Virus record (IMG/VR): IMGVR_UViG_3300020469_003050
Span: 186,001 to 250,000 of that record
DNA length: 64,000 nucleotides
Direction: 5' to 3' (one strand)
In this document: positions 1 to 64,000 of the stretch, piece after piece
Layout: every line of letters starts with the position of its first letter
How positions within the stretch are numbered: position 1 is the first letter of the stretch
The notes under the pieces: generated by a model
The model's input: only the letters and a program-made list of their open reading frames with translations
What the model was told of the DNA's origin: nothing
Databases searched by the model: none
Position numbers and translations under genes: made by a program

Positions 1-1
1 T

Positions 2-79
2 GTCAGAATTCATCCTGACTAGTCCGACGGCAAACACTACGTTTGCAGTCTCAATCCCGTGTCGGCAACCCGACAAACG
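2..79 (-). ncRNA. Candidate structured non-coding RNA or UTR, truncated by the window edge
   Basis: Three adjacent hairpins in a GC-richer non-coding stretch: GTCAG/CTGAC (2-19), GCAAAC/GTTTGC (30-46, extendable to 26-50), TGTCGG/CCGACA (60-75). The first stem gains a G-U pair on the minus strand. Confidence 0.3.
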
Positions 80-161
80 ATTCCACTATGTATGCTGAGA
101 TATTAGTCATTCCCTTTTCCTATTCGCCGAGATATATATTAGATTGTATTAGTTTTATTAG

Positions 162-401
162 TTATAGTATTGGCATTCCTGCCTTTTTACTCATTTCAAA
201 ATTCTGGTCAATAATCTCATTCAGATGTTTGATATGATTCACTGGCATTTCATGAAGTTCTGAGATAGAAACCCCACCCCTCATGTACCAAGATAATTGT
301 AACAGATTCTTATGTACCTTGTCAAGTTCTTTTTCAAACTTTTTTTGTTTTTCTGCAATTTCTTCACCGCTGGCGGTTGCTAGCCAGCCTAGGAAAAATT
401 T
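162..401 (-). CDS. gp51-like tail/baseplate-hub assembly protein, probably made as a -1 frameshift extension of the upstream ORF
   Basis: Hand translation gives an open frame of 80 codons (...LLQLSWYMRGGVSISELHEMPVNHIKHLNEIIDQNFEMSKKAGMPIL*) beginning at slippery site A-AAT-TTT (401-395). It is missing from the ORF track. Confidence 0.65.
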   Translation of the reverse strand, partial: KFFLGWLATASGEEIAEKQKKFEKELDKVHKNLLQLSWYMRGGVSISELHEMPVNHIKHLNEIIDQNFEMSKKAGMPIL

Positions 402-1222
402 GCAGGATTAATCTCTATATTAACTTTTTGTACATGGTCGCATTCTGGACATTTAAATTCAAAATTGTTTAACGCTTCTGGCTTTTTAGCTATGTCTTTA
501 ACTCTTTTATCCATATTTGTAACTACTGATGTAGGAACATTAGCAAGAAATTCAATAATTTGTTTCTTGTCAGTGACCTCACCTTCTGGTGTTTCTATCT
601 TATCGATAGTCTCTGAAATCAAATCAACATTGTATTCAGCTACACGTTTGAAACTTTTGTAAAACTTTTTCGCAAGTTCCAACTCATCCTTATCATTAGT
701 AATATCATTTTTGACATTATTAACGATTCGCTGTTCTTCAAGCTGGATAAGAGCAACCCGTGTAACACTTTCTAGTGTTGGTGGTCTCATATGGATTGTT
801 AAATTTTCATATACTACAGGCTCAACCTTATTAATTTCAGGGAACTTGTTTAGTACAAAATCGATATCAATATTGAAATCATTCTTATTCTCACACTCTT
901 TACATGTATGAGTATATGTGAGATTACTACCGTTTGTTGCGTATTGAATAGCCATATAAAGTGCTTCTGCATCAATGTTGCATAATTTTCTTGCATCTTT
1001 GATACTAGGAACACAACTTTCTATTAAAGAAATCATTGCCTCACCATTAAGAAGTGCATCTGGATTACGCATTGTAATCTCATCGATAGCAGTCATAGGC
1101 ATAACGCCCACTTCTTCAATAATAGTTTGGTCTATTTCTGGGTTAAATTTACCTTTAGTTGGTAAACTAACATATATAGCTGGCTTTCTAAAGTACTTAG
1201 TTAGCGGGTTATCGGTCATCAT
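389..1222 (-). CDS. T4 gp26-like baseplate hub / tail assembly chaperone
   Basis: 277 aa; NPL..YFR.P.IYV.LP start, MTAIDEI motif, two CxxC pairs (CKEC, CPEC), ends NPANFS; next to the tape-measure candidate. Confidence 0.7.
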   Translation of the reverse strand: MMTDNPLTKYFRKPAIYVSLPTKGKFNPEIDQTIIEEVGVMPMTAIDEITMRNPDALLNGEAMISLIESCVPSIKDARKLCNIDAEALYMAIQYATNGSNLTYTHTCKECENKNDFNIDIDFVLNKFPEINKVEPVVYENLTIHMRPPTLESVTRVALIQLEEQRIVNNVKNDITNDKDELELAKKFYKSFKRVAEYNVDLISETIDKIETPEGEVTDKKQIIEFLANVPTSVVTNMDKRVKDIAKKPEALNNFEFKCPECDHVQKVNIEINPANFS

Positions 1223-1236
1223 TAATTCCTTGGATT

Positions 1237-1244
1237 GATAAATA
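1237..1244 (+). promoter_or_regulatory. T4-like late promoter (GATAAATA)
   Basis: Matches the T4 late -10 element TATAAATA at 7 of 8 positions; the same motif precedes most structural genes here. Confidence 0.6.
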
Positions 1245-1331
1245 CACTTATAATAAACTTTAAGTGGTTATATACGTATATTTAGATGTATTATAAACTA
1301 CGAAGTTTAACTTGTCAAGAGGTATTTTGTA

Positions 1332-3569
1332 ATGGCTGAAGGAAATGTGTATATTGAAGGTATTGATCCTTCGATCCCTGGTTGGGCAACCGAAACTACG
1401 ATGTCCCAAATACGCCAAATACTGGCTGGTTTAGCCGCAGACCAAGGCGCAACTAATAAAGCATTAGACCAAATGAAAAATAGTGAAGGTGGGGATGCCC
1501 AAAAAGCATATAAAGTTTTACATGATACATTGGGAGAAGTTAGACAACAAGGTGCTAAAGAACAAAAAGCTAACCAAGAAGAAAAGAATGATAGAACAAG
1601 GTTAGCTGGACAAAATACTAAAATAGCAGGATACTTTGAACAACTTATAAAACAAAGCGAAATATCAAATGAAATTGCCAGAAGTTCAGCCGAAAGAGAT
1701 AGAGAACAATTTATAAAGAAAACAACTGGTCAAAATCCAAATATCACAGAAGAAATGGCAGGTATGGAATTTGATAAAGAAAAACTTAAGAAAAACTTTG
1801 AAGATGTTAGTGCCGCAGTAGGAAAATCTGCAATCGGTATTTTAGCAAGTACAGGCATGATTAATAGTTTTATGGGCCAACAAACAGAAGACAGATTTAA
1901 TATGGCCCAAGAAATTAGACAGTCAGGTTTAATGGCAGGTTTTGATTCTGTGACTGCTAGTCTTTCAGAAATGTCTGGAATGATTAATGAAAATAACTTT
2001 ACTTTGGGTGAAGCGGCAGAATTTACAAAAAGATTTTCAAGGTCTGTTGGTATGGTAGGGGTAGAGGCTTCATTAAAGTTTGCTAACTCACTAACAAAAT
2101 CTCAGGAAGCAGGTGGTCTTGATTTAATGGGAAGATTTGGTCTTGAATTTGGTGAAGTAACATCAATGGCAGGAGAATACCTAGACTCATTAAGAAACAT
2201 GGGCATGCTTGATAGAATGAGTCAGCAACAATTACGTGACGGCATGGACGATTTTATGTCAGGTGTTTCTTCAACTGCAAACGTTTTAAAGATAAACATG
2301 GAAGATGCGGCTAAGATGATTTCACAAACTCTACAACGTGACGATGTAACATCAAGATTAGTTACTATGGATCCTAATAGAGCGGATGCTATTAGAGAAA
2401 CTATTGGCTCAGCAGGAATGTTAGAAGGTACATTAGGTCAAGCAGTTATCGAAAGAATGGCATCAGGAAGCCAAGGCGCATTTGTACGTGAACAAACATT
2501 CCAACAATTAAGTGGTACCGGTATTGGTAAAGAATTACTTCCAATAGTAGAACGACTTGCATTGGCAGGCGAACAAGGACCAGAAGCATTTCAAACTGCT
2601 ATTGCTGATTTATCTCCTGACATTGAGTCTATCATTGCAAGTGCAAGTACAGAAGGCAATCGTGCAGTTTTACAAACAGACCAATTTTTACAGTCAATGG
2701 TTGCAGACTTGTCTCGTCTTAGAGCAACAGTGGAAGATGCAGATGCAGGACCGGTAGCACCATCACAAGAAGATAAGGCTGTTTTACAAGGAATAGAAAA
2801 TAGAAGACAGGCTATTATTGGATTAGAAGATATATTCAATACACAAGTTAAAGGTTTTACGGATATATTAGGAGAAATGAACGCCGCCAACGCAGAATCA
2901 ATTAAAGAATTTAGAAGATTAGGAAATGAATTAGGACCAGTAGCAACTGTTATTACAGATTTATCTGGAACATTTGAGGTAATAAAAACAGATTTCTTTA
3001 CATCATTGGCAGGTATGGCCGCAGATATAAGTGCATGGTCTACAGAAAATCTTGGGATAAGGGATGAAAATCAAGACCAAAAAAATCTTGAAAACGAAAT
3101 TACATCCTCAGAAGCAACAAAGAATTTAACCGAAGGTAAAGGAAAACTCAGGGACGAGGATTCAGGTGTAATCACAGATAATAATAATCAAAATATATTC
3201 GACCAAATTATGAAAGGCTTAGAGGCAACTGGATCAAACCGGGACGAAAAAATTGCTAAAAGTACAGAAAAAATGGTTGAGTTGATGGGAATGTTTGATA
3301 ATGGTGATAGCATAGCAGACAGAGAGGCGCAGATGGTAGAATTCGCAAAAGTACTAGAGGTACTTTCGAAAACTGATGCGGCTCAAACTGAGGATGGAAA
3401 GAAAAATCTTGAAGCAATATATGAGGCTTTAACTAACATGGATACGAATATGGCTTCTTGGTTTAAGCCAAAATCTGTAGATGACCGTAATACGGCAGAA
3501 AACCAAGCAGAACAAAACGCTATACTGGTAGAATTACAAAAGCTAATAAATGCGTTAAATAACATATAA
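1332..3569 (+). CDS. Tape-measure-like protein
   Basis: 745 aa, Ala/Gly/Met/Gln-rich, helical-looking; lies between the tail chaperone and portal genes. Confidence 0.55.
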   Translation: MAEGNVYIEGIDPSIPGWATETTMSQIRQILAGLAADQGATNKALDQMKNSEGGDAQKAYKVLHDTLGEVRQQGAKEQKANQEEKNDRTRLAGQNTKIAGYFEQLIKQSEISNEIARSSAERDREQFIKKTTGQNPNITEEMAGMEFDKEKLKKNFEDVSAAVGKSAIGILASTGMINSFMGQQTEDRFNMAQEIRQSGLMAGFDSVTASLSEMSGMINENNFTLGEAAEFTKRFSRSVGMVGVEASLKFANSLTKSQEAGGLDLMGRFGLEFGEVTSMAGEYLDSLRNMGMLDRMSQQQLRDGMDDFMSGVSSTANVLKINMEDAAKMISQTLQRDDVTSRLVTMDPNRADAIRETIGSAGMLEGTLGQAVIERMASGSQGAFVREQTFQQLSGTGIGKELLPIVERLALAGEQGPEAFQTAIADLSPDIESIIASASTEGNRAVLQTDQFLQSMVADLSRLRATVEDADAGPVAPSQEDKAVLQGIENRRQAIIGLEDIFNTQVKGFTDILGEMNAANAESIKEFRRLGNELGPVATVITDLSGTFEVIKTDFFTSLAGMAADISAWSTENLGIRDENQDQKNLENEITSSEATKNLTEGKGKLRDEDSGVITDNNNQNIFDQIMKGLEATGSNRDEKIAKSTEKMVELMGMFDNGDSIADREAQMVEFAKVLEVLSKTDAAQTEDGKKNLEAIYEALTNMDTNMASWFKPKSVDDRNTAENQAEQNAILVELQKLINALNNI

Positions 3570-3579
3570 GGAAAGAGTA

Positions 3580-3608
3580 TTGACAACGATATCAAATTAT
3601 GATAGAAT
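3580..3608 (+). promoter_or_regulatory. sigma70-type promoter upstream of portal
   Basis: TTGACA-17 nt-TAGAAT with TG extended -10. Confidence 0.55.
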
Positions 3609-3627
3609 TAACTCTAAGGATTAAAAA

Positions 3628-5325
3628 ATGAGCTGGAAAAAATATTTTAAAACATACGACGGAATGCCAGAGAAAATGCCTGCATCGACAGGTACTGGTT
3701 ATGCCGGAGATGCAGACACAAAACGATATAGTAGTTGGTTACCTGAGGTTTATCAGGGACAACCTAATCGTGTTCAACGATATGGTCAATATGACCAAAT
3801 GGATTTAGATAGTGAAGTAAACACTGCGTTAGATACTATTGCAGAATTTTCTACACTAAAAAACGAACAATCTAAACTTCCATTTCATGTCGAATATAAT
3901 GAAGACCAAACTGAAACTGAAAATGACGTTATTCAAAAGTCATTAAGACAGTGGTGTGCAGTAAATAAACTTTCTAAAAGAATGTTTCGTATTTTCAGAA
4001 ATGCAGTAAAATACGGAGACCAAATGTTCATTCGTGATCCTGAAACATATAAACTTTTTTGGGTAGATCCAGCTAAAATCGAAAAAGTTATTGTGAACGA
4101 AGGTAAAGGAAAAAAGATTGAAGCATATTATATTAAAGATTTAGATATCAATCTGCAAAGTCTTAATATTACAGCCGATACAACTAAACTATTACAAACA
4201 CAAACAGGGTTAACAGGTGCACCTAACATCAATGCTAATACAACACAAGGCTTTGGTGGCGGAGCGGCAGGCGGAACACGTTTTGTTTCAGACCAAACTT
4301 CAACTCCTGTAGATGCTAAACACGTTGTACACGTTTCATTGAATGAAGGTATCGATGGCTTCTGGCCTTTTGGTAACTCAATTCTTGAACCAGTGTTCAA
4401 AGTTTACAAACAAAAAGAATTATTAGAAGATGCTATTCTGATTTATCGTGTTCAAAGAGCACCAGAACGTAGAGTATTCTATATCGATGTTGGTAACATG
4501 CCAACACACAAAGCAAGAGCCCACTTAGAACGTATTAAAAGTGAAATTCATCAAAGACGTATTCCAAGTAAAACAGGCGGTGGACAAAACATCGTTGATA
4601 GTGCATACAATCCACTATCTATTATGGAAGATTACTTCTTTGCTCAGACGGCTGAAGGTCGTGGTTCTAAAGTTGAGACACTACCAGGTGGTGAAAACTT
4701 AGGACAGATTGATGATTTAAAATACTTCAATGATAAGATGATGCGTGGACTTAGAGTCCCACCAAGCTATCTAGGTAGCTTAGACAGTGACGGTAACGGC
4801 TACAATGATGGTCGTGTAGGCACTGCATTCATTCAAGAATTTAGATTTACTAAGTTCTGTGAACGTTTACAAGCATTAGTATGTGAAGACTTAGACAGAG
4901 AGTTTAAGATGTTTATGAAACACAGAGGTGTGTTGATTGAAAGTTCTTTATTCGACTTGAAATTTAATCCTCCACAAAACTTTGGTAAGTATCGTCAAGC
5001 AGAAGTAGACCAAGTTATGATGAACGTATTTACTGCAATCGAAGGCGCAGATTATGTAAGTAAACGTTTTGCAATGAAACGTTTCTTAGGTTTATCAGAA
5101 GAAGAAATTATGATGAACGAAAAAATGTGGCATGAAGAAAAAGGCACTGGTGACCCACAAGATGCAGACGGACTTAAATCAGTAGGAGCAAGTGTTCCTG
5201 GTGGTGAGTTTGAAGGCGGCGAACCAGAGTTTGATGAAACAGATGCAGAAACAGATGAAGAAGGTTCACCAATAAGTGGCGCGGAAAATTCCGAAGAAGG
5301 CGAAGAAACGCCTATAAACGTATAA
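3628..5325 (+). CDS. gp20: Portal protein (T4 gp20-like)
   Basis: LLEDAILIYRVQRAPERRVFYIDVGNMP, EDYFF, GRGSKVETLPGGENLGQIDDLKYF motifs; acidic C-tail. Confidence 0.95.
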   Translation: MSWKKYFKTYDGMPEKMPASTGTGYAGDADTKRYSSWLPEVYQGQPNRVQRYGQYDQMDLDSEVNTALDTIAEFSTLKNEQSKLPFHVEYNEDQTETENDVIQKSLRQWCAVNKLSKRMFRIFRNAVKYGDQMFIRDPETYKLFWVDPAKIEKVIVNEGKGKKIEAYYIKDLDINLQSLNITADTTKLLQTQTGLTGAPNINANTTQGFGGGAAGGTRFVSDQTSTPVDAKHVVHVSLNEGIDGFWPFGNSILEPVFKVYKQKELLEDAILIYRVQRAPERRVFYIDVGNMPTHKARAHLERIKSEIHQRRIPSKTGGGQNIVDSAYNPLSIMEDYFFAQTAEGRGSKVETLPGGENLGQIDDLKYFNDKMMRGLRVPPSYLGSLDSDGNGYNDGRVGTAFIQEFRFTKFCERLQALVCEDLDREFKMFMKHRGVLIESSLFDLKFNPPQNFGKYRQAEVDQVMMNVFTAIEGADYVSKRFAMKRFLGLSEEEIMMNEKMWHEEKGTGDPQDADGLKSVGASVPGGEFEGGEPEFDETDAETDEEGSPISGAENSEEGEETPINV

Positions 5326-5328
5326 ATA
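5321..5328 (+). promoter_or_regulatory. Late promoter TATAAATA
   Basis: Exact T4 late consensus, overlapping the portal stop codon. Confidence 0.55.
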
Positions 5329-5351
5329 GATATAGTAAACGGAGTTTTTAA

Positions 5352-5570
5352 ATGAAGTATAGTGATATTACTGAAAACTATTCTCCCGATAGGGATGAAC
5401 ACAATAGTATAGAATTAGATGATACAAGAAAAAATCGTCTAACACTTACTCACCTTAACGACTTACGTAAGATGCGAGAGTACAGAAAAGTACAGAATTC
5501 AGAAGAAAAAGACAGACTAAAAACACAATATGGTGGTAGTTCTGAGGCATCTTCTGAGCCTGAATTATAA
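5352..5570 (+). CDS. Small head-associated protein
   Basis: 72 aa, GGAG RBS, DTRKNRLTLTHLNDLRKMRE; between portal and prohead-core genes; N-terminus MKYSDITE. Confidence 0.6.
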   Translation: MKYSDITENYSPDRDEHNSIELDDTRKNRLTLTHLNDLRKMREYRKVQNSEEKDRLKTQYGGSSEASSEPEL

Positions 5571-5714
5571 TACTTAAGTGTCAAATAATTGTTTGAAAAA
5601 GCAGTTATATATGTATATAAGTTAGATATGACCTTTGTTAAATAACTTATATCAGTAAAACCGGCTAAAAAATAGCCGTTTTTTACTATTTCCGTAATAA
5701 ACCCCAAAAACCTC

Positions 5715-5722
5715 TATAAATA
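5715..5722 (+). promoter_or_regulatory. Late promoter TATAAATA for the head operon
   Basis: Exact consensus upstream of the prohead core-gp21-gp22-gp23 run. Confidence 0.65.
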
Positions 5723-5813
5723 CATGTGAAACAAATAGAAGTGTTTCTACAACCTTGCCACATCAAACGACTTTAGTTTTTTTTGGCGATTATAGAAGAT
5801 AAGGAGACAAATT

Positions 5814-6740
5814 ATGTCAGACAGAAGTACATTAGAACAAGTACTAGAACTTCTAATCAATGAGGAAAAAGACGCCGCAGAAAACATGCTACACGATTTT
5901 ATCGTAGCAGAGGCTCGTAGGATCCACGAAGAACTTCTTAACGATAGTGATGAAGTTGTAGAAGAAGACCTTGAGGATATTGACGAATCTGAGGCCGAAA
6001 CTGACCAAGTTGAGGACAAAGAAGAAGTACAAGAAGTAGCATCAATCGAAGATGGCGAAGCTATCGAAGATGATACTGCTGAAATTGAAAATGAAGAATT
6101 CTATGATGCAGACGAATCAGACGAAGACGAAGCAGTTGCAGACCTAGAAATGGGTGATGCAGAAGCAGAGGCTCCGGCAGATGATATGGAAGCACGTGTA
6201 GACGACCTAGAGTCAAATCTAGCGGATCTTGAAGCGGAATTCGAAAAAATAATGTCAGGTGAAGGCGATGACATGGAAGACGAAGCTGATGAAGAAGAAA
6301 AAGCTGAGGACGACATGGAAGAAAACACTGAAATTGAAGTTGCAGAAGAAGACGCAACAGAAGGTTCAGATGAACTAGAACTTGATTTAGAAGAATCAGA
6401 AGACGAAGCAGAAGCAGACAAAGTAGAAGAAAAATCTACAGATGAAGAAGCAGATGAGAAGTTAGAAGAATATGTAACTCCAGCAACTGCCTCAGCAGGC
6501 GATGACGGCGATAAAGCGGCATCACCAGTTAATGCTAATGCAAAACGTCCTGGTGACGACTCAAATGCAAAACCAGTAGGCCAAAACGATGGTAACACAT
6601 CAGGCGGCAAAGGTGATGCACCAAAAGATATGTCAACAGGTAACGTAAACGTATCTGGAAACAGTAAAGCACCTGCTATGAAGTCAGAGAAGGCTTCTGA
6701 AGGTGATGGCGGCGCTAACACCAAGTCAGTTAGTAGCTAA
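5814..6740 (+). CDS. Highly acidic prohead core / scaffolding protein
   Basis: 308 aa, extremely Glu/Asp-rich, AAGGAG RBS, directly upstream of the prohead protease. Confidence 0.7.
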   Translation: MSDRSTLEQVLELLINEEKDAAENMLHDFIVAEARRIHEELLNDSDEVVEEDLEDIDESEAETDQVEDKEEVQEVASIEDGEAIEDDTAEIENEEFYDADESDEDEAVADLEMGDAEAEAPADDMEARVDDLESNLADLEAEFEKIMSGEGDDMEDEADEEEKAEDDMEENTEIEVAEEDATEGSDELELDLEESEDEAEADKVEEKSTDEEADEKLEEYVTPATASAGDDGDKAASPVNANAKRPGDDSNAKPVGQNDGNTSGGKGDAPKDMSTGNVNVSGNSKAPAMKSEKASEGDGGANTKSVSS

Positions 6741-6760
6741 TAAAACTTTGGAGAAAACCA

Positions 6761-7390
6761 ATGACCGTTCTTATTGAAAGATTATCTCACAAACAAGCGA
6801 ATGTGAAGTCACGTATCGTTGAAGGTGATGACGGTGGAAAAAACATGTTCATGGAAGGCATTTTCGTTCAAGGTAACGTAAAGAATGCTAACCAAAGGGT
6901 ATACCCTGTATCTGAAATTACTAGGGCTGTTGAATCAGTTCAAGCTAAAATCAGTGAAGGATTCCCGGTTTTAGGTGAATGTGACCATCCGCCAGAATTA
7001 ACCGTAAACGTTGACCGTGTTTCGCATATTATTGAAAGTATGTGGATGGATGGACCGAACGGATATGGTAAACTTAAAATTGTTCCTACACCCATGGGTA
7101 ACATTATCAGAACATTAATCGAATCAGGTGCCACGCTAGGTGTCTCATCTCGTGGTTCTGGTGAAGTTGGCAATAATGGGAATGTTAGCAATTTTGAGAT
7201 TGTCACAGTGGACATCGTAGCACAACCAAGTGCTCCGGATGCCTATCCGAAGGCAATCTACGAAGGTTTAATGAACATGCGTGGTGGTTTCCAAACTTGG
7301 CAACTAGCACAAAATGTACAAACAGACAAGGTCGCTCAAAAATACTTGTCAGAACAAATCGTTAAGTTCATTAATGAACTTAAACTATAA
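6761..7390 (+). CDS. gp21: Prohead core protease (T4 gp21-like)
   Basis: EGIFVQ..KNANQRVYP, LGECDHP, DRVSH, LGVSSRGSG, DIVAQPSAPDAYP motifs. Confidence 0.95.
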   Translation: MTVLIERLSHKQANVKSRIVEGDDGGKNMFMEGIFVQGNVKNANQRVYPVSEITRAVESVQAKISEGFPVLGECDHPPELTVNVDRVSHIIESMWMDGPNGYGKLKIVPTPMGNIIRTLIESGATLGVSSRGSGEVGNNGNVSNFEIVTVDIVAQPSAPDAYPKAIYEGLMNMRGGFQTWQLAQNVQTDKVAQKYLSEQIVKFINELKL

Positions 7391-7404
7391 CAGGAGAAGC
7401 AACA

Positions 7405-8523
7405 ATGGCAAACGAAATCCTTGCTAATCTTTTAGAGTCCGGAGCACTTTCCGAAGAGGCAGGCGCTCAGATTAAAGAGGCTTTAGAAGCAAAATTGAAT
7501 GAAGCAAGAGAGGAGATTACAGCCGAGTTGCGTGAGGAGTTCGCACAGAAGTTTGAACACGACAAATCAGTAATTGTTGAAGCAATGGACAACATGCTAA
7601 ACACAACAATTAAAACTGAAATGGAAGAGTTTAAAACAGACCGTGAGGCTCTTATCGCAGAACGAGTAGCATATAAGAAAGCAATTTCTGAACATGCTAA
7701 ACTCCTTGAAAAATTCATTGCATCTCGTTTGGCGACCGAAGTTAAAGAACTCAGAGCAGATAGGGCAAAAGTTAACGAAAATCTACAGGAAACTAAGAAA
7801 TTCGTTGTTAAACAACTTAGCCGTGAACTAGCTGAGTTCCACAACGATAAACGTGAATTAGTTAACACTAAAGTACGTTTAGTAGCAGAAGGTAAGAATA
7901 TTCTTAACAAGACCAAAGATTCGTTTATTAAACGTTCAGCGGAACTTGTTGAAAATACAATCAAGAATTCTTTACGTTCAGAAATGAAAAACTTAAAAGA
8001 AGATATCGTACAAGCTAAAGAAAACGAGTTTGGACGTAAGGTCTTTGAAGCATTTTCAGGTGAATTCATGGCTTCACAATTAAATGAAGGCACAGAAGTA
8101 GCTAAAGTGAACAAGAAACTTGACGAATCTGCTAATAAGGTTGCAGAACTTGAAAAAGTGATAGCTGATAAAGATGCAGACATTGAAGGCGCTAAGAAGG
8201 CTCAACGTATACTAGAAGACAAGATGAACAGAAAAGAAGTTCTATCAGGTTTACTAGCACCGTTAGGCAAAGAAAAAGCAACAGTAATGTCTGATTTATT
8301 GGAATCAGTAAAAACTTCAAATCTACAAACAGCATTCAAGAAATATCTACCGGCTGTTTTAGATGAAAAGAACGTTTCAACGAAAGAAGAAACACAAACA
8401 TTAACAGAAGGCAAAGTGACTGAAATTACTGGTGACCGTGAGGTAGCAACACACGTGGAATCACAGTCGTCAGGAAGCGATGCCGAAATTATTCAGCTTA
8501 AAAAATTAGCTGGATTAAATTAA
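7405..8523 (+). CDS. gp22: Prohead scaffolding protein (T4 gp22-like)
   Basis: 372-aa coiled coil between protease and capsid genes; ends IIQLKKLAGLN. Confidence 0.85.
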   Translation: MANEILANLLESGALSEEAGAQIKEALEAKLNEAREEITAELREEFAQKFEHDKSVIVEAMDNMLNTTIKTEMEEFKTDREALIAERVAYKKAISEHAKLLEKFIASRLATEVKELRADRAKVNENLQETKKFVVKQLSRELAEFHNDKRELVNTKVRLVAEGKNILNKTKDSFIKRSAELVENTIKNSLRSEMKNLKEDIVQAKENEFGRKVFEAFSGEFMASQLNEGTEVAKVNKKLDESANKVAELEKVIADKDADIEGAKKAQRILEDKMNRKEVLSGLLAPLGKEKATVMSDLLESVKTSNLQTAFKKYLPAVLDEKNVSTKEETQTLTEGKVTEITGDREVATHVESQSSGSDAEIIQLKKLAGLN

Positions 8524-8549
8524 CCAGGATAATATCAGGAGAATAAAAG

Positions 8550-9704
8550 ATGGAAAATCTTTTTGAAGGAAATAACTGGGACGGTACACGTGATGCTCTT
8601 TTAGAAGGTCTAGAAGGCACAAAACGTGACACAATGTCCGCAGTTTTAGAAAACACTAAAGTAGCACTTAATGAAAGTGCAACTGCTGGTGCAACACAGG
8701 CTGGTAACATCGCAACACTAAACAAAGTGATTCTACCAGTTATCCGTCGTGTAATGCCAACAGTTATCGCAAACGAAATCATCGGCGTACAGCCAATGAC
8801 TGGCCCAGTTGGCCAAATTCACACATTACGTGTACGTTACGCAGAAGCAAAAGCTGGCGTGGCGGCAGGTGATGAAGCACTAAGTCCATTTGAAATTGCT
8901 AACGCATATTCAGGTGACGCGGCAGGGGCTCCGGCTTCTACAGCATCACTAGAAGGTGAAGCAGGTTCAAAAATGTCAATTCAAGTGTTAAAACAAACTG
9001 TAGAAGCTAAAACAAGAAAGCTATCTGCACGTTGGACATTTGAAGCGGCTCAGGACGCTAACTCAATGCACGGTTTAGATATCGAAGCTGAAATCATGGC
9101 GGCATTAGCAATGGAAATCACTGCTGAAATCGACCAAGAAATCTTAGGTTCACTATCAAGCCTAGCAACAACTGGCGCTACATATGACATGTCAGCATCT
9201 TTCACAGGTACACCAACATTTATTGGTGACAGACATGCCGTTCTTGCGACATTAATTAACCAACAAGCTAACCTAGTTGCTCAACGTACTCGTAGAGGCG
9301 CGGCAAACTGGGCAGTTATCTCACCATCAGCACTAACAGTTCTACAATCTGCAACTACATCAGCATTTGCACGTACAACTGAAGGTACTTTTGAAGCACC
9401 AACAAATACTAAATTCGTAGGTACTCTAAACAGTACAATGAGAGTATATGTTAACACATATGCATCAAACGATGACGTATTACTTGGTTACAAAGGTCAA
9501 GGCGAAATCGATGCGGCGGCATTCTATTGTCCGTACGTACCGCTAATGTCTTCAGGCGTTGTGGTAGATCCAAGTTCATTCGAACCAGTAGTGTCATTCA
9601 TGACTCGTTACGGTTACGTTGAACTAACAAATACTGCATCATCTCTAGGTAATGCGGCAGACTACGTATCTAAAATCGCAGTCTCAAATCTATCTTTCGT
9701 ATAA
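8550..9704 (+). CDS. gp23: Major capsid protein (T4 gp23-like)
   Basis: IGVQPMTGPVGQIHTLR, VEAKTRKLSARWTFEAAQD, AFYCPYVPL, FMTRYG motifs. Confidence 0.97.
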   Translation: MENLFEGNNWDGTRDALLEGLEGTKRDTMSAVLENTKVALNESATAGATQAGNIATLNKVILPVIRRVMPTVIANEIIGVQPMTGPVGQIHTLRVRYAEAKAGVAAGDEALSPFEIANAYSGDAAGAPASTASLEGEAGSKMSIQVLKQTVEAKTRKLSARWTFEAAQDANSMHGLDIEAEIMAALAMEITAEIDQEILGSLSSLATTGATYDMSASFTGTPTFIGDRHAVLATLINQQANLVAQRTRRGAANWAVISPSALTVLQSATTSAFARTTEGTFEAPTNTKFVGTLNSTMRVYVNTYASNDDVLLGYKGQGEIDAAAFYCPYVPLMSSGVVVDPSSFEPVVSFMTRYGYVELTNTASSLGNAADYVSKIAVSNLSFV

Positions 9705-9727
9705 TTCGTTATACACAGATTACGAAG

Positions 9728-9756
9728 AAAGCCGGGATTTATTCCCGGCTTTTTTT
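9728..9756 (+). terminator. Rho-independent terminator
   Basis: AAAGCCGGGA-loop-TCCCGGCTTT followed by a T-run after the capsid gene. Confidence 0.85.
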
Positions 9757-9779
9757 ATGGCTAAAAAACCAAGAAATCT

Positions 9780-9787
9780 GATAAATA
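9780..9787 (+). promoter_or_regulatory. Late promoter GATAAATA
   Basis: Recurrent motif, 43 nt before the next start codon. Confidence 0.6.
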
Positions 9788-9829
9788 CAATTAAGATAAG
9801 AGACATAACCGTTTTGAGAGAGAATTCAC

Positions 9830-11554
9830 ATGGCAGAACAAATTAAATTTGGTGACAGATTATTTCTAAAAGGCGAAAAGCTAATATTAGATTCTGTTGC
9901 AAATGCAGTAATAAAACCTAATCAAGGTACACTAGAAATTGAAGGTAATTTACTAGTATCAGGTACAACTACCACAGTTAATTCAGAAACAGTAAGTATC
10001 GCTGATCCATTTATGTTATTAAATGGTGATTTGACATCATCAACTGCACCAACAGAACCTGTTGGTATTGAAATTAATAGAGGTTCTTCTGATAATAAGA
10101 AATTTGGATGGGACGAAACAAATTCTAAATTCTCAACATTTAGTGATGATTTAAAAACAGCCGCCATTGAAGCAACTGATATAGTTCTTACAGGTTCTTT
10201 AGTAGGTGATATTGCCTCAGAACTAGGTGATACAATAATTGATGTAACAGGCAACGGTACAGTAGATATCAACTCAGGTAATATTGACGGTACTGTTATT
10301 GGTGCAACTGCACCAGCACAAGCAACTTTTACTTCACTTACTTGGTCTACTACATCTAATACTACAGATGATTTAACTGAAGGTACAACAAATCAATATT
10401 ACACAGATGCAAGAGCAAGAGCGGCTATCAGTATGAATGCTGGTAGTGAATTGACTTATGATCCAGCAACTGGTATAATATCTTTTTCAGGAAATTATTA
10501 TCAAGATTCAGATGCTAGACAGGCAATCAGTGTAACAGGTAATGAAATAGGTTATGATAATACAACTGGTGTTATTAGTTATGATGCTCCTACAGACTTT
10601 GGTCTTTTAACAGATACAAATGTTATTTCAGGAAGCACAGGAGGCTCAACAGGTTCTAGTTTACCAACTAATGTTAGTTCTTTGTTTAATGATGCAGGGT
10701 ATGTTACACAGAGTTATCAAGGCTTCACCGCAGATTGGCAAGCAGATGATGTAACTAATTTAAATGCGGCAAAGGCTTACACTGACCAACAAATTAATTC
10801 GGTTGTTGACGTTGCTCCGTTACAATTAAACACATTAAAAAAATTAGCGGCGGCAGTAAATAACGATGCCAATTATAGTACATCAATACAAAATCAAATT
10901 AATGCTATGGCAATAGCCAATAATTTAGCAACTGTGGCTACATCAGGTAGCTTTAATGATTTACTAGACCAACCAACTATTCCTGTAAACGTAAGTGACT
11001 TACCAAATGATAGTGGTTACTTAACTTCTGGTGATTTACCAACTAATTATATGATTAATAATGGTAACAACACAGTAGCAGGAAGTATCACACCATTAAA
11101 TGATGCATCTTTCAGCTTGGGTACTCCAACAAAAAGATGGGAATATGTTTATGGTGAAACAGTTGAGGCAACATATGCCGACTTAGCAGAAAGATATGAA
11201 GCAGATGATATTTACGAACCAGGAACTGTTCTTATATTCGGTGGTGATAAAGAAGTTACTAAAACAGATGTACATACTGATTATAGAGTAGCAGGTGTTG
11301 TAAGTACTAATCCAGCTTATAAAATGAATTCAGATGCAGGTGCAGATGACACTCATCCTTACATTGCATTACGTGGTAGAGTTCCATGTAAAGTGGTGGG
11401 ACCAGTAGCTAAAGGCGACTTGATGGTAACATCTAGCGTCAAAGGACATGCAAAAAGTGTCGCTGGTGCTGATATGGGACGAGCAGTTTTTGCCAAATCC
11501 TTGACAAATGATGCTTCTGAAGGTTCAAAAATTATTGAAGTTGTAATACTTTAA
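9830..11554 (+). CDS. Fibre-like virion structural protein with C-terminal intramolecular-chaperone-like domain
   Basis: 574 aa, Thr/Ser/Gly-rich; TDDLTEG..NQYYTDAR unit; LNTLKKLAAAVNNDAN fibre motif; C-terminal YADLAERYEAD...ALRGRVPCKVVG..KGDLMV. Confidence 0.7.
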   Translation: MAEQIKFGDRLFLKGEKLILDSVANAVIKPNQGTLEIEGNLLVSGTTTTVNSETVSIADPFMLLNGDLTSSTAPTEPVGIEINRGSSDNKKFGWDETNSKFSTFSDDLKTAAIEATDIVLTGSLVGDIASELGDTIIDVTGNGTVDINSGNIDGTVIGATAPAQATFTSLTWSTTSNTTDDLTEGTTNQYYTDARARAAISMNAGSELTYDPATGIISFSGNYYQDSDARQAISVTGNEIGYDNTTGVISYDAPTDFGLLTDTNVISGSTGGSTGSSLPTNVSSLFNDAGYVTQSYQGFTADWQADDVTNLNAAKAYTDQQINSVVDVAPLQLNTLKKLAAAVNNDANYSTSIQNQINAMAIANNLATVATSGSFNDLLDQPTIPVNVSDLPNDSGYLTSGDLPTNYMINNGNNTVAGSITPLNDASFSLGTPTKRWEYVYGETVEATYADLAERYEADDIYEPGTVLIFGGDKEVTKTDVHTDYRVAGVVSTNPAYKMNSDAGADDTHPYIALRGRVPCKVVGPVAKGDLMVTSSVKGHAKSVAGADMGRAVFAKSLTNDASEGSKIIEVVIL

Positions 11555-11590
11555 GTATTATATACTAATAGTCACAAATACTCCAATCCA

Positions 11591-11598
11591 GATAAATA
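11591..11598 (+). promoter_or_regulatory. Late promoter GATAAATA
   Basis: Recurrent motif in the intergenic gap. Confidence 0.55.
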
Positions 11599-11670
11599 AA
11601 GATAGATTACACTTAACCCAATTCAGTGTAGTTTATAATAAATCGATTTTTTATAGACGGGAGAAACAAT

Positions 11671-13665
11671 ATGGCGGCATATGCAATACAGTTCCGTCGT
11701 GGGACAACGACACAACACTCATCATTTACTGGCCTAGTAGGTGAGGTTACTGTCGATACTGACAAGAAAACACTTGTAGTCCACGATGGTTCAACAACCG
11801 GCGGCTACCCACTTATGAGAGAAGGCGGATCTTCGTCTTCGACAACAGGTTCGTTCTCAAGTAACGTAACTGTTGGGGGTACTCTAGCGGTAACAAATAC
11901 AGCTACATTCTCGGCAGGCGTAAATGTAACAGGTGATTCAGAATACACCGGTCACATCTTACCTGGCACAGATGATACTTTTGACTTAGGCTCAACAACA
12001 AAAAGATGGCGTGACTTATACTTAGGCCCTGGCTCACTTTATGTTAACAACAAGAAAATTCTTGAAGATGACAGTGGTACCATTACTATCAAAACTGATA
12101 CTGATGAAAACCTAAAATTAGTGACTACAGGTACTGGTACGATGCAAATCGAATCAAGCAACGGAATTCAGTTCACAGGCGAACTTAAAACTTCATCTGG
12201 TGATATTCAGGTCGGTGACCACATTGACATGAACTCAAATATCATCAAAGAAGTTGGCGCTCCAACAACTGGCTCTGATGCGGCCAACAAAACATACGTA
12301 GACAATGCAGTTAGTACAGGTATCGGTTCAGGCGCCAATGCTGTTTCAGGTACAACTGGTGCGTTTACAAGTGATGTAACTATTGGTGGTGACTTAACAG
12401 TTAATGGAACAACTACTACAATTAACACTTCACAAATCAACTTAGCAGACAACATTCTATTATTGAACTCAGATGCAACTGGCTCAGCTACAGCATCAGG
12501 TGGTATCGAAATAGAACGTGGCGATGACTTAAACGTTCAGTTACTATGGGACGAAACTAATGACCGTTGGTCAATTGGTGCAGAAGACCTATATTCATCA
12601 GGTGACTTTATCGGTAATTTAACTGGTAACGTAACTGGTAATGTAACTGGTAACGTAACAGGCACTACAAGTGATATTTCAAATCACGACACAGATGCCC
12701 TAGCAGAAGGTACAAATAAATTATACTTCACAGATGCAAGAGCAAGAGCGGCAATTTCAGTTTCAGGTGACTTAACATATAATCCTACAACTGGTGTAAT
12801 TTCGACTCAAGGTCTAGCTTCAAGTGATACTGATGACCTTGCAGAAGGTTCAACAAACCTTTACTACACAGATGCACGTTTTGATACAAGATTAGGCACT
12901 AAAGATACAGACGATGTATCAGAAGGCTCATCTAACTTGTATTACACAGATGCACGTTGGGACTCAAGACTATCTACTAAGAATACAGATAGTTTATCAG
13001 AAGGCTCATCTAACTTGTATTACACAGATGCACGTGTAGGAACTTATCTAACAACTAACTCATACGCAACTGAGGCATTCGTAACAAGTGCAGTTCAAGG
13101 CGTTGATAACTCAGACGAAATTACTGAGGGTTCATCTAACTTGTATTTCACAGACGAAAGAGCCCAAGATGCGGTAATGGCTAATGTTTCTGCAGGAACA
13201 GGTATCAACGTATCATATGATGATGCGGCGGGTACATTAACTGTAACTAACACACAAACAGAAGTCAATGACTATGTAGATGGTGCTTCATTCTCAGGCG
13301 GTACACTAACTTTATCAGTTGGTACTCAATCAGATGTAACAGTATCTTTAGATGGTCGTTATGCACAGTTAGGAAACACTTCTAAAAAACACACACATGC
13401 TTATGAGGCAACTGCACAAGACGAAACAGATAACACTGGTTCATCACATGCAATCACATGGGCTAACTTAACTTCTGGTAAGATTGACACTGGTGGTGTT
13501 GATTTTGCATCAGAAATTAATGATTCACCGTATGCTGTTGTTTATATCAACAGAATTATGGTGAGAGCAAATGAGGTATCTATTACTTCAACAGGATTAA
13601 CTTTTGCATCAGACGTTCTTACAGAAGACGATGAAGTAGAAGTAGTCTACATGGACGAGCAATAA
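11671..13665 (+). CDS. Tail-fibre-like protein with Mtd_N-type N-terminus and internal repeats
   Basis: Starts IQFRRGTT...GEVTVDTDKKTLVVHDG (major-tropism-determinant N-terminal type); five TD.L.EG..NLY(Y/F)TD.R units; GNVT repeats. Confidence 0.75.
   Translation: MAAYAIQFRRGTTTQHSSFTGLVGEVTVDTDKKTLVVHDGSTTGGYPLMREGGSSSSTTGSFSSNVTVGGTLAVTNTATFSAGVNVTGDSEYTGHILPGTDDTFDLGSTTKRWRDLYLGPGSLYVNNKKILEDDSGTITIKTDTDENLKLVTTGTGTMQIESSNGIQFTGELKTSSGDIQVGDHIDMNSNIIKEVGAPTTGSDAANKTYVDNAVSTGIGSGANAVSGTTGAFTSDVTIGGDLTVNGTTTTINTSQINLADNILLLNSDATGSATASGGIEIERGDDLNVQLLWDETNDRWSIGAEDLYSSGDFIGNLTGNVTGNVTGNVTGTTSDISNHDTDALAEGTNKLYFTDARARAAISVSGDLTYNPTTGVISTQGLASSDTDDLAEGSTNLYYTDARFDTRLGTKDTDDVSEGSSNLYYTDARWDSRLSTKNTDSLSEGSSNLYYTDARVGTYLTTNSYATEAFVTSAVQGVDNSDEITEGSSNLYFTDERAQDAVMANVSAGTGINVSYDDAAGTLTVTNTQTEVNDYVDGASFSGGTLTLSVGTQSDVTVSLDGRYAQLGNTSKKHTHAYEATAQDETDNTGSSHAITWANLTSGKIDTGGVDFASEINDSPYAVVYINRIMVRANEVSITSTGLTFASDVLTEDDEVEVVYMDEQ
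12688..13165 (+). repeat. Intragenic repeats encoding TDxxxEGxxNLY(Y/F)TDxR
   Basis: Five units, including a perfect 41-bp direct repeat at 12917-12957 and 12995-13035 (78-nt period). Confidence 0.85.
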
Positions 13666-13675
13666 AACTTAACAA

Positions 13676-13699
13676 CGTAGGGGAGTAAAATCCCCTACG
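13676..13699 (+). other. Strong intergenic hairpin without U-tract
   Basis: CGTAGGGGA-GTAAAA-TCCCCTACG between two fibre genes; probably an mRNA stability or processing element. Confidence 0.55.
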
Positions 13700-13753
13700 G
13701 TTCAATTATGAACATGAGGTCATCTAAAGACCTTTCGATTTAAGGAGACAATC

Positions 13754-14941
13754 ATGGGAAGAAAATTTAGACACAATGGTTCTACGAATACAAAAATTGG
13801 TCGTGGAACTACATTCAAGTACGACACAAGTGGAAACTTATCACAAATTACAGGTACAATAGATACAACTACTGACGATATTATTTTCACTGGTACAAAA
13901 TCAAACTTAAGACGTATAGCAGACCTAGAACGTAACGTATCTATTCTTGCATCACAAGATAGAGGTGACGGTGGTTCAGCTACTGGTAAACAATTTGGTG
14001 GTAAAGTAAAATTTAAAAATCAAATTGAAGTTGATGGAACTTTAAAAGCAGATGGCGATGTTGACGTTGCAGGTACACTAGATGTACAAGCAGGTCTAAC
14101 TCTTGGTGCAACTGCACAAGAAGTTGTTCAAGACTTAATCGGTGGTATGGCTAACACAGGCCTATCATACGATGATGCAAATAATCAAATTAATGTTGAT
14201 ACATCAACAATCGCAACACAATCTTACGCAGATACGGCCGCTCAAACAGCCGCAGATGCAGTAGTGGCGGCGGCACCTGGTTCATTAGATACTCTAAACG
14301 AACTAGCGGCGGCCTTAGGCGATGATGCCAACTTTGCTACAACGGTAACTGACTCAATCGCTACAAAAGCCGCACACGCAAGAACTATTACTGCGGGTAA
14401 CGGTCTTTCAGGCGGTGGTGACTTAAGTGCAGATAGAACAATCGCAATGGACGGTTCATATACTGGTGACTTTACAGTATCAGGTGATATCACTGCTAAC
14501 GGTGGTGACATGACAGCAACACGTTTCAACGGTGAAGCAACAACGGCAAAATATGCCGACCTTGCAGAACGTTATGAAGCAGATGCAGAATACGATGAAG
14601 GCACAGTAATGATGTTTGGTGGAGAAGCAGAAGTAACAGCGGCAGAAGGTCACGGTTGTGACAGACTAGCAGGTGTTGTTTCAATGAAACCAGCTTATCT
14701 AATGAACGGCGAAGCGGGTAGTGATATAACTCACCCAGCTATCGCATTACAAGGTCGTGTTCCAGTTAAAACTATGGGTGCAGTCAAAAAAGGCGACATC
14801 ATGGTAGCGGCTGATAACAAGGGACATGCTACAGCATGGAAAGAAGACCACGATCCTAAAATGACGGCATATATCGGTATCGCAATCAAAGATAAAATCG
14901 AAGAAGGCGAAGGTATGGTCGAAGTTAAAGTAGGTAAGTAA
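13754..14941 (+). CDS. Fibre-like virion protein with C-terminal chaperone-like domain
   Basis: 395 aa; APGSLDTLNELAAALGDDANFA motif, ITAGNGLSGGGDLSADRT, C-terminal YADLAERYEAD...ALQGRVPVK. Confidence 0.7.
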   Translation: MGRKFRHNGSTNTKIGRGTTFKYDTSGNLSQITGTIDTTTDDIIFTGTKSNLRRIADLERNVSILASQDRGDGGSATGKQFGGKVKFKNQIEVDGTLKADGDVDVAGTLDVQAGLTLGATAQEVVQDLIGGMANTGLSYDDANNQINVDTSTIATQSYADTAAQTAADAVVAAAPGSLDTLNELAAALGDDANFATTVTDSIATKAAHARTITAGNGLSGGGDLSADRTIAMDGSYTGDFTVSGDITANGGDMTATRFNGEATTAKYADLAERYEADAEYDEGTVMMFGGEAEVTAAEGHGCDRLAGVVSMKPAYLMNGEAGSDITHPAIALQGRVPVKTMGAVKKGDIMVAADNKGHATAWKEDHDPKMTAYIGIAIKDKIEEGEGMVEVKVGK

Positions 14942-14966
14942 GTAACTTAATAATTTTACAATATAG

Positions 14967-15001
14967 AGAAGGTCGGCATTACAGTCGGCCTTCTTTTTTT
15001 T
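14967..15001 (+). terminator. Rho-independent terminator
   Basis: AGAAGGTCGGC-ATTACA-GTCGGCCTTCT then a T-run. Confidence 0.8.
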
Positions 15002-15016
15002 AAGGAGGAGAAAGTT

Positions 15017-15121
15017 ATGAAAAAACTAATGAAGAACAAGAAAGTATGGATTGCAGTAGCAGTTGTAATAATTGTTGCATGGTACATGTTCGGTGGTCAA
15101 GCACCAGTCGAAGCAGTGTAA
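15017..15121 (+). CDS. 34-aa single-pass membrane microprotein
   Basis: MKKLMKNKKVWIAVAVVIIVAWYMFGGQAPVEAV*, strong AAGGAGGAG RBS; below the ORF-track cutoff. Confidence 0.7.
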   Translation: MKKLMKNKKVWIAVAVVIIVAWYMFGGQAPVEAV

Positions 15122-15144
15122 CAATTCAATTATAAAAGATAATC

Positions 15145-15168
15145 AAGGGCGCTTATGGCGCCCTTTTT
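15145..15168. terminator. Terminator hairpin between convergent genes
   Basis: AAGGGCGC-TTATG-GCGCCCTTTTT. Confidence 0.75.
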
Positions 15169-15871
15169 ATTCGTCTTCTCCGCAGAAGAAATTCTTAAGT
15201 GTTTGATATAGTCCCCCACCCTGAGTATTAGTATTTTCTTCAACCCATTCAGGAAACTTTTCAAATAATCTTTTCCATTGTAGCATTTCATTATGTAAAT
15301 CTATCACTTGTTTATAGTATTCACTTTTATTTGCAAAACCAAGTTCTTCTCTGATTTTAATAATTCTTTCTCTACATTCTTTTAAATCCAGTATATCTTT
15401 ATCAACTGCAACAATAATATCATCAAATGATTTTTTGTCAGAAAACTTATCTATTAAAAACTTATGATGTTTGTTTTTTGGCTTGCCATCATAAAGAAAC
15501 ATAATTTCTTGTAAATCATAGTACAATGCTTTTACTGGATTTATAGTTTCTCTATATCTTTCTGTAACTTCTTTAATTTCAAATCTTATATCGTCTGTTG
15601 ATAACTTTTCTAATGTTGCTAATGCAATTATATTAATCTTTTGTCTACTACCTGTAATTTTCTTTTGTGATGATAATCTTATCTTTTTGATTACAGTATC
15701 TATTATTATAATTGTATCTTTATCAATATCTTTCTTAATGTATTCTATATATTCAGGTGTGGCACTGTTAACGATGGCTCGTAATTCAGCCTCGGCATTC
15801 CCGGTCTTTAGGTACTCAATACAGTCCCTAATGAACTTTTGCTTCTTGAAATCTATTATGCCTGTTTCCAC
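15167..15871 (-). CDS. Hypothetical helical protein
   Basis: 234-aa ORF with GGAG RBS and a TAAATA element upstream on the minus strand. Confidence 0.6.
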   Translation of the reverse strand: METGIIDFKKQKFIRDCIEYLKTGNAEAELRAIVNSATPEYIEYIKKDIDKDTIIIIDTVIKKIRLSSQKKITGSRQKINIIALATLEKLSTDDIRFEIKEVTERYRETINPVKALYYDLQEIMFLYDGKPKNKHHKFLIDKFSDKKSFDDIIVAVDKDILDLKECRERIIKIREELGFANKSEYYKQVIDLHNEMLQWKRLFEKFPEWVEENTNTQGGGLYQTLKNFFCGEDE

Positions 15872-15911
15872 TCATTTCTCCCATACAGTATTTAATAGTT
15901 TCATTAAGAAG

Positions 15912-16337
15912 TTATAGTGACGATATAATATCCCTAATAACTTTTAACTTATTCTTTTTAAACAATGTTCTACGAGTTCCTGGGTGAAGTGGCTTTGGAA
16001 AATATTCATGCTCTATCCAAGCATACCCTCCACTTTCATGATTTAGTGTAGGTATAAATTCTTTCTTTATAACTATTACAAAAGAGTAATAACTAAAATC
16101 TTTATTTCTGGAATGATATTGGTCTAGTGGATATATCTTTCGTACATCTTTCTTAATATCAAGTCCTAGTTCTTCACACACTTCTCTTAGCAACGCTTGT
16201 GAAATATTTTCATTATCCTCAACTTTGCCTCCCCAAAATCCCCAATTTCGTGGATGCGAACCTAACTTGTCTCTTTGTTGAAGGATAATTCTTTTTGTGT
16301 CTTTAGCGATTATACATGCGCCTGCGGCTTTTAACAT
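15912..16337 (-). CDS. NUDIX hydrolase
   Basis: Nudix box GGKVEDNENISQALLREVCEELG. Confidence 0.9.
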   Translation of the reverse strand: MLKAAGACIIAKDTKRIILQQRDKLGSHPRNWGFWGGKVEDNENISQALLREVCEELGLDIKKDVRKIYPLDQYHSRNKDFSYYSFVIVIKKEFIPTLNHESGGYAWIEHEYFPKPLHPGTRRTLFKKNKLKVIRDIISSL

Positions 16338-16350
16338 TGATACGACTTTC

Positions 16351-17727
16351 CTACTGTAATAATTCTAGTCGCCAATAGCCTGCATCATAAATTCCTTGGA
16401 ATGTATCATTCCATTCACCGTCTTCAAATTTAAATTGTTGTCCAGTAAAAGTATTAGAAACATATGCTCTTAAAGTATACGCACTTGCATCAAATGATTT
16501 AACCCATGAACTACCATTATATTCAATGATATCATTCTTAGATGCATCTATTCCCCACGGTCCACTAGCAGAAACGTCTGTCAATGATAGATATCTTTGT
16601 CCAATTGCTGGGCTTGGTATATTATTAAAACCAGGTTTCGCAGTTGTGGCATCTATGACTCTATCTACTGCCGTGATAGTATTAGTAGGTAATGTATCTT
16701 TGTCTACTGTAAATTCTAATATTTCAGGATTGGCTGTTGAACTCAGTGAACCTATAACGTCAGCCTCAAGGTTATCTAATTCACCGTGAAACTTAAGTCT
16801 GAGTCTTGATATTCCATCGTCAAGGGATCCATAATTAGTCAATACATCTTCCCATGTAACACCATCTTCATAGTTTCCATTTTTTAATGGTTGACAGAAG
16901 TACTTACCGTTTGTTTCTGTAACTTGTAATGCATAATTCTCTGGTGTTACAACTACTGTTGCTTGTTGTTTTAAATCACTAAAGAATTCAAATGCATCAG
17001 GATCATAATCTAATGTATCTAAATCTGTATATGTGTATAAGTTGTGTATAATATTTCTTATTACGTTTTGTCTTGTTACTTGTGCTGGAGGATTAATCCA
17101 AATAGGAATTTGAAAGAACATTGTAGCAATGTCTATTTGGTCTTCAATTCCTGCAGGTATTCCTCTGCTACTCCACTGAATATCAGATAATTCAACAGTA
17201 GTGATAGTTGTCCAATCTACTGGATTATCATTGTGTTGTATTTCTAATGCTGGATTAAATAAAACTAAAATTTGTTCCATTAACTGTAACTTTTGGTCTG
17301 TATTGGAAGTCCAAACATCTACTTGCATATTCAAAAGATAAGGAACAGGCATAAGTCTTTTTACATTAAATCTGTTTCCATCTTCATTTACGTATTTGTT
17401 TGTTGCTTGGTCAAACTTTCTTTCCGTTACTGCTACTGCATCATTAAAGAATGGCTCTTGAACTCTTGCTCTATCGGGTTGAAGACTTTGTATCCAACAA
17501 CCGATAAATGGTGCAGAATTTACGATATTTTCAGAATTGCCTTTCATAATAGTAGCGGCCATTCTTGATATATCACCGTATCTTGCTGGTACACGAATAT
17601 AATAATCAGTTGTACCATCATTCATTTTCTTCCCTGTTTTTACGCTGAACCCACTGAATATTCTGATAAATTGTAGAATATATCTTCTTATCTGTTCATC
17701 GTAAAAGTGATGTTGCTTTATCGCCAT
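16351..17727 (-). CDS. gp15: Tail terminator / sheath stabiliser (T4 gp15-like) with C-terminal extension
   Basis: HFYDEQIRRYILQF, MPVPYLLNMQVDVWT, QLMEQILVLFNP motifs. Confidence 0.8.
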   Translation of the reverse strand: MAIKQHHFYDEQIRRYILQFIRIFSGFSVKTGKKMNDGTTDYYIRVPARYGDISRMAATIMKGNSENIVNSAPFIGCWIQSLQPDRARVQEPFFNDAVAVTERKFDQATNKYVNEDGNRFNVKRLMPVPYLLNMQVDVWTSNTDQKLQLMEQILVLFNPALEIQHNDNPVDWTTITTVELSDIQWSSRGIPAGIEDQIDIATMFFQIPIWINPPAQVTRQNVIRNIIHNLYTYTDLDTLDYDPDAFEFFSDLKQQATVVVTPENYALQVTETNGKYFCQPLKNGNYEDGVTWEDVLTNYGSLDDGISRLRLKFHGELDNLEADVIGSLSSTANPEILEFTVDKDTLPTNTITAVDRVIDATTAKPGFNNIPSPAIGQRYLSLTDVSASGPWGIDASKNDIIEYNGSSWVKSFDASAYTLRAYVSNTFTGQQFKFEDGEWNDTFQGIYDAGYWRLELLQ

Positions 17728-17728
17728 T

Positions 17729-18724
17729 TTAATCTACCTTTGGTTTAACTGCCTTAGACAAGTTAACCTTTCCTGCAATAGTGGTACCATCTTCAAGTTT
17801 GACAACGCCATCATTGTTAATGAATTTATGGTGTAAGTGGTTACCAACTTCCCAACCACCATCACTATCTTCAATTTTATACCACTTAATTCCTTGATAT
17901 TGAAATAATCTGTTAGGATTATAATCAGTTCTTAAGAAGTAAGAATTTTCTGCTGGGTTGCTAGGAAATCTTGTACCACTTGCAACAGTTGCCATGTCTA
18001 CATCTTTAGGATGTTGTCCTTCGGGTGCATATTGCAAGTTGTTAGTTCTATAATCCCAGTATTTTCCAGGAACATTTTCTTGTGCTTCTTCAACGATTGC
18101 ATCATTGATTTGAAGTTCTTTATTGTAAGTAGACAGTAGATTTTTTAAATCGTCTGCTTCTTCGCCTGTTCCAAGAATATCTGAGTACTCTTGTGTATCT
18201 TGTAATTGCTTACAACGAACACGCCATATGTGCGGCCACCAACCTGGGTCAAAGCCTTCTGCGGCCTTTGATGCATCTTGCACTACCCAATATTGATTGA
18301 CTGCTGGAGCGTCCTCGTCAAGTAACAAATCTTCTCTCATATGAGGAAGTTCAATGACATCTCCTGTCATTAATTTTCTTCCCATTTTTTCTACCATATC
18401 GTTTATAGACATTGTGAATATAATTTGGTCATTGCCCAAAAACATTCCAAACTGAGATAGGTCCATATCTTGGTCTGAAACTGTATACACACCACGTAAG
18501 TCATATATGTTATCATCATACTTTCTGTCACGATTCTCCATGAACAACAAATCTTGTATTGCTGGTTTGGTAGGATCATAGTTAGGATCAGTTGTATCTT
18601 GTGAACCTAAATATTTGTGAACAAGTAGCGAAGTGCCTCCATGTTCGAAGTGCGCCTTCACCATCTTATCGATGAATTTGTAATCATTTCCCTTACGAGG
18701 GTTCCATAAACTTAATCTTGGCAT
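17729..18724 (-). CDS. gp14: Neck / head-closure protein (T4 gp14-like)
   Basis: DLLFMENRDRKYD, DLSQFGMFL, GRKLMTGDVIELPH; directly upstream of the gp15-like gene. Confidence 0.75.
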   Translation of the reverse strand: MPRLSLWNPRKGNDYKFIDKMVKAHFEHGGTSLLVHKYLGSQDTTDPNYDPTKPAIQDLLFMENRDRKYDDNIYDLRGVYTVSDQDMDLSQFGMFLGNDQIIFTMSINDMVEKMGRKLMTGDVIELPHMREDLLLDEDAPAVNQYWVVQDASKAAEGFDPGWWPHIWRVRCKQLQDTQEYSDILGTGEEADDLKNLLSTYNKELQINDAIVEEAQENVPGKYWDYRTNNLQYAPEGQHPKDVDMATVASGTRFPSNPAENSYFLRTDYNPNRLFQYQGIKWYKIEDSDGGWEVGNHLHHKFINNDGVVKLEDGTTIAGKVNLSKAVKPKVD

Positions 18725-18734
18725 ATTTTTTTCC

Positions 18735-18763
18735 TTGACTTCTAACTGTATTTATCATATAAT
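18735..18763 (+). promoter_or_regulatory. sigma70 promoter with an opposite-strand late promoter nested in its spacer
   Basis: TTGACT-17 nt-TATAAT on +; TATTTATC at 18749-18756 reads GATAAATA on -. Confidence 0.65.
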
Positions 18764-18787
18764 GAAGGTATCTTGAAGGAGAAGTGA

Positions 18788-19486
18788 ATGGAACAACTTC
18801 CAAATAGTAATGGATATACTATTGTACGTGATTATTTACCAGGAATAGCGATAGAACAATTCAGAATGTGGGCAATGAACCCTAATAATGCTCATAGAGG
18901 CAACGGGTCAGATGGGATTTACTACGATAAACATGATGGAAAACGAACATATGATGTTTGGTGGACAACAGCACCACCTAAAGAAATGTGGTTACCAGTA
19001 GTTTTAGGACTGAAAAAATATATTGATGTATTATTTGGGTCTATTCAATGGGGAATTCATGCAGTTGATTGTATTACTACTGCACCTCAATCAAGTAAAA
19101 TCTATGCACATATAGATACCCCTTATCGATTCGAAAAATATGCTAAGGTAGATGAGACACTAGGTGTACAAATAATTATACCTCTTAATGCTTTTACTTT
19201 AGAGAATGGCGGCACTGCATATCTTCCAGGTTCGCACTTAGAAAATTTATATTATAAAGATATCGAAGATAATCAACAACACTATAATGATAGATTAGTC
19301 AATGAAGGTCATCAATTTTTAGCAAAAGCAGGTGATGTATTAATGTATGACGGTCGAACATTACATAGCACAATGCCTAACAAATCTAATTTATATAGGA
19401 GTGCCTTACTTATAAATGCATTACGTGAACATGTACTTGAAGATGCTCTTTTGTTAGATAATAACACAGATAACCTTAAAACTTGA
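18788..19486 (+). CDS. Phytanoyl-CoA dioxygenase (PhyH)-family Fe(II)/2OG oxygenase
   Basis: HID triad start, FTLENGGTAYLPGSH, AGDVLMYDGRTLHSTMPNKS...R. Confidence 0.85.
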   Translation: MEQLPNSNGYTIVRDYLPGIAIEQFRMWAMNPNNAHRGNGSDGIYYDKHDGKRTYDVWWTTAPPKEMWLPVVLGLKKYIDVLFGSIQWGIHAVDCITTAPQSSKIYAHIDTPYRFEKYAKVDETLGVQIIIPLNAFTLENGGTAYLPGSHLENLYYKDIEDNQQHYNDRLVNEGHQFLAKAGDVLMYDGRTLHSTMPNKSNLYRSALLINALREHVLEDALLLDNNTDNLKT

Positions 19487-19557
19487 CAAAAATAGCTATT
19501 TGTAGTTAAATAGAAACTATAATAAATTGATTCGAAACATTACGGAGCGAGATTTAA

Positions 19558-20835
19558 ATGGCATTGGCGAAAAAAAGAAAATCACTAAAGAGAGCCCCAT
19601 CCAAACGCGGAGCAAAACTTGAATCACCTAAATGGGAAGGATGGGAAAAATTATCAGGACAAGAATTCCATCGTAAAAAAGAAGGCGCTCGTTCTTTTTA
19701 TTATGAAAACTATCAAGCCAAAGATTTATATGCATTTGTGTTCACTTGGATGGCTAAGAATGATTATACAAATGAAGATATTAAATTAGCTAAACTCCCA
19801 CCAGAACATATGATAAGCATTACTTGTGCGATATGTTGCAAATTGTTACTAGATGGTATGCCAGACTTTGTTCAAGTAGAAGATGATTATTGGCAAACTC
19901 TTGCTGGTACTAGCGGACATATAACTCCTATTACTGACTTTATTAAGAAACGTATAACAGAAACAATAGAGGCTGGCAAAGTAATCAAAGAAAAGAAATT
20001 AGAAGTAGAAAAAGAAGAAGCTAAAAAGAAGAATGTTTATAGACCTAGTATACAAGAACTTCTACGTCTAAAAGCATTGACTATGACAGACGATATTGAA
20101 AAGTTTATCGATGATTTTGATATGGATGTAAAGTCGTTAAAAGACTTTAAACCTCTGAATCTTTTACGTAGAAAAGAAGCAAAGGCAAATCATGCCAAAG
20201 TTATTAGAGAGTTATATACTGGTAACTTTGCTGAATATGATGAACTTGTTAACCCACCTTCAACAAAAGGTATGGACGAGAAAGAGTTAGATTATCATAA
20301 TCAGTTGATAGAAGGGTACAATCATTTAGATAAGTCTGAAATCAAAGCAATGCATGAAATGTACAAAAGCATTGTACAAGCATGTGATATGATTATTGCT
20401 AATGCAAAATTTGACCGAAAACCACGTAAACGTAAAGTAGTTAGTGCAGAGAAATTAGTATCTAAAATGAAGTTTATGAGAGAACATACAGAAACAGGTA
20501 CAGTTAGTATAAATCCAGTTGAGATTGTTGGAAGTAACATATTGCTTATATATAATACAAAGTCACGAAAAGTCGGTATATATCATACAAGTAATGTGGA
20601 TCCAATGAACCAAAAACGTGAAGGAAGTGGTCTAACAGTAAAAGGCACTACAATGATACGTTACAACGAAGAAACTAGTGTACAGAAGACACTACGTAAG
20701 CCTCAAGAGCAATTAAAGATGTTCAAAGATATTACAAAAAGGTCTCTCAATAAACAGTTTGAATCAGTAAAAAGTGTACCTACTAAAATGAATGGTAGAA
20801 TTAATGAACATACACTGCTCCTTAAGGTATTTTGA
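19558..20835 (+). CDS. Phage protein of unknown function
   Basis: 425 aa, GGAG RBS, TTGACA upstream at 19483; C-terminal INPVEIVG..LLIYNTKSRK...QKTLRKP...NGRINEHTLLLKVF. Confidence 0.65.
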   Translation: MALAKKRKSLKRAPSKRGAKLESPKWEGWEKLSGQEFHRKKEGARSFYYENYQAKDLYAFVFTWMAKNDYTNEDIKLAKLPPEHMISITCAICCKLLLDGMPDFVQVEDDYWQTLAGTSGHITPITDFIKKRITETIEAGKVIKEKKLEVEKEEAKKKNVYRPSIQELLRLKALTMTDDIEKFIDDFDMDVKSLKDFKPLNLLRRKEAKANHAKVIRELYTGNFAEYDELVNPPSTKGMDEKELDYHNQLIEGYNHLDKSEIKAMHEMYKSIVQACDMIIANAKFDRKPRKRKVVSAEKLVSKMKFMREHTETGTVSINPVEIVGSNILLIYNTKSRKVGIYHTSNVDPMNQKREGSGLTVKGTTMIRYNEETSVQKTLRKPQEQLKMFKDITKRSLNKQFESVKSVPTKMNGRINEHTLLLKVF

Positions 20836-20901
20836 TAAATAGATGTAGATACTGACGAGTATACTAAATTAACTATTAATTTATATCCCGGGAGAGATAG
20901 A

Positions 20902-21390
20902 ATGGCAGACAAAAAAAGACATTATTTTGCGGAAGTTAACATTCCCGATGCCGTAATTACGGCTCAGGGTGGCGCAGAAGTTCCTGGCACAAAGATGATC
21001 CAAAATCTTTTAGATGCTTATATTGAGGAAACTAACACTAAATATGCGAGAGCATTAAAAGATTTCATATACGAAACTGCAAAACCATATGGTTGGCATT
21101 CATCAGATGCTAATAAATGTGCATATGGTATCACATTTATCAATGCAAGACATTGGGCGAACTATTCGGCGTACACTGCTCCATTTAGACAGTGGTTAAA
21201 TGATACACATGGTGTAACATATACATATGAAGTTAAAACAGATGTACCTTACGAAATTGCTGAATCAGGAGTTTCGGGTGCAGGCGAACCAGTCAAAGAT
21301 GATGATGGGTTCAATCACACATATGCAACCGCTAGTCAAAATGAGATATTAGTTAATATCCCTACAGACCGTGGTTACACTATAGCATAA
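20902..21390 (+). CDS. Hypothetical late protein
   Basis: 162 aa; own GATAAATA (20834-20841), GGAG RBS and downstream terminator. Confidence 0.6.
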   Translation: MADKKRHYFAEVNIPDAVITAQGGAEVPGTKMIQNLLDAYIEETNTKYARALKDFIYETAKPYGWHSSDANKCAYGITFINARHWANYSAYTAPFRQWLNDTHGVTYTYEVKTDVPYEIAESGVSGAGEPVKDDDGFNHTYATASQNEILVNIPTDRGYTIA

Positions 21391-21410
21391 TAACTAAAAA
21401 TTTCAACAAA

Positions 21411-21439
21411 AAGAGCCCATTCTTGAGTGGGCTTTTTTT
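21411..21439 (+). terminator. Rho-independent terminator
   Basis: AAGAGCCCAT-TCTTGA-GTGGGCTTTT plus T-run. Confidence 0.8.
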
Positions 21440-21486
21440 ATATCTCCACTAAATGATAAATACTGTATATAGTTGGAGTAATATCA

Positions 21487-22236
21487 ATGGCTAAAAATAC
21501 AAAAATTAGAAATAATGTAATCAAGGAAGTAAGACTATTACTAGGTGATGGTATGGTCGATATTGAACTTGATCCAGACCACTATGATTTAGCAGTAGAT
21601 GTTGCTTTATCAAAGATAAGACAAAGGTCTGAAAACGCAGTAGAAGAAGATTTCTATTCAATAGAACTAAAAAAAGATGTAGACGAATACACTCTACCAG
21701 CAGAGATTACAGAAGTCAAACAAGTTTGGCATCGTTCATTTGGACATGGTATCTCTGGAGGCGTTGATATGGATCCATTTGAATTAGCATATGCTAACTC
21801 ATACTTTTTCTTAAACAATCACATTGGTGGTATCGCAACTTTTGATGCATTTGCACAATATCGTGAAGCATTAAACAGAGTAGCCGCTACAGATATCCAA
21901 TTCATTTGGAATCCAAGTACAAAAAAATTAAAACTACTACGAAGAATGAGAGCCGATGAAATGGTTCTAATTCATGTTCACTTAGAAAGACCAGAAGAAC
22001 AATTACTTGAAGATCCGTATCTTAAATCATGGATGAGAGATTATACTTTAGCATATTGTAAAAAGATGTTAGGTGAAGCAAGAAGTAAATTCTCATCATT
22101 ACCTGGTGCTCAAGGCGGAGTAACATTGAATGGTGCAGAAATGAAAAACGAAGCAGATGTTTTAATTGACAAGTTGGAAAGTGAACTACAAACTTATGTT
22201 GATGGTTCTGCTCCACTTGGGTTTGTAATTGGATAA
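21487..22236 (+). CDS. gp13: Neck / head-tail adaptor (T4 gp13-like)
   Basis: LLGDGMVDIELD, WMRDYTLAYCKKMLGEARSKF..LPG..GGVTLNG, ends GFVIG; GATAAATA at 21455-21462. Confidence 0.85.
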   Translation: MAKNTKIRNNVIKEVRLLLGDGMVDIELDPDHYDLAVDVALSKIRQRSENAVEEDFYSIELKKDVDEYTLPAEITEVKQVWHRSFGHGISGGVDMDPFELAYANSYFFLNNHIGGIATFDAFAQYREALNRVAATDIQFIWNPSTKKLKLLRRMRADEMVLIHVHLERPEEQLLEDPYLKSWMRDYTLAYCKKMLGEARSKFSSLPGAQGGVTLNGAEMKNEADVLIDKLESELQTYVDGSAPLGFVIG

Positions 22237-23353
22237 TTCATCTAACACTGCTTGTTCATTATTATGGTCTCATGCTAGACTTAAAGTAGACGGTACCGTT
22301 CTGCCTTGTTGTTTCGTAGAAGAAAATAATATCCCAAATTTAAACGAAGCCCCAAAATTATCTGATGGATTGAATAACGCATTCAATTCTAAATTCTTTG
22401 ACGATATAAGAAGTGAAATGTTGAAAGGTAAAAAACTTTCAATGTGTGACAAGTGTTGGAATGCAGAAGATAATGGTATTGAATCATTCAGACAACAGTA
22501 TAAACAATACGATAAATTTATAGGGCAACAACCAAAGATAAGATATATTGAAACTGCTTTATCCACACATTGTAATTTATCATGTAGAATGTGTAATGAT
22601 ACATTTAGTAGTAAATGGAAACTTATAAAAAATCCTGGAATGTCAGTTGATGTTTCAGTTGATTCATTTGACTTAGAATATTACGACACTGATTTATCTA
22701 AATTAGATTTCGTTAAGTTTGTTGGTGGAGAACCGTTAATAGATAAAAAACATGCAAACTTTTTAAAACAAATTATAAGCAAATCAGATGATCCAAGTAA
22801 TGTAAAATTGTTCTACAATACTAACGGTACAATAATACCAAAACAAGAAATATTTGATGCATGGTCTAAACTAAAAGAAGTAGAAGTTACATTTAGTATC
22901 GATGCTATAGGCGAAGCAAATGAGATACTAAGACCCCCACACAAATGGGATACTATTCAAAGCGCCATAAATCACTTTACAGAGCATAAATCAGATAATA
23001 TGACGTTAGGTATGCATACTGTGATAAACGTCTTTAACATACACCTATTAAAGGATATAGTAGAGTTTTCATACGGTCACTTTGGGAAGATGCCTTATTT
23101 TGATATATTAGACTATCCAGAGCATATGTCATTAAAGAACTTAGAAAGTAGTTTAAAGATTAAACTATCTAATGTACTCAAACATGCATTTGAGGGACAA
23201 GAAGAATTACAATTTTTATTAGAATTTATAAATCAACCAACAAAGTATTCATATACCCTTGACCAAATTATAGACAAAGAAAAAGAAAATGATATTAAGG
23301 TAAATACATTGATAGAAAAATTAGGAACAAGAGAAATATGGAATTCTTTTTAA
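22229..23353 (+). CDS. Radical SAM enzyme with N-terminal SPASM/twitch-type cluster
   Basis: C..LW...DGTVLPCC...CDKC then CNLSCRMC (CxxxCxxC), GGEP, YNTNGT, FSIDA. Confidence 0.85.
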   Translation: MDNSSNTACSLLWSHARLKVDGTVLPCCFVEENNIPNLNEAPKLSDGLNNAFNSKFFDDIRSEMLKGKKLSMCDKCWNAEDNGIESFRQQYKQYDKFIGQQPKIRYIETALSTHCNLSCRMCNDTFSSKWKLIKNPGMSVDVSVDSFDLEYYDTDLSKLDFVKFVGGEPLIDKKHANFLKQIISKSDDPSNVKLFYNTNGTIIPKQEIFDAWSKLKEVEVTFSIDAIGEANEILRPPHKWDTIQSAINHFTEHKSDNMTLGMHTVINVFNIHLLKDIVEFSYGHFGKMPYFDILDYPEHMSLKNLESSLKIKLSNVLKHAFEGQEELQFLLEFINQPTKYSYTLDQIIDKEKENDIKVNTLIEKLGTREIWNSF

Positions 23354-23661
23354 AAGCATTAATATCAGGAATAGTAATAGCATCAGTTAGTATGGTGGCT
23401 CAAAGAAGTGCTACAATGGCGGCATTTTTATTGGGTATACCTTTTACTGCCTTTCTTGCAATGATTTTTATGTGGTATTCAGGCATTGATGCAGATACTT
23501 TTGCAAAATTTAGTTTCGAAACTACGTATTTTGTCTTGACAAGTCTCGTATTTTTTGTTATATTTGGGTTACTAGTTACAAAGATAGGATTTTGGTGTAG
23601 TGTTATAGCCGGTTTATCTGTAACGATAATACTGTATAACATTCTTTTGAGGATTATATGA
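23338..23661 (+). CDS. Small multi-pass membrane protein (DUF3147-like)
   Basis: 107 aa, four hydrophobic segments, FLKALISGIVIASVS...LLGIP. Confidence 0.6.
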   Translation: MEFFLKALISGIVIASVSMVAQRSATMAAFLLGIPFTAFLAMIFMWYSGIDADTFAKFSFETTYFVLTSLVFFVIFGLLVTKIGFWCSVIAGLSVTIILYNILLRII

Positions 23662-24284
23662 AAAAAATTATAGGTATCTGTGGGCTAATAGGTCATGGAA
23701 AAGACACGGTCGCAGGTCACTTAATTGAAAACGGCTTTCAACGAATAAGTTTTGCAGGAGTTCTAAAAGATGCATGTGCAAATATATTTGGATGGGACAG
23801 AATTCTTTTAGAAGGTAATACATCAGAGAGTAGAGTATTCAGAGAACAAGTAGATGAATGGTGGGCAAAAAGATTAGGTATTCCTAACTTCACACCAAGA
23901 TGGGCCTTACAACATGTAGGTACAGATGTGTTCAGAACACATTTTCACCCAGATATCTGGGTAGCGGCTTGTGAAAGACAAGTCGAATTAACAGACAAAA
24001 ATGTAGTCATTTCTGATTGCAGATTTTACAATGAATTAGATGTTATTAAACGATTAGGTGGCAAGACTACTGTAGTATGGCGAAAAGAAAAGCCTGAATG
24101 GTGGCAGAATGCTTGTACATCAAATAAGACTAAATCAGAGAATATGCTTGATCCCATGAAACGATATCCAGACGTACATAAAAGCGAGTATAGTTGGGCT
24201 GGATGGGACTTTGACATAGAATTCGACAATTCTAAAGACTTGGAGCATCTATATAGCCAAGTTACAGATGTATTGTCTACGTAG
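23658..24284 (+). CDS. Deoxynucleoside monophosphate kinase (T4 gp1-like)
   Basis: IIGICGLIGHGKDT P-loop, TPRWALQHVGTD, VISDCRF.NE. Confidence 0.9.
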   Translation: MKKIIGICGLIGHGKDTVAGHLIENGFQRISFAGVLKDACANIFGWDRILLEGNTSESRVFREQVDEWWAKRLGIPNFTPRWALQHVGTDVFRTHFHPDIWVAACERQVELTDKNVVISDCRFYNELDVIKRLGGKTTVVWRKEKPEWWQNACTSNKTKSENMLDPMKRYPDVHKSEYSWAGWDFDIEFDNSKDLEHLYSQVTDVLST

Positions 24285-24384
24285 TTAATTCAAAAACAGC
24301 CACTTTTTTGTGTTTTTCGATAAATAGTAGTAGCAATAAAAGAATTTTGCTACAATGCAATTTATATAATTAAGGAGAAACAGA

Positions 24385-27063
24385 ATGCCTACATTAGTAT
24401 CACCGGGCGTGTCAGTTGTTGTTAGTGATGAGTCGCAATATGCGGCCGCTACACAAGGTACACTTCCACTACTAGTCGTTGCTACGGCAACAAACAAAAC
24501 AGACGCATCTGGTTCAGCAATCGCATCTGGAACACTTGAGGCTAACGCCGGTGTTGCATATCTTGTTTCTTCACAACGAGAATTAGTTGAAACTTTCGGC
24601 GAACCTGTGTTCTATGAAGTTGGCGGATCGGTTGTGCAAGGAGCAGAGACAAGTGAATATGGCCTACTAGCCGCGTATCAATACTTAGGAGTTTCAAACA
24701 ACGCCTATGTTGTACGTGCTAACGTGGACATGTCACAATTAGAAGCGACTTCAAACGAACCAGCTGGCGCAATTACAAACGGAACATATTGGCACGATAC
24801 GTCAACATCTGATTTTGGTATCTTTAAACATGATGGTACAGACTGGAAAGCAGTTACACCTAAAGTGTTAACAGATGCACCAGGAACAGGTAATGTTGAG
24901 GCTATCAATGCTGATGGTTTTGCATCACCGAAAAACACATTCGGTTCTGCAGGAGACATCGCCGTTGTAACATCAACAACAAAAATTACTTACTGGGAAA
25001 AAGTAGGTGTTAACTGGGTCATCACTGGTGACACTGGTTCATCAGATTTTCAGTGGTCTGCTTTTGCACCAACAACTAAATCAGATAACAATGCTTTAGC
25101 GGGTGGCGAAATTTATGTTAGACTTACAAAACAAGGCGGTGGTTTAGATTTATCAGCGGCTGTTTATAATTCTACTACAGGCTTATGGACATCAGTTCAA
25201 GCACCACTATATTCTACAGATGATATCGCAGGAACATCATTAATTGATGAAGGTGATATCTATGCACGTTATAACTCAGCATTAGGTTTCGTTGAGTTAC
25301 GTAGACATACTGGTAAAGTAGCTACAACAATCACAACAGGTCAAATCCCTGATACTACAAGTATCACTGCGGACTTCACAGTTGAAGGTACACAGTTCAA
25401 TGTTACTGCGGTAACATTAGATGCTCTTGTAGTACAAATGCAAATGAACACAAATTTAAATGCGGCTAACGTTTCAGTTGAAAAAATCGGTGCTGATAAA
25501 GTCAGATGGACTAAATCAGACGGATTAGAACTAAACATCGTATTTTCTTCTGGTTTCAATGCAATGGGACTTGCTCAATCAACAAACATTGATAGTGTTT
25601 GGGCAGACTTATCATATGAAGCATCTTCATCTACACCAAAAGGTGCAGTAGCAGAAGGTACTCTATGGTTTGATGCAGATTTAAAAATTGAAGTACTTAG
25701 AAATGCTTACGTAAGTGGTGTTCAGCAATGGCAACAACATGCTTGGTCTGAGGACACAGACGGTTTAATGGGCAATGAATTACAATTACGTTCAGGTATG
25801 CCAACAAAACGTAAAGATGGTACAACTAATCTATTCACTGGCGACATTTGGGTAGATAGTGATGCTATGCCTTATCCACATGTCTATCGTTGGGACGGTG
25901 GCAAATGGGTTAAACTAGATAATGCTGACCAATCATCTAGCAATGGTATCGTTTTCTCTCATTTCTCAGAGGAAGCACCATACGATGCAAACGGAAACAT
26001 TAATTCACGTACTGCACATGCCAAAACAGCAAATGCTGAATTGCATCCAGACGGTATGTTATTAGTGAACATGGATTACTCTACTTACAATGTTAAAAAA
26101 TATGTTAACGGTAAGTGGGAATGGGCATCAGGTTCTAACTTAGATGGCTCAGGCAAATTCGGTAAAGAAGCACAACGTAATATGGTTGTGGAAGCTATGC
26201 AGGCGTCAATCGCAGGTAATGATGGTATTCGTTCAGAATCAGTTTACTTTAACTTGATTGCGGCTCCTGGTTATCCAGAACTAATGGACGAAATGATTGC
26301 TCTAAACAAAGATAAGAAAGAAGTTGCTTTCGTTATTGGTGATACACCAATGGACTTGAAATCAGATTCTACATCTATGAAAAATTGGGCAACTGATAAC
26401 GTTCCAGCAGAATCATATGCAGGCGTTTATTACCCACATGGTCTTTCAACAGACTTATCAGGTAATGATGTTGTTATTCCATCATCAGCAATCGCACTAC
26501 GTACTATCGCATTCTCAGACCAAGTATCATTCCCATGGTTCGCTCCAGCGGGCTTGACACGTGGTGTTGTAACGAATGCAAGTAAAGTAGGTTACGTAAC
26601 AGATGAAAGTGAATTTGCACAAGTTCGTTTAAGTAACGGACAACGTGATGCACTTTACACTTCACGTGTTAATCCAATCGCAGACCTTCCAAATCAAGGT
26701 CTAGTAGTTTATGGTCAAAAAACAGCACAGGCATTTGCATCAGCACTTGACCGTATTAATGTTGCGAGACTTGTAAACTATATGCGTTTCAATTTGGATC
26801 AATTATCTCGTGGTTTCTTATTCGAACAGAATGACAAAATCACACGTGATAACATGCGTGATGCAGTAGAACGTTTCTGTGGTGAACTAGTAACTAACAG
26901 AGGTCTATTCGACTTCTTAGTTGTTTGTGACGAATCAAACAATACTCCGGCTCGTATCGATAGAAACGAGTTATGGGTAGACGTTGCAATTCAACCAGTG
27001 AAAGCAGTAGAGTTTATCTACATCCCACTACGTATCAGAAATACAGGCGAATCTCTAGCGTAA
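24385..27063 (+). CDS. gp18: Contractile tail sheath protein (gp18-like)
   Basis: LVSPGVSV...DES start, PWFAPAGLTRG, VYGQKT, SALDRINVARL, CDESNNTPARIDRNEL, PVKAVEFIYI; GATAAATA at 24319-24326. Confidence 0.95.
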   Translation: MPTLVSPGVSVVVSDESQYAAATQGTLPLLVVATATNKTDASGSAIASGTLEANAGVAYLVSSQRELVETFGEPVFYEVGGSVVQGAETSEYGLLAAYQYLGVSNNAYVVRANVDMSQLEATSNEPAGAITNGTYWHDTSTSDFGIFKHDGTDWKAVTPKVLTDAPGTGNVEAINADGFASPKNTFGSAGDIAVVTSTTKITYWEKVGVNWVITGDTGSSDFQWSAFAPTTKSDNNALAGGEIYVRLTKQGGGLDLSAAVYNSTTGLWTSVQAPLYSTDDIAGTSLIDEGDIYARYNSALGFVELRRHTGKVATTITTGQIPDTTSITADFTVEGTQFNVTAVTLDALVVQMQMNTNLNAANVSVEKIGADKVRWTKSDGLELNIVFSSGFNAMGLAQSTNIDSVWADLSYEASSSTPKGAVAEGTLWFDADLKIEVLRNAYVSGVQQWQQHAWSEDTDGLMGNELQLRSGMPTKRKDGTTNLFTGDIWVDSDAMPYPHVYRWDGGKWVKLDNADQSSSNGIVFSHFSEEAPYDANGNINSRTAHAKTANAELHPDGMLLVNMDYSTYNVKKYVNGKWEWASGSNLDGSGKFGKEAQRNMVVEAMQASIAGNDGIRSESVYFNLIAAPGYPELMDEMIALNKDKKEVAFVIGDTPMDLKSDSTSMKNWATDNVPAESYAGVYYPHGLSTDLSGNDVVIPSSAIALRTIAFSDQVSFPWFAPAGLTRGVVTNASKVGYVTDESEFAQVRLSNGQRDALYTSRVNPIADLPNQGLVVYGQKTAQAFASALDRINVARLVNYMRFNLDQLSRGFLFEQNDKITRDNMRDAVERFCGELVTNRGLFDFLVVCDESNNTPARIDRNELWVDVAIQPVKAVEFIYIPLRIRNTGESLA

Positions 27064-27090
27064 GCTGAGAAAAACCAATAAAAATCTTAG

Positions 27091-27116
27091 AAACCCGGCA
27101 GTAATGTCGGGTTTTT
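27091..27116 (+). terminator. Rho-independent terminator
   Basis: AAACCCGGCA-GTAA-TGTCGGGTTTTT. Confidence 0.8.
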
Positions 27117-27200
27117 ATTAACTACAACTTTAATTATATTCATAAAAGATAAATACTCTTATATAAAGTAAAGTTTCGAAACTTTTTAGGAGACAAAAAC

Positions 27201-27800
27201 ATGGCAAGAACATTAAATACTTTTGGTGTACCTACAGACAGCGGCGATGGCGTAACTGGCTCAGGTATTCTACAGCCTAAATTAAACTATCGTTTCCGTG
27301 TTCAAGTAGCAGGTTTCGGTGGAGTGGCTACAAACACTACCGAATTCACAAGACAAGTTATGAACGTAACTCGTCCAAAGATTACACACGAATCAATTCC
27401 TGTAGATTCATATAACTCTCGTATGTATATGATGGGTAAACACACTTGGGAACCTATCACAATTACTCTACGTGATGATATTGCAAACAATTTAACTAAA
27501 CTAGTAGGTAGACAAGTACAATCACAGTTGAACCACAGAAATCAAGCTGGTCCGGCGGCAGGTACTAACTACAAGTTTTCTACATTAATTGAAATACTTG
27601 ACGGTAACTCAGGCAATCCAAACGAACAATGGCAACTAGAAGGTTGTTTTGTTCAGAATGCAGATTATTCTCAGTCAGATTACTCAGTTTCAGATCCTGT
27701 GACAATCGCACTAACACTACAGTACGATAACGCAGTATTCACTGATACTGAAATTATGCCTGACACAACATTCGTTAATAATTCAAGTATTCTTGGTTAA
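27201..27800 (+). CDS. gp19: Tail tube protein (gp19-like)
   Basis: PKLNYRFRV, GKHTWEPITITLRDD, WQLEGCF, LTLQYDNA; follows the sheath gene; GATAAATA at 27148-27155. Confidence 0.85.
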   Translation: MARTLNTFGVPTDSGDGVTGSGILQPKLNYRFRVQVAGFGGVATNTTEFTRQVMNVTRPKITHESIPVDSYNSRMYMMGKHTWEPITITLRDDIANNLTKLVGRQVQSQLNHRNQAGPAAGTNYKFSTLIEILDGNSGNPNEQWQLEGCFVQNADYSQSDYSVSDPVTIALTLQYDNAVFTDTEIMPDTTFVNNSSILG

Positions 27801-27816
27801 TCTGAGGTAGGCTATT

Positions 27817-29427
27817 ATGGCTACACAGAAACAAGGCGGCAACAATAAGCAAGGCAATATTGTAGTTCAGGATAGCAGTAATGCCAGAAAAAGATTTGGG
27901 TTCGACGGCGTCGGACCCATTACTACAGCTCCAAAATTTGGAGATATGTGGTATGTGGAATTCCACACAGTTGAATCAGGCGCCTTAGGCCAATCACTTC
28001 CAAATAACAGATTCGTTAAAGCAGTAGGTGGGGTATCTATTGCCACTTCCACTGTACCAATCGATAGATATGGTAAACGAACATATATTCCTACACGTGT
28101 AGATTTTGGTGAAGTATCGATTAGTATGTATGATACTATTAATGGTGATACTTTTAACTTCATGAAAGATATCTATAAAAGATTTTTTAATAACAGTGAT
28201 ATACCAACCGATACAGCAAATATAGAAAAAAGTATTGCTGATATAAATCAAGGTAGAAGGTTCCCAACATCTGGAAAATCATTTCATCAAAATTTTGAAA
28301 AAGTTGTAATATTTCACTTCTTTGGTAACTTAGACGGTGCACCAAGTCCAACTGACTTTACTGGTACTGTACATGACCAAGTAGGCACAGGAAAAATTCA
28401 AAAAATTACACTAGTTAACCCTTTAGTTACATCTATTAATTTCTCACCGAGTGATTATGCCGATGCACAATTAAAGATGATTGACTTTAATCTGCAACCA
28501 GAAAATGTCACATTCGAAACAGTTACAGATGAGATAGCATTCCCTAAATGGATGACAGATGGTCAACCGTATATACTGGAGTCTTTAGTTAGTCAATCAA
28601 GTGTTCGTGACACAGAAGCAGGGACGAATGAATGGAATAATAGACTTAATGACCTATTAGCACAATTTAAGAAAGATCCAAGTGATGTTCTTAGTGCAGT
28701 AAACGAAGAACAAGAACTTCCTTTCTGGTCAAAGAATACTGATAGGTCTTCACTTGCTAACCAAACTGCGGAAACACAAGCACTTATCAATCAACAAAAA
28801 CTTGATGAGTTAACAAAACTTAATAATGCAGTAAAATTTTCTGGTTTACCTATGAATGAATTCAATGGCCAAGACATTGACCCTGCTCAATTTTCAAATG
28901 TGTTAGATGCACAGAATGAAATTGCACAAGCAGAATTTGAAGAAGCAAAATCAAGACATCAGTTTGTAGAGGCTCTTCCAACAAATGAAAGATTTACTGA
29001 TCCTTTTGTTCCAGAAACAAAATATCCTCAAATAGCAGATTTTGCCAACTTAGGTAACACATATGACGGCGGTACAGGAAGATACGGTGGAAGTAACTTA
29101 GGAGGAGCGATTAAAAACGAATTAGTAAATGCTTTCTTCAATGGAAGAAGTATTAATTGGGGTAACATAAGAGATTCAGCGGCTCAAGGCCTTTTAGGAA
29201 ATTCGGGTATCGGTTCTATACAGAATTTAAGTAAAACGAAACAAAGTAAGTTCGGTATCTTAGGAGATTTAGTTAGAGACGGTATTAATAATTCAAATAC
29301 AAGAAGTGGTGGACAAGCAAATCAGACTGTTACTGTCCCTTCAAATGGAACATCGGCAAATGCTACTTCACTTAACAACGCACAATCTTCTATTAATGTG
29401 TTAAAGAATTTAACGAGGGGTTTATAA
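27817..29427 (+). CDS. Tube-like baseplate/tail initiator protein (gp48/gp54-like)
   Basis: N-terminal tube-fold motifs (APKFG..WYVEF, DRYGKR..PTRVDF..VSISMYD, LVNPLVTS); follows the tube gene. Confidence 0.55.
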   Translation: MATQKQGGNNKQGNIVVQDSSNARKRFGFDGVGPITTAPKFGDMWYVEFHTVESGALGQSLPNNRFVKAVGGVSIATSTVPIDRYGKRTYIPTRVDFGEVSISMYDTINGDTFNFMKDIYKRFFNNSDIPTDTANIEKSIADINQGRRFPTSGKSFHQNFEKVVIFHFFGNLDGAPSPTDFTGTVHDQVGTGKIQKITLVNPLVTSINFSPSDYADAQLKMIDFNLQPENVTFETVTDEIAFPKWMTDGQPYILESLVSQSSVRDTEAGTNEWNNRLNDLLAQFKKDPSDVLSAVNEEQELPFWSKNTDRSSLANQTAETQALINQQKLDELTKLNNAVKFSGLPMNEFNGQDIDPAQFSNVLDAQNEIAQAEFEEAKSRHQFVEALPTNERFTDPFVPETKYPQIADFANLGNTYDGGTGRYGGSNLGGAIKNELVNAFFNGRSINWGNIRDSAAQGLLGNSGIGSIQNLSKTKQSKFGILGDLVRDGINNSNTRSGGQANQTVTVPSNGTSANATSLNNAQSSINVLKNLTRGL

Positions 29428-29428
29428 G

Positions 29429-29698
29429 ATGGCATTCGACATAGATGTATTAAAGGCAAAATTCCGAAAGAAAGGCTTCACAGAAGCCAAAGCAGATACG
29501 TTTGCTAGAGAAATAACAAACGTAGCAAGAAGTTACGGACTAAATCCATACCAACTAGTCGATGAAATTAAACCTAACTTTGACTTAAATGATTTAGGCG
29601 CATTTGTAATTAATAGTTCTTTGAGATTTGGTTATCAGACTGGTACAATAAAACCATCTAAACCTAACGCTATGGTCCAAAGAGCAATTATTAAATGA
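29429..29698 (+). CDS. Small hypothetical tail-region protein
   Basis: 89 aa, tightly coupled to both neighbours. Confidence 0.55.
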   Translation: MAFDIDVLKAKFRKKGFTEAKADTFAREITNVARSYGLNPYQLVDEIKPNFDLNDLGAFVINSSLRFGYQTGTIKPSKPNAMVQRAIIK

Positions 29699-30156
29699 GA
29701 CAGAAATATCATCAAGGAAAATATACAATAAAAAACCCACAGAAGTACTCTGGGAGGGGTGAGCCTACTTTTAGAAGTAGTTGGGAACACACTTTCATGA
29801 ATTTCTGTGATGATAATCCAAGTGTTGTAGCTTGGGCAAGTGAACCTTGTAAGATAACATATCAAAACCCTTTAAATGGCAAAGTTACTGGATACGTTCC
29901 TGACTTTATCATTGTTTATATGGATAAAAAGGGCAATAAGAATGCAGAGTTGGTTGAAATCAAACCTTCAACACAATCTAACCCAGAATTAGCAAGAAGA
30001 AGAACAGACAAAGCGGCTGTTGTACAGAATTTTGCTAAATGGGATGCGGCAACCTCTTGGGCTAAGAAAAGAGGCATGCGTTTTCGTGTATTAAACGAAG
30101 GTGACATATATCAAAACACAAAAAAGCCTAAACCTGTCAAAAGAAAAAAGAAATAA
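29695..30156 (+). CDS. gp4: Head completion protein (T4 gp4-like, TnsA-type nuclease fold)
   Basis: KNPQKY.G, FRSSWE..FM.FCD.NP.V..WASE, YVPDF, LVEIKP, AKWDAA. Confidence 0.9.
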   Translation: MRQKYHQGKYTIKNPQKYSGRGEPTFRSSWEHTFMNFCDDNPSVVAWASEPCKITYQNPLNGKVTGYVPDFIIVYMDKKGNKNAELVEIKPSTQSNPELARRRTDKAAVVQNFAKWDAATSWAKKRGMRFRVLNEGDIYQNTKKPKPVKRKKK

Positions 30157-30206
30157 TTTTTAGCAATGATAAATACTATTAACTACTGATATAATAGGAA
30201 TAACAG

Positions 30207-30770
30207 ATGACTAAAAAATTAGAAGAAACGTTTAACATTACAGGCGCGGAAGAAGACAAGACATATGAGAATGAAGTTGAACGTGACACACCTTCTATAG
30301 AAGAATCTAACGAAATTACCAAAATCATCAATACTGAAATGAAAAATGCAGAGAAAATCGATGCATCACTTCCTATGGTATCAGATTTAAATGAACATGA
30401 CAGAGAAATGGACGATATTCATGGAAAAGCCATGCAAACATTTGAAGATTTACTGCAATTAGGTATGAATGTAGAAGTACATGCAGGTGCAAAGATATTA
30501 GAGACAGCAAATCAGCTATTAAAGACAGCTAAAGAAGCCAAAGACAGTAAAGTAGACAGAAAACTCAAAATGATTAATCTACAGTTGCAAAAAGCGAAGC
30601 TAGACCATCAAAAAGATAGGGATACTAGCAAAGATGACAACGAATTAGAGTCAGAAGGCTCTCTAAACCTTGATAGAAACGAATTATTGAAGCGAATTGC
30701 TAATGCACAAAAGGTTGCAGATGAAGTAACTGGTAAAAAACCAGAAAAAAATAACAAAAATGATAAATAA
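30207..30770 (+). CDS. Probable terminase small subunit
   Basis: 187 aa, MTKKLEETFNI, FEDLLQLGMNVE, C-terminal DRNELLK; GATAAATA at 30168-30175. Confidence 0.5.
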   Translation: MTKKLEETFNITGAEEDKTYENEVERDTPSIEESNEITKIINTEMKNAEKIDASLPMVSDLNEHDREMDDIHGKAMQTFEDLLQLGMNVEVHAGAKILETANQLLKTAKEAKDSKVDRKLKMINLQLQKAKLDHQKDRDTSKDDNELESEGSLNLDRNELLKRIANAQKVADEVTGKKPEKNNKNDK

Positions 30771-30792
30771 GAGTAGTACGTTGGAGAGCAAC

Positions 30793-31359
30793 ATGAAACA
30801 ATTTAAAGAGTTTTTAACAGAATCAGAAAAAGAACATAAATTCACAATGCGTTTTTGCTGTGAATTAGATACTAATGCAGAAGATAGAATTGAAAAGTTT
30901 TTAGGCAAATATGACCTTAGAACGATGTCAAAAACATCTACTACACCAGTATCAAAAAACCCAATGTTCTTTAAAGAGGTAGAAAATTCAGAAGTATCGA
31001 AGATTGATGTTGTTACAGGTTATCCTGTATCAGCCGATATCTTACGTCAACAACTTTCTGATTTGTTAGGTATGCATTTAACACACGTTGCAGTACATCC
31101 AGAAGGATGGGAACCAACAGAGGAAGAAGCAGAAGAAAACAAAGAAGCAAAACTTACTTCCGAAGAAGAATCAAAATCAGACGATGGTGCAAACTATGGT
31201 CGTACTTTCATAAGTGATTTTCTAAAGTCATTAACACCAAAAGAAACTGACACAGTAGAAAATGAACTAAGTCCGAAAGAAGTACGAGACCAAGCACCAG
31301 AACAAATGGATACAGAAGAAAAATCTAGTCCATCTGTTATCTCAGGAGATAAAAAATGA
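30793..31359 (+). CDS. Internal head protein with capsid-targeting-like N-terminus
   Basis: Start moved to ATG 30793 (GGAG RBS; GATAAATA 30762-30769). MKQFKEFLTE resembles the T4 internal-protein capsid targeting sequence MKTYQEFIAE. Confidence 0.6.
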   Translation: MKQFKEFLTESEKEHKFTMRFCCELDTNAEDRIEKFLGKYDLRTMSKTSTTPVSKNPMFFKEVENSEVSKIDVVTGYPVSADILRQQLSDLLGMHLTHVAVHPEGWEPTEEEAEENKEAKLTSEEESKSDDGANYGRTFISDFLKSLTPKETDTVENELSPKEVRDQAPEQMDTEEKSSPSVISGDKK

Positions 31360-32156
31360 GCAAACATTATAATTTAACTGTTACTGATGATAACGGAAAG
31401 TCAGTTACTACATCGAACACAAGCACAGAACATCCAGAAGAAGTTCTACGTATGATGCAACTTGCAGGTATGCAATCAGAACCACAATGTGGTATGGAAA
31501 GTGTTGAAGAAAACGAATATCAGGCTACACCGGCTAATGACAAGTTAGATTTAGACGATTACTCAAAGAAATCTCCAGAAAGCATTTCAAAACAACCTAA
31601 AAAGTTACAACCTTCAAGAGGCGATAACCCGTTAGAATATTCACTAGATGAAAATGAAATTTTTGAATCTTTAATGAATGAATTTGAAACAGTTGACGAA
31701 GGTAAAGTTAATCCAGGTCTTCAAGCATACCTAGATAAGAAAAAAGGTAAAAAAGATGACAAAGATGACAAAGATGACAAAGTAGAAGAAAAAGCAAAAC
31801 CAGATTTTGCAGATATCGATAAAGACGGCAATAAAAAAGAAACAATGAAAAAAGCGGCTAAAGATAAAAAAGAAAAAGCTGACGAATCAATCAATGAAGC
31901 AAAATGTGATTGTGATTGTGGAAAAGACCCATGTGAAGAATGTGGCAAGTCTCATCATAAAGTAAAAGAAGAAAGCACAGAATTAGCTAGACTAAGAAAA
32001 CTTGCAGGCAACGAAAAAGTAGATGAAGTACTTCCATTGGCGGCAATAGCTGTTGGTAAGGCTGTCGGCGGTGCGGCAAAGTTGGCAGGAAAAGCTATCA
32101 AGCATGGTGCTAAAGCAGTCGGCTCTATGGCGGCGGCTCATAATTCTAACAAATAA
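31356..32156 (+). CDS. Modular internal head protein / putative polyprotein
   Basis: 266 aa with repeated (V/L/I)xE sites, a DIDKDG loop, a Cys-rich motif, LRKLAG and a cationic amphipathic C-tail. Confidence 0.6.
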   Translation: MSKHYNLTVTDDNGKSVTTSNTSTEHPEEVLRMMQLAGMQSEPQCGMESVEENEYQATPANDKLDLDDYSKKSPESISKQPKKLQPSRGDNPLEYSLDENEIFESLMNEFETVDEGKVNPGLQAYLDKKKGKKDDKDDKDDKVEEKAKPDFADIDKDGNKKETMKKAAKDKKEKADESINEAKCDCDCGKDPCEECGKSHHKVKEESTELARLRKLAGNEKVDEVLPLAAIAVGKAVGGAAKLAGKAIKHGAKAVGSMAAAHNSNK

Positions 32157-32230
32157 TCAATAATTTAAAGAATCCTCTAAATACAGTTACAACTTGATAA
32201 TTCTATCAAGTGTGAAGAGGAGACACACTA

Positions 32231-32596
32231 ATGTATCATTCAGAAACTATGATCCAGATGATGGAAGACCTGCAACGTCAGGCTTCTGAAATGGAAAAAC
32301 ATGTCAAAGACATGATGGAAGCAGAAGGTAGAGCATGTGGCATCGAACTTGATAAAAGAAAAAATGCACGTGACCTAATGCACGAACTAATGGAACATCA
32401 ATCACATCAGGAAAACCAAGCAGAAATGACATGGGCTTATGTACCTGCAGAAAATGTAGACTATGACACTCATTCAACTGATTGGGATAACTCAATGCAT
32501 TCACCATGGGCAGGAGCAAATGGCGAAATGTTAACAGAGCAAGATTTGTGGCATGACGGTGGCGACATGGATGGCCACGAAGACCACCAAGAATAA
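32231..32596 (+). CDS. His/Met-rich acidic hypothetical protein
   Basis: 121 aa with 10 His and 13 Met; GAGGAG RBS; CTAAATA upstream; terminator downstream. Confidence 0.65.
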   Translation: MYHSETMIQMMEDLQRQASEMEKHVKDMMEAEGRACGIELDKRKNARDLMHELMEHQSHQENQAEMTWAYVPAENVDYDTHSTDWDNSMHSPWAGANGEMLTEQDLWHDGGDMDGHEDHQE

Positions 32597-32613
32597 AAAA
32601 TTCATTAAAATTT

Positions 32614-32643
32614 AAAAGCAGTCTTTATTTAGACTGCTTTTTT
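32614..32643 (+). terminator. Rho-independent terminator
   Basis: AAAAGCAGTCT-TTATTT-AGACTGCTTTTTT. Confidence 0.8.
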
Positions 32644-32694
32644 GATAAATATGATTAACAGAGATTAAAAAGAGTTATTCTAAGGGAGACTAAG

Positions 32695-33963
32695 ATGGCA
32701 AAATATCGTGGTTTAACCTGGCAAAATGCCGGAGCAGGACCAAAAGTAAGAGTAAGACGTTCTATCTGGCTGGCAGAATTAGGAGACTTCGGAGCAATTA
32801 CAGACTCCGCAGATGACTTACCAACAAGAGGTGCTCTACACAGAGGTTCTAATGGTTCTACATCAGGTACACGTGGTTATGTAAACCTTTCAACAGTAAA
32901 TGATTTAGCAGTGGTCGATACACAAGACCAAGGACTAATAACAGATACAGCTATATCAGCCGCTATCTGGAAAACAAATTCAGAAAATACAAACGTGGTT
33001 GTCCCAGCAACACAGGCAGATTTTGCAATTCAATCTTCTTCTAACTTTACAAGTTGGAATTTCGGAGACAGTGCAAATCCAGTAAACAGAAGTAATACTA
33101 TGGGCGTTTACAGACTTGCTAAGACTATGCAAACTACCACTTCATCAGGTAATCAAGAACCAGGTGATAGTGGATATGAAGTAGTTACATCGGCAACTGG
33201 TGGTTCAGGTGATACACCTATTATTGGTTGGCGTAGAATCAATAATCCTTCAACATCTTCATCTACAACTTATAGAGTTTACTCATATCAAGCAATGGGT
33301 ATTAGCAGAAACAATGCAACAAACCAAGAGTCAGGTCAACAAGTAATACACGCCTGGGATATTGAAGTTCCGGCAAATGGTGCATTATTTGTAAGACCAG
33401 GACAAAATGCCCAAAGAGGTGTTTGGGGTGATCCAAATAATGGAGGTTCTCTGTCTTACGCAAATAGTTATACAGGCGGTACTGGTGGTGCAGGTCAGAT
33501 AATGATTTATGATCCAAGCGTTTCAACAGGTACAACTATAGACGGTGTTGCAACAAATAGTATTCTTGCTATAACTTCATCAGGAGCAGGAACATCAAGT
33601 AGTAATGGAACAACGACTTCAACAATTACTGCTTCAACTAGTTTTCAGACGTACTATTCAACTGATGGTACAACAAATATTATTCAACAAGGTTCAATGT
33701 CGGGTTCAGCCCCGCCTGCATATATTGAGGCTTACGGTGGTTATCCAAATGGTTCAGGTAGCACAAGTTTACCTAGAAGCGATAATGGGTATACATCAAC
33801 TTATGTGACACCCGTAAATGATTGGGATGGCAGTGAAATAGGTGTAAACTATGGTGCAGTAACTGGAACAAACTATTATTTAGGTGGTAGAGCAAATAGT
33901 ACAAATACTCCAGGACCAAAAGGCAAATTTGTATTTGTATCTGGAGCAGTTAAAGATTCATAA
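32695..33963 (+). CDS. Virion accessory protein A (shared N-terminal anchor, Gly/Ser/Thr-rich payload)
   Basis: 422 aa; first ~102 aa nearly identical to the next ORF; GATAAATA at 32644-32651. Confidence 0.7.
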   Translation: MAKYRGLTWQNAGAGPKVRVRRSIWLAELGDFGAITDSADDLPTRGALHRGSNGSTSGTRGYVNLSTVNDLAVVDTQDQGLITDTAISAAIWKTNSENTNVVVPATQADFAIQSSSNFTSWNFGDSANPVNRSNTMGVYRLAKTMQTTTSSGNQEPGDSGYEVVTSATGGSGDTPIIGWRRINNPSTSSSTTYRVYSYQAMGISRNNATNQESGQQVIHAWDIEVPANGALFVRPGQNAQRGVWGDPNNGGSLSYANSYTGGTGGAGQIMIYDPSVSTGTTIDGVATNSILAITSSGAGTSSSNGTTTSTITASTSFQTYYSTDGTTNIIQQGSMSGSAPPAYIEAYGGYPNGSGSTSLPRSDNGYTSTYVTPVNDWDGSEIGVNYGAVTGTNYYLGGRANSTNTPGPKGKFVFVSGAVKDS

Positions 33964-33975
33964 GGAGATATATAG

Positions 33976-35259
33976 ATGGCAAAATATCGTGGTATAACTT
34001 GGCAGAACTCAGGTGCTGGCCCAAAAGTAAGAGTAAGACGTTCTATCTGGTTAGCGGAACTAGAAGACTTCGGAGTAATAACAGATTCGGCAGATGACTT
34101 GCCAACAAGAGGTGCTCTACACAGAGGTTCTTTAGGAGCAACATCAGGTACACGTGGTTATGTTAACTTATCTACAGTAAACGATTTAGCAGTGGTTGAC
34201 ACACAAGACCATGGACTAATAACAGATACGGCTGTAACAGCCGCATGGAAAACAAATCCAGAAAACACAAACGTTGTCACTCCTTCAACACCTACTTATG
34301 CATTAACACATAATGCAGGAACAAGTGTAAACGAAGGCACAACAATAACATTTACATTTACTACAACACTTGTAGCAGATGGTACTCAATTCTTGACCTC
34401 AATTACTGGGCAACATACTACAGGTAGTAGTTTTGACTTCAACACTGATATCTCTGGTGGCGGTGTCACCGATGGAACACAAGACGGTTCCGCTCCTGGC
34501 TATCCAATTGGAACACAAATAATAACAGTTAATAATAATACTGCTACTTTTCAAATAACAATTAATGCAGATGACATGGATGATGGTACCGGTATAGAAA
34601 GAATTAAAGGCAAGGTTCATAACACAGATTTAAACGGTCTAGCTTTCCCAGCCACAACGGTAGCCGAGACTGCATACATTACAATTAACGACACATCAAC
34701 GTCAACACCAGCACAAGCACGTACTCATTATCTACGTATTACAGGTGCTAGTTATAATACTAGTATAAATTCTTACGTAAATGACCATGTTGACATGTCT
34801 AGTGACCACCCTGATTGGACTGCAAATGGTATGACTACAGACGTAACAATCGTTAAATTTGCACATGCCCCATCAGGTAGAATAATAGAATTAAGTGATA
34901 CAATACCGTCTAATGTGTTTAATTTGACAACTAACAGTGCATATCATATTTGGGGATTAAATGATACTGCATACACGACTATTCATGCACCAACTGGATA
35001 TCGTATATCAGGATTTACAAAAGATTCTCAGACAAGTTATACAAGATGGAACATTGATTATGACGGTTCTCAATTCGGTGCAAGAGCAACAGTACTTGAC
35101 CAATTGTTTGAAGGACAAGTAATTAATAATTATGAAAATACTACATGGCTTACTTTATATGATACTGATGGCTATAAATATGAGTTTTCTCATCATAGAA
35201 GAAGTACAAATGGTTACTCTGACCAGTTCGAATATAACGGCACAACACAAGTATATTAA
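33976..35259 (+). CDS. Virion accessory protein B (shared anchor, Ig/Calx-beta-like domain)
   Basis: 427 aa; same anchor, then TSVNEGTTITFT...TATFQITINADD...ITINDTS. Confidence 0.7.
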   Translation: MAKYRGITWQNSGAGPKVRVRRSIWLAELEDFGVITDSADDLPTRGALHRGSLGATSGTRGYVNLSTVNDLAVVDTQDHGLITDTAVTAAWKTNPENTNVVTPSTPTYALTHNAGTSVNEGTTITFTFTTTLVADGTQFLTSITGQHTTGSSFDFNTDISGGGVTDGTQDGSAPGYPIGTQIITVNNNTATFQITINADDMDDGTGIERIKGKVHNTDLNGLAFPATTVAETAYITINDTSTSTPAQARTHYLRITGASYNTSINSYVNDHVDMSSDHPDWTANGMTTDVTIVKFAHAPSGRIIELSDTIPSNVFNLTTNSAYHIWGLNDTAYTTIHAPTGYRISGFTKDSQTSYTRWNIDYDGSQFGARATVLDQLFEGQVINNYENTTWLTLYDTDGYKYEFSHHRRSTNGYSDQFEYNGTTQVY

Positions 35260-35282
35260 TAATTTTCAACTTATCTAAAATT

Positions 35283-35309
35283 AAAAGGGAGTTTAGGCTC
35301 CCTTTTTTT
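35283..35309 (+). terminator. Rho-independent terminator
   Basis: AAAAGGGAG-TTTAGG-CTCCCTTTTTTT. Confidence 0.8.
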
Positions 35310-35351
35310 ATGCATAAATAGTATTATATTAGAAGTTAATTAGGATAATAC

Positions 35352-36386
35352 ATGATATGGACAGAATGGGATAAACTAACAGAGATTATTGTTGGTTCCA
35401 CTTATGATACAAAGTCTTTAGAACAATTCGATGATACACAATTTGTTGATAGTATGTCAAAGATACTAGAAGAAACAGAGCAAGATTTTCAAAAATTATC
35501 AGATATATTTAAATCAGCAGGTGTTAAAGTTCACAGACCAAATCCTCTACCTTTGAAATCTGAAAGTACAAGACAATGGAAATCAGATTTTCCATATCCT
35601 GCTATATGTCCTCGTGACCATCATATAGTTTATGGAGATACTATTATCAATACTATAGGTGGTGACTGTAATAGATATACTGAAAGTGATTACTTCTTAG
35701 ATATAATGTTAGAAAAACATAAAGAAGGAAGAAACTATATTGCAATGCCTAGACCTTTATTACAATCTCAGTATCAACATTATGAGACAATGGAACCTCA
35801 GATAATGTATCATGCCGCAAATATTATAAAATGCGGAGATACATTAATTCATTCAAGACCTTATAATGATTCTGAAGGCAGAGACTTTGGAGCAAGAGGC
35901 ACAAGAACAGGATTAGATTGGGTAAAAAGAAATATAGGTTGTGAAACTAAATGGATAGAAGTACCTGAGTGTGGACATGTCGATGGTATGTTAGCAATTA
36001 TTAAACCAGGATTACTAATGACATGGAAAGAAGAATATATTCCCGAAGAATTAAAACATTGGGATAAGATTATTTTAACACCATGGGATTTACCTGAGTG
36101 GTTTCATGAAATGAGAATACAACACTTCTATAAAGATAAAGTAGAAAATTGGCTATCACATTGGATTGGATATGTAGACGAAACAGTATTTGATTTAAAT
36201 GTAGTAAGTATTGACGAAAACACAGTAATTACAAATGGTCATGATAAAAGAATTGAAACTGAGTTAAAGAAATATGGTGTAGAAATGATACCGTTTGATT
36301 TTAGACATAAATATTTCTGGGACAGTGGATTACATTGCGTAACACTTGACTTAAGCAGAAATGGAGAAAGAGAAAGCTATGTATAA
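35352..36386 (+). CDS. Amidinotransferase (glycine / inosamine-phosphate amidinotransferase family)
   Basis: TEWDKLTEIIVG start, CPRD, GHVDG..IIKPGLLM, FDLNVVSIDE, C-terminal SGLHCVTLDL with the catalytic Cys; CATAAATA at 35313-35320. Confidence 0.85.
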   Translation: MIWTEWDKLTEIIVGSTYDTKSLEQFDDTQFVDSMSKILEETEQDFQKLSDIFKSAGVKVHRPNPLPLKSESTRQWKSDFPYPAICPRDHHIVYGDTIINTIGGDCNRYTESDYFLDIMLEKHKEGRNYIAMPRPLLQSQYQHYETMEPQIMYHAANIIKCGDTLIHSRPYNDSEGRDFGARGTRTGLDWVKRNIGCETKWIEVPECGHVDGMLAIIKPGLLMTWKEEYIPEELKHWDKIILTPWDLPEWFHEMRIQHFYKDKVENWLSHWIGYVDETVFDLNVVSIDENTVITNGHDKRIETELKKYGVEMIPFDFRHKYFWDSGLHCVTLDLSRNGERESYV

Positions 36387-37152
36387 TGTTGTAATGAGAA
36401 CACCTGAGTGTTTAGTAATTGATGACTTCTTACCAGAAGAAGCACAAGATAAAATTTTAAATCAAGTACAAGTCGATGAGTGGGAACAAACTCAAGGAGA
36501 CGATAAGTTTTGGCATTATACAGATGGTGCAAATTATAAAAATCAAAAGCGTTGGCAAGGTAAATATCCTTATGGTGATAATTGTGATGTTTGGTTTGAA
36601 CATTTTAATAAGTTTTTAAATGAGTATGAGCATATCGGTGACTATGTTGAAGGTGGAAAGTTTGAAGATTATGCAATGCGTTGTCATGCATATCCTGTAA
36701 ACTCAAAAAACCCATGGCATAGTGATTTAGGTTTTACAACATATACGTATTATGTTCATAAAGATTGGCAAATAAATTGGGACTCTACATTATTAATTGT
36801 TCCTATGGGAAGTGTACCAGAATACTCTCAGTGGATAGAATTAATGGAAGGAACAAAACATTATGATAGTTATAAAGAATTACGAAGTCCAATGGAAATG
36901 TTTCAACAAAAAGAAAAGTTTCAATCATTAATAGATAAAGGTGTGGGTACATTTGTAAGTCCTAAACCAAATAGATTAGTATTAATACAAAAGAATTCAG
37001 TACACGGTATTACACGTGTTGATCCAGATGCTGGTGATAATATAAGAGTTACACTCACAGGTGCAATCGGAGAAGTAGGTTGGCGTGATAGAGTTACAAG
37101 ACTAGCAGATGCAGAAATTAAAGAAGACGGAAAAGTCGGAATAAAAAAGTAA
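36379..37152 (+). CDS. Prolyl-hydroxylase-like Fe(II)/2OG oxygenase
   Basis: VIDDFLP, WHSD, YVHKDWQINW, PKPNRLVLI...HGITRV...RVTLTG; overlaps the amidinotransferase stop. Confidence 0.8.
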   Translation: MYNVVMRTPECLVIDDFLPEEAQDKILNQVQVDEWEQTQGDDKFWHYTDGANYKNQKRWQGKYPYGDNCDVWFEHFNKFLNEYEHIGDYVEGGKFEDYAMRCHAYPVNSKNPWHSDLGFTTYTYYVHKDWQINWDSTLLIVPMGSVPEYSQWIELMEGTKHYDSYKELRSPMEMFQQKEKFQSLIDKGVGTFVSPKPNRLVLIQKNSVHGITRVDPDAGDNIRVTLTGAIGEVGWRDRVTRLADAEIKEDGKVGIKK

Positions 37153-38712
37153 ATGGCAGATTTAACTAAAAAAGCATATCAAAAAACAAAGTTCAGTAAT
37201 GCACAACTATTAGAATTTAGTAAGTGTGCAAATGATCCTTTTTATTTTTTAAACAATTATTTTAAAATACAACACCCTACTAAAGGTAGTATGACATATG
37301 ATGCTTATAAATTTCAAAAAGGATTACTGAATTCTTATCATAACTATAGATTTTCTATTTCTATGCTAGGTAGACAGATGGGTAAATCTACTACTGCGGC
37401 AGGTTATCTATTATGGTATGCTATGTTTATGCCAGACCAAACTATTCTAATTGCGGCTCACAAGTATTCAGGTGCTCAAGAAATTATGCATAGAATTAGA
37501 CATGCGTATGAATTATGCCCTGACCACATTAGAGCAGGTGTTACAAGTTATAATAAAGGTAGTTTAGAATTCGATAATGGTTCACGTATCATAGCACAAG
37601 CAACTACAGAAAACACAGGTCGTGGTCTTTCAATTTCTTTACTATACTGTGATGAGTTTGCATTCGTTAGACCTAATATTGCAAAAGAGTTTTGGACTTC
37701 AATATCTCCTACTCTAGCAACAGGTGGTAAAGCAATTATTACTTCAACACCAAACTTAGATGATGACCAATTTGCTCTCATATGGAGTGGTGCTAATAAA
37801 AATATAGATGAACACGGTAATGAAAAAGAGACAGGTATCAATGGCTTTAAACCATTTAAAGCTATTTGGGACGAACATCCTGATAGGGATGAAATCTGGT
37901 CTAAAGAAGAAAGAACACGTGTTGGTGAAGAAAGATTTTTGCGTGAACATGAATGTCAATTTATTGCGTTTGATGAAACACTTGTAGATAGTATCAAACT
38001 TTCTCATTTAGAAGGCAAAGAGCCTCTTATGAAAACTGGGCAAGTAAGATGGTATGAAAAAATTAATAAAAATTCTACTTACGTTGTTGGTCTTGATCCT
38101 GCTATGGGTACTGGAGGAGATTATTCAGCAATCGAAGTTTGGTCTTTGCCAGAATTAGTACAAGTAGCAGAATGGCAAAGTAATCGTACAGATGTAAGAG
38201 GTCAAGTAAAAACAATGCATGATATCCTAACTATCTTAAATGATGAAATGAATGAATTAGGAAATCGAAGACCAGAGATATATTGGTCTGTAGAGAATAA
38301 CTCACTTGGAGAAGCCGCTCTTATTGTTATTGATGAAATGGACGAAGATAAATTTCCAGGTGAATTCTTACATGAACCAAAGAAAAAAGGTATTCAAAAA
38401 GCGATAAGAAAAGGATTTACTACATCTTATAAAACAAAGATAACTGCATGTATGAAATTAAAATCTTGGATTGAGAGTGATAAAATGGTACCACTCAGTA
38501 AGAATTTAATTAGAGAATTTAAGACATTTATTGCAAAAGGTAAAAGTTTCGAAGCAAAATCAGGCGAAACAGACGATTTAGTAAGTGCTACATTGCTTTG
38601 TATCAGACAAATTCAAGTAATATCACGATTCGATGAAGAATTTATGGAGACATTAGGAGAATCACTTGATAGTGAAGACGATTTTAATGACCCTCTTCCT
38701 GTACTATTTTGA
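37153..38712 (+). CDS. gp17: Terminase large subunit (gp17-like)
   Basis: RQMGKST Walker A, LLYCDEFAF Walker B, ITSTP, GLDPAMGTGGDYS nuclease motif, DDLV. Confidence 0.95.
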   Translation: MADLTKKAYQKTKFSNAQLLEFSKCANDPFYFLNNYFKIQHPTKGSMTYDAYKFQKGLLNSYHNYRFSISMLGRQMGKSTTAAGYLLWYAMFMPDQTILIAAHKYSGAQEIMHRIRHAYELCPDHIRAGVTSYNKGSLEFDNGSRIIAQATTENTGRGLSISLLYCDEFAFVRPNIAKEFWTSISPTLATGGKAIITSTPNLDDDQFALIWSGANKNIDEHGNEKETGINGFKPFKAIWDEHPDRDEIWSKEERTRVGEERFLREHECQFIAFDETLVDSIKLSHLEGKEPLMKTGQVRWYEKINKNSTYVVGLDPAMGTGGDYSAIEVWSLPELVQVAEWQSNRTDVRGQVKTMHDILTILNDEMNELGNRRPEIYWSVENNSLGEAALIVIDEMDEDKFPGEFLHEPKKKGIQKAIRKGFTTSYKTKITACMKLKSWIESDKMVPLSKNLIREFKTFIAKGKSFEAKSGETDDLVSATLLCIRQIQVISRFDEEFMETLGESLDSEDDFNDPLPVLF

Positions 38713-38739
38713 TAAATACATCTATAAGGAATCAATAAT

Positions 38740-40185
38740 ATGGCTGTAAATTATTCAACTATCGCAGAAAAAATAATGAGAATTATTCAAGGGAATGGTA
38801 TTCCTTTGAAAATGTTTAATTCTGATAATGGTAAAAGTGTTGCTAATCCAGAGGAAGCAAGATTTTTTTACATTGACGAACCAAACATGATGGTGTCTAT
38901 TGATGAGGGAACTAATGAAGTTAAACTTCATTTTGGTGAAGGCGTTGATATTGATAAACCAAAAGCAGAAAAATTAATGAATAGTTTAAGACAGTTATCA
39001 CGTGAGTACATGTTAGATTTTGACATGCGTTCATTTGGTAAACATATTGAACCTAAAAACTATGCTTATAAATTAGAAAATGATAAGGAGCAGACTATGA
39101 GTGACGTAATGAAAGAAGGCTTATCGCCTTTAGAAGGCTCATCACGTACCAGTCGCCAAACACTAGAAAATGTAAGACTAATCGTCAAACACCGTGCTCC
39201 AGTAAACGAGGAATCACGTGGATCACGTTCTCGTAATATTTCAGCAATCTTTGTTGAAAATGCTGAAGGTGAACGTTTCAAATATCCATATAAACATTTG
39301 AACGGCGCAAGAGCAATGGCGAGACATGTATCACATGGTGGTGTACCTAGCGACATGGTGGGCGAAGCGATTGTGGAACTTTCAACAAACTTAGCAAAAC
39401 TAAAAGAGTTTATGAATGTTGTTAACAAGCAATCACTAATCAACGAAAACAATCGTTCAGTTGTACTAAATGTAAAACGTAGAATGGAATCAATCAAAGA
39501 ATCTATCAAACGTGTACAAGGTGCAAAAGGATATACAAACTTTGTTGAAAAATTAGCAACAACAGAAGCAAAAGAAAATGCTGAAATCACAGAAGATACA
39601 GTAAACAAATATGTTTCTAAATTTACAAAAACAACTTTTGAAGAATCTTTAAGGGATGTTCTTCCGCTTATACATCGTGTAAACGAAGAAGAAATGGAAG
39701 ATAATCGTGCAGACCAAATCTCACGTGTTAGAGAAATCATTGTAGCAAAAGACAAGAAAACAGGTCAAAAGAAAAATAAAATTACTTTTCCTAAAGACCC
39801 TAATGCTGAATACAACTTTGATAAAATCAAAAAACAATATGCTGAACCTCGTAGTCCACAAGAAGCTGAGGAACAGAAGAAACTTATGTTAGCTTTATCA
39901 ATCGATGATTTAGCAGATAGAGTCGATGTTGATACTACAGATGATAACAAACGTAAAAATAAAGGTCACGATAGAGCGGCTGAATTGTCAATGTTCTTAA
40001 TGGATATGGCAAATGCGATTCGTTCAGGTCAAGGTCTTACAAAAGAAAAGATTCAAATGACTGGATACTTAAGAAAATTAGCGGCACAGAGTAACGAAGC
40101 AGTAGAAACTGTGGGTAAACCTGTGAATGAACAATTCGATTCAATGCTTTCAGAAGCATTCGCTAAGTTCGAAATACCAGCATAA
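38740..40185 (+). CDS. Late-expressed virion-associated protein
   Basis: 481 aa; GATAAATA at 38711-38718; SRNISAIFVENAEGERFKYP...GARAMARHV. Confidence 0.6.
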   Translation: MAVNYSTIAEKIMRIIQGNGIPLKMFNSDNGKSVANPEEARFFYIDEPNMMVSIDEGTNEVKLHFGEGVDIDKPKAEKLMNSLRQLSREYMLDFDMRSFGKHIEPKNYAYKLENDKEQTMSDVMKEGLSPLEGSSRTSRQTLENVRLIVKHRAPVNEESRGSRSRNISAIFVENAEGERFKYPYKHLNGARAMARHVSHGGVPSDMVGEAIVELSTNLAKLKEFMNVVNKQSLINENNRSVVLNVKRRMESIKESIKRVQGAKGYTNFVEKLATTEAKENAEITEDTVNKYVSKFTKTTFEESLRDVLPLIHRVNEEEMEDNRADQISRVREIIVAKDKKTGQKKNKITFPKDPNAEYNFDKIKKQYAEPRSPQEAEEQKKLMLALSIDDLADRVDVDTTDDNKRKNKGHDRAAELSMFLMDMANAIRSGQGLTKEKIQMTGYLRKLAAQSNEAVETVGKPVNEQFDSMLSEAFAKFEIPA

Positions 40186-40208
40186 CGTACCAAAAAACCA
40201 ATAAAATC

Positions 40209-40236
40209 AGGGATCCTTAGTGGGTCCCTTTTTTTT
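40209..40236 (+). terminator. Rho-independent terminator
   Basis: AGGGATCC-TTAGT-GGGTCCCT plus T-run. Confidence 0.8.
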
Positions 40237-40270
40237 GTGGAAAAAATTACAAAAAATACGTATTTAACGC

Positions 40271-40299
40271 TTGACTTTGACTCCAAAGATAAGTATAAT
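40271..40299 (+). promoter_or_regulatory. sigma70 promoter for the SSB/recombination operon
   Basis: TTGACT-17 nt-TATAAT. Confidence 0.7.
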
Positions 40300-40382
40300 T
40301 GTAAGCATGTTTAAAAGTAAACTGTTTACATTTAGGCTAATACAAACAAAAACTAATACAGGCTAATATAGGAGAATACAAT

Positions 40383-41399
40383 ATGGCTACACTAGCAGAA
40401 ATCCGTGCAAAACTTCTTGCACAAGATTCAAAATCGGCAGACAATGCCAACGCAAATAGAGGCACAGACGCCATCTATCCTTTCTGGAACATGGACACTG
40501 ATTCAACATCAGTAATTCGTTTTCTTCCAGACTCAGATAACTCAAATACTTTTTTCTGGCGTGAGCGACAAATCATCAAGATGCCTTTTCCAGGTGTCAA
40601 AGGGGGTGACGTGTCAAAACCAGTAACAGTTCAAGTTCCATGTATCGAAATGTGGGGTGATACTTGTCCAGTACACGCAGAAATTCGTCCTTGGTTCAAA
40701 GATCCAGCAATGGAAGACATTGGACGTAAGTATTGGAAGAAACGTTCATACATCTTTCAAGGATTTGTAGTAACGGATCCGATGAATGAAGAAACTCCAG
40801 AGAATCCAATTCGTAGATTCGTAATTGGGCCACAGATTTTCAAACTATTGAAATCGGCTCTTATGGATCCAGATATGGAAAATCTTCCAACTGACTATGA
40901 TGCAGGTACAGACTTCCGTCTTACTAAAACTCAAAAAGGTCAGTATGCAGACTACTCAACTTCAAATTGGGCACGTAAAGAACGTTCTCTAAATGAGGAA
41001 GAACGTCAGGCGATTGAAACTCATGGTCTTTATGACTTAAATGATTTCATGCCAAAGCGTCCTAATGAGGAAGAGCAACGTATCATTATGGAAATGTTTG
41101 AAGCATCAGTTGATGGGCATCTTTATGACCCAGAAAAATGGGGTTCTTTCTATAAACCATATGGATTGGATGTTGGTAATTCTAAGCCAGCTAATGCACA
41201 AACAACTGCACCAGCAGTTGAAGAAGCAAAGGCTCCGGTAGCACAAAATTCAACTCCAGCTGAAACACCGGCTCCTGCTCCAAAGGCAGTAGCAACTCCT
41301 CAACCAGCAATGGCAGAGGCGAGTGCACCAGCAAGTGGTGGTCAGGGAACTGACGCCGCTGATATCCTGAAAATGATTAGAAGTCGTAAGGCTGACTAA
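40383..41399 (+). CDS. gp32: Single-stranded DNA-binding protein (gp32-like)
   Basis: IRFLPD, CIEMWGDTCPV, RKYWKKRSY, GTDFRLTK, YADYSTS; Ala/Pro linker. Confidence 0.85.
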   Translation: MATLAEIRAKLLAQDSKSADNANANRGTDAIYPFWNMDTDSTSVIRFLPDSDNSNTFFWRERQIIKMPFPGVKGGDVSKPVTVQVPCIEMWGDTCPVHAEIRPWFKDPAMEDIGRKYWKKRSYIFQGFVVTDPMNEETPENPIRRFVIGPQIFKLLKSALMDPDMENLPTDYDAGTDFRLTKTQKGQYADYSTSNWARKERSLNEEERQAIETHGLYDLNDFMPKRPNEEEQRIIMEMFEASVDGHLYDPEKWGSFYKPYGLDVGNSKPANAQTTAPAVEEAKAPVAQNSTPAETPAPAPKAVATPQPAMAEASAPASGGQGTDAADILKMIRSRKAD

Positions 41400-41455
41400 T
41401 TGTTAACAAACGAGGGAGGCTTAGGTCTCCCTCATAATATCAAACGGAGAAGAAT

Positions 41456-42547
41456 ATGGCAAGAGCATTTGACGTAAGTAAATTCAGAAAAAGTATTACA
41501 AAAGCGGTACCAGGCGTAAGTGCTGGTTTTCGTGATCCTGATACTTGGATTTCAACAGGTAACTACTGTCTAAACAAGTTAATCAGTGGAGACTTTTATA
41601 AAGGTATTCCATTAGGAAAAGTAACAGTACTAGCAGGTGAAAGTGGTGCAGGTAAATCATATATCGCCGCAGGTAATGTTGTTAAAAACGCACAAGACCA
41701 AGGTATCTTTGTAGTTCTTATCGATAGTGAAAATGCACTAGATGAGAAATGGCTACATGCATTGCAAGTAGACACAAGTGAAGATAAATTATTAAAACTA
41801 AACGTAGCAATGATTGACGATGTTGCTAAAATTATTAATGACTTTATGAAAGATTATAAGGCAGAATATGCCGATAAAGACGAAGAAGAACGTCCTAAAG
41901 TGTTATTTGTTATTGATAGTTTAGGAATGATGTTAACACCAACAGATGTTGACCAGTTTCAAAAAGGTGATATGAAAGGTGACATGGGTCGTAAACCTAA
42001 AGCACTTGCATCATTAGTACGTAACTCAGTTAATATGTTTGGTGATTATAATGTTGGTCTAGTAGCAACAAATCATACATATGCATCACAAGATATGTTT
42101 GACCCTGATGATAAGATTTCAGGTGGTCAAGGTTTCATTTATGCTTCAAGTATTGTTGTAGCAATGAAGAAACTAAAACTAAAAGTAGATGCAGATGGTA
42201 ACAAAACATCACAAGTACATGGCATTAGAGCGGCATGTAAAGTGATGAAAACAAGATATGCAAAACCATTTGAAGGTGTACAGGTAGAAATTCCTTATGA
42301 AACAGGAATGAGTCCTTATAGTGGTTTAGTAGATTTCTTTGAAGCAAAAGGAATCTTAGTTAAGTCAGGCAATAAGTTGGCTTACACAACTAAGTCAGGT
42401 GAGATTATGTCAGAATTCAGAAAGAATTGGACAAATGAAAAACTTGAAGTAGTAATGAATGAATGGAATGATAGGAATTTTGATGATGAATCACATGAAC
42501 TTGAAGTTCCAGAAGATAATAACTTAGAAGTAAATGAGGAAGCATAA
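41456..42547 (+). CDS. uvsX: RecA-like recombinase
   Basis: AGESGAGKS Walker A, IDSENALD, VIDSLG, TNHTY, SGGQGFIYASS. Confidence 0.92.
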   Translation: MARAFDVSKFRKSITKAVPGVSAGFRDPDTWISTGNYCLNKLISGDFYKGIPLGKVTVLAGESGAGKSYIAAGNVVKNAQDQGIFVVLIDSENALDEKWLHALQVDTSEDKLLKLNVAMIDDVAKIINDFMKDYKAEYADKDEEERPKVLFVIDSLGMMLTPTDVDQFQKGDMKGDMGRKPKALASLVRNSVNMFGDYNVGLVATNHTYASQDMFDPDDKISGGQGFIYASSIVVAMKKLKLKVDADGNKTSQVHGIRAACKVMKTRYAKPFEGVQVEIPYETGMSPYSGLVDFFEAKGILVKSGNKLAYTTKSGEIMSEFRKNWTNEKLEVVMNEWNDRNFDDESHELEVPEDNNLEVNEEA

Positions 42548-42993
42548 TGGCTAAATATTTTTCGACCAAGTGCTATGGGCATAACATTGGACTAAGTGCA
42601 GTGTTTAGACAGCCTAACGCACACTCACATTGTAAATTGCTACACGGATATAGTTTATCTTTTAAATTCACATTTGGTTGTGATGAATTAGATGAACGTA
42701 ATTGGGTAGTTGATTTCGGTGGACTTAAACCTCTGAAAGCATGGCTTGAAGATACGTTTGACCACAAAGTTGTAATTGATGTAAATGATCCTAAGAAGAA
42801 TGATTTACTATTGTTAGAGAAACAAGGTCTCGCAAGTATTGTACAACTAGATGGTGTGGGGGTCGAAAAATTCTCAGAACACGCATGGCGTTTCGCTGAT
42901 AAACTTGTCAGAGATATGTCAGACAATCGTTGTTACTGTGTGAAAGCCGAATGTGCGGAACATGGTGCTAATTCAGCCATCTTTGAGGCTTAG
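42547..42993 (+). CDS. queD: 6-carboxy-tetrahydropterin synthase (PTPS/QueD)
   Basis: SHCKLLHGY, WVVDFGGLK...FDHK, C-terminal EHGANSA. Confidence 0.85.
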   Translation: MAKYFSTKCYGHNIGLSAVFRQPNAHSHCKLLHGYSLSFKFTFGCDELDERNWVVDFGGLKPLKAWLEDTFDHKVVIDVNDPKKNDLLLLEKQGLASIVQLDGVGVEKFSEHAWRFADKLVRDMSDNRCYCVKAECAEHGANSAIFEA

Positions 42994-42998
42994 GTCTA

Positions 42999-43223
42999 AT
43001 GGCGGCAGTTGAATTAGAAACAGTATTTGAGTTATGGGACAAAGTTAAAGGCTTTATTCCGGCGAAAGACAAATTAGAAGCGGCAGAAACATTTATTAAA
43101 GTATGTGATGATAGTGGTATCGAACAACATGAGATAGATGAATTTGCAGATGGTGACAAAATACTTGAGACGGCGGTAGACAGGTATTTTGATGAATGGG
43201 AAGACGAAGAGGAAGATTGGTAA
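42999..43223 (+). CDS. Small acidic hypothetical protein
   Basis: 74 aa, coupled to the next gene by a TAATG overlap. Confidence 0.6.
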   Translation: MAAVELETVFELWDKVKGFIPAKDKLEAAETFIKVCDDSGIEQHEIDEFADGDKILETAVDRYFDEWEDEEEDW

Positions 43224-43693
43224 TGGAAAATTGGTATAATAAGGTAGTTAAGGATTGGAGTAAAATTCCAGAAGCCGTTGACTATTTTACCAATGAAGTC
43301 GCAGAAGCAAGAAAAGAAGTTAAAATATATGGTAATGTAGAAAAGAATGCTACACATTTGCCGTCATATGTAGAATTGCGTTTTGCACAGTTACAAGAAC
43401 TAGAGGCTATCCTAGAACACTTAAATATACAACTTAGAAAGAAACGTAGTGAGTATCTAAGAAAATACTTAGAAAACTACAATAAAGCACTTAGTTCACG
43501 TGATGCAGAAAAGTATGCAGATGGTGAAACTGAGGTTGTAGCAATAAGCGAATTAATCAATCAAGTTGCATATACACGCAATCAATATTTGGGGATAACT
43601 AAAGGTTTTGAAATTAAACACTTTCAACTAACTAATATTATCAAATTACGAGTAGCAGGAATGGAAGATGCAGAAATAAACAACAGACATTAA
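43223..43693 (+). CDS. uvsY: Recombination mediator (UvsY-like)
   Basis: Start moved to ATG 43223; YLENYNKALSSRDAEKYADGE, FQLTNIIKLRVAG; near uvsX. Confidence 0.7.
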   Translation: MENWYNKVVKDWSKIPEAVDYFTNEVAEARKEVKIYGNVEKNATHLPSYVELRFAQLQELEAILEHLNIQLRKKRSEYLRKYLENYNKALSSRDAEKYADGETEVVAISELINQVAYTRNQYLGITKGFEIKHFQLTNIIKLRVAGMEDAEINNRH

Positions 43694-43739
43694 TGAACAG
43701 TGGGAATGTGTAAATACATTACCAGCAAGAGAGACAGAT

Positions 43740-46052
43740 ATGAGCGAAATACAAGTAATTAAAAGAGACGGCACTCCAGAGCCGCTAGACCTGGAAAAAA
43801 TGCACAAAGTTGTGATGTTTGCATGTGAAGACATTGCGGCGGTTAGTGCAAGTGAAGTAGAATTAAAATCACATATTCAATTTTATGATGGCATAAAAAG
43901 TGAAGAAGTACAAGAGACTTTAATTAAAGCGGCCGCAGACTTAATTTCAGAAGAAACACCAAATTATCAATGGGTTGCAGGCAATCTAGTGAATTATCAT
44001 TTGAGAAAAATGGTATATAACAGTTTCGACCCATGGCATATTAGAGATATTATCAAACTTAATACTAAAAATGGTTTTTATGATCCGGCATTACTTAGGG
44101 ATTACTCAAAAAAAGAATGGGATGAAATTAATAGTTTTATCAAACATGATAGAGATTTTAATATTGCATATGTTGGTATGGAACAATTTCGTGGAAAATA
44201 TTTAGTACAAAATCGTGTAACTGGTAAGCATTTTGAAACGCCACAAGTTGCATATGTTTTAATTGCCGCTTCATTATTTGGTAATTATCCTAAGGAAACA
44301 AGATTGAAATATGTCAAAGAGTACTATGATGCTATTAGTAGTTTTGATATATCTCTACCTACACCTGTCATGGCTGGCGTAAGAACACCACAAAGACAGT
44401 TTTCATCCTGTGTTTTGATTGAGACAGACGACTCACTTGATTCTATAAATGCTACCTCAAGTTCAGTAGTTAAGTATGTTTCTCAAAAAGCAGGAATTGG
44501 TATTGGTGCAGGTAGCATACGTGCTATCAATTCACCGATACGTAATGGTGATGCAAGTCATACAGGTGTTATTCCTTTTTATAAACTATTTCAAGCAAGT
44601 GTAAAATCATGTTCACAAGGTGGTGTACGTGGTGGAGCGGCTACTTTGTATTATCCTATTTGGCATTACGAAGTAGAAGACTTACTTGTTTTAAAAAATA
44701 ACAAAGGCACAGACGATAACAGAGTACGTCATATGGATTATGGTGTGCAATTTAATAAACTAATGTATGAACGTCTAATGACAGGTGGAAACGTTTCATT
44801 ATTTTCACCTAGTGATGTTCCTGGTTTATACGAAGCATTCTTCAATGACCAAGATAAGTTTAGAGAACTATACGAAAAAGCAGAACGTAATACAAGATTA
44901 CGTAAAAAATCTATTCCTGCAACTGAGTTATTTTCTTCATTTATGAATGAAAGAAAGAATACAGGTCGTATCTATTTGATGAACGTTGACCATGCAAATG
45001 ACCATAGTTCATTTGTAACAGAGAAAGCACCAATCAAACAATCTAACTTATGTTGTGAAATTAATTTACCTACTAAACCTTTGAAACATATGCATGATGA
45101 AGAAGGTGAGATTGCTCTTTGTACTCTTAGTGCTATTAATTGGGGTACTATTAGAACACCAGAAGAATTTGCTAAGCCTTGTGAATTAGCAGTACGTGGA
45201 TTAGATGCTCTATTAGATTATCAGAGATATCCTGTACTTGCGGCTGAAATTTCAACTAACAATAGAAGACCTCTTGGTGTTGGTATTATTAACTTTGCAT
45301 ATTGGTTAGCTAAGAATGATACAAACTATTCAAATCCAGATTTAAAACTAATAGATGAATGGGCAGAGGCTTGGTCATATTATCTTATTAAATCATCAAA
45401 TATCTTAGCACAAGAAAAAGGTGCATGTCCATTATCTAACGAGACAAAGTATGGTAACGGACTTTTACCAATAGATACATATAAACCTGAGGTTGATGAA
45501 TTAGTTAAAAGAAAATATACCCAAGATTGGACTTCACTAAGAAAAGATTTAAAAGAACATGGTATTCGTAATTCTACATTAATGGCTCTTATGCCAGCAG
45601 AGACATCTGCACAAATATCGAATTCAACTAATGGTATTGAACCACCAAGAAGTATGGTCAGTATCAAGCAATCAAAACATGGCGTTTTAAAGCAAGTTGT
45701 ACCCGGTATTCACAAGTTAAAGAATAAATATGAGTTACTATGGGAACAAGAATCTCCTGAAGGATATCTAAAAATTATGGCAGTATTACAGAAATATATC
45801 GACCAAGGTATATCTGTCAATACAAGCTATAATCCAATATTCTTTGAAGATGAAAAGATTCCTATGAGTATTATGTTGCAACATCTTATTATGTTTTACA
45901 AATATGGTGGAAAGCAACTTTACTATTTTAACACATTCGATGGACAAGGTGAAATCGATGTGAGCAAAGACATTCCAGAAGAATTAAAATCAAGGGATGA
46001 ATTTGATAGTGATTTAGAATATGAAGAATATTGTGATAGTTGTGCTATCTAA
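43740..46052 (+). CDS. nrdA: Class Ia ribonucleotide reductase alpha subunit
   Basis: ATP-cone VIKRDG, QFSSCVL, SNLCCEI, LMPAETSAQ, C-terminal CDSC; uninterrupted. Confidence 0.96.
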   Translation: MSEIQVIKRDGTPEPLDLEKMHKVVMFACEDIAAVSASEVELKSHIQFYDGIKSEEVQETLIKAAADLISEETPNYQWVAGNLVNYHLRKMVYNSFDPWHIRDIIKLNTKNGFYDPALLRDYSKKEWDEINSFIKHDRDFNIAYVGMEQFRGKYLVQNRVTGKHFETPQVAYVLIAASLFGNYPKETRLKYVKEYYDAISSFDISLPTPVMAGVRTPQRQFSSCVLIETDDSLDSINATSSSVVKYVSQKAGIGIGAGSIRAINSPIRNGDASHTGVIPFYKLFQASVKSCSQGGVRGGAATLYYPIWHYEVEDLLVLKNNKGTDDNRVRHMDYGVQFNKLMYERLMTGGNVSLFSPSDVPGLYEAFFNDQDKFRELYEKAERNTRLRKKSIPATELFSSFMNERKNTGRIYLMNVDHANDHSSFVTEKAPIKQSNLCCEINLPTKPLKHMHDEEGEIALCTLSAINWGTIRTPEEFAKPCELAVRGLDALLDYQRYPVLAAEISTNNRRPLGVGIINFAYWLAKNDTNYSNPDLKLIDEWAEAWSYYLIKSSNILAQEKGACPLSNETKYGNGLLPIDTYKPEVDELVKRKYTQDWTSLRKDLKEHGIRNSTLMALMPAETSAQISNSTNGIEPPRSMVSIKQSKHGVLKQVVPGIHKLKNKYELLWEQESPEGYLKIMAVLQKYIDQGISVNTSYNPIFFEDEKIPMSIMLQHLIMFYKYGGKQLYYFNTFDGQGEIDVSKDIPEELKSRDEFDSDLEYEEYCDSCAI

Positions 46053-46624
46053 TGAGAGATATAAACTCTGTATTAGCTAAGGGAACTATCGCAGAATATT
46101 ATTCATTTTTTAAGAGTGACGAGGAAAAAGTGGGATGGGTCTGTGTCAGACCAGATTATAATCCTGCAATACCTAATTTTGTGTGGTCTAAAACATGTAG
46201 ACAACATAAACACGACCAGAACATATGTAATATGTTTATGGATAGTAAGGAAGACTTTAGATACGTTGACCTTAAAATTAAAGGAGATAGGGAACACAAA
46301 GACTATGATGAATTTTTAGATAAACTAATTGAACGTATGAATAAAAATGCAATGCTTATTCATATATCTAGTTGGATTAGTGGTAAAGATACATCTACAA
46401 CCTTAAGTAGTAATGGATTATTTGAGTACGTTTTAAATAGAATATGTGATGAAGTAAACAATCACTTTATTTTAGAAATAACAGACAAAATGTCAAATAT
46501 AGACGAACCATCGGCTTTAGATTTTATTACAAAAAGGGTAAATACAATAGATAATTGTGTAACTGCATCTTATCAAAGAGAATTAATAAACGAAGATTTA
46601 ATTGATTATGTTAGAATCAAATGA
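46052..46624 (+). CDS. Hypothetical protein between nrdA and nrdB
   Basis: About 190 aa, TAATG overlap with the nrdA stop; no recognisable nuclease motif. Confidence 0.55.
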   Translation: MRDINSVLAKGTIAEYYSFFKSDEEKVGWVCVRPDYNPAIPNFVWSKTCRQHKHDQNICNMFMDSKEDFRYVDLKIKGDREHKDYDEFLDKLIERMNKNAMLIHISSWISGKDTSTTLSSNGLFEYVLNRICDEVNNHFILEITDKMSNIDEPSALDFITKRVNTIDNCVTASYQRELINEDLIDYVRIK

Positions 46625-46665
46625 CAAAGAAACAGAATAAGAAAGATAAGAAAGAGAGAAATAAA

Positions 46666-47796
46666 ATGTCAGTATTCAATTCCGACAATAGGGCAGACCA
46701 TACGAAAGCCTTAGCATTTTTAGACCCATCGGGTGGGGTAGCAATTCAACGTTATGATATGCTAAAGTATAAACAGTTTGATAAGTTAACAGACAAACAG
46801 TTAGGTTTCTTTTGGAGACCAGAAGAAGTGGACGTTCTTAAGGATGCGAATGACTTTAAAAATTTAACAGCCCACGAACAACATATTTTTACAAGTAATC
46901 TAAAGAGACAAATTCTTTTAGATTCTGTACAAGGTCGTGCACCAGTCGAGGCATTCTGTCCGATTGTATCTATTCCAGAACTAGAAGCATGGATTCAAAC
47001 TTGGACATTTTCAGAAACAATTCACTCACGTTCTTACACACATATTATTAGAAATGTGTATTCTGACCCATCAAAAATCTTTGATGAAATGATGGACATC
47101 AATGAGATTATGGATTGTGCAGATGATATTTCTAAAAACTATGATGAATTAATTGAAATGACAGGTTACTATAATTTACTAGGTGAAGGCACTCATACAG
47201 TAAATGGTAAAAAAGTAGCAATCAGTAAATACGAAATTAAAAAATCTCTATACAAAACTCTTATGAGTGTAAACATTTTAGAAGGTGTTCGTTTCTATGT
47301 TTCATTTGCTTGTAGTTGGGCGTTTGCTGAACTAAAAAGAATGGAAGGCAATGCAAAGATTATTAAACTTATTGCACGTGACGAAAACTTACACTTAGCA
47401 AGTACACAAACTCTACTAAAACTTCTACCAAAAGACGATCCAGATTACATAAAGATTGCAAAAGAAACAGAAGAAGAATGTATTAAGATGTTTGTAGATG
47501 CAGTAGAACAAGAAAAACAATGGGCTGAGTATCTATTTAAAGATGGTTCGATGATTGGTCTAAACGCAAAACTACTTGAAGATTATATTGAGTGGATTTG
47601 TTGTAAACGTATGACCGCAGTTGGACTAAAATGCCCATACAAAACATCACAAGCTAACCCATTACCGTGGACACAAAAATGGATTGCTGGTGCTGATGTA
47701 CAAGTTGCACCTCAAGAGACAGAGATTTCATCTTATGTTATTGGTGGTGTAAAACAAGACGTTGATAAAGAGACATTTGGCGGAATGACTCTATGA
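46666..47796 (+). CDS. nrdB: Class Ia ribonucleotide reductase beta subunit
   Basis: FFWRPEE, LLDSVQGR, ETIHSRSY, LEGVRFYVSF, RDENLH, VAPQETE; start set at ATG 46666. Confidence 0.96.
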   Translation: MSVFNSDNRADHTKALAFLDPSGGVAIQRYDMLKYKQFDKLTDKQLGFFWRPEEVDVLKDANDFKNLTAHEQHIFTSNLKRQILLDSVQGRAPVEAFCPIVSIPELEAWIQTWTFSETIHSRSYTHIIRNVYSDPSKIFDEMMDINEIMDCADDISKNYDELIEMTGYYNLLGEGTHTVNGKKVAISKYEIKKSLYKTLMSVNILEGVRFYVSFACSWAFAELKRMEGNAKIIKLIARDENLHLASTQTLLKLLPKDDPDYIKIAKETEEECIKMFVDAVEQEKQWAEYLFKDGSMIGLNAKLLEDYIEWICCKRMTAVGLKCPYKTSQANPLPWTQKWIAGADVQVAPQETEISSYVIGGVKQDVDKETFGGMTL

Positions 47797-48047
47797 TTGA
47801 CACAAATGCAATAGGTGATATTGTATACGATGTAGAAGACCATGTAGCGATAACACCGAAAACTGATGCTCATTATTGCTTAATACCAAAGGTTGTAGAA
47901 CAAAACGTTATCTTAAAACTACAAAAGATAATGATGGATATCGGCAATCATAATGTTGAAAACGATAACTGTCAGAGTTATGAAGTGACAATGAGATTTA
48001 TAAACAATCACCCTGTAGTGGAAATGTTTATTAACAAAGAGGACTAA
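47793..48047 (+). CDS. Hypothetical protein
   Basis: 84 aa, ATGA overlap with nrdB. Confidence 0.55.
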   Translation: MIDTNAIGDIVYDVEDHVAITPKTDAHYCLIPKVVEQNVILKLQKIMMDIGNHNVENDNCQSYEVTMRFINNHPVVEMFINKED

Positions 48048-48686
48048 ATGACTGAATTCACAGAAGAATGGATTAGACTTAATAATTTCAAATTTGCTAT
48101 GTCTAATGAAGTAGCAAGATTACCAGAAACTGAACTAGATAGAAAACTAATAGATAGACAATTACCACCATTTGTACAGGCTTCATATCCAGATAAGAAA
48201 GATATCAATATACTTGATATTGGCTGTAACGAAGGCTATGCTATGGAAAAATTTTCCGAGTTGGGATATACCAACGTTCAGGGAATTACTATTGAAAAAG
48301 AAGAATGGGATAAATGTAAAGCAAAAGACTTAAAAGTGCATCTTATGGATTATAACTTTAATCAAGTAATGAACAACTATTTTCATATTGTATGGATGCG
48401 ACAATCATTACAGTTTTCTCACATGCCTTTTTATACTATGTTAGAACTCAATAGAATGATGAAAATCAATGGTTGGGCTTACATAGAAGTACCACATTCA
48501 GCGAATCAACACAAATATTATGCTACATTGCATCCGGATAATTATAGATTGTTTATGATTCGTGCAGGTTTTGAAGTAGTACAATACGACTCATATGAAC
48601 TATCTTCTGGTGATGAAAAAGAAAATCATGTCTTTTTTGCGTTAAATAAAAGAAGAAACGTAACTTTACCTGACGCCACTGCTTAA
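48048..48686 (+). CDS. Class I SAM-dependent methyltransferase
   Basis: ILDIGCNEG motif I, VQGIT, ELNRMMKINGWAYIEVP. Confidence 0.8.
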   Translation: MTEFTEEWIRLNNFKFAMSNEVARLPETELDRKLIDRQLPPFVQASYPDKKDINILDIGCNEGYAMEKFSELGYTNVQGITIEKEEWDKCKAKDLKVHLMDYNFNQVMNNYFHIVWMRQSLQFSHMPFYTMLELNRMMKINGWAYIEVPHSANQHKYYATLHPDNYRLFMIRAGFEVVQYDSYELSSGDEKENHVFFALNKRRNVTLPDATA

Positions 48687-48728
48687 AAAGTCCAATATTT
48701 CTGCGGCTTTTTAATATATATTTTTTCC

Positions 48729-48757
48729 TTGACATACTATGCAACTTATGATATTCT
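48729..48757 (+). promoter_or_regulatory. sigma70 early promoter
   Basis: TTGACA-17 nt-TATTCT with TG extension. Confidence 0.6.
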
Positions 48758-48781
48758 ATATCCTAAGAAAAGGAGGTACTT

Positions 48782-49099
48782 ATGTTTAATTGGTTAAACG
48801 GTACAAGTACAAAAAAATCTTTTTCTAAATTAGAAAAAGGAGAAACGATGAAAACATCAAAACAAGACAGAATAATCAATGCACTAAAAGACGGAGAGGC
48901 ATTGACGGAAGCAACTATCAAAAATAGATATGGTGTTGCTAATCCGAGAGCAACTATCAGTGCTTTGAGAATGAAAGGTTACGCCGTATATGCTAACAAA
49001 AGCAAACACGGTAAAACTGTGTACAGACTCGGCGCTCCACTAAGAAGGGTTGTAGCCGCTGGTTACAGAGCCCTAGCAGACGAAAAAGTGTTTGGGTAA
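48782..49099 (+). CDS. Winged helix-turn-helix protein
   Basis: KQDRIINALKDGEALT...RYGVANPRATISALRMKGYAVY...YRLG; alternative start at 48848. Confidence 0.65.
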   Translation: MFNWLNGTSTKKSFSKLEKGETMKTSKQDRIINALKDGEALTEATIKNRYGVANPRATISALRMKGYAVYANKSKHGKTVYRLGAPLRRVVAAGYRALADEKVFG

Positions 49100-49110
49100 A
49101 ACATAACATA

Positions 49111-49257
49111 ATGCCCTGGCCTGATGAAGAAGCACCAGATTGGCCCGATTGTCACATTTGTGGTCAATCACTTGATGAGTGTGAATGCATCTGGCCAGGG
49201 CAAAACAATCAACCAAAGATGATTTATGACGAGAAAAATCAAAGTGAAATTCACTGA
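49111..49257 (+). CDS. Possible 48-aa Cys-containing microprotein
   Basis: MPWPDEEAPDWPDCHICGQSLDECECIWPG...; CxxC and CxC, fills the gap, no clear RBS. Confidence 0.35.
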   Translation: MPWPDEEAPDWPDCHICGQSLDECECIWPGQNNQPKMIYDEKNQSEIH

Positions 49258-49417
49258 TGATAAAGAATTTACAGAAGAAAAAGAAGGTTTAGGACTTAAA
49301 AAACTATTCAAATCAATTAAGGCGCCCGATGGCCTTACTCATTTAAGAGTAGAATATACTAACAGAAAAGGCACAAAAATCGATAGATGGGCGAAAATAC
49401 CGAAAAATAAAGACTAA
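49226..49417 (+). CDS. Small basic hypothetical protein
   Basis: 63 aa, VEYTNRKG motif. Confidence 0.55.
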   Translation: MTRKIKVKFTDDKEFTEEKEGLGLKKLFKSIKAPDGLTHLRVEYTNRKGTKIDRWAKIPKNKD

Positions 49418-49426
49418 AAATGGCGA

Positions 49427-49475
49427 AAAACTTGACATTATAGTGATTCGTGTTATTATATATACATAATCAAAA
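49427..49475 (+). promoter_or_regulatory. Early promoter copy 1 (with GANTC site)
   Basis: TTGACA-16 nt-TATTAT with TG extension, TGATTCG at 49444-49450; 43/49 identical to 50943-50991. Confidence 0.75.
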
Positions 49476-49492
49476 GAGAGGGACTAAACATT

Positions 49493-49915
49493 ATGGCTTA
49501 TATATCAACTAACGAAGTTAAAGAAGTAAGAAAAGCATTAAAAGAAAAGTTCGGTAAGAATATTAAATTCTCAGTAACACGTGACCATTATACAGGTATT
49601 CGTGTTGCAATTATGGAAGGTGTAATGGACTTCTATAATGATGGAGACATGGATCACACTGATAAGTATTCAGGTCGGGTTCATAAGTTTGATGGATACT
49701 CTCAAATCAATCATTATCACACACATTTTTATGGCAAGTTTGCATCGTTGTTTGACGATATAAAAGAAATTTGTCATACTGCTCCTGCTAAAGCTGAAGG
49801 CGGTAGAGCATACTACGATAACTCAGATGCCATGATTGACTACTTTGATACTGCATTTTATGTAAGCATCAATGTTGGTAAATGGGACAAACCTTATATT
49901 CAAAAGGCGGCATAA
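49493..49915 (+). CDS. Early protein, LPD29-like
   Basis: YISTNEVKEVRKALKEKF..IKFSV, YYDNSDAMIDYFDTAFY...VGKWDKPY; family label tentative. Confidence 0.5.
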   Translation: MAYISTNEVKEVRKALKEKFGKNIKFSVTRDHYTGIRVAIMEGVMDFYNDGDMDHTDKYSGRVHKFDGYSQINHYHTHFYGKFASLFDDIKEICHTAPAKAEGGRAYYDNSDAMIDYFDTAFYVSINVGKWDKPYIQKAA

Positions 49916-49920
49916 TTTCA

Positions 49921-50061
49921 ATGTACATAGTAAAGGTGAAAGAGACTGGTGAAGTTGTAGCATATTGTTCCGACTGGAAAGATGCTCTATCATATTTTGC
50001 TAGTGGTAAAATCGATAAAGTAACATATGTTATCGAACAAGAAGTGGAAAAGAAGAAATGA
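49921..50061 (+). CDS. 46-aa hypothetical protein
   Basis: MYIVKVKETGEVVAYCSDWKDA...KKK*; ATGA overlap with the next gene; not in the ORF track. Confidence 0.6.
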   Translation: MYIVKVKETGEVVAYCSDWKDALSYFASGKIDKVTYVIEQEVEKKK

Positions 50062-50315
50062 ATTTGAAGAACCAAACTTTAGAAGAGGCTGTCTCTAAAA
50101 ATATTCCGGTATATTTGGTATACAAGGAAGACACTAAAGAGATTTTAGAATGGTGGCCTTTCGGTGAGGGACTAGCAAGTTCCAGTGCAAGTATGCGTAA
50201 CAATATGCATGGACCTGATAGTCATAATTATGCAAGTTGGAAAGATTACGTAGTGATACGTGATAATCACAACAAGCATCTTAAACAATTGGAAGAAATA
50301 GAACGGAGATTATGA
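50058..50315 (+). CDS. Hypothetical protein
   Basis: 85 aa, coupled overlaps on both sides. Confidence 0.6.
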   Translation: MNLKNQTLEEAVSKNIPVYLVYKEDTKEILEWWPFGEGLASSSASMRNNMHGPDSHNYASWKDYVVIRDNHNKHLKQLEEIERRL

Positions 50316-50959
50316 TGCCTGCATGTAAAGGAGATACGTATTCGGTTCCACGCCCGTTTTGTTTAACAGAGGGTTGTGATAATTTGGCACACAATACTGC
50401 ATCAGCGGCTAAGCCAGTCTGGCGTAAATATTGTGGTAAGTGTCATACGATACGTAGAAAGAATTTTCAAAATTTATCAGCTAATTTATCTAAAAGTCAA
50501 TATCCTACTTGTTGTATAAAAAACTGTAGGAAAAAAGTAACACTATTAGGAACAGACCATCATGGTAATTTAAAGTTTTCTCAATACTGCGAAAAACACG
50601 GAGGAGTCCCATTTCATTTAACGTGGAGAAAACCTGCATGTGATAATATAAATGGTAAAGGAATGTTATCAGATAGAAGTCCTATTGGGTTTAATTGTAC
50701 AACTTATATACATTACGACCCGCCCCTTCCTAAGGGAACAAAGTGGTTAGTAGATTATGGCTTCCCACAACCAATGTTACAAGTTGACCATATAGACGGC
50801 CATCCATATAATGAACCATTAGATGGGTCTAATTTTCAGACTTTATGTGCTTGTTGTCATAACTATAAAACTTGGAAATCTGGTGATGGACAAACCGCAG
50901 GTAGAAAAACCGCACAAAAATCAACAAATAATAATGTTGTCCAAAACTTGACAATATAG
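50312..50959 (+). CDS. HNH endonuclease with Cys-rich zinc modules
   Basis: LQVDHIDG..YN....NFQTLCACCHNYKT HNH core, plus C-x4-C...CxxCH and CCIKNC...CEKH modules. Confidence 0.8.
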   Translation: MMPACKGDTYSVPRPFCLTEGCDNLAHNTASAAKPVWRKYCGKCHTIRRKNFQNLSANLSKSQYPTCCIKNCRKKVTLLGTDHHGNLKFSQYCEKHGGVPFHLTWRKPACDNINGKGMLSDRSPIGFNCTTYIHYDPPLPKGTKWLVDYGFPQPMLQVDHIDGHPYNEPLDGSNFQTLCACCHNYKTWKSGDGQTAGRKTAQKSTNNNVVQNLTI

Positions 50960-50991
50960 CGAATCGTGTTATAGTATATACATAATGAAAA
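50943..50991 (+). promoter_or_regulatory. Early promoter copy 2 (with GANTC site)
   Basis: TTGACA-16 nt-TATAGT with TG extension, CGAATCG at 50960-50966. Confidence 0.75.
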
Positions 50992-51014
50992 TTAACACAC
51001 AAAGGAGTGAACAT

Positions 51015-52022
51015 ATGAGTGAGAACATAGTAGCACAAATTGAAAAAGGCACATACAGAAATCAATCTGTAGAAGGTGCGTTTCCCGTAGTGCAGGAACT
51101 TAAACAAGCTAAAGACGGTAGTTGGTTTATTACTGTTAATGCTGAGGACACTAAGTTTAAAAGTTCTAAAATTAGAGTTAAAGTTAACCCAGAAAATGTA
51201 AAAGTTTCTGAAGGTACTGTTGAATCAATCAACGAGTCTGATGATGATGCAATGAATAGGATTGCAGAAAGGTTTGCAATTCTTGATGAAATGACCGAGG
51301 CAACAATCGATGGTGTTGTTAGAGGTATGGTAGTTTCAGGCCCTCCAGGTGTTGGTAAAACATATGGTGTTGAGCAAGTACTTGAGAAAGATTCAATCTT
51401 TGATATGATGGCTGATAAGCCTCTTAGACATACTTTTGTAAAAGGTACAATGTCTGCGATTGGTCTTTACTCTACACTTTACAAATACTCTGATCCAAAG
51501 AGTATCGTAGTACTAGACGATTGTGATAGTATTCTTTTTAATGAGGATGCACTAAACATTCTTAAGGCCGCTCTTGATAGTGGTAAGAAGAGGAAGATTT
51601 CTTGGAACTCTGACTCGCATTTCTTAAGAAGGGAAGGTGTTCCTGATACTTTCGAATTCAAAGGTTCAGTTATCTTTATCACTAACTTGAAATTTGATAA
51701 AGTTAAAGGTAACAAAATCAAAGACCACTTGGAAGCAATTCTTTCAAGGTGTCACTATCTTGATTTGACTATGGACACTGCAAGAGATAAGATTTTGAGA
51801 ATCAAACAGATTGCTAGAGACGGTGGTTTATTTGATACTAAAGGTCTTACTAAGGATCAAGAAGTTGAGATTATCGATTTCATGGTTGAGAATCAAAAGA
51901 AACTGAGAGAAGTTTCTTTGAGAATGGCTCAGAAAATTGCAGACCTTAGAAATATGTCTAAGTCAGGAGATAGATGGAAGAGTTTAGCCGAGTCAACTTG
52001 TATGAAGAGGTCAGCGGCTTAA
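51015..52022 (+). CDS. Phage AAA-type ATPase
   Basis: SGPPGVGKT Walker A, VVLDDCD Walker B, VIFITN, SRC; AAGGAG RBS before ATG 51015. Confidence 0.8.
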   Translation: MSENIVAQIEKGTYRNQSVEGAFPVVQELKQAKDGSWFITVNAEDTKFKSSKIRVKVNPENVKVSEGTVESINESDDDAMNRIAERFAILDEMTEATIDGVVRGMVVSGPPGVGKTYGVEQVLEKDSIFDMMADKPLRHTFVKGTMSAIGLYSTLYKYSDPKSIVVLDDCDSILFNEDALNILKAALDSGKKRKISWNSDSHFLRREGVPDTFEFKGSVIFITNLKFDKVKGNKIKDHLEAILSRCHYLDLTMDTARDKILRIKQIARDGGLFDTKGLTKDQEVEIIDFMVENQKKLREVSLRMAQKIADLRNMSKSGDRWKSLAESTCMKRSAA

Positions 52023-52055
52023 CAGTTAACTAAGAGCCATCTTAGTTAAAACCGG

Positions 52056-52099
52056 GACGGTATTAGGTTTCTCTCACTCGCCTAATACCGTCTTTTTTT
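52056..52099 (+). terminator. Rho-independent terminator
   Basis: GACGGTATTAGG-loop-CCTAATACCGTC plus T-run; a second hairpin lies at about 52025-52048. Confidence 0.8.
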
Positions 52100-52109
52100 A
52101 TATCTACTA

Positions 52110-52138
52110 TTGCATTTTCTTTCGAAACATGCTATAAT
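52110..52138 (+). promoter_or_regulatory. sigma70 promoter giving a nearly leaderless transcript
   Basis: TTGCAT-17 nt-TATAAT with TG extension; ATG only 10 nt after the -10 box, no RBS. Confidence 0.6.
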
Positions 52139-52147
52139 TTAAACATC

Positions 52148-52489
52148 ATGAATATAGAAGAAACAAAACAAAAGATTATAGAGAATCTTAAAGGCGTTCA
52201 CGACCCTGAAATGGATTGTGATGTTTATAATCTTGGATTAATTTACGAAGTAAACGTTGGAGAAATGCCTGATACTAAAAAGTATTGTAATATATTAATG
52301 TCTCTAACCAGTGCTTTTTGTCCTGCCGCGGACATGATAGTAAATGATGTAAAAGGAGCGGCGTTAACAGTAGAGGATGTAATAGATTGTCAAGTAGAAG
52401 TAACGTTTAACCCTGCTTGGACTCCTGACAGATTAACGGAAGACGGTCATGCATATCTAAACTATATGTATTCAGATTATATGGATTAA
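52148..52489 (+). CDS. sufT: Fe-S cluster assembly factor, DUF59/SufT/PaaD family
   Basis: VHDPE...VYNLGLIYEV...MSLTSAFCP...FNPAWTPDRL: the DPE...T..xCP signature. Confidence 0.85.
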   Translation: MNIEETKQKIIENLKGVHDPEMDCDVYNLGLIYEVNVGEMPDTKKYCNILMSLTSAFCPAADMIVNDVKGAALTVEDVIDCQVEVTFNPAWTPDRLTEDGHAYLNYMYSDYMD

Positions 52490-52492
52490 TAA

Positions 52493-53938
52493 ATGAAAGA
52501 ATGTATCATCAAAATTAAGGACGAAGTAAACATTAAGTTGGAAGGTTTGGATCCTGGTACACGTAGAAAGTGTTCTAATAAACTCAAATTCTTTTTACCA
52601 CATGCTTATCATATGCCAGCTTATAAACTTGGTCGTTGGGATGGTACAGTTAGATTCTGTGATGTTGGTGGTCGTACATTTTTAAATTTACTTGATGATA
52701 TCTTGCCTGTAATTATGGAAGAAGGATATGAAGTAAAGATTGATGATGACCGCCAGTTACACAACCTAGAGTTTACTCAAGTTAAGGAAGATTATTGGGG
52801 TGATGCAGTATGGCCAGCTGGACACATACAAGAGGGCCAAAACATACGTTTAAGAGACTATCAGGTAGATATAGTCAATAAGTTCATAGAACACCCTCAA
52901 TGCTTACAAGAGGTCGCCACAGGCGCAGGAAAGACGATAATAACTGCTACTTTATCTAGTCTAGTAGAACAATATGGACGTAGTATAGTTATTGTGCCAA
53001 ATAAAGATTTAGTTAGGCAGACATTTGAAGATTATGAAAACTGTGGATTAGATGTAGGTGTATATTTTGGTGATAAAAAAGATATCGGTAAAACACATAC
53101 AATCTGTACTTGGCAAAGTTTGAATTCATTATTAAAAAGAAGTAAAGCCGGAGAGGCTAATATACAAGATTTTATTGAAGACGTAATCTGTGTTATGGTT
53201 GATGAGGTTCATCAGGCAAAGGCAGATGTATTGAAAGATTTACTTACAGGTGTTTTTGCTAATATGCCAATTCGTTGGGGACTAACGGGAACGATACCAA
53301 AGAGTGATTGGGAATCAGCTTCATTAAGAAGTTCTTTAGGAGAAGTTATTCATAAACTTGCGGCTAAAGAATTACAAGACCAAGGAGTACTTGCTAAATG
53401 TCATGTCAATATTGTACAGACGGCAGAAACGGCAGAATATGGGGATTATCAGAGTGAACTAAAGTTTTTATTAGAAGATAAAAAACGTATGCAGTATGTG
53501 TCAAATATGATTAGAGATATAGCTAAATCAGGTAACACATTGGTTCTAACTGGTAGAATTAGTAACGGAAATATGTTACAGGAACTATTAGACGGTTCTG
53601 AATTCGTTCAGGGATCAATGAAAGTAGTTGATAGAAAAGATGCATACGATGAAATAAATCAAGCAACTAACTCAATAACTATTGCGACTTACGGTGTCGC
53701 CGCAGTGGGAATTAATATTCCAAGAATATTTAATCTGGTTTTGCTTGAGCCAGGCAAAAGTTTTGTAAGAGTAATACAATCAATAGGACGAGGTGTACGT
53801 ATTGCAAAAGATAAAGATTTTGTTAATGTTTGGGATGTAACTAGCAGATGTAAATTTAGTAGACGCCATTTAACAGAACGTAAAAAATATTATAAGGATG
53901 CTCAGTATCCTTTTACAATAGATAAGGTAAATTACTAA
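52493..53938 (+). CDS. uvsW: SF2 DNA helicase
   Basis: LRDYQ, ATGAGKT, VDEVH, GLTGT, QSIGRGVR. Confidence 0.92.
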   Translation: MKECIIKIKDEVNIKLEGLDPGTRRKCSNKLKFFLPHAYHMPAYKLGRWDGTVRFCDVGGRTFLNLLDDILPVIMEEGYEVKIDDDRQLHNLEFTQVKEDYWGDAVWPAGHIQEGQNIRLRDYQVDIVNKFIEHPQCLQEVATGAGKTIITATLSSLVEQYGRSIVIVPNKDLVRQTFEDYENCGLDVGVYFGDKKDIGKTHTICTWQSLNSLLKRSKAGEANIQDFIEDVICVMVDEVHQAKADVLKDLLTGVFANMPIRWGLTGTIPKSDWESASLRSSLGEVIHKLAAKELQDQGVLAKCHVNIVQTAETAEYGDYQSELKFLLEDKKRMQYVSNMIRDIAKSGNTLVLTGRISNGNMLQELLDGSEFVQGSMKVVDRKDAYDEINQATNSITIATYGVAAVGINIPRIFNLVLLEPGKSFVRVIQSIGRGVRIAKDKDFVNVWDVTSRCKFSRRHLTERKKYYKDAQYPFTIDKVNY

Positions 53939-54441
53939 TGAAAATTTTAACACCAGAAAACATATGTTATGAAATGAATTCTCTTCCAGAAAACGAGATT
54001 GAAGACATAAGATATTGTGTAATGGATGTAACGGATAAGAATGAACCAGATTTCTTTTTTATACCGTTAGTATTCATTGAAACATTTAACGCACCTAGTA
54101 TTAACTTAAGTATAGGTCCTTGGACAATAGAAATGCCAATCGATTGGAATATTCTTATTGGGGATCCAGATATGGGACAACTAGAATTTATTCCATTAAC
54201 AAGTATTAATGAAAGACCTTTTCAAACTATCTTGACAAATCCTCTCGCAGGCTTTACAATGGGATGGGAAGACATAAAAGTAAACAATGTATTTGCAGAT
54301 GTAAAATGGTTTTTTCCAAAACTCAAATATGGTCATATATTAGTTATACCATTAGAGCATGGACCAAAACCAAAGTGTGCATATTTTGTAAAAGACTTGA
54401 ATAGAATACCAGACGTATTAAACAGTTATGACTTTTTTTAA
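53938..54441 (+). CDS. Hypothetical protein coupled to uvsW
   Basis: 167 aa, TAATG overlap. Confidence 0.6.
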   Translation: MKILTPENICYEMNSLPENEIEDIRYCVMDVTDKNEPDFFFIPLVFIETFNAPSINLSIGPWTIEMPIDWNILIGDPDMGQLEFIPLTSINERPFQTILTNPLAGFTMGWEDIKVNNVFADVKWFFPKLKYGHILVIPLEHGPKPKCAYFVKDLNRIPDVLNSYDFF

Positions 54442-54451
54442 GGAGTAAACA

Positions 54452-54934
54452 ATGGCAGAAAAAATACCATTAAAAGAAATTCTCGGTGCAATGGATCGCC
54501 GTGATTTTAATTGGTATTCGAATCTTGATGATGAGAAAAAGAAACAATTTTCAAGTTGGTTATTTCTCAGATATGCAAGTAGTGCCAAAGGTAAAGATAA
54601 AGATGAAGTTCTGTTGAATACAAACGAATTTGTAAACAAGTATTATAAAGATTTATATAAGCATGAAGACTTGATGTGGAAGTTATTTTGCTTAACATCT
54701 ACAGGAAAAAATCAATTCCATGAGTATATAAAACCGCCAAACTCACGTATCAAGACAGATACAATATCTCAGTTTATATCACAAACATATCCTCACATGA
54801 AAGGTGATGAAATTGAATTGTTTAGACAGTTGAATTCTGATGATGATATAAAACAAATGGCAAGAGATACTGGAATGACTGATAAAGAGTTTGATGAAAT
54901 TTTTGGTAAAACGAAAAAAAGGAAAAAGAAATGA
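54452..54934 (+). CDS. Possible clamp-loader small subunit (gp62-like)
   Basis: KKQFSSWLFLRYAS...TNEFVNK...LMWKL...YIKPP pattern and size are reminiscent of gp62; weak. Confidence 0.4.
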   Translation: MAEKIPLKEILGAMDRRDFNWYSNLDDEKKKQFSSWLFLRYASSAKGKDKDEVLLNTNEFVNKYYKDLYKHEDLMWKLFCLTSTGKNQFHEYIKPPNSRIKTDTISQFISQTYPHMKGDEIELFRQLNSDDDIKQMARDTGMTDKEFDEIFGKTKKRKKK

Positions 54935-55161
54935 CAAATGACGAACTAGTAACAACAATTAAAATACTCGTAAGTGAAATCGAGGTACAAAAATTAAGAA
55001 TTCAACCACATGACACTGGTCACATACATACTACTATCGGCGTATTAGAGGATAGAGTAGAAGAACTTTTAAATGAAGTTAAGACAGGTGTTAATATGTT
55101 TTCTTCATCTACCTATGTAGGTGTAGAAAATGGAAAATACGTAGGCGTTAAAGATGTTTAG
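54931..55161 (+). CDS. Small hypothetical protein
   Basis: 76 aa, RIQPHDTGHIHTTIGVLEDRVEEL. Confidence 0.6.
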   Translation: MTNDELVTTIKILVSEIEVQKLRIQPHDTGHIHTTIGVLEDRVEELLNEVKTGVNMFSSSTYVGVENGKYVGVKDV

Positions 55162-55175
55162 TGGTTGAGATAAAC

Positions 55176-55252
55176 GGACCCGTAGTTCAGCTGGATAGAA
55201 CGCCTGTCTACGAAACAGGAGGTCAGAGGTTCGAATCCTCTCGGGTCCGCCA
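55176..55252 (+). tRNA. tRNA-Arg (anticodon ACG), CCA encoded
   Basis: Acceptor GGACCCG/CGGGTCC, D arm GTTC/GAAC, anticodon arm CCTGT-CTACGAA-ACAGG, T arm AGAGG-TTCGAAT-CCTCT, G discriminator plus CCA. Confidence 0.95.
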
Positions 55253-55265
55253 GAAAGAGAAGTCT

Positions 55266-55937
55266 ATGTTTGAATGTAAATTTTGTGGAAAAAGTTTTAA
55301 GAGAGAAAAGACTCTTATTGCCCATATGTGCGAACAGAAAAGAAGATTTACAAACAAAGATTCAAAATATGTAAGATTAGGATTTCTTGCATATAATCGT
55401 TTTTATGAAATATCTCAAAGAGGCACAAAACAAAGAACATACGAAGACTTTTCTAAAAGCAATTATTATACTGCATTTACAAAGTTTGGTAAATATATTA
55501 TAGAAGTAAATGCTATAGACCCAGAAAAGTTTATAGATTTTGTTATAACAAGCGGCGTAAAGCTGGATAAATGGTGTTCTGATACTGTTTATGAAACTTA
55601 TATCAGAGAACTAAATAAAAAAGAGACAGCCGAACGTGCAGTTGAAAGAGGCATCTTATTGATGCAACAATGGGGAATGGAAAATGATAGACCGTTTAAT
55701 GTATTCTTTAGGGAGATTAGTAAGCCACGTGCTATACACTGGATCAAATCCGGACGCATTAGCCCTTGGATTATTTTTAATTCTATGTCTGGTACTGAAC
55801 TTTTAAATAGTTTCAATGACCATGAGTTAAATTTGATTAATGAATATCTTGAGCCTACTTTCTGGACAAGAAAGTTTGAGGTCAGAAAAGACGATGTTAT
55901 TTTTGTAAAAGAGATTCTAGAGAAAGCAGGTATTTAA
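55266..55937 (+). CDS. Protein with N-terminal zinc finger
   Basis: Start moved past the tRNA; FECKFCGKSFKREKTLIAHMC (CxxC-x12-H-x-C). Confidence 0.7.
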   Translation: MFECKFCGKSFKREKTLIAHMCEQKRRFTNKDSKYVRLGFLAYNRFYEISQRGTKQRTYEDFSKSNYYTAFTKFGKYIIEVNAIDPEKFIDFVITSGVKLDKWCSDTVYETYIRELNKKETAERAVERGILLMQQWGMENDRPFNVFFREISKPRAIHWIKSGRISPWIIFNSMSGTELLNSFNDHELNLINEYLEPTFWTRKFEVRKDDVIFVKEILEKAGI

Positions 55938-55938
55938 A

Positions 55939-56112
55939 ATGAGTGAAGACATTACAAAAAGAATTGAACAAGTAGAAAAAAAGGTAGATAAATTACAAAA
56001 AAGTTTAGATGAACTAAATGCAAAGCTAAGTAAACATATAGAGTTCATTGACAACACATACGAAGGATTAAGAAATCCTATCGATGCGGCTAAAAGATTT
56101 TTACGGAGATAA
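55939..56112 (+). CDS. 57-aa coiled-coil microprotein
   Basis: MSEDITKRIEQVEKKVDKLQKSLDELNAKLSKHIEFIDNTYEGLRNP...; fits between neighbours with 1-nt gaps. Confidence 0.65.
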   Translation: MSEDITKRIEQVEKKVDKLQKSLDELNAKLSKHIEFIDNTYEGLRNPIDAAKRFLRR

Positions 56113-56113
56113 T

Positions 56114-56317
56114 ATGGCAACTAAAAAGGTAACAAAAGCGACTTCAAGGATAGTAGAAATACAGGAAGATCCTGATACAAAGGAATGTTATTTTGTTCTA
56201 CCACAAGACGTTATTAGAAGTCTAGGTTGGAGTGACGATGATGAGTTGGAATGGATTGAAAATCCTGACAAAAGTTGGTCTCTTAAAAAAGTTAAAGAGG
56301 ACAAAAATGACAAGTAA
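56114..56317 (+). CDS. AbrB/MazE-like swapped-hairpin protein
   Basis: EIQED....YFVLPQDVIRSLGWSDDDELEW. Confidence 0.65.
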   Translation: MATKKVTKATSRIVEIQEDPDTKECYFVLPQDVIRSLGWSDDDELEWIENPDKSWSLKKVKEDKNDK

Positions 56318-56828
56318 AGAAAAATATATCTATGAAAGCCCAGATGGAGGAAAAACTGTGACTAGAAGAAAGTTTGGAGAAACTGAAAAAGAATTATTAG
56401 AAGAATATAACGAAATACAAACTTGGAAAAAAGAAGAAGACAACCACTTAACATTAGATATGGGTGATAGTTTAGATTTAGATGTTTCTAACTCAACTAC
56501 TATAACAACTACTATGCATGACACATTGTCTGTGGCAGGTGATTACACATATACAACATCGCCTTCTACTTTGACATTAGGTGGAAGTGGATATCAGTTT
56601 GAAGATGTAGAACCAGATTTACATGTGACAGTCAATGGCGAAGAAAGAAAAATGAGCGAAGTAATTGAACAAGTAGATAGCATTTCAAAAAGATTAAAAG
56701 TTTTAGAAAAGCCTGATGAAAAAACTTTAGAAAAATATAAAGTACTTGCAGATATATATGAACAATATAAAATTGCAGATGCATTTCTAAATTCTCCTGG
56801 ACCGGAGGACGATGATGAAAACCATTGA
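56307..56828 (+). CDS. Hypothetical protein
   Basis: Start at ATG 56307; IYESPDGGKTVTRR N-terminus, Thr-rich middle, helical C-terminus. Confidence 0.6.
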   Translation: MTSKEKYIYESPDGGKTVTRRKFGETEKELLEEYNEIQTWKKEEDNHLTLDMGDSLDLDVSNSTTITTTMHDTLSVAGDYTYTTSPSTLTLGGSGYQFEDVEPDLHVTVNGEERKMSEVIEQVDSISKRLKVLEKPDEKTLEKYKVLADIYEQYKIADAFLNSPGPEDDDENH

Positions 56829-57315
56829 TTATGATTGGATTAAAGTAGATAAAGCTATTCAACATATAGCAATGCAAATGTATCAAAGTGAATGGAGACC
56901 GGATTATATTGTTGGTATAACTAGAGGTGGATTAATACCAGCAGTTATGTTATCTCATATGACTAATATTCCAATGCATACACTTTCAATACAACTTGGT
57001 ACAGAAGGACTTGAAGAAAATACAGAAAGTAATTGTTGGATGGCAGAAGATGCCTTTGGTTACAAAGATAAACAAAAAAATATATTAGTTATTGATGATA
57101 TTAATCGTGGCGGTGATGCTCTTGCATGGCTTATGAATGATTGGAAAGAAGGTTGCTTACCCAATGATACATTAACTTGGGAAAGTGTTTGGCACAATAA
57201 TGTTAAGTTTGCTTCACTTATTATGGATCCAAATTCTATTGTTGATACTGATTACTACTATGAAGAATTATATTCAGAAGACGAAAATTGGGTAACATTT
57301 CCGTGGGAAAAATAG
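56812..57315 (+). CDS. Purine phosphoribosyltransferase (Gpt-like)
   Basis: IVGITRGGLIPA, ILVIDDINRGG PRPP loop, WVTFPWE. Confidence 0.88.
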   Translation: MMKTIDYDWIKVDKAIQHIAMQMYQSEWRPDYIVGITRGGLIPAVMLSHMTNIPMHTLSIQLGTEGLEENTESNCWMAEDAFGYKDKQKNILVIDDINRGGDALAWLMNDWKEGCLPNDTLTWESVWHNNVKFASLIMDPNSIVDTDYYYEELYSEDENWVTFPWEK

Positions 57316-58082
57316 ACGTATTACCACAAAAAACTTACTTGCTAGAATACTTTGCTGGAACATATGGAGACTATATATCAGGTCTTATATCATATTCAGT
57401 AAAAGGGTTTTATGATGATTATGAGTTAAAAGACCAATGGAGATATTGGTCTGTTGATTATGCTTTAGTAAAAAGAAATAGATATTCGCTAAGTTTAAGA
57501 GGTGGTGGATATGAGTTTGTAGAAAAGTATAATGAGTTTATGCTTTCACGTATGATAGAAGATTTTCGCCCTCACTTTGACGAAATGAAACCAACTAAAG
57601 TCTTATTCAATACACACCCAAGACTTGTACAGAACAGACAACCAAATAGCAAAGAACATTATAGAACACTTGTAAATGATTTTACTAAAACAAACACACT
57701 GTTTTTGGCAGTGCCTTTAGAGTTTGAATCTATATTCAAAGTTGCATGTAATGAGTATTATACAAGTAAGATGCATACAGAAAATAATATGGAAAATTTT
57801 TTAGAATTATTTAAACTACATGCAGACAAACAAGCACTTGCTCTAAAAATAATACCCGATGAAAAACGTTTCATGCTACATGATGTAGATGATATTTCAC
57901 CAAAAGATATAGTACAGTTTGGCGATGTTGATAGAGAACGTTTTCTTTATTACCAAGATATGTATAACATGGAAAAGATGGAGTTACTAAATTGGCATAC
58001 TCAACGTCTTTTAAAAAAGACAGAATATAGTAATCCAGAAATAATTAAAGAAATGAAAGACTATGTTAAATCGTTAATGTAG
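57288..58082 (+). CDS. Hypothetical protein (possibly degenerate P-loop/sulfotransferase-like)
   Basis: 264-aa ORF; YLLEYFAGTYGDYI N-terminal pattern; start uncertain (GTG 57303 possible). Confidence 0.5.
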   Translation: MGNISVGKIDVLPQKTYLLEYFAGTYGDYISGLISYSVKGFYDDYELKDQWRYWSVDYALVKRNRYSLSLRGGGYEFVEKYNEFMLSRMIEDFRPHFDEMKPTKVLFNTHPRLVQNRQPNSKEHYRTLVNDFTKTNTLFLAVPLEFESIFKVACNEYYTSKMHTENNMENFLELFKLHADKQALALKIIPDEKRFMLHDVDDISPKDIVQFGDVDRERFLYYQDMYNMEKMELLNWHTQRLLKKTEYSNPEIIKEMKDYVKSLM

Positions 58083-59083
58083 TTAGAAAGTAATTTTCTA
58101 TCTACGTAAGGTCTTATATTGTGTGTTTGAAAATCTGAAATCTTATAGTCTATTTCTTGTACATTTAAATTATCAAACTTAAACTGCTTAACATAATCAG
58201 CAAATCCAACATACTCAGTATCATACTTACCATATAGATAGTCTACTTTGATATTAGGATATGCATCTAAGTATCTGTATGGGTCTAATATCTTATTATC
58301 AATATTTAACTTTTTAAATCCCCAACATTTTACCATATGCATAATTGCAACATTAATCATATCTAGCTTTTGTTCTTCAAGGTGTGATGGTCTATTAAAC
58401 CATTTGAAATAAGATTTAATCCAAGGAGAATGTTCCCAAGAATATGTTGCTTGACCGGCTGTAGTTAATACGTTTGTTACTATATCACTTAGATGATATG
58501 CGACACTTAATGCACTACCGGCATGTTTAGAGTCTGCGTATATTATTACGTGCTTGTATTTTTTCTTAACATATTCTCTTATCTGATTACACATCTTTTC
58601 TTGTGTATCGTTCTTTTTACTTACACCTAATACCATTGCACTAGGATATAAAGACTCAGGATATCGTAATGGGTCTTCATTTACAATCAACAAGTCAGTA
58701 TCTAAGTTTACAATTTTCTCACTTACGTTTGTTAGTGGACTTGTCAATCTACCTTCATGTCCTGCATAACTTGTAAAGTGAATTATTAGTTTATCAAAAT
58801 CTTTGTCAGTTTTCTTCCAACACATAGTATAATCTTCACTGACATTTTCAAACTTATCAGTATCATATTGATATACCATGTCGGAATGAATATCCCAACT
58901 ACCTGTTCTTGCTTTTTGGGTGTAAGTATCTACTACATCTTTTTTATAAATCTTAGTGTAGATATCGCTACTTTTTATATTACGTAACTCTATATATTTT
59001 TCATATACTAGTTTTTCGTGTAAAAAGTATAAATCAAGTTCATCGTTTAGGTCTATATCTAAATCGAGTAGTTTAATTTTCAT
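58061..59083 (-). CDS. Alpha/beta-hydrolase-like protein (possible thioesterase or acyltransferase)
   Basis: LIIHFTSYAG strand, nucleophile-elbow-like VIIYADSKHAGSAL, C-terminal THN; elbow deviates from GxSxG. Confidence 0.45.
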   Translation of the reverse strand: MKIKLLDLDIDLNDELDLYFLHEKLVYEKYIELRNIKSSDIYTKIYKKDVVDTYTQKARTGSWDIHSDMVYQYDTDKFENVSEDYTMCWKKTDKDFDKLIIHFTSYAGHEGRLTSPLTNVSEKIVNLDTDLLIVNEDPLRYPESLYPSAMVLGVSKKNDTQEKMCNQIREYVKKKYKHVIIYADSKHAGSALSVAYHLSDIVTNVLTTAGQATYSWEHSPWIKSYFKWFNRPSHLEEQKLDMINVAIMHMVKCWGFKKLNIDNKILDPYRYLDAYPNIKVDYLYGKYDTEYVGFADYVKQFKFDNLNVQEIDYKISDFQTHNIRPYVDRKLLSNYINDLT

Positions 59084-59319
59084 TAATCATACTCCGCTAG
59101 ATACTCCACTAAATCTTTAACGTTTTTAATTTCGTCTAGTCTTTGGTTGTCTAATTCGATATCTAACTCGTCTTCTAGTGTAACTAGAATTTCAATACTA
59201 TCTAACGAATCAACGCCAATGTCTTTAAATGGTTGACCTGATTCGATAAACTCATCAGTTAGTTCAACCTCTGCCCTGTCAAGTGTAATTTCTTTTAGTG
59301 CCTTTAGTGTTCTGCTCAT
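59083..59319 (-). CDS. acpP: Acyl carrier protein
   Basis: 78 aa, acidic, FKDIGVDSLDSIEILVTLEDELDIEL with the phosphopantetheine-accepting DSL serine. Confidence 0.9.
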   Translation of the reverse strand: MSRTLKALKEITLDRAEVELTDEFIESGQPFKDIGVDSLDSIEILVTLEDELDIELDNQRLDEIKNVKDLVEYLAEYD

Positions 59320-59320
59320 T

Positions 59321-60259
59321 TTAATAGCCGCCTTCATTCTCTTTTGTGTGTTCGTAAAATGGTGCAAGTTTGAAGTCTTGTGTAATACGTCCTCTTCTTT
59401 TGCTACCTGGGTCTGGAATACCACCTTCATTGTCAGTATCCCAATTAGTAATTTTTACCCATCTTCCTCTATTTAGAAGTTTATTTCCTTCCTTCAGTGG
59501 GAATAAAATAGTGTTCTTTTCGCTAAACTTATTGTAGTAAGGTACACCGTGAAAGCTCCAAATATAGTCCTCAGAGACATTAAATTGGTCTGCACATAGT
59601 TTTACTAGCCCTTCTAATTTAATGTTACCGTCTTTGTCTTTCTGATATCTACCTAATTGTCCAACGTTTTTAATTCTCATCATTACGTTGTTTATCTTTT
59701 CTTTCTCTATAAGTTCTTTTAATCTTGCTGGTGCTTCATAATTAATCTCTGGAATAATAATAGTACCAGTATTCAAATTCATTTTTCTATCTACGATATT
59801 ACGAAGTGCTTTTAGTTTTTTAGTTGCACAACGTAGTTCATCGATTTGTTCATACCAATCATCGTTATCTACTCCATTCAAACTTAAAGTTACACTACGT
59901 AATCCTGCTTCAATTAAAGTATTTAAATATTTTGGACGTGATAATCTTAATCCATTTGTTACTAAAGTACAACTATGCTTTCTACCATTGGTACGTCCAT
60001 GCTCATATACTGCACGAATAAAATTTGCACAGTTAGGAGACATTGTAGGTTCTGCACCGATAATACGTACAAATGCTCGACCACCAAGCCTATCCATGAA
60101 ATCCTTAAATCTATCTAAGTCCATATCAGGTGGTTCTCTGCTAGGTATATAACAGTTCTTACAAGTCATGTTGCATTTATGCGTGATATCTGCACATATA
60201 TCTACAAACGTATTTTCTTCTGGTTCTGTAATCTCATAATTAAAGAGTTTATGAAGCAT
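59321..60259 (-). CDS. Radical SAM enzyme (MoaA/NifB/PqqE-like core)
   Basis: ITHKCNMTCKNCY, IGAEPT, LVTNGLRL, VTLSLNG; start set at ATG 60259. Confidence 0.85.
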   Translation of the reverse strand: MLHKLFNYEITEPEENTFVDICADITHKCNMTCKNCYIPSREPPDMDLDRFKDFMDRLGGRAFVRIIGAEPTMSPNCANFIRAVYEHGRTNGRKHSCTLVTNGLRLSRPKYLNTLIEAGLRSVTLSLNGVDNDDWYEQIDELRCATKKLKALRNIVDRKMNLNTGTIIIPEINYEAPARLKELIEKEKINNVMMRIKNVGQLGRYQKDKDGNIKLEGLVKLCADQFNVSEDYIWSFHGVPYYNKFSEKNTILFPLKEGNKLLNRGRWVKITNWDTDNEGGIPDPGSKRRGRITQDFKLAPFYEHTKENEGGY

Positions 60260-60274
60260 ATAGTTTTGTACCTT

Positions 60275-60304
60275 AATAAATATGTTTATGTACATCTATT
60301 TATC
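60275..60304. promoter_or_regulatory. Pair of opposite-strand late-type promoter elements between divergent operons
   Basis: AATAAATA on + (60275-60282) and GATAAATA on - (60297-60304). Confidence 0.55.
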
Positions 60305-60322
60305 GTCCCGGGAAATGCGCCA

Positions 60323-60931
60323 ATGTTAAAGCATTTATACAAATTCGATTATCGAATTGACAAGGACCAACTCAGAAAAGAACACAAGTTGATGCAAGAA
60401 AGTAATGATACTTCTTTGCATAATGTTAATACCGATTTATTAGAAAAAGTTAATGCAGGCAGAGAAACTGGTGAAGATATTTTCCCTACATATCATGATT
60501 TAAAAGATAAAGAGCAATGGGATAATATGGATACTTTGAAAATAAGAGCATTCAATGAATATCAATATCAAGATGATTGTCCAGAAATGAAAAGATTAAC
60601 TAATGATTTTGCTAAGATATTAGATAGTAAAGACATAACACCGTTCTTTGTATTACAAGAGCAAAACTCAGACTTTCCAATGCATATTGATATGGGGTTT
60701 CAATGTGCAATAAACTTAATTATAGATGGTGGAGATACACCAATTATGTTCAGAGAAGACGATGGATCTATACATAAATACAACTACGATAACGCATTAC
60801 TTAACATCTGTAACGTCTTTCACGGTGTACCTAAACAACAAGATATGAAAAGAATGTTACTTAAATTTAGAATAAAAGATGTATCGTATAATAATGCATG
60901 TAAGCGAATGATGGAGTACTTTAGTGAATAA
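60323..60931 (+). CDS. Fe(II)/2OG-type (cupin/DSBH) oxygenase-like protein 1
   Basis: PMHID...CAINLI...ALLNI..FHGV...RMLLKF (HxD...H...R). Confidence 0.65.
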   Translation: MLKHLYKFDYRIDKDQLRKEHKLMQESNDTSLHNVNTDLLEKVNAGRETGEDIFPTYHDLKDKEQWDNMDTLKIRAFNEYQYQDDCPEMKRLTNDFAKILDSKDITPFFVLQEQNSDFPMHIDMGFQCAINLIIDGGDTPIMFREDDGSIHKYNYDNALLNICNVFHGVPKQQDMKRMLLKFRIKDVSYNNACKRMMEYFSE

Positions 60932-61487
60932 TTCTATACATAATATAGATTTTGATATTGACAAAGATAAGCTAATAGAAGAAAGCAATCATTGTCAGTT
61001 TGTACCAATCAATCGTGTTACATTAAAACGTGTTCAGTTAGGTAGCTATGATGCAAAAGGTAGAAAGTTTTCTGATTATCTTAACAAGGAAGATAAAGAT
61101 TGGTGGATGCGACAAGATACTTGGCAATCAAGTATGAATGCTGATGCTGATATGTTAACTAAGATGCCAGAGACTACTAGAATACTTTCTATATTTAAAG
61201 AGAGATTAGACACTAATGATATTGAGGCTAACTTTTTTACGCAAAAAGTAGGCACTAATGTTAAGATGCATGTTGATGTTGGTACATCTTGTGCTATAAA
61301 CTTTATACTCAGAGGAGAAGAAACTCCGATAGTATTTGAAGAAGATGGTACATTTTATTATAAAGATGCATTAATAAATGTTAGTAAGAAACATATGGTA
61401 CCAGAACAAACATCTACAGATAGAATGCTTTTTAAATTAAGAATTTTAAATATGCCATTTGAAGAAGTAAGAGAAAAACTGATATGA
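60924..61487 (+). CDS. Fe(II)/2OG-type oxygenase-like protein 2 (paralogue)
   Basis: KMHVD...CAINFI...ALINV..KHMV...RMLFKL. Confidence 0.65.
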   Translation: MNNSIHNIDFDIDKDKLIEESNHCQFVPINRVTLKRVQLGSYDAKGRKFSDYLNKEDKDWWMRQDTWQSSMNADADMLTKMPETTRILSIFKERLDTNDIEANFFTQKVGTNVKMHVDVGTSCAINFILRGEETPIVFEEDGTFYYKDALINVSKKHMVPEQTSTDRMLFKLRILNMPFEEVREKLI

Positions 61488-62116
61488 ACAAAAGCCAAAT
61501 ATTTATATTATTACATCATGTATCGTTAGCAGTAGGCATTGCGATGTATGGGTTTCAATGGCCATGGGCTATCGTAGTATTTTTGTTTGGAATGTTTTGG
61601 GCTTGGGTAGTAGGACATAATATTATTCATTATTATTTTGCTCATGGCAAATACGAGGACAATCTTAAAAGTTATTTTTATACTTTACTGTCATTAACGT
61701 CTGGATTAGGATCACCAATATCATTCAGTGCTTCACACAGACAACATCATAGATTTACAGACACAGAAAAAGATCCACACTCGCCACATCATATAGGATG
61801 GAAACGTGTATACTTTTTAGATTGGGAACCACAAAATATCAATCCTAGACTTCTTGCTGATTTTGCCAGAAGTAAATTTCAAAAATGGGTTCACAAACAT
61901 TGGTATTATTTGCATATTGCAATCGTATTAGTGATTGCTCTTATAGATTTAAGATTGCTATTCTTTGCGTTATCTCCAGGAGTTCTGTATAGTTTTCACA
62001 GTGCCAGTTTGACAAATACATTGTCTCATATTGGCGGAGTGCATAGAAATGTACAGTTGCTAAAACCCCTTGCATGGTGGGGGTGGAACCATGCTGACCA
62101 TCACGATTATAAGTAA
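61484..62116 (+). CDS. Membrane fatty-acid desaturase (delta-9-like)
   Basis: Hydrophobic segments and three His boxes: HYYFAH, HRQHHRFTDTEKDPHSP, NHADHH. Confidence 0.88.
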   Translation: MNKSQIFILLHHVSLAVGIAMYGFQWPWAIVVFLFGMFWAWVVGHNIIHYYFAHGKYEDNLKSYFYTLLSLTSGLGSPISFSASHRQHHRFTDTEKDPHSPHHIGWKRVYFLDWEPQNINPRLLADFARSKFQKWVHKHWYYLHIAIVLVIALIDLRLLFFALSPGVLYSFHSASLTNTLSHIGGVHRNVQLLKPLAWWGWNHADHHDYK

Positions 62117-62139
62117 GTATTTTTTATGAGGGAGAAAAT

Positions 62140-62424
62140 ATGTTATTTGAAACTATCAAAGCCGTTCAGTTAGCTTTGTGCGTTATTATGGGAATAGATG
62201 ATTGTCCAAACACTAAAATTGTGGAAATGGAAAATGAATGGACACCTGCGTACTATTACTATACTAGTGGAGAAGGTCATATTCATTATGATGATAATCA
62301 AATAATTCACGTAGGTATTATTATACACGAATTAGCACATCATTTAGAAAAGACACAAGACAAAGATTTCAAAACAGTCTGTATTAAATATGGTGGTACC
62401 AACTGTCATATACATGACAAATAA
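62140..62424 (+). CDS. Small exported zincin-like protein
   Basis: 94 aa, hydrophobic N-terminus, IIHELAHH (HExxH). Confidence 0.55.
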   Translation: MLFETIKAVQLALCVIMGIDDCPNTKIVEMENEWTPAYYYYTSGEGHIHYDDNQIIHVGIIIHELAHHLEKTQDKDFKTVCIKYGGTNCHIHDK

Positions 62425-62431
62425 TTAGCTA

Positions 62432-62460
62432 TTGACTATTAGTCTAAAATAATATATAAT
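62432..62460 (+). promoter_or_regulatory. sigma70 promoter
   Basis: TTGACT-17 nt-TATAAT. Confidence 0.7.
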
Positions 62461-62485
62461 TACACAACATATTGGAGAAAAGCCT

Positions 62486-62818
62486 ATGGCTAAAAATGGT
62501 GAACTAATTAATACGCCTGAACTAATGCGACATGCCAATGTCAAAAGTCGTTTAGATAGGCTTAGAGCATTGCAAGGCAAAGCAAAAGATTTAAGACAAT
62601 TTCATAGTGACTTTGAAAACTATGAGTTTTTAAAATGGACTTGCTTATCCCATGATGATATTAATTACGAAAAGTTATTGGTATCAGGTGCTGGATATGT
62701 AGTTCAATTAGTAGATTGGTGTAATAGTCATTGTGAAGATTATTATGTTGCTTATCAAGGGAAACTGTATTTTAAAAGTGAAACTGATGCCGCATACTTT
62801 ACAATGGTCTGGAAATAG
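62486..62818 (+). CDS. Hypothetical protein
   Basis: 110 aa, GGAG RBS, C-terminal DWCNSHC...LYFKSETDAAYFTMVW. Confidence 0.6.
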   Translation: MAKNGELINTPELMRHANVKSRLDRLRALQGKAKDLRQFHSDFENYEFLKWTCLSHDDINYEKLLVSGAGYVVQLVDWCNSHCEDYYVAYQGKLYFKSETDAAYFTMVWK

Positions 62819-62832
62819 TGTATACTAAAATT

Positions 62833-63423
62833 ATGAATAAAGTAGAAACAGATATTGATATTGATGTAATTGACCGTGACACAGTCCTTACACATTTTCG
62901 ACACATAACAGCCAGTATCAAAAAAGGCGATAACTGGACAAAGCATAATAGTGGTGTATATCTACAGCCTATTCCATATGATCCAATATCTGGTTTATCT
63001 GCTATCGAATATAAAGAAGCAGAAGAACGTGGATACTTTAAACTAGATTTTCTTAATAACAGTTTATATGAAGGTGTCCGTGATGAAAAACACCTTGATG
63101 CATTGATTGATAAAGAACCTTTATGGGATTTATTACAACACGAAGATATTGTAAAAAATCTTGCACACGTACATAATCATATAGATGTTTTGAAAGTAAT
63201 GAAACCCCAAAGTGTAATGGAACTGGCAGAAGTTCTAGCGGTCATTAGACCTGCAAAAAGGCACTTGCTTAATGAAAGTAAGTCTAAGATTTCTGAATTA
63301 GTTTGGCAAAAGCCAGAAGATGGTACTTACTATTTTAAAAAAGCACATGCTATTGCATATGCAGTAAGTATTGTGGTTCAGCTTAATCTATTTTGCGAAC
63401 AAGTTGAACAGAACGCCTCTTAA
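62833..63423 (+). CDS. dnaE: Miniature DnaE-like (family C DNA polymerase) catalytic-core protein
   Basis: TDIDIDV.DR, KHNSGVY, GYFKLDFLN, LAVIRP, FKKAHAIAYA correspond to DnaE PDxDxD, HAxGV, KxDxL, A..RP, FNKSH..AY, all within about 196 aa. Confidence 0.8.
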   Translation: MNKVETDIDIDVIDRDTVLTHFRHITASIKKGDNWTKHNSGVYLQPIPYDPISGLSAIEYKEAEERGYFKLDFLNNSLYEGVRDEKHLDALIDKEPLWDLLQHEDIVKNLAHVHNHIDVLKVMKPQSVMELAEVLAVIRPAKRHLLNESKSKISELVWQKPEDGTYYFKKAHAIAYAVSIVVQLNLFCEQVEQNAS

Positions 63424-63772
63424 TACGTTTCTGTATAATATTTGATAGACTAGTCTCTGGTCCCCATGTTACCTCAACATCTTTTGAATTCATATTCAAT
63501 ATCCAATTCTTATACTTGCCAATCTGTGAGCCTAAAAATAAATTAATCGGCATAAGCCTATTAGACTCCCACCACCATTGTTCTCCTAATTCTACGAACT
63601 TCTTTCTTAATTCAGGTGTTGGTATTGCCTCAAAGTTGTACATCGAAGTGATTACTTGGTCTGAATTTATAATTATACCTAGATGCTCAGTAAATTCTTT
63701 TTTATTTCCGTATCTAACATATGAGAAGAACGGATAATTCTCTTGCATCCATTGTTGTTTTTCTTTGTCCAT
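63383..63772 (-). CDS. Hypothetical protein
   Basis: 129 aa, YPFFSY...GII.N, LGEQWWWESNRLMPINLFL, KRIKRRSVQLV; converges on the dnaE-like gene. Confidence 0.65.
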   Translation of the reverse strand: MDKEKQQWMQENYPFFSYVRYGNKKEFTEHLGIIINSDQVITSMYNFEAIPTPELRKKFVELGEQWWWESNRLMPINLFLGSQIGKYKNWILNMNSKDVEVTWGPETSLSNIIQKRIKRRSVQLVRKID

Positions 63773-63822
63773 CGTTATATTTAGCTAACCTAGAAAATGG
63801 TCTCTGGGAGATAAATACATAT

Positions 63823-64000
63823 ATGAATTTAAACATGTATCAATATGAAAAAACTATTGAGATTACTTGTGCAGATGGTGACAACACAAGTAACATGACA
63901 ACTTACCTGAGGAATATGCCAATGTATGACGGACAACACAAACTTCATAAGGGTATTGATAATACTCTTAGATTTAATTTACGAGATACCGATAGAAAAC
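63823..64000 (+). CDS. Late gene, N-terminal part (runs off the window)
   Basis: GATAAATA at 63810-63817, then an open frame MNLNMYQY...KLHKGIDNTLRFNLRDTDRK. Confidence 0.6.
   Translation, partial: MNLNMYQYEKTIEITCADGDNTSNMTTYLRNMPMYDGQHKLHKGIDNTLRFNLRDTDRK

What the first reader, a model, noticed from the sequence alone, without database searches (positions are those of the whole stretch)
35313..38712. Amidinotransferase and Fe/2OG hydroxylase placed in the terminase late operon
Seen: after a terminator, a late-type CATAAATA precedes amidinotransferase, then an overlapping oxygenase, then terminase large subunit with no gap (37152/37153). Established: amidinotransferases move an amidino group from Arg to an amine; P4H-like oxygenases hydroxylate proteins or small molecules. 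Inference: late timing points to modification of virion proteins or packaged material (for example Lys-to-homoarginine or polyamine amidination) rather than early metabolic support.
Basis: partly seen in the sequence, partly recalled or inferred. Interest (0 to 1): 0.6.

Follow-up and report, generated by a model that had tools for sequence, protein, structure and literature searches.

The report
Enzyme cassette inserted before phage terminase
A marine jumbo phage carries a coupled pair of enzymes (an arginine-dependent amidinotransferase and a prolyl-hydroxylase-like oxygenase) that was slipped in between the terminase gene and its late promoter; the pair is real and common in ocean viruses, but where it sits does not show that it modifies virions or packaged DNA.

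Summary
A terminator hairpin (35283-35309) is followed by CATAAATA (35313-35320), a 344-aa amidinotransferase (AT, 35352-36386), an overlapping 2OG/Fe(II) oxygenase (OX, probable start 36379, end 37152) and TerL (ATG at 37153).

Pfam misses AT and OX. AT matches HsvA, StrB1, SxtG and AGAT (profile E about 1e-63, TM 0.71-0.75). OX folds like OGFOD1 and bacterial or HIF prolyl hydroxylases and keeps HxD...H...R.

(N)ATAAATA is a real promoter class in this 342.6-kb phage: it lies upstream of 44 genes against 1.9 expected, including every identifiable virion gene checked.

Phages with 91-94% identical TerL lack AT-OX here. In them the same terminator, promoter and leader sit directly before TerL. 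AT-OX is therefore a strain-variable cassette inserted into TerL's leader, and its late timing is borrowed.

In other viral contigs AT-OX travels with a PLP aminotransferase-like gene and a cluster rich in radical-SAM and hydroxylase genes. This genome keeps such a cluster at 94-113 kb.

Most likely the pair tailors an amine-bearing small molecule or glycan precursor (amine to guanidine, plus hydroxylation). Protein or polyamine modification is not excluded. All 83 viral ATs examined have His or Glu where AGAT has its triad Asp.

The parts
35283..35309 (+). Intrinsic terminator closing the upstream fibre-like gene: stem AAAAGGGAG/CTCCCTTTT, loop TTTAGG, run of 7 T
   Evidence: Sequence. The hairpin was found by the scan. 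RNA-library contigs end at 35243-35291. Relatives have a different hairpin at the same place.
35313..35320 (+). Late-type promoter core CATAAATA. It is TerL's ancestral promoter and now drives AT-OX-TerL
   Evidence: Motif class (N)ATAAATA lies upstream of 44 genes against 1.9 expected. It precedes sheath, tube, adaptor and virion genes. An identical element sits directly before TerL in AT-less relatives.
35342..35345 (+). AGGA ribosome-binding site, 6 nt before the AT start codon
   Evidence: Sequence.
35352..36386 (+). Amidinotransferase (P0001, 344 aa) of a virus-specific clade. D89, H209, D211 and C329 are kept; His154 stands where AGAT has Asp254
   Evidence: PDB phmmer StrB1 5e-22. Profile HsvA 1.8e-63 and StrB1 5.8e-63. 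Fold TM 0.71-0.75. Residue counts.
36379..37152 (+). 2OG/Fe(II) oxygenase, P4H/OGFOD1-like (P0002; longest ORF starts at 36361, probable start 36379). Overlaps the AT stop by 8 nt
   Evidence: pLDDT 91 model. PHD2/P4H by Foldseek, E about 1e-8. OGFOD1 Z 17.2 and PPHD Z 16.1. H120, D122, H215 and R229 are invariant. Homologues carry PF13640.
37153..38712 (+). Terminase large subunit. Its ATG abuts the OX stop (TAAATG)
   Evidence: Pfam Terminase_6N 2e-16 and phrog_36964 3e-139. Junction. The same ATGGCAGA start is used in AT-less relatives.
38711..38718 (+). Second late motif GATAAATA, overlapping the TerL stop, serving the next virion gene
38740..40185 (+). Virion structural protein; last gene of the unit
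   Evidence: phrog_13484 4e-29. Heavily represented in RNA-library contigs.
40209..40237 (+). Terminator ending the late unit, followed by a sigma-70-like promoter for gp32
   Evidence: RNA-library contigs end at 40087-40190.
32695..35259 (+). Two paralogous fibre/RBP-like genes (conserved N-terminus, unrelated C-termini). With AT-OX they fill the variable island between gene 31356-32156 and TerL

Best explanation
AT and OX form a translationally coupled two-gene accessory cassette, 35352-37152. In this phage lineage it was inserted between TerL's own late promoter/leader and TerL's start codon. It is therefore transcribed late as P(late)-AT-OX-TerL, and TerL is probably translated by coupling to the OX stop.

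Shown:
- The gene layout and the identity of both enzymes.
- The promoter class.
- The insertion and its strain variability.
- The conserved AT-OX pairing.

Inferred mechanism:
- AT takes the amidino group of L-arginine onto Cys329 (helped by His209, with Asp89 and Asp211 holding the guanidinium), releases ornithine, and passes the group to a primary amine to make a guanidine.
- OX uses Fe(II) and 2-oxoglutarate to hydroxylate the same substrate or a neighbouring intermediate.
- Across viral contigs the most constant partner of AT is a PLP aminotransferase-type enzyme, and the pair usually lies in radical-SAM/hydroxylase clusters. The distant ATs of Campylobacter phage CP220 and cyanophage S-SCSM2R lie in clusters that also hold glycosyltransferases. 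This genome's own cluster at 94-113 kb adds a carbamoyltransferase and a weak glycosyltransferase-2 match.
- The most likely role is thus a branch of a phage-encoded tailoring pathway, carbonyl to amine to guanidine plus hydroxylation. It would act on a small molecule or sugar/glycan precursor made late in infection. It is not part of the packaging machine.
For: Layout and junctions.

AT is a true amidinotransferase homologue with the catalytic Cys, His and both Asp kept.

OX is a P4H-like double-stranded beta-helix with an intact metal and 2OG site.

Promoter classes: the late motif lies upstream of 44 genes against 1.9 expected. It precedes sheath, tube, adaptor, fibre-like and virion genes. 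gp32 has a sigma-70-type promoter, and the early CTTGACA class marks other genes.

Insertion: AT-less phages with 91-94% identical TerL have the same terminator, T-run, GCATAAATA and leader directly before ATGGCAGA of TerL.

Pairing: AT followed by OX in 31 viral loci spanning 52-100% AT identity.

Partners change with AT identity:
- 75% or more: OX and TerL.
- 52-72%: OX and the PLP-like gene c3.
- 35-44%: radical SAM and c3.
- 29-34%: a class-III aminotransferase (Pfam 3e-44).

c3 has invariant Asp, Ser-x-x-Lys and Arg and a weak Aminotran_1_2 match.

This genome keeps c3, at least nine radical-SAM genes, Asp/Arg-hydroxylase-like genes, a weak below-cut-off GT2 match and a NodU-type carbamoyltransferase at G000 94-113.5 kb.

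Similar modules in unrelated phages:
- CP220: AT among radical-SAM genes with two sugar transferases (PMC2853527).
- S-SCSM2R: ORF309 sits among glycosyltransferases, a sugar aminotransferase-type gene and a radical-SAM gene. ORF266, next to KdsA/KdsB, is followed by an overlapping 2OG oxygenase.

Precedent for an aminotransferase feeding an amidinotransferase: pheganomycin (PMC8939145), and streptidine biosynthesis from my own knowledge.

Expression: RNA-library contigs identical to the window bridge the AT/OX junction and stop at both terminators.
Against: - No substrate was identified; the pathway logic comes from gene neighbourhoods.
- OX's top structural neighbours are protein prolyl hydroxylases, although small-molecule enzymes such as PolD are within 2 Z units.
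- Several partner families (SPASM radical SAM, Asp/Asn hydroxylase, ATP-grasp) often act on peptides.
- The PLP partner may consume the ornithine by-product rather than make the acceptor amine.
- His154 replaces the triad Asp of characterised amidinotransferases, so the chemistry may differ.
- In this genome c3 lies about 125 kb from AT-OX.
- Logan contigs cannot prove a single transcript or its timing.
- The predicted AT-OX complex gave no answer.
Confidence: 0.5

Rival explanations
1. AT and OX modify virion or other proteins late in infection (Lys to homoarginine, Pro or other hydroxylation), perhaps together with the peptide-type radical-SAM, Asp/Asn-hydroxylase and ATP-grasp enzymes seen in related clusters.
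For: - Late-type promoter.
- OX's nearest folds are OGFOD1 (ribosomal protein prolyl hydroxylase, Z 17.2), the Pseudomonas P4H that acts on EF-Tu (Z 16.1) and HIF prolyl hydroxylases.
- In S-SCSM2R an AT homologous to P0001 (4e-20) and a 2OG oxygenase were detected in CsCl-purified virions (PMC12801897).
- Partner families that commonly act on peptides.
- The cassette sits next to fibre-like genes.
Against: - Every characterised amidinotransferase matched (HsvA, StrB1, SxtG, AGAT) acts on small molecules.
- A PLP aminotransferase-type partner is the most conserved neighbour.
- The genome has no collagen-like Gly-X-Y proteins.
- The cassette is absent at this site in near-identical phages.
- The S-SCSM2R authors themselves suggest carry-over of abundant proteins.
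- The S-SCSM2R oxygenases are not detectably similar to P0002.
Confidence: 0.22
2. AT amidinates polyamines (putrescine or spermidine to agmatine-like or diamidino forms) that are packaged as DNA counter-ions, which would explain its place beside TerL.
For: - HsvA, a polyamine amidinotransferase, is the top PDB match by profile and by fold.
- The genome encodes SpeD.
- SpeD lies within four genes of AT in L033, L060, L065 and L078 (two genes upstream in the last three).
- AT is co-transcribed with TerL.
Against: - HsvA and StrB1 are statistically tied (1.8e-63 against 5.8e-63).
- The position beside TerL is an insertion that phages with 91-94% identical TerL lack.
- A 347-kb relative has no AT.
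- The genome has no spermidine synthase.
- The conserved OX and PLP partners have no obvious role.
Confidence: 0.1
3. Arginine breakdown for nitrogen and carbon. The AT-family enzyme mainly serves to turn arginine into ornithine (amidino group passed to a cheap acceptor or to water). Ornithine then goes by an aminotransferase and PutA to glutamate; OX consumes 2-oxoglutarate.
For: - A class-III aminotransferase (the family of ornithine aminotransferase) is the standard neighbour of the more distant viral ATs.
- The AT paralogue at G000:330460-331698 lies about 2.3 kb from a full PutA.
- His or Glu replaces the triad Asp in all 83 viral ATs.
- Arginine dihydrolases ArgZ/AgrE share the fold.
Against: - ArgZ/AgrE matches are far weaker than the amidinotransferase matches (E about 1e-10 against 1e-25).
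- No ornithine aminotransferase was found in this genome.
- This reading does not explain the tight AT-OX coupling or the radical-SAM and sugar-enzyme context.
- Late timing is odd for resource mobilisation.
Confidence: 0.1
4. DNA base hypermodification. The pair, with the radical-SAM cluster, decorates a modified base with a guanidino or hydroxyl group, as in thymidine or 7-deazaguanine hypermodification.
For: - Campylobacter phages with fully modified DNA carry an AT in a radical-SAM module.
- A ThyA-family gene lies beside this genome's radical-SAM cluster.
- PLP and radical-SAM enzymes take part in known thymidine hypermodifications (my own knowledge).
Against: - The genome has no TGT/DpdA.
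- The ThyA match is an ordinary full-length thymidylate synthase hit.
- The 7-deazaguanine papers read here mention the word amidinotransferase only in cited references on archaeal tRNA.
- No hydroxymethyl-base kinase was looked for.
Confidence: 0.05

Closest known systems
HsvA (Erwinia amylovora polyamine amidinotransferase, PDB 5wpi) and StrB1 (Streptomyces inosamine-phosphate amidinotransferase, 1bwd); also SxtG and human AGAT
   Same: Same fold (TM 0.71-0.75). Profile E about 1e-63. Same PRD, HxD and C-terminal HC(x)T motifs, hence probably the same Cys-amidino ping-pong chemistry with arginine as donor.
   Different: Only 19-24% identity. The Pfam model does not detect it. His154 stands where all four have the triad Asp. 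There is a family-specific insert at about residues 245-280. The acceptor is unknown.
Synechococcus phage S-SCSM2R ORF266-ORF267 (and ORF309)
   Same: A phage AT homologous to P0001 (E 4e-20, shared C-terminal FRHxYxWDxGLHCxT motif), followed by an overlapping 2OG/Fe(II) oxygenase. ORF266 was detected in purified virions.
   Different: T4-like cyanomyovirus. The AT is shorter (297 aa). Its oxygenases show no detectable similarity to P0002. It lies next to KdsA/KdsB and psbA, not TerL.
Campylobacter phage CP220/CPt10 radical-SAM + amidinotransferase module
   Same: A distant AT (25% identity, E 9e-17) embedded among radical-SAM genes and sugar transferases. It was described as an interchangeable accessory module.
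   Different: No P4H-like oxygenase is annotated beside it. Different phage family and host. Function is also unknown.
OGFOD1/Tpa1 and bacterial PPHD / HIF PHD2 prolyl hydroxylases
   Same: Best structural neighbours of OX (Z 14.6-17.2, about 180-190 aligned residues). Same HxD...H...R site.
   Different: 13-17% identity. Small-molecule oxygenases (PolD, SnoK, HalB) score nearly as high. No substrate-binding elements could be compared.
T4 late promoter TATAAATA
   Same: An A/T-rich -10-type element with no -35 box, placed 23-67 nt before the start codons of virion genes.
   Different: The first base is mostly G here (C before TerL/AT). Neither timing nor a gp55-like sigma factor was tested.

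Membership tests
Amidinotransferase family (AGAT/StrB1/HsvA; pentein fold) | Significant sequence similarity to characterised members | tested here: met
   phmmer: StrB1 5.3e-22, SxtG 7e-21, HsvA 4e-19, AGAT 6e-13. Family profile: 1.8e-63 to 7e-53.
Amidinotransferase family (AGAT/StrB1/HsvA; pentein fold) | Match to the curated Pfam model | tested here: not met
   No Pfam family even at E 10. Only phrog_25854, 'unknown function'. This shows limited model sensitivity, not evidence against homology.
Amidinotransferase family (AGAT/StrB1/HsvA; pentein fold) | Pentein fold | tested here: met
   Model pLDDT 90.7. Foldseek E 5e-26 to 4e-23 and TM 0.68-0.75 to the four amidinotransferase structures; DDAH, ADI and ArgZ come next.
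Amidinotransferase family (AGAT/StrB1/HsvA; pentein fold) | Catalytic Cys in the C-terminal HC(x)T motif, catalytic His with Asp in HxD, and the guanidinium-binding Asp of PRD | tested here: met
   C329, H209, D211 and D89 are invariant in 41 family members and in all 83 viral ATs examined. They align to the equivalent residues of AGAT and StrB1.
Amidinotransferase family (AGAT/StrB1/HsvA; pentein fold) | Third triad residue Asp (AGAT Asp254 in FDAA(D/N)) | tested here: not met
   The aligned residue is His154 (YHAAN). It is His in 35 of 41 family members, and His or Glu, never Asp, in the 83 viral ATs that align there; the in-genome paralogue has a gap at that column.
Amidinotransferase family (AGAT/StrB1/HsvA; pentein fold) | Transfer of the amidino group from L-arginine to an amine | not testable with these tools
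   Needs an enzyme assay.
2OG/Fe(II) oxygenase, prolyl-4-hydroxylase-like (PF13640) | Double-stranded beta-helix fold | tested here: met
   Model pLDDT 91. PHD2/P4H by Foldseek, E about 1e-8. OGFOD1 Z 17.2.
2OG/Fe(II) oxygenase, prolyl-4-hydroxylase-like (PF13640) | HxD...H iron triad and a basic residue for the 2OG C5 carboxylate | tested here: met
   H120, D122, H215 and R229 are invariant in 40 sequences. The role of R229 is assigned by position only.
2OG/Fe(II) oxygenase, prolyl-4-hydroxylase-like (PF13640) | Match to the curated Pfam model | tested here: inconclusive
   P0002 itself has no Pfam hit. More than 20 homologues at 45-62% identity carry PF13640.
2OG/Fe(II) oxygenase, prolyl-4-hydroxylase-like (PF13640) | Hydroxylation of peptidyl proline | not testable with these tools
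   Fold neighbours include both protein and small-molecule oxygenases.
T4-type late promoter | ATAAATA core upstream of virion genes, enriched over chance | tested here: met
   44 upstream regions against 1.9 expected. It precedes sheath, tube, adaptor, fibre-like and virion protein genes. It is conserved before AT or TerL in diverged relatives.
T4-type late promoter | Late timing and dependence on a phage late sigma factor | not tested
   No time-course data. No search for a gp55-like protein. RNA-library contigs show presence only.
Terminase large subunit (T4-like) | N-terminal ATPase and C-terminal RNaseH-like nuclease domains | tested here: met
   Terminase_6N 2e-16; Terminase_6C 4e-4 (just below its cut-off); phrog_36964 3e-139.
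7-deazaguanine DNA modification system | DpdA/TGT-family transglycosylase | tested here: not met
   No PF01702 match in the 342.6-kb genome; the controls were positive.
Polyamine amidinotransferase (HsvA type) | Closer to HsvA than to other amidinotransferases, with a polyamine pathway context | tested here: inconclusive
   HsvA ranks first but ties with StrB1. SpeD is present and spermidine synthase absent.

The most novel reading that the evidence does not exclude
A virus-specific clade of amidinotransferases, with a Cys-His-His/Glu active site instead of Cys-His-Asp, works with a prolyl-hydroxylase-like oxygenase to guanidinylate and hydroxylate macromolecules late in infection. The targets would be virion proteins (Lys to homoarginine) or packaged polyamines. 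To my knowledge that would be the first enzymatic protein amidination. It would also be a new kind of virion chemistry common in ocean myoviruses (more than 500 matches in IMG/VR).
Probability: 0.15. Interest if true: 0.85.

Novelty: new variant of a known kind. Interest (0 to 1): 0.5.

Why it matters
It occurs in at least three unrelated phage groups, and no function is known for it.

This work contributes four things:
- The family has a conserved partner logic: a PLP aminotransferase, plus a P4H-like oxygenase in one subclade.
- It has a clade signature, His or Glu in place of the triad Asp.
- In this lineage it behaves as a mobile cassette that captured the terminase promoter.
- There are natural strains with and without the cassette, and cultured carriers (S-SCSM2R, CP220), so the biochemical question can be tested directly.

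It is also a caution. Operon position beside a packaging gene can come from insertion into a permissive leader rather than from shared function.

Tried and rejected
- Pfam on both proteins gave nothing, even at E 10.
- CATAAATA as a bare 8-mer is not enriched: 3 against 7.1 expected. It was replaced by the genome-wide motif analysis.
- Complex prediction for AT with OX gave no answer (score 0.00). It is evidence neither for nor against binding.
- A collagen-like (Gly-X-Y) substrate for a P4H: none in the 407 ORFs.
- hhalign of the OX family against S-SCSM2R ORF267 and ORF269 found no meaningful similarity.
- The small conserved neighbour c4 gave nothing in the PDB profile search and only viral hypotheticals in the ESM Atlas.
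- The PDB profile search for c3 gave only weak PLP fold-type-I matches; the TAL-effector rows are repeat artefacts.
- Rfam found no riboswitch (for example guanidine) in the window, only a tRNA.
- Genome searches found no TGT/DpdA, no spermidine synthase and no psbA.
- The late motif upstream of the radical-SAM cluster could not be assigned cleanly, because the TATAAATA there overlaps the end of a small ORF. The timing of that cluster is left open.
- Searching AT-less relatives for AT elsewhere in their genomes was uninformative, because four of the five records are fragments.
- Literature searches found no functional study of phage amidinotransferases.
- No alternative genetic code was used.

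Full report
WHERE THE WINDOW LIES. The window is bases 186001-250000 of a 342,607-bp IMG/VR virus record with direct terminal repeats and 35% G+C. Its TerL is closest to those of jumbo myoviruses such as PA5oct, Atu_ph07 and the Rak2-like phages. It has no psbA. RNA and DNA libraries that hold it are marine.

THE OBSERVATION. A hairpin at 35283-35306 followed by a run of T (35303-35309) closes the upstream gene. CATAAATA lies at 35313-35320 and an AGGA ribosome-binding site at 35342-35345; AT starts at 35352.

The longest oxygenase ORF starts at 36361. The family consensus begins MYN.., and GGAGAAAGAG precedes the ATG at 36379, so that is the likely start. It overlaps the AT stop by 8 nt (ATGTATAA). 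The gene coordinates in L004/L005 and L007/L008 give the same 8-nt overlap. The OX stop and the TerL start read TAAATG.

WHAT THE PROTEINS ARE: AT. Pfam finds nothing for either protein, even at E 10. P0001 nevertheless matches StrB1, SxtG, HsvA and AGAT directly, at E 5e-22 to 6e-13. As a 41-sequence profile it matches them at 1.8e-63 to 7e-53. Its model (pLDDT 90.7) superposes on those four structures with TM 0.68-0.75, and the hydrolases of the same superfamily rank well below.

The PRD Asp (D89), the HxD pair (H209, D211) and the C-terminal His-Cys (H328, C329) are invariant. One feature departs. Where AGAT, StrB1, SxtG and HsvA have F-D-A-A, with the Asp that completes the Cys-His-Asp triad (that assignment is from my own knowledge of the AGAT structure papers), P0001 has Y-H-A-A. 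That position is His in 35 of 41 family members. It is His or Glu, never Asp, in the 83 viral ATs that align there; the paralogue in this genome has a gap at that column.

WHAT THE PROTEINS ARE: OX AND TerL. P0002 gives a confident model (pLDDT 91). By Foldseek it resembles PHD2 and bacterial P4H. By the exhaustive aligner it resembles OGFOD1 (Z 17.2), the Pseudomonas P4H that hydroxylates EF-Tu (16.1), animal PHDs (15-16), PolD (15.0) and Tpa1 (14.6). H120, D122, H215 and R229 are invariant, and many homologues carry PF13640. TerL is a standard T4-type large terminase.

THE PROMOTER. As a bare 8-mer, CATAAATA is not enriched in the window. A scan of all 176 gene-upstream regions of the genome shows two strongly enriched classes:
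- ATAAATA, mostly GATAAATA: 44 regions against 1.9 expected.
- AACTTGACA with an extended -10 box: 25 regions against 1.2 expected.

The first class precedes tail sheath, tail tube, head-tail adaptor, fibre-like and virion structural genes. The SSB gene has a sigma-70-type promoter. This fits a T4-like late promoter (comparison from my own knowledge). Neither timing nor a late sigma factor was tested.

In relatives whose AT is 75% identical, the hairpin sequence is completely different, but the layout of hairpin, T-run, GCATAAATA and about 30 nt to the ATG is kept.

Contigs from marine RNA libraries that are identical to the window do three things:
- They cover the flanking virion genes heavily.
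- They end inside the two terminators (35243-35291 and 40087-40190).
- They include pieces bridging the AT/OX junction in two samples from two studies.

This agrees with the predicted unit. Contigs cannot prove a single transcript, and DNA carry-over cannot be excluded.

THE INSERTION. Fetching 79 TerL loci showed a conserved backbone: gene 30760-31359, gene 31356-32156, a variable island, TerL, a virion protein and SSB. The island holds zero to three fibre-like cassettes, with or without AT-OX.

Phages whose TerL is 91-94% identical (L118-L123, L127/128, L136/137, L168) have no AT-OX there. Neither do the relatives at 79-81% or 52-64% TerL identity. In the AT-less close relatives, a hairpin, the T-run, (T)GCATAAATA and a short leader sit directly before the ATGGCAGA of TerL. 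The same elements precede AT in the carriers, and part of the leader is alignable.

The 1.8-kb AT-OX block was inserted between TerL's leader and its start codon. Late timing is inherited by position. A 94%-complete 347-kb relative has no AT homologue at all.

WHAT TRAVELS WITH THE PAIR. I clustered the genes of 80 loci. The neighbours change with AT identity to P0001:
- 75% or more: OX and TerL.
- 52-72%: OX plus a 280-300-aa PLP-like protein (c3). This is either an isolated AT-OX-c3 unit or part of a large cluster of radical-SAM/SPASM genes, Asp/Arg-hydroxylase-like genes, another 2OG oxygenase, an ATP-grasp enzyme and desaturases.
- 35-44%: radical-SAM genes and c3, without OX.
- 29-34%: a small unknown protein (c4) and a class-III aminotransferase, sometimes SpeD.

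c3 has an invariant Asp, a Ser-x-x-Lys and an Arg, and weak Aminotran_1_2 and ACC-synthase-like matches.

This genome keeps the large cluster elsewhere, at G000 94-113.5 kb on the minus strand. It holds c3, at least nine radical-SAM genes, two Asp/Arg-hydroxylase-like genes, a 925-aa protein with a weak, below-cut-off GT2 match and a NodU-type carbamoyltransferase. So the pair seems to have moved out of that cluster to the TerL leader.

Unrelated phages show similar modules:
- CP220 and CPt10 have an AT among five radical-SAM genes; in CP220 two sugar transferases and a PAP2 phosphatase lie beside them. Timms et al. described this as an interchangeable module (PMC2853527).
- In cyanophage S-SCSM2R, one AT lies among glycosyltransferases, a sugar-aminotransferase-type gene and a radical-SAM gene.
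- Another S-SCSM2R AT, ORF266, lies next to KdsA/KdsB and is followed by an overlapping 2OG oxygenase. ORF266 is homologous to P0001 (4e-20). It was found, with the oxygenase ORF269, in purified virions (PMC12801897).

MECHANISM. Shown: homology, intact catalytic residues, coupling of the two genes, the promoter class and the insertion.

Inferred:
- AT forms a Cys329-amidino intermediate from arginine, releases ornithine and transfers the group to an amine.
- OX hydroxylates the same substrate or a neighbouring intermediate.
- A PLP aminotransferase is the most constant partner, and sugar-type enzymes accompany the distant ATs of CP220 and S-SCSM2R (here a carbamoyltransferase and a weak GT2 match). 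I therefore favour a tailoring route of carbonyl to amine to guanidine with hydroxylation, acting on a small molecule or sugar/glycan precursor.
- This parallels the aminotransferase/amidinotransferase steps of pheganomycin (PMC8939145) and of streptidine (my own knowledge).

I put about 0.9 on the structural and insertional part and about 0.4 on this biochemical reading.

RIVALS.
- Protein modification. It is supported by OX's protein-hydroxylase neighbours, the S-SCSM2R virion proteome and the peptide-type partner families. It is weakened by the PLP partner, the lack of collagen-like proteins and the small-molecule substrates of all characterised relatives.
- Polyamine amidination. It rests on HsvA ranking first (tied with StrB1) and on SpeD. 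It loses its main argument once the TerL adjacency is seen as an insertion.
- Arginine breakdown. It is suggested by the class-III aminotransferase partner and by a PutA near the AT paralogue at G000:330460-331698.
- DNA hypermodification. It has little support, since the genome has no TGT.

NOVELTY AND SCORE. Amidinotransferases in phages have been noted before (2010, 2025), and both enzyme families are well known. New here are:
- the conserved, translationally coupled AT-OX cassette;
- its partner logic;
- the His/Glu signature of the viral clade;
- its capture of the terminase promoter as a strain-variable insertion.

The function is still open. I rate it a new variant of a known kind, with interest 0.5.

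Noticed in passing
window 32695-33963 and 33976-35259: Two adjacent paralogues whose first 105 residues are 88% identical and whose C-terminal 300 residues are unrelated. A late motif precedes the first. This looks like swappable fibre or receptor-binding cassettes. Relatives carry zero to three of them in the same island.
   Followed up: partly
G000:C1:330460-331698 (L091:6460-7698) and its neighbours at 325283-331698: A second, distant amidinotransferase paralogue (about 27% identity). Its neighbours are a c4-like gene, a small protein matching the C-terminal domain of arginyl-tRNA-protein transferase (E 1.4e-6), DUF6614, a phosphoribosyltransferase and a full PutA (proline dehydrogenase plus aldehyde dehydrogenase) preceded by a late motif. 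Together they look like an arginine/proline-centred island.
   Followed up: partly
G000:C1:94007-113466, minus strand (L090): A 19-kb cluster of at least nine radical-SAM genes, two Asp/Arg-hydroxylase-like genes, a PLP-like gene, a 925-aa protein with a weak GT2 match and a NodU-type carbamoyltransferase. A ThyA gene lies just beside it at 92723-93568. Its product and timing are unknown.
   Followed up: partly
whole genome G000: Two sharply defined promoter classes: AACTTGACA-N-TGTTATATT (sigma-70-like, presumably early) and (G)ATAAATA(C/G) (late-like). They could be used to partition the whole genome into timing classes.
   Followed up: partly
window 36361-37152; Synechococcus phages S-CAM4 and ACG-2014j near 97.3 kb: phrog_19810 and the RefSeq records call homologues of the oxygenase's C-terminal half 'DNA endonuclease V'. 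Given the 2OG-oxygenase fold and motifs, that name looks like an annotation error.
   Followed up: no
L006 (NCBI GCA_030427805.1, 916,837-bp contig): An AT homologue (41% identity) sits among four or five radical-SAM/SPASM genes and two Asp/Arg hydroxylases on a 917-kb contig that also encodes a protein kinase. The nature of that replicon (giant virus or cell) was not examined.
   Followed up: no
window 55176-55252: A tRNA-Arg (anticodon ACG) gene, the only Rfam or ARAGORN hit in the window.
   Followed up: no
window 37153-38712: The best PHROG for TerL (phrog_36964) is an 890-position profile, and TerL matches only its positions 435-882. Some relatives therefore have a TerL with a long extra N-terminal part that is absent here.
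   Followed up: no
L106, L110-L117 against the window at 36379-37152: Two oxygenase alleles circulate among phages whose AT is 94-96% identical: one about 99% and one about 83% identical to P0002. The second leaves a 15-nt gap before TerL instead of the abutting TAAATG.
   Followed up: no

What the first reader, a model, noticed from the sequence alone, without database searches (positions are those of the whole stretch)
49427..50991. Twin early promoters with a positioned GANTC (CcrM/GcrA-type) motif
Seen: two 49-nt elements (49427-49475, 50943-50991) are 43/49 identical. Each is TTGACA, a 16-nt spacer and a TG-extended -10, with TGATTCG or CGAATCG ending 3 nt before the -10 box; one mismatch falls exactly on the N of GANTC. 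A further TGATTCG lies at 19528-19534 near another TTGACA. Established: GANTC is the alphaproteobacterial CcrM methylation site, and the sigma70 cofactor GcrA prefers YGAKTCG, which both copies match (the second on the minus strand). Inference: an alphaproteobacterial host, with early transcription tied to GANTC methylation or the host cell-cycle regulator.
Basis: partly seen in the sequence, partly recalled or inferred. Interest (0 to 1): 0.6.

Follow-up and report, generated by a model that had tools for sequence, protein, structure and literature searches.

The report
Phage promoters with fixed GANTC box
About twenty near-identical host-type promoters of a widespread marine giant phage all carry the word GANTC, which alphaproteobacteria methylate, at the spot where their cell-cycle factor GcrA docks on promoters; this suggests, but does not prove, that the phage ties its transcription to its host's epigenetic cell-cycle machinery.

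Summary
The two 49-nt elements are real (43/49 identical). They are two members of a family, not a twin pair. The complete 342.6-kb marine jumbo phage genome has 18 strict copies, all on the + strand, against 0.03 expected. Each copy is a full sigma70-type cassette. It has an A-tract, CTTGACA, seven variable bases, an invariant GA(A/T)TC at about -21..-17, R-TG-n-TAnnnT, a CA start, a short leader with a Shine-Dalgarno sequence, and ATG. Relatives down to about 75% protein identity keep the box while neighbouring spacer bases vary. Deeper relatives lack it.

GANTC is the most avoided interrupted palindrome in this phage and in a box-bearing relative, but not in a box-less relative or in gammaproteobacterial-host kin. 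Box position and flanks match published GcrA boxes (-20±1, YGAKTCK).

Against: no phage GcrA or DNA methylase was found, and the host is unidentified. Phosso (a Sinorhizobium phage) has TTCCT at the same place. The promoters are already near-consensus. "Early" timing is not shown.

Verdict: partly supported. A GcrA/CcrM-coupled -20 box is the leading mechanism (about 0.4). A phage-specific reader of the box is nearly as likely.

The parts
49427..49475 (+). Promoter cassette, copy A. A-tract plus C 49427-49431; -35 TTGACA 49432-49437; variable 7 nt; GATTC box 49445-49449 (7-mer TGATTCG 49444-49450); TG 49451-49452; -10 TATTAT 49454-49459; predicted start at A 49466 after C 49465.
   Evidence: start site predicted only
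50943..50991 (+). Promoter cassette, copy B. -35 TTGACA 50948-50953; GAATC box 50961-50965 (7-mer CGAATCG 50960-50966); TG 50967-50968; -10 TATAGT 50970-50975; predicted start at A 50982. The -35 overlaps the 3' end of the HNH gene.
49493..49915 (+). First gene behind copy A: 140-aa protein with an LPD29 domain. A Shine-Dalgarno-like GAGAGGGA lies upstream.
   Evidence: RNA contig of run X15 begins at 49484.
50312..50959 (+). HNH endonuclease gene lying between the two promoters. The A-to-B spacing varies among relatives (1516 bp here, 885 bp in L014).
51015..52022 (+). First gene behind copy B: AAA-type ATPase. The likely start is ATG 51015, behind GGAG 51004-51007. The ORF lister's start is 50985.
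   Evidence: 59 relatives in IMG/VR. RNA contig begins at 51002.
48729..48757 (+). Box-less extended -10 promoter of the second class. It stays box-less in relatives.
19483..19534 (+). TTGACA (19483-19488) with TGATTCG (19528-19534) 39 nt downstream. It is not a family member. The 7-mer would lie downstream of a start set by the TTAAAT -10 candidate.

Best explanation
The elements are two of about 18-20 copies of one expression cassette used by a cosmopolitan marine jumbo myophage. The phage has a T4-like core and belongs to the Atu_ph07/Phosso/PA5oct/Rak2 supergroup. Its host is probably an alphaproteobacterium.

Shown: each cassette is a near-consensus promoter for the host's housekeeping sigma factor (A-tract, CTTGACA, 16-nt spacer, R-TG-n-TAnnnT). 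A short leader, a Shine-Dalgarno sequence and an ATG follow 52-61 nt after the start of the -35.

Shown: inside the spacer, GA(A/T)TC at about -21..-17 is as invariant as the -35. It is kept by purifying selection.

Inferred: this box is a docking site for a protein that sits on the spacer next to sigma. The best named candidate is host GcrA. GcrA rides on sigma70 domain 2 and binds CcrM-methylated GANTC (best site TGATTCG, broadly YGAKTCK), centred at -20. There it stabilises polymerase binding and open-complex formation. If so, about half of the phage's sigma70-type promoters would fire best in cells that contain GcrA and on GANTC-methylated phage DNA. The rest of the genome would be purged of GANTC to avoid stray sites.
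For: - Family size and strand bias: 18 vs 0.03 expected, all on +.
- Invariance of G, A, T and C next to a variable 7-mer.
- Conservation in relatives: every orthologous promoter in the clade with at least 75% ATPase identity keeps the box. G001 (about 81% identity) has 10 copies with an identical CGAATCA-TG-CTATATT block and fully variable upstream 6-7 nt. The reverse complement of CGAATCA is TGATTCG.
- Flanks: 35/38 distinct boxes fit YGAKTCK on one strand, where 25% is expected for a random NGANTCN.
- Position: GcrA boxes are centred at -20±1 in the spacer, and the cryo-EM promoter has GAATC at -22..-18. The consensus is TGATTCG / YGAKTCK, centred narrowly around -20.
- Host: alpha_tmRNA at 122.6 bits, E 1.7e-34. 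G001 also has a permuted tmRNA. Nearest cultured portals are Phosso 54% and Atu_ph07 52%.
- GANTC is the most depleted of 16 interrupted palindromes here (O/E 0.66, z -10.3) and in G001 (0.64, z -11.2).
- It is not depleted in the box-less relative G003 (0.98).
- It is not depleted in Pseudomonas, E. coli or Vibrio phage kin (0.98-1.11), but is in Atu_ph07 (0.79).
- Coding O/E is 0.54 and intergenic O/E is 1.01. This is the pattern reported for CcrM-bearing alphaproteobacteria.
Against: - No methylation or binding data exist.
- The phage has no GcrA, N6_N4 or D12 methylase. The one weak hit is a radical-SAM enzyme. Methylation would therefore depend on a host enzyme that is cell-cycle restricted in model species.
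- Phosso, on a true CcrM/GcrA host, has a different conserved block (TTCCT) at the same place. Atu_ph07 has none.
- Deeper marine relatives have GATATC or only ATC there.
- One own copy (genome 338266) has lost the box yet keeps the rest of the cassette.
- N is only A or T.
- GANTC depletion outside promoters does not depend on flanks (0.62 vs 0.65).
- A promoter with a perfect -35 and an extended -10 needs little activation.
- The two alphaproteobacterial orders reached by weak host hints lack GcrA (0/41 and 1/31).
- Start sites are predicted, not mapped.
Confidence: 0.4

Rival explanations
1. The -20 box is read by a phage-encoded (or otherwise unknown) DNA-binding protein, not by GcrA. This could be an activator or shut-off repressor that co-evolves with its promoters. 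The match to GANTC would then be coincidence. GANTC would be avoided elsewhere in the genome to prevent titration or ectopic binding.
For: Lineage-specific blocks at the same place occur in related phages. Phosso has 39 promoters, most with TTCCT(G/A)TG. The Rak2-like E. coli phage has ATGTGATATAAT. The 68-71% marine clade has GATATC. Box presence and genome-wide avoidance co-vary between clades, which this model also predicts. N is restricted to A/T, and the depletion is limited to GAWTC. Two promoter classes stay stable over evolutionary time: 18 with the box and 21 without.
Against: No candidate protein was identified. It requires three coincidences: the word, its position and flanks matching a known host system; an alpha-type tmRNA; and a GAWTC-limited depletion also seen in Agrobacterium phage Atu_ph07, which has no such box.
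Confidence: 0.33
2. There is no dedicated reader. The block is part of an unusually long core promoter contacted by polymerase itself (sigma region 3, beta-prime zipper, spacer geometry). Alternatively, the whole cassette is kept uniform by duplication and gene conversion, helped by mobile HNH genes.
For: The conservation runs from -39 to about +10, not only over the box. R at -16 and TG belong to the known extended -10. An HNH gene sits between copies A and B, and their spacing varies among relatives. T4 early promoters are likewise conserved beyond the hexamers (my own knowledge).
Against: Homogenisation does not explain a fully variable 7-mer embedded between invariant blocks, nor G001's ten copies with identical boxes and unrelated upstream 7-mers. 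Base-specific reading of -21..-17 by polymerase is not known. It does not explain the purge of GANTC from the rest of the genome.
Confidence: 0.17
3. GANTC matters only as a restriction or modification word. Host HinfI/TfiI-type systems drive the avoidance, and the promoter copies are leftovers or methylation-sensing switches that do not involve GcrA.
For: Many palindromes are avoided: GATC O/E 0.25, AGCT 0.53, TCTAGA 0.09, AAGCTT 0 of 25 expected. GAWTC is a known type II recognition word (TfiI; my own knowledge).
Against: Restriction pressure would remove the promoter copies, not fix them. G001 shares the GANTC avoidance but not the GATC avoidance, so the two have different causes.
Confidence: 0.07

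Closest known systems
GcrA-activated sigma70 promoters of Caulobacter (for example PcsM, with GAATC at -22..-18)
   Same: GANTC core in the -35/-10 spacer centred near -20. Flanks fit TGATTCG / YGAKTCK. The promoter is of the housekeeping-sigma type. GANTC is scarce elsewhere in the genome.
   Different: Here the promoters belong to a phage. They are near-consensus and AT-rich, occur as about 20 near-identical cassettes, and have only A/T at N. Methylation, GcrA binding and even the host are unverified.
CtrA-box control of phage promoters in Alphaproteobacteria (phiCbK, Brevundimonas phage Delta; "lytic deferment")
   Same: A phage would wire its transcription to a host cell-cycle regulator through that regulator's sites in phage promoters.
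   Different: A different regulator and word. No TTAA-N7-TTAA lies within -150..+80 of any copy. That study scanned phage genomes for GcrA motifs and found no positional signal.
T4-type early promoters
   Same: Many strong host-sigma70 promoters on one strand of a T4-related genome, conserved beyond the two hexamers, with an A-rich upstream part and an extended -10 (my own knowledge).
   Different: T4's conserved positions are not a palindromic methylation word. Early timing is not shown here. No T4-type TATAAATA late motif is enriched.
Promoter family of Sinorhizobium jumbo phage Phosso
   Same: A related phage (portal 54%) with dozens of TTGACA-N7-block-(G/A)TG-TTA promoters. Its conserved 5-nt block lies in exactly the same place.
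   Different: The block is TTCCT, not GANTC, and Phosso shows no GANTC avoidance (O/E 0.93).
Dam (GATC)-sensitive phage promoters (P1 cre, Mu mom)
   Same: Phage promoter activity linked to host adenine methylation within or near the core promoter (my own knowledge).
   Different: A different methylase and word, single promoters rather than a family, and gammaproteobacterial hosts.

Membership tests
Sigma70-type extended -10 promoter | -35 hexamer close to TTGACA | tested here: met
   TTGACA invariant in 17/17 copies, preceded by AAAAC
Sigma70-type extended -10 promoter | TG one base upstream of a TAnnnT -10, with a spacer of 16-18 nt | tested here: met
   TG in 16/17 copies, T23 A24 ... T28 invariant, spacer 16 nt (17 in a few)
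Sigma70-type extended -10 promoter | Lies upstream of and co-oriented with genes; occurs far more often than chance | tested here: met
   39 on +, 1 on -, 2.0 expected. 17 of the 18 strict copies lie between ORFs. For 10 of the 14 fetched downstream stretches the ATG is 52-61 nt after the start of the -35, with a Shine-Dalgarno sequence
Sigma70-type extended -10 promoter | Transcripts start 6-8 nt after the -10 | tested here: inconclusive
   Metatranscriptome contigs begin at 49484 and 51002, just 3' of both promoters, but one contig spans copy A, and contigs cannot show starts
GcrA box (GcrA/CcrM-dependent promoter) | GANTC core | tested here: met
   G, A, T, C in 17/17 copies; N = A or T
GcrA box (GcrA/CcrM-dependent promoter) | Extended preference YGAKTCK (best site TGATTCG) | tested here: met
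   35/38 distinct boxes fit on one strand. Copy A is TGATTCG. G001's ten boxes are its reverse complement. The 3' R is also explained by the extended -10
GcrA box (GcrA/CcrM-dependent promoter) | Centred at -20±1 (or -30±2, or +2..+30) relative to the start site | tested here: inconclusive
   Centre is -19 if the conserved CA is -1/+1 (literature). The start site is not mapped. The optional second GAWTC abutting TTGACA is centred at about -26, outside -30±2
GcrA box (GcrA/CcrM-dependent promoter) | Adenines of the box are N6-methylated (CcrM) | not testable with these tools
   No kinetic or nanopore signal was available. No DNA methylase was found in the phage
GcrA box (GcrA/CcrM-dependent promoter) | The host encodes GcrA and CcrM | tested here: inconclusive
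   Host unknown. The alpha-type tmRNA argues for an alphaproteobacterium. The two orders reached by weak hints lack GcrA (0/41, 1/31). The first is a poor host candidate because its genomes show no GANTC or GATC avoidance
GcrA box (GcrA/CcrM-dependent promoter) | Transcription depends on GcrA and on the box | not testable with these tools
   Needs in vitro transcription or reporters
CtrA-controlled phage promoter | TTAA-N7-TTAA in the promoter region | tested here: not met
   18 sites genome-wide (43 expected). None lies within -150..+80 of any copy
Phage early promoter class | Drives genes expressed first after infection | not testable with these tools
   Downstream genes are small ORFans, ATPases, a MoxR/VWA pair, a polysaccharide lyase and a SleB-type hydrolase. 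The structural block of the window has none. No time course exists

The most novel reading that the evidence does not exclude
A cosmopolitan marine jumbo phage has hard-wired about half of its host-polymerase promoters to the alphaproteobacterial CcrM-GcrA epigenetic module. It does this by placing a top-ranked GcrA box at -20 and purging GANTC from the rest of its genome. Transcription would then depend on host cell-cycle state and on the methylation state of the phage DNA. Methylation state could also tell the incoming genome from freshly replicated, unmethylated copies, and so act as a built-in temporal switch. This would be the first case of phage promoters built around GcrA boxes.
Probability: 0.33. 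Interest if true: 0.8.

Novelty: new variant of a known kind. Interest (0 to 1): 0.62.

Why it matters
Phages of alphaproteobacteria are known to exploit CtrA. A systematic scan for GcrA sites in cultured phages found nothing. A selected GANTC box at the GcrA position, in a phage found in many ocean metagenomes, would extend host cell-cycle and epigenetic hijacking to GcrA/CcrM and to uncultured marine systems. It would also give a sequence-only host marker: box plus GANTC avoidance plus an alpha-type tmRNA. It offers a compact natural promoter set (with the box, without it, and one natural box loss) for testing how a sigma cofactor acts on already strong promoters.

Tried and rejected
- Megablast of the locus against GenBank phages: no match.
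- Low GC as an argument against an alphaproteobacterial host: rejected. Kin on high-GC hosts (host GC from my own knowledge) are also about 33-37% GC.
- Phage ccrM or gcrA: none found. The only weak N6_N4 hit is a radical-SAM/SPASM enzyme. No sigma70 region 2 either.
- Promoter pattern in IMG/VR: 5 loci. Four are unrelated phages with a chance match; one (L005) is a relative.
- Exact tmRNA tag pattern in GTDB genomes: nothing.
- A shorter tag-start pattern gave mostly Desulfovibrionaceae genomes, plus two "Rickettsiales bacterium" MAG contigs. One contig (L168) is itself a phage contig.
- BLAST of the phage tmRNA against 401 alphaproteobacterial genomes: only T-arm matches, so no fine placement.
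- Box-promoter pattern in the same 401 genomes: 2 hits, uninformative.
- The order of MAG G006 (about 30% GC, 0.8-2 Mb, tags ANDNEMALAA) as host: weakened. Two of its genomes show no GANTC or GATC avoidance. Co-binning may simply reflect low GC.
- Flank-specific purge of high-rank GcrA sites: not seen (0.62 vs 0.65).
- T4-type late motif TATAAATA: not enriched.
- Protein-atlas look-ups of the hydrolase and the Fe-S protein: no host signal.
- Metatranscriptome contigs cannot fix start sites.
- Papers on marine jumbo phages gave no host for this lineage.
Full report
**What the sequence shows**

The two 49-nt elements at 49427-49475 and 50943-50991 are 43/49 identical. Each has TTGACA, a 16-nt spacer, TG one base before a TAnnnT -10, and TGATTCG (copy A) or CGAATCG (copy B) ending 3 nt before the -10. 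One mismatch falls on the N of GANTC.

**Context**

The window is bases 186001-250000 of a single 342,607-bp contig with 34.8% GC. It is an IMG/VR virus record rated complete, with a 93-bp terminal repeat. It encodes a T4-like portal, a large terminase, a tail sheath and a class I ribonucleotide reductase. By portal protein, the nearest cultured phages are:
- Sinorhizobium phage Phosso (54%)
- Pseudomonas phage PA5oct (52%)
- Agrobacterium phage Atu_ph07 (52%)
- Rak2-like E. coli phages (46%)

The same DNA occurs nearly letter for letter in marine, seawater and viral metagenome runs from 13 studies. It is therefore a cosmopolitan, uncultured marine jumbo phage. Low GC is a trait of this phage group whatever the host, so it says nothing about the host (host GC values from my own knowledge).

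**A family, not a twin**

- A Hamming scan of the genome found 17 copies, all on the + strand.
- A strict pattern finds 18 on +, none on -, and 0.03 expected in 100 Markov simulations.
- The broader class TTGACA-N13-15-TGnTAnnnT has 39 sites on +, 1 on -, and 2.0 expected. Of these 39, 18 carry the GANTC box.

In 17 aligned copies the conserved parts are AAAAC, TTGACA, the G, A, T and C of the box (17/17 each), R, TG, and T-TA---T. Then come a CA about 6 nt after the -10 and a TAAT-containing leader. The 7 nt after TTGACA vary, and N is A in 14 copies and T in 3.

If the CA is -1/+1, the box spans -21..-17. For 10 of the 14 fetched downstream stretches, an ATG with a Shine-Dalgarno sequence lies 52-61 nt after the start of the -35.

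The genes behind the copies are small ORFans, an LPD29 protein, AAA ATPases (one with a DUF2201 VWA/metallopeptidase partner), an FG-GAP protein, a polysaccharide lyase and a SleB-type hydrolase. The structural block of the window has no copy. "Early" timing is plausible but not shown.

**Selection on the box**

The ATPase gene behind copy B has 59 relatives in IMG/VR, from 100% down to 48% identity.
- In every relative with at least 75% identity, the orthologous promoters keep GA(A/T)TC at the same place (shifted by 1 nt once). The upstream 7 nt and the post -10 region change. N flips between A and T in orthologues.
- A 342-kb relative (G001, about 81%) has ten copies with an identical CGAATCA-TG-CTATATT block behind unrelated 6-7-mers.
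- Relatives at 68-71% have GATATC there. Relatives at 48-62% share only ATC.
- A neighbouring box-less promoter (window 48729) stays box-less in relatives, so the two classes are stable.

**Match to the GcrA system**

Published GcrA boxes sit mostly at -20±1 (also -30±2) in the spacer, or at +2..+30. The cryo-EM promoter has GAATC at -22..-18. The consensus is TGATTCG, or more broadly YGAKTCK. Of 38 distinct boxes from this phage and the fetched loci, 35 fit YGAKTCK on one strand. Two of the three exceptions come from unrelated phages. Copy A is TGATTCG itself, and G001's boxes are its reverse complement. The 3' R is also what an extended -10 prefers, so the flank evidence is weaker than it looks.

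**Host**

ARAGORN found a permuted tmRNA, with tag ANDNYQPEMAMAA. Rfam scores it as alpha_tmRNA, full length, at 122.6 bits and E 1.7e-34. G001 has one too. None of the five cultured kin has a tmRNA in the 280-400 kb of each that was fetched. Together with the Rhizobiaceae-infecting relatives, this supports an alphaproteobacterial host. Finer placement failed.

A related phage contig is binned in a "Rickettsiales bacterium" MAG (G006). Genomes of that order (0.8-2 Mb, about 30% GC) have alpha tmRNAs in 32/41 genomes, GcrA in 0/41 and N6_N4 methylases in 5-6/41. Two of those genomes show no GANTC or GATC avoidance (O/E about 1.0-1.1), unlike the phage. I take the co-binning as compositional.

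A cellular MAG locus (L161, G007) has a true alpha tmRNA with tag ending AMAA and a 7Fe ferredoxin gene beside it. The phage also has that ferredoxin (66% identity) directly after its tmRNA. Only 1 of 27 tmRNA loci shares this adjacency. G007's order has GcrA in 1/31 genomes. These are leads, not a host assignment.

[quoted passage not shown] GcrA is missing from reduced lineages such as Pelagibacter.

**Genome-wide GANTC**

- GANTC is the most depleted of the 16 interrupted 5-mer palindromes (615 observed, 930 expected, z -10.3).
- By composition, O/E is 0.54 in coding DNA and 1.01 between genes. GATC is equally depleted in both (0.27 and 0.21).
- G001 shows the same GANTC depletion (0.64, z -11.2, rank 1) without GATC depletion. 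The box-less relative G003 shows none (0.98).
- Among cultured kin, Atu_ph07 is depleted (0.79). Phosso is not (0.93). The Pseudomonas, E. coli and Vibrio phages are not (0.98-1.11).
- The depletion is limited to GAATC and GATTC, here and in Atu_ph07, and does not depend on flanks.

"Scarce overall, spared between genes" is the pattern reported for CcrM-bearing alphaproteobacteria. The box and the avoidance travel together.

- The phage has no GcrA and no DNA adenine methylase.
- Phosso, on a genuine CcrM/GcrA host, has its own conserved block (TTCCT) at the same spacer place. Atu_ph07 has none.
- One own copy has lost the box.
- These promoters are already near-consensus.
- Start sites are unmapped. 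Metatranscriptome contigs begin at 49484 and 51002, but one spans copy A.
- The Phosso parallel is the main reason to keep a phage-encoded reader of a lineage-specific -20 block as a nearly equal rival.

**Verdict**

The alphaproteobacterial-host inference is independently supported. The CcrM/GcrA mechanism fits the word, position, flanks and genome-wide avoidance, but remains untested. I put it at about 0.4. A phage-specific reader of the box is at about 0.33, and no dedicated reader at about 0.17.

A 2022 survey looked for GcrA motifs in phage genomes and found no signal. If the mechanism is true, this is a new variant of host cell-cycle hijacking.

Noticed in passing
genome 281167-281489 (+), outside the window; L071:668-990: Phage-encoded permuted alphaproteobacterial tmRNA (RF01849, 122.6 bits; tag ANDNYQPEMAMAA). 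A 7Fe FdxA-type ferredoxin gene follows directly (L071:1017-1355). A cellular alphaproteobacterial MAG (L161) has the same two genes side by side.
   Followed up: partly
window 50312-50959: An HNH endonuclease gene lies between copies A and B. Its 3' end overlaps the -35 of copy B, and the A-to-B distance differs among relatives (1516 vs 885 bp). It looks like a mobile insertion between two promoter cassettes.
   Followed up: partly
Sinorhizobium phage Phosso, PV764938.1 (W02), genome-wide: Its own promoter family: TTGACA, 7 variable nt, then (GG)TTCCT(G/A)TG-TTA. There are 39 pattern hits. The conserved 5-nt block lies exactly where this phage has GANTC. I know of no described reader for this block.
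   Followed up: partly
whole genome: Broad palindrome avoidance: GATC O/E 0.25, AGCT 0.53, CGCG 0.27, TCTAGA 0.09, AAGCTT 0 of 25 expected, TGATCA 0 of 19, CTGCAG 0.24. The close relative G001 does not avoid GATC (0.98). The restriction pressure therefore differs between near relatives.
   Followed up: partly
L168/L189 (G006:C8) and G025:C3, C5: Contigs of relatives of this phage, carrying the phage-type tmRNA at about 107-110 bits, sit inside GTDB species-representative MAGs labelled "Rickettsiales bacterium". This is likely bin contamination and could mislead host prediction and tmRNA surveys.
   Followed up: partly
genome 338266 (+), outside the window: A natural variant of the cassette in which the box reads CATTTAG instead of CGAWTCG. 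The -35, extended -10 and leader are intact, so it is a ready-made control promoter.
   Followed up: no
genome 80842, 169063, 337736 and relatives L014, L017, L024-L026, L043: Some copies carry a second GAWTC directly abutting TTGACA. This gives a 7-nt direct repeat, GAWTC-NN-GAATC, centred at about -26 and -19. The 68-71% clade has an analogous GATAT-GATATC tandem.
   Followed up: partly
genome 95598-99203 (-), L001: Two adjacent radical-SAM/SPASM enzymes (475 and 341 aa). Their role is unknown; it could be peptide or nucleic-acid modification.
   Followed up: no
window 48048-48686 and 48782-49099: Just upstream of copy A lie a class I SAM methyltransferase (small-molecule type by Pfam) and a winged-helix HTH_39 protein. 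The latter is an untested candidate DNA-binding regulator.
   Followed up: no
window 55176-55252 and whole genome: tRNA-Arg(ACG) in the window. The genome has ten tRNAs in all, clustered near 36.8-45.6 kb and 341.6-342.2 kb.
   Followed up: no

What the first reader, a model, noticed from the sequence alone, without database searches (positions are those of the whole stretch)
58061..62116. Phage-encoded acyl-carrier-protein tailoring cluster: ACP, radical SAM, hydrolase-like protein, two oxygenases and a desaturase
Seen: two tightly coupled operons diverge from a short gap carrying late-type TAAATA elements on both strands. The minus arm is radical SAM (CxxxCxxC), ACP (GVDSL) and an alpha/beta-hydrolase-like ORF. 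The plus arm is two paralogous HxD...H...R oxygenase-like ORFs and a three-His-box desaturase. Established: ACPs carry acyl chains on a phosphopantetheinylated Ser; these enzyme classes act on ACP-bound or lipid substrates in biosynthetic clusters; hydrolase folds often off-load or transfer the chain. Inference: this is a compact pathway making a modified acyl moiety late in infection, for decorating virion proteins, remodelling host membrane lipids, or producing a small molecule. Single phage desaturases are known; I do not know a characterised phage pathway with this combination. No PPTase, ligase or ketosynthase is in the window, so host enzymes or genes elsewhere in the genome would be needed.
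Basis: partly seen in the sequence, partly recalled or inferred. Interest (0 to 1): 0.8.

Follow-up and report, generated by a model that had tools for sequence, protein, structure and literature searches.

The report
Mosaic phage acyl-chain oxidation cluster
A T4-like marine jumbo phage carries six genes under two back-to-back late-type promoters: a radical-SAM enzyme shaped like a lipid-tail-coupling enzyme, two iron oxygenases, a small membrane desaturase, its own acyl carrier protein and a serine hydrolase. The first three kinds recur together in many phages and bacteria, so they probably remodel fatty-acyl chains; the product is unknown, and the carrier protein and hydrolase are optional add-ons.

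Summary
All six ORFs, their motifs, the tight coupling and the divergent 63-bp gap with two ATAAATA elements are real. Corrected starts: rSAM 60259, first oxygenase 60323, ACP 59319 (78 aa).

Family calls are confirmed.
- A is an alpha/beta hydrolase with an invariant Ser-Asp-His triad.
- The rSAM model matches tetraether lipid synthase GDGT-MAS over 299 of 312 residues (Z 29.5, next MoaA 21.8) but lacks auxiliary-cluster cysteines.
- D and E are HxD...H...R cupins.
- F is a 210-aa SCD-type desaturase with all His ligands.

- The recurrent unit is cupin + rSAM, with or without a desaturase. It occurs in many viral lineages and as chromosomal operons in Bdellovibrionales and Alphaproteobacteria.
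- None of the 80 bacterial loci has an ACP.
- At this same locus, sibling phages show four states: the full set, no ACP, no ACP or cupins, and hydrolase alone.
- So ACP and hydrolase are accessories on a mosaic island.

The best reading is late-expressed oxidative remodelling of fatty-acyl or membrane-lipid chains, with an optional ACP/thioesterase feed. The substrate is inferred. No member of this rSAM family has been characterised.

The parts
58061..59083 (-). A: 340-aa alpha/beta-hydrolase-fold serine enzyme (putative thioesterase, acyltransferase or esterase). It has an extra about 70-aa N-terminal helical part. Last gene of the minus arm.
   Evidence: No Pfam, PHROG or NCBIfam hit. AF2 model pLDDT 88.7, pTM 0.90. 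375 PDB matches at E<=1e-3 in the Foldseek search; all 50 listed are alpha/beta-hydrolase-fold proteins. VIA Z 15-16 to esterase D / S-formylglutathione hydrolases and Ag85 mycolyltransferases over residues 71-340, in a flat ranking. Top Swiss-Prot match is LuxD acyl transferase. Invariant S185 (strand-DSKH-helix elbow), D288 and H321 in 21 homologues.
59083..59319 (-). B: 78-aa AcpP-like acyl carrier protein with GVDSLD (Ser for phosphopantetheine).
   Evidence: PF00550 at 4.8e-11, above cut-off. PHROG 5934, acyl carrier protein, at 1.3e-11. TIGR00517 AcpP model covered at positions 2-75 of 77 but below cut-off, 45 bits against 70. The start lies 1 nt after the rSAM stop.
59321..60259 (-). 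C: 312-aa radical SAM enzyme, a cut-down structural relative of tetraether lipid synthase (GDGT-MAS/Tes). It has only the SAM cluster.
   Evidence: PF04055 at 4e-16. Best curated models are TrsS, MoaA and Tes, all far below cut-off. Best PDB sequence hit is 7TOL at 1.9e-6. AF2 pLDDT 89.6. VIA Z 29.5, 299 of 312 residues at 2.8 A to 7TOL; next is MoaA at 21.8. Only C29, C33 and C36 are invariant cysteines in 33 homologues.
60260..60322 (.). 63-bp divergent control region with ATAAATA on the + strand (60276-60282) and the - strand (60297-60303), each about 40 nt upstream of a start codon.
   Evidence: Sequence read. Motif positions. 16 of 23 window copies are intergenic and sense-upstream of genes, including structural genes. 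The same motif stands upstream of A in sibling phages where A is alone.
60323..60931 (+). D: 202-aa cupin-type Fe(II)/2-oxoglutarate oxygenase-like protein (Asp/Asn-beta-hydroxylase-like).
   Evidence: No Pfam hit. H121-x-D123...H167...R177 is invariant across 12 phage homologues, including the cupins that flank the rSAM in distant phages. Atlas neighbours are viral clusters whose models resemble 2OG-Fe(II) oxygenases and Asp_Arg_Hydrox, TM 0.65-0.71. Bacterial members of the same HMM family pass the PF05118 cut-off.
60924..61487 (+). E: 187-aa paralogue of D. GTG start overlapping the end of D.
   Evidence: 32% identity to D, E 3e-29. Weak PF05118 hit at 0.027. Same invariant motif.
61484..62116 (+). 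F: 210-aa integral-membrane SCD/DesC-type (Delta9-family) di-iron desaturase or hydroxylase, unusually short.
   Evidence: PF00487 at 2.7e-6, 27.8 bits against a cut-off of 29.7. The only PDB sequence hits are stearoyl-CoA desaturases 4ZYO and 4YMK. H49/H54, H85/H88/H89, H99, H182 and H203/H206/H207 are invariant in 9 homologues. Hydrophobic segments at 6-48 and 140-169.

Best explanation
The six genes are a mosaic of three sub-modules at a hypervariable locus of a T4-like marine jumbo phage. They are probably transcribed late from two back-to-back promoters.

1. Core. Cupin Fe(II)/2OG oxygenases (D, E), an SCD-type membrane desaturase (F) and a Tes-like radical SAM enzyme (C). This is an evolutionarily conserved unit, also found as a chromosomal operon in bacteria. 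I propose that it oxidatively remodels long hydrophobic acyl chains: desaturation by F, hydroxylation by D and E, and radical H-abstraction chemistry on an unactivated chain carbon by C. The substrate would most likely be host membrane lipids or their acyl precursors.

2. ACP. An AcpP-like carrier that the host PPTase and FAS would load. It would give the phage a private acyl pool in the lineages that carry it.

3. Hydrolase A. A Ser-Asp-His alpha/beta hydrolase that off-loads or transfers acyl groups as a thioesterase or acyltransferase. It also has a role of its own, because siblings keep it alone.

Shown: gene structures, family and fold assignments, intact catalytic motifs, co-occurrence patterns and promoter-motif placement.

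Inferred: a lipid or acyl substrate, the order of reactions, ACP loading by the host, late timing, and the benefit to the phage.
For: Fold and family evidence points to acyl or lipid chemistry for every part.
- C matches GDGT-MAS far above any other rSAM and over its whole length. At sequence level it hits the Tes/TrsS clade.
- F aligns only to stearoyl-CoA desaturases in the PDB, and all metal ligands are conserved.
- B is AcpP-like.
- A falls among thioesterases and lipid acyltransferases.

Linkage evidence:
- The five family HMMs hit only at 58-62 kb in the 64-kb window.
- A cupin lies within 4 kb of the rSAM in 24 of 35 viral lineages. Another 9 have an adjacent unclassified 197-aa family.
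- A desaturase lies within 4 kb in 10 of 35 lineages.
- The order cupin-desaturase-rSAM is an operon in about 8 Bdellovibrionales genomes, and cupin-rSAM in Alphaproteobacteria.
- A distant bacterial clade couples the rSAM to a heme-oxygenase-like di-iron enzyme, a DltB-like MBOAT and two alpha/beta hydrolases.
- ACP sits next to the rSAM or the desaturase in at least four separate places on the rSAM tree, and in further lineages L172, L179, L183 and L196.

Late-type motifs are placed upstream of both arms. Identical fragments of all arms occur in marine metatranscriptome assemblies.
Against: - No member of this rSAM family, and no cupin-desaturase-rSAM operon, has a known product. A shared fold does not fix the substrate.
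- C lacks the auxiliary clusters that GDGT-MAS uses, so its chemistry must differ.
- Asp_Arg_Hydrox cupins also hydroxylate proteins.
- Neighbourhoods of distant homologues contain carbamoyltransferase, DegT and class-IV aminotransferases, AMP-binding enzymes, TauD, methyltransferase and tail-fibre genes. These fit sugar, amino-acid or virion-protein chemistry as well.
- Close relatives differ by presence or absence of ACP, the cupins or everything but A. Joint action of all six is therefore not required.
- The metatranscriptome signal may be carried-over DNA.
Confidence: 0.45

Rival explanations
1. Hypervariable-island mosaic. The genes are independently acting auxiliary genes that accumulate at a plastic locus of T4-like marine phages. 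Adjacency reflects cassette insertion, not a shared pathway.
For: There are four gene-content states at the same locus in sibling phages: full set, minus ACP, minus ACP and cupins, and A alone. A has its own promoter-like motif when alone. Published pelagimyophage comparisons describe radical-SAM cassettes that come and go in a hypervariable region (PMC7029224). Short desaturases and cupins are common in viral contigs without the rSAM: 69 of 80 desaturase loci lack it.
Against: The cupin-(desaturase)-rSAM order recurs as tight operons in bacterial chromosomes and in viral lineages whose rSAM is only 33-48% identical. None of the five families occurs elsewhere in the window. Overlapping stop and start codons indicate co-translation within each arm.
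Confidence: 0.2
2. Protein or peptide modification. The cupins are Asp/Asn beta-hydroxylases and the rSAM is a peptide- or protein-modifying enzyme. They would act on a virion or tail-fibre protein or a small peptide, with ACP plus hydrolase adding an acyl group (lipidation).
For: Late-type promoters are shared with structural genes. The PF05118 family includes protein hydroxylases. In Pelagibacter phage Mosig the cupin-desaturase arm ends at a tail-fibre gene. In L058 the rSAM follows tail-fibre genes and a 41-aa ORF. An Mtd_N tropism-determinant protein lies within 4 kb in 7 of 35 lineages. One distant homologue sits with HlyC acyltransferase, a JmjC-type cupin and a C39 peptidase.
Against: An integral-membrane SCD-type desaturase has no known protein substrate. 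The rSAM lacks the SPASM/twitch cysteines typical of peptide maturases; no RRE domain was looked for. Its best structural match is a lipid enzyme. No precursor-peptide ORF lies in the window cluster. The bacterial operons are not next to obvious peptide genes.
Confidence: 0.15
3. Carrier-protein-tethered small-molecule (amino-acid or sugar-derived) biosynthesis. The ACP carries an aminoacyl or short acyl unit, oxygenases tailor it, and the hydrolase releases it, as in NRPS-type beta-hydroxylation, butirosin side-chain or isonitrile-lipopeptide logic.
For: TauD-family oxygenases sit beside the rSAM and ACP in L026, L056 and L059. AMP-binding enzymes occur in L019 and L053, and an ATP-grasp enzyme in L179. 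Aminotransferases, carbamoyltransferase and methyltransferase are nearby. One TauD neighbour weakly resembles ScoE.
Against: The window has no ligase, adenylation enzyme or PPTase. The ACP has the FAS-type DSLD motif and best matches AcpP models. Most rSAM lineages and all bacterial loci lack any carrier protein. The desaturase is a membrane enzyme of the fatty-acyl class.
Confidence: 0.15

Closest known systems
GDGT-MAS / Tes tetraether lipid synthase (PDB 7TOL; PMC9433317) and bacterial membrane-spanning-lipid synthase homologues (PMC13159169)
   Same: Radical SAM enzyme. The whole phage protein superposes on residues 69-481 of 7TOL (Z 29.5, 2.8 A). It is the best PDB sequence hit, and Tes/TrsS are the best curated models. 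These enzymes abstract H from unactivated lipid-tail carbons.
   Different: 312 aa against about 500. 17% identity. Scores far below the Tes family cut-off (36.9 bits against 450). No conserved cysteines for auxiliary clusters. Partnered with oxygenases and a desaturase, not with archaeal lipid genes. Substrate untested.
Cyanophage Delta9 lipid desaturases (vFAD; Roitman et al. 2017, PMC5776448)
   Same: Phage-encoded membrane His-box desaturases of the SCD/DesC class in marine T4-like phages. They were shown there to desaturate C16 chains.
   Different: F is only 210 aa and scores below the Pfam cut-off. It gave no cyanophage hit by tblastn at E<=1e-3; the single hit in 50,697 phage records is Pelagibacter phage Mosig at 26% identity. 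F is operonic with cupins and an rSAM, which that paper's text does not mention. Activity is untested.
Hypervariable cluster of Pelagibacter phage Mosig EXVC030M (MT647606) and radical-SAM cassettes of pelagimyophages (PMC7029224)
   Same: Divergent arrangement. One arm is Asp_Arg_Hydrox-FA_desaturase-...-TauD-GNAT-Asp_Arg_Hydrox. The other holds MoaA-like radical SAM genes. The cupin and desaturase families are the same as here. The gene content is variable.
   Different: Mosig's rSAMs are not of this family; they show only generic similarity at 2e-9. Mosig has no ACP and no A-type hydrolase. Function is uncharacterised there too.
LpxO / OlsC lipid hydroxylases of the Asp_Arg_Hydrox family (own knowledge, not tested here)
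   Same: Cupin Fe(II)/2OG enzymes with HxD...H that hydroxylate acyl chains of lipid A or ornithine lipids. They are often found in organisms that also use His-box lipid hydroxylases.
   Different: D and E give no significant sequence match to any named member. The family also contains protein hydroxylases, so the lipid analogy is only a lead.
LuxD myristoyl-ACP acyl transferase; esterase D / Ag85 subfamily of alpha/beta hydrolases
   Same: Same fold, with the Ser-Asp-His triad in canonical order. These enzymes cleave thioesters or transfer lipid acyl groups.
   Different: TM only about 0.4, 8-15% identity and a flat hit list, so no subfamily assignment is possible. A has an extra N-terminal helical part. 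It occurs alone in sibling phages.

Membership tests
Acyl carrier protein (PF00550, AcpP-like) | PP-binding profile above the curated cut-off | tested here: met
   43.2 bits against 20.8. The AcpP equivalog TIGR00517 is covered end to end but scores 45 bits against 70, below its cut-off.
Acyl carrier protein (PF00550, AcpP-like) | Conserved D-S-L serine for 4'-phosphopantetheine; about 80 aa | tested here: met
   GVDSLD in a 78-aa ORF.
Acyl carrier protein (PF00550, AcpP-like) | Actually phosphopantetheinylated and acylated | not testable with these tools
   Needs mass spectrometry. No PPTase was found in the window.
Radical SAM superfamily | CxxxCxxC cluster motif, invariant in homologues; Pfam above cut-off; partial TIM-barrel fold | tested here: met
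   C29, C33 and C36 invariant. 60.1 bits against 29.5. The model matches rSAM structures.
Tes / GDGT-MAS tetraether lipid synthase family | Full-length structural correspondence | tested here: met
   Z 29.5, 299 of 312 residues; next-best family 21.8.
Tes / GDGT-MAS tetraether lipid synthase family | Score above the curated family cut-off (NF045702) | tested here: not met
   36.9 bits against 450. Bacterial relatives score 65-76 bits.
Tes / GDGT-MAS tetraether lipid synthase family | Additional Fe-S cluster cysteines | tested here: not met
   No conserved cysteine beyond the SAM cluster in 33 sequences.
SCD/DesC-type membrane fatty-acid desaturase (PF00487) | Histidine boxes HxxxxH, HxxHH, HxxHH plus NxxxH | tested here: met
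   All invariant in 9 homologues. They align to SCD1 boxes.
SCD/DesC-type membrane fatty-acid desaturase (PF00487) | Pfam gathering score; usual length of about 270-360 aa | tested here: not met
   27.8 bits against 29.7. 210 aa.
SCD/DesC-type membrane fatty-acid desaturase (PF00487) | Four transmembrane helices in two hairpins | tested here: inconclusive
   Hydropathy shows two long hydrophobic stretches, 6-48 and 140-169, each long enough for a hairpin. No topology predictor was run.
Fe(II)/2-oxoglutarate oxygenase, Asp_Arg_Hydrox cupin (PF05118) | HxD/E...H facial triad and a basic residue for 2OG | tested here: met
   H121, D123, H167 and R177 invariant in 12 sequences.
Fe(II)/2-oxoglutarate oxygenase, Asp_Arg_Hydrox cupin (PF05118) | Pfam gathering score | tested here: not met
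   D has no hit. E scores 14.7 bits against 22.6. A bacterial member of the same HMM family passes with 32.8 bits.
Fe(II)/2-oxoglutarate oxygenase, Asp_Arg_Hydrox cupin (PF05118) | Double-stranded beta-helix fold | tested here: inconclusive
   Only the Atlas model of a neighbouring cluster was compared, TM 0.65-0.71 to 2OG oxygenases.
Alpha/beta hydrolase superfamily | Fold, with nucleophile elbow Ser, then acid, then His in canonical order | tested here: met
   S185 lies between a strand and a helix. D288 and H321 follow later strands. All three are invariant.
Acyl-ACP thioesterase / LuxD-type acyl transferase | Specific similarity above other hydrolase subfamilies | tested here: inconclusive
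   LuxD is the top Swiss-Prot hit, but TM is 0.39-0.42 and E-values are similar for many subfamilies. The VIA ranking is flat at Z 14-16.
Self-contained type II FAS/PKS-like ACP pathway | Ketosynthase, acyl-ACP ligase or acyltransferase, and PPTase encoded alongside | tested here: not met
   None at E<=1e-4 among 47 other window ORFs, with 25 of 27 families listed. None in the flanks of close relatives.
T4-type late promoter | TATAAATA-like core placed upstream of late (structural) genes | tested here: inconclusive
   ATAAATA (7 of 8) stands upstream of both arms and of sheath and structural genes. 16 of 23 copies are intergenic. There is no transcript-start data, and gp55/gp33 homologues were not sought.

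The most novel reading that the evidence does not exclude
Cupin oxygenase + short SCD-type desaturase + auxiliary-cluster-free 'mini-Tes' radical SAM enzyme is a conserved, uncharacterised three-enzyme system. It is shared by Bdellovibrionales, marine Alphaproteobacteria and many marine T4-like phages. It would make a new kind of modified membrane lipid, for example an in-chain functionalised, cyclised or cross-linked acyl chain. Some phages would add their own ACP and a thioesterase or acyltransferase to divert host fatty-acid synthesis into it late in infection.
Probability: 0.3. Interest if true: 0.8.

Novelty: new variant of a known kind. Interest (0 to 1): 0.6.

Why it matters
If the core really acts on lipids, three things follow.

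1. Abundant ocean phages would carry multi-step lipid-tailoring chemistry. This phage's DNA is in at least 14 sequencing runs from at least 9 studies. That chemistry would go well beyond the single Delta9 desaturases already known.

2. A radical SAM family related to tetraether synthase would be active on bacterial lipids without auxiliary clusters. That is of interest both for enzymology and for interpreting lipid biomarkers.

3. The bacterial operons in cultivable Roseibium/Labrenzia strains make the question directly testable. Bdellovibrionales, so far represented only by MAGs in this set, carry the same operon.

If instead it is a mosaic of unrelated auxiliary genes, it is an ordinary hypervariable island.

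Tried and rejected
- DNA similarity of the region to 50,697 phage genomes: no match.
- tblastn of the rSAM (E<=1e-10), A and D (E<=1e-3) against the same set: no match. No cultured phage carries these genes.
- Pfam, PHROG and NCBIfam gave nothing for A and D. Structure and motif analysis was needed.
- The profile of the cupins against PDB sequences gave only marginal hits.
- The 358-aa gene that follows ACP in L018 and L023 might be a Cys-nucleophile version of A. hhalign probability was only 12.8%, so this is left open.
- The nine-sequence desaturase alignment was too divergent for a locus scan. It was redone with five sequences.
- One Pfam call failed on a mis-framed reference.
- Metatranscriptome contigs cover parts of every gene with 0 mismatches. 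They are unstranded and patchy and could be DNA carry-over; one library is oligo-dT. They are not taken as proof of transcription.
- A DNA-hypermodification role was considered because of nearby thymidylate-synthase-like genes in L059 and L060. It was rejected as the main reading because a membrane desaturase and an ACP do not fit, and TS and DHFR are common T4-like genes.
- Literature searches found no characterised phage ACP + rSAM + desaturase pathway. They found only notes of ACP modules in jumbophages.

Full report
**What is there**

The window is part of a 342.6-kb IMG/VR contig. It comes from a T4-like myovirus. The evidence is Gp23 major capsid, T4 baseplate, gp15, gp32 and prohead protease, plus portal, tail sheath, large terminase, class I RNR and helicase. 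It has no close relative among 50,697 deposited phage genomes.

At 58061-62116 two arms diverge from a 63-bp gap.
- The minus arm is rSAM (59321-60259), ACP (59083-59319) and hydrolase A (58061-59083). One base separates the rSAM stop from the ACP start, and the ACP stop overlaps the start of A (TAATG).
- The plus arm is D (60323-60931), E (60924-61487) and F (61484-62116), with 8-nt and 4-nt overlaps.
Homologue alignments fix the shorter starts.

**Promoter claim**

ATAAATA occurs once on each strand in the gap, about 40 nt from each start codon. The word is not enriched overall: 23 found against 33 expected. With the corrected starts, however, 16 of 23 copies are in the 8% of the window that is non-coding. 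They lie sense-upstream of genes that include the sheath and other structural genes. That is how a late-promoter core behaves. Timing itself is inferred.

**Identity of each gene**

- ACP: PF00550 above cut-off, GVDSLD, 78 aa. Its best curated models are AcpP.
- rSAM: PF04055 above cut-off. No curated family claims it; TrsS, MoaA and Tes are the best but lie far below their cut-offs.
  - The AF2 model (pLDDT 89.6) aligns to tetraether lipid synthase GDGT-MAS over 299 of 312 residues at 2.8 A, Z 29.5. MoaA is next at 21.8 and everything else is at or below 19.
  - 7TOL is also the best PDB sequence hit.
  - Only the three SAM-cluster cysteines are conserved. It is a stripped-down relative without auxiliary clusters.
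- A has no profile hit. Its model (pLDDT 88.7) is an alpha/beta hydrolase.
  - S185 at a strand-turn-helix elbow, D288 and H321 are invariant in 21 homologues.
  - The nearest subfamilies are esterase D / S-formylglutathione thioesterases, Ag85 mycolyltransferases and LuxD. They cannot be separated.
- D and E are paralogues. They share an invariant HxD...H...R with the about 200-aa cupins that flank the rSAM in distant phages. Related bacterial members pass the Asp_Arg_Hydrox cut-off.
- F aligns only to stearoyl-CoA desaturases in the PDB. It keeps every histidine ligand and has two long hydrophobic stretches. It is only 210 aa and falls just under the Pfam cut-off.

**Is it a unit?**

HMMs built for the five families hit nowhere else in the window, so adjacency is not a background effect.

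Across 35 viral rSAM lineages (clusters at 80% identity):
- a cupin lies within 4 kb in 24, and a further 9 have an adjacent unclassified 197-aa family;
- a desaturase lies within 4 kb in 10;
- an ACP in 6, plus the window's own lineage, which my ORF filter missed;
- an A-type hydrolase in 2.

Starting instead from 80 viral loci with F-like desaturases, 38 have cupins, 11 the rSAM and 9 an ACP. Desaturases often stand in tandem arrays of up to six.

The rSAM family also occurs in bacterial genomes at 32-44% identity.
- In Bdellovibrionales the order cupin-desaturase-rSAM is an operon.
- In Alphaproteobacteria (Roseibium, Labrenzia and others) it is GNAT-cupin-rSAM.
- In a distant clade it is two alpha/beta hydrolases, then rSAM, a heme-oxygenase-like di-iron enzyme and a DltB-like MBOAT.
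- No ACP was found in any of the 80 bacterial loci.
- Viral and bacterial sequences interleave on the rSAM tree, with at least 5-7 switches. ACP-bearing lineages sit in at least four places.
- One 'bacterial' MAG contig is identical to a viral one, so some MAG hits may be binned phage. Several other hits lie on multi-megabase chromosomes.

**Mosaicism**

Sibling phages show four states at exactly this locus, with flanking genes up to 91-94% identical:
- F-E-D | rSAM-ACP-A (the window, L004-L006);
- F-E-D | rSAM-A (L007-L009);
- F | rSAM-A (L010-L012);
- A alone, with its own ATAAATA element (L042-L045, L048, L050).

A keeps its triad in all of them. The ACP and A are therefore dispensable or separable. 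The oxygenase/desaturase/rSAM association is the ancient one.

**Mechanism**

Every part has its nearest characterised relatives in acyl or lipid chemistry. The conserved core consists of enzymes that act on unactivated hydrocarbon positions.

My best reading (0.45) is late-expressed oxidative remodelling of fatty-acyl or membrane-lipid chains by F, D/E and C. The AcpP-like ACP and hydrolase A would be an optional feed or off-loading module that exploits the host FAS and PPTase.

The ACP-less relatives and the bacterial operons argue that the core acts on lipid-bound or host-ACP-bound chains. They argue against an obligately phage-ACP-tethered intermediate.

Rivals:
- independent auxiliary genes on a plastic island (0.2);
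- virion-protein or peptide modification (0.15), supported by tail-fibre proximity in Mosig and L058 and by an HlyC/JmjC/C39 context of one distant homologue;
- carrier-tethered small-molecule synthesis (0.15), suggested by TauD, AMP-binding, ATP-grasp, aminotransferase and carbamoyltransferase neighbours.

**Comparison with the literature**

- Single cyanophage Delta9 desaturases are characterised (PMC5776448).
- Radical-SAM cassettes and Asp/Asn hydroxylases have been noted, not explained, in pelagimyophage hypervariable regions (PMC7029224).
- The cultured Pelagibacter phage Mosig has a similar divergent cluster with the same cupin and desaturase families but different rSAMs and no ACP.
- ACP modules in jumbophages have been remarked on.
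- I found no characterised pathway of this composition.

**Other evidence**

The phage region is held almost completely in at least 14 DNA runs from at least 9 studies. Short contigs identical to parts of all genes occur in four RNA-type libraries. They are unstranded and may be DNA.

**Verdict**

This is a new variant of a known kind, a phage auxiliary lipid-type gene set. The Tes-like rSAM/cupin/desaturase core shared with bacteria is the part worth follow-up. Interest 0.6.

Noticed in passing
window 55176-55252 (+): tRNA-Arg (anticodon ACG). It overlaps spurious ORFs on both strands that the ORF list reports.
   Followed up: partly
window 22418-23353 (+): A second, unrelated radical SAM gene (CNLSCRMC) sits among structural genes just upstream of the tail sheath. 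The same Pfam sweep also found PhyH dioxygenase, an Fe-S assembly protein (FeS_assembly_P), PTPS/QueD-like, NUDIX, methyltransferase and TnsA-like endonuclease families somewhere in the window.
   Followed up: partly
window-wide, e.g. 9781, 11592, 24320, 32645, 35314, 38712 (+), 18749 (-): ATAAATA is depleted overall but concentrated in intergenic DNA 22-92 nt upstream of genes, mostly structural ones. It is a candidate late-promoter core for this phage.
   Followed up: yes
L042-L045, L048, L050 (A at about 10001-11032): Sibling phages with the same flanking genes carry only the hydrolase A at this locus. It is preceded by a GATAAATA element and short direct repeats (TATATACGATTATATACGATT).
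   Followed up: partly
L190, L204, L155/L157, L171/L175/L181: Viral contigs with tandem arrays of four to six short SCD-type desaturase paralogues, often with several cupins. This suggests multi-step chain oxidation.
   Followed up: no
L058 5876-6001; L053 5692-5811: 39-41-aa ORFs lie immediately upstream of distant rSAM homologues. In L058 the ORF comes directly after tail-fibre genes. They are possible precursor peptides and are unexamined.
   Followed up: no
context of P0187 (no DNA held): A 36%-identical rSAM homologue is flanked by an HlyC-type acyl-ACP protein acyltransferase, a 508-aa Cupin_8 (JmjC-like) protein, a C39 peptidase protein and another rSAM.
   Followed up: no
L285 4180-10473: In a Beijerinckiaceae MAG the order is two alpha/beta hydrolases, a 71-aa ORF, the rSAM, a heme-oxygenase-like di-iron enzyme, a DltB-like MBOAT and a 345-aa unknown, all on one strand.
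   Followed up: partly
L215 versus L124: The rSAM of a 'Balneola sp.' MAG contig (PCAT01000113.1) is identical to that of an IMG/VR viral contig. The MAG contig is probably binned phage DNA.
   Followed up: no
window 56812-57315 (+) and 57288-58082 (+): A phosphoribosyltransferase-domain gene (PF00156 at 4e-7; PHROG 8995) lies upstream of the cluster. Next to it is a fast-evolving 264-aa unknown that converges on A, at 51-57% identity where neighbours are about 90%.
   Followed up: no
window 62432-62460 (+): An 11-of-12 match to a sigma-70-type promoter lies just upstream of the ORF at 62486. It marks the downstream boundary of the plus arm.
   Followed up: no
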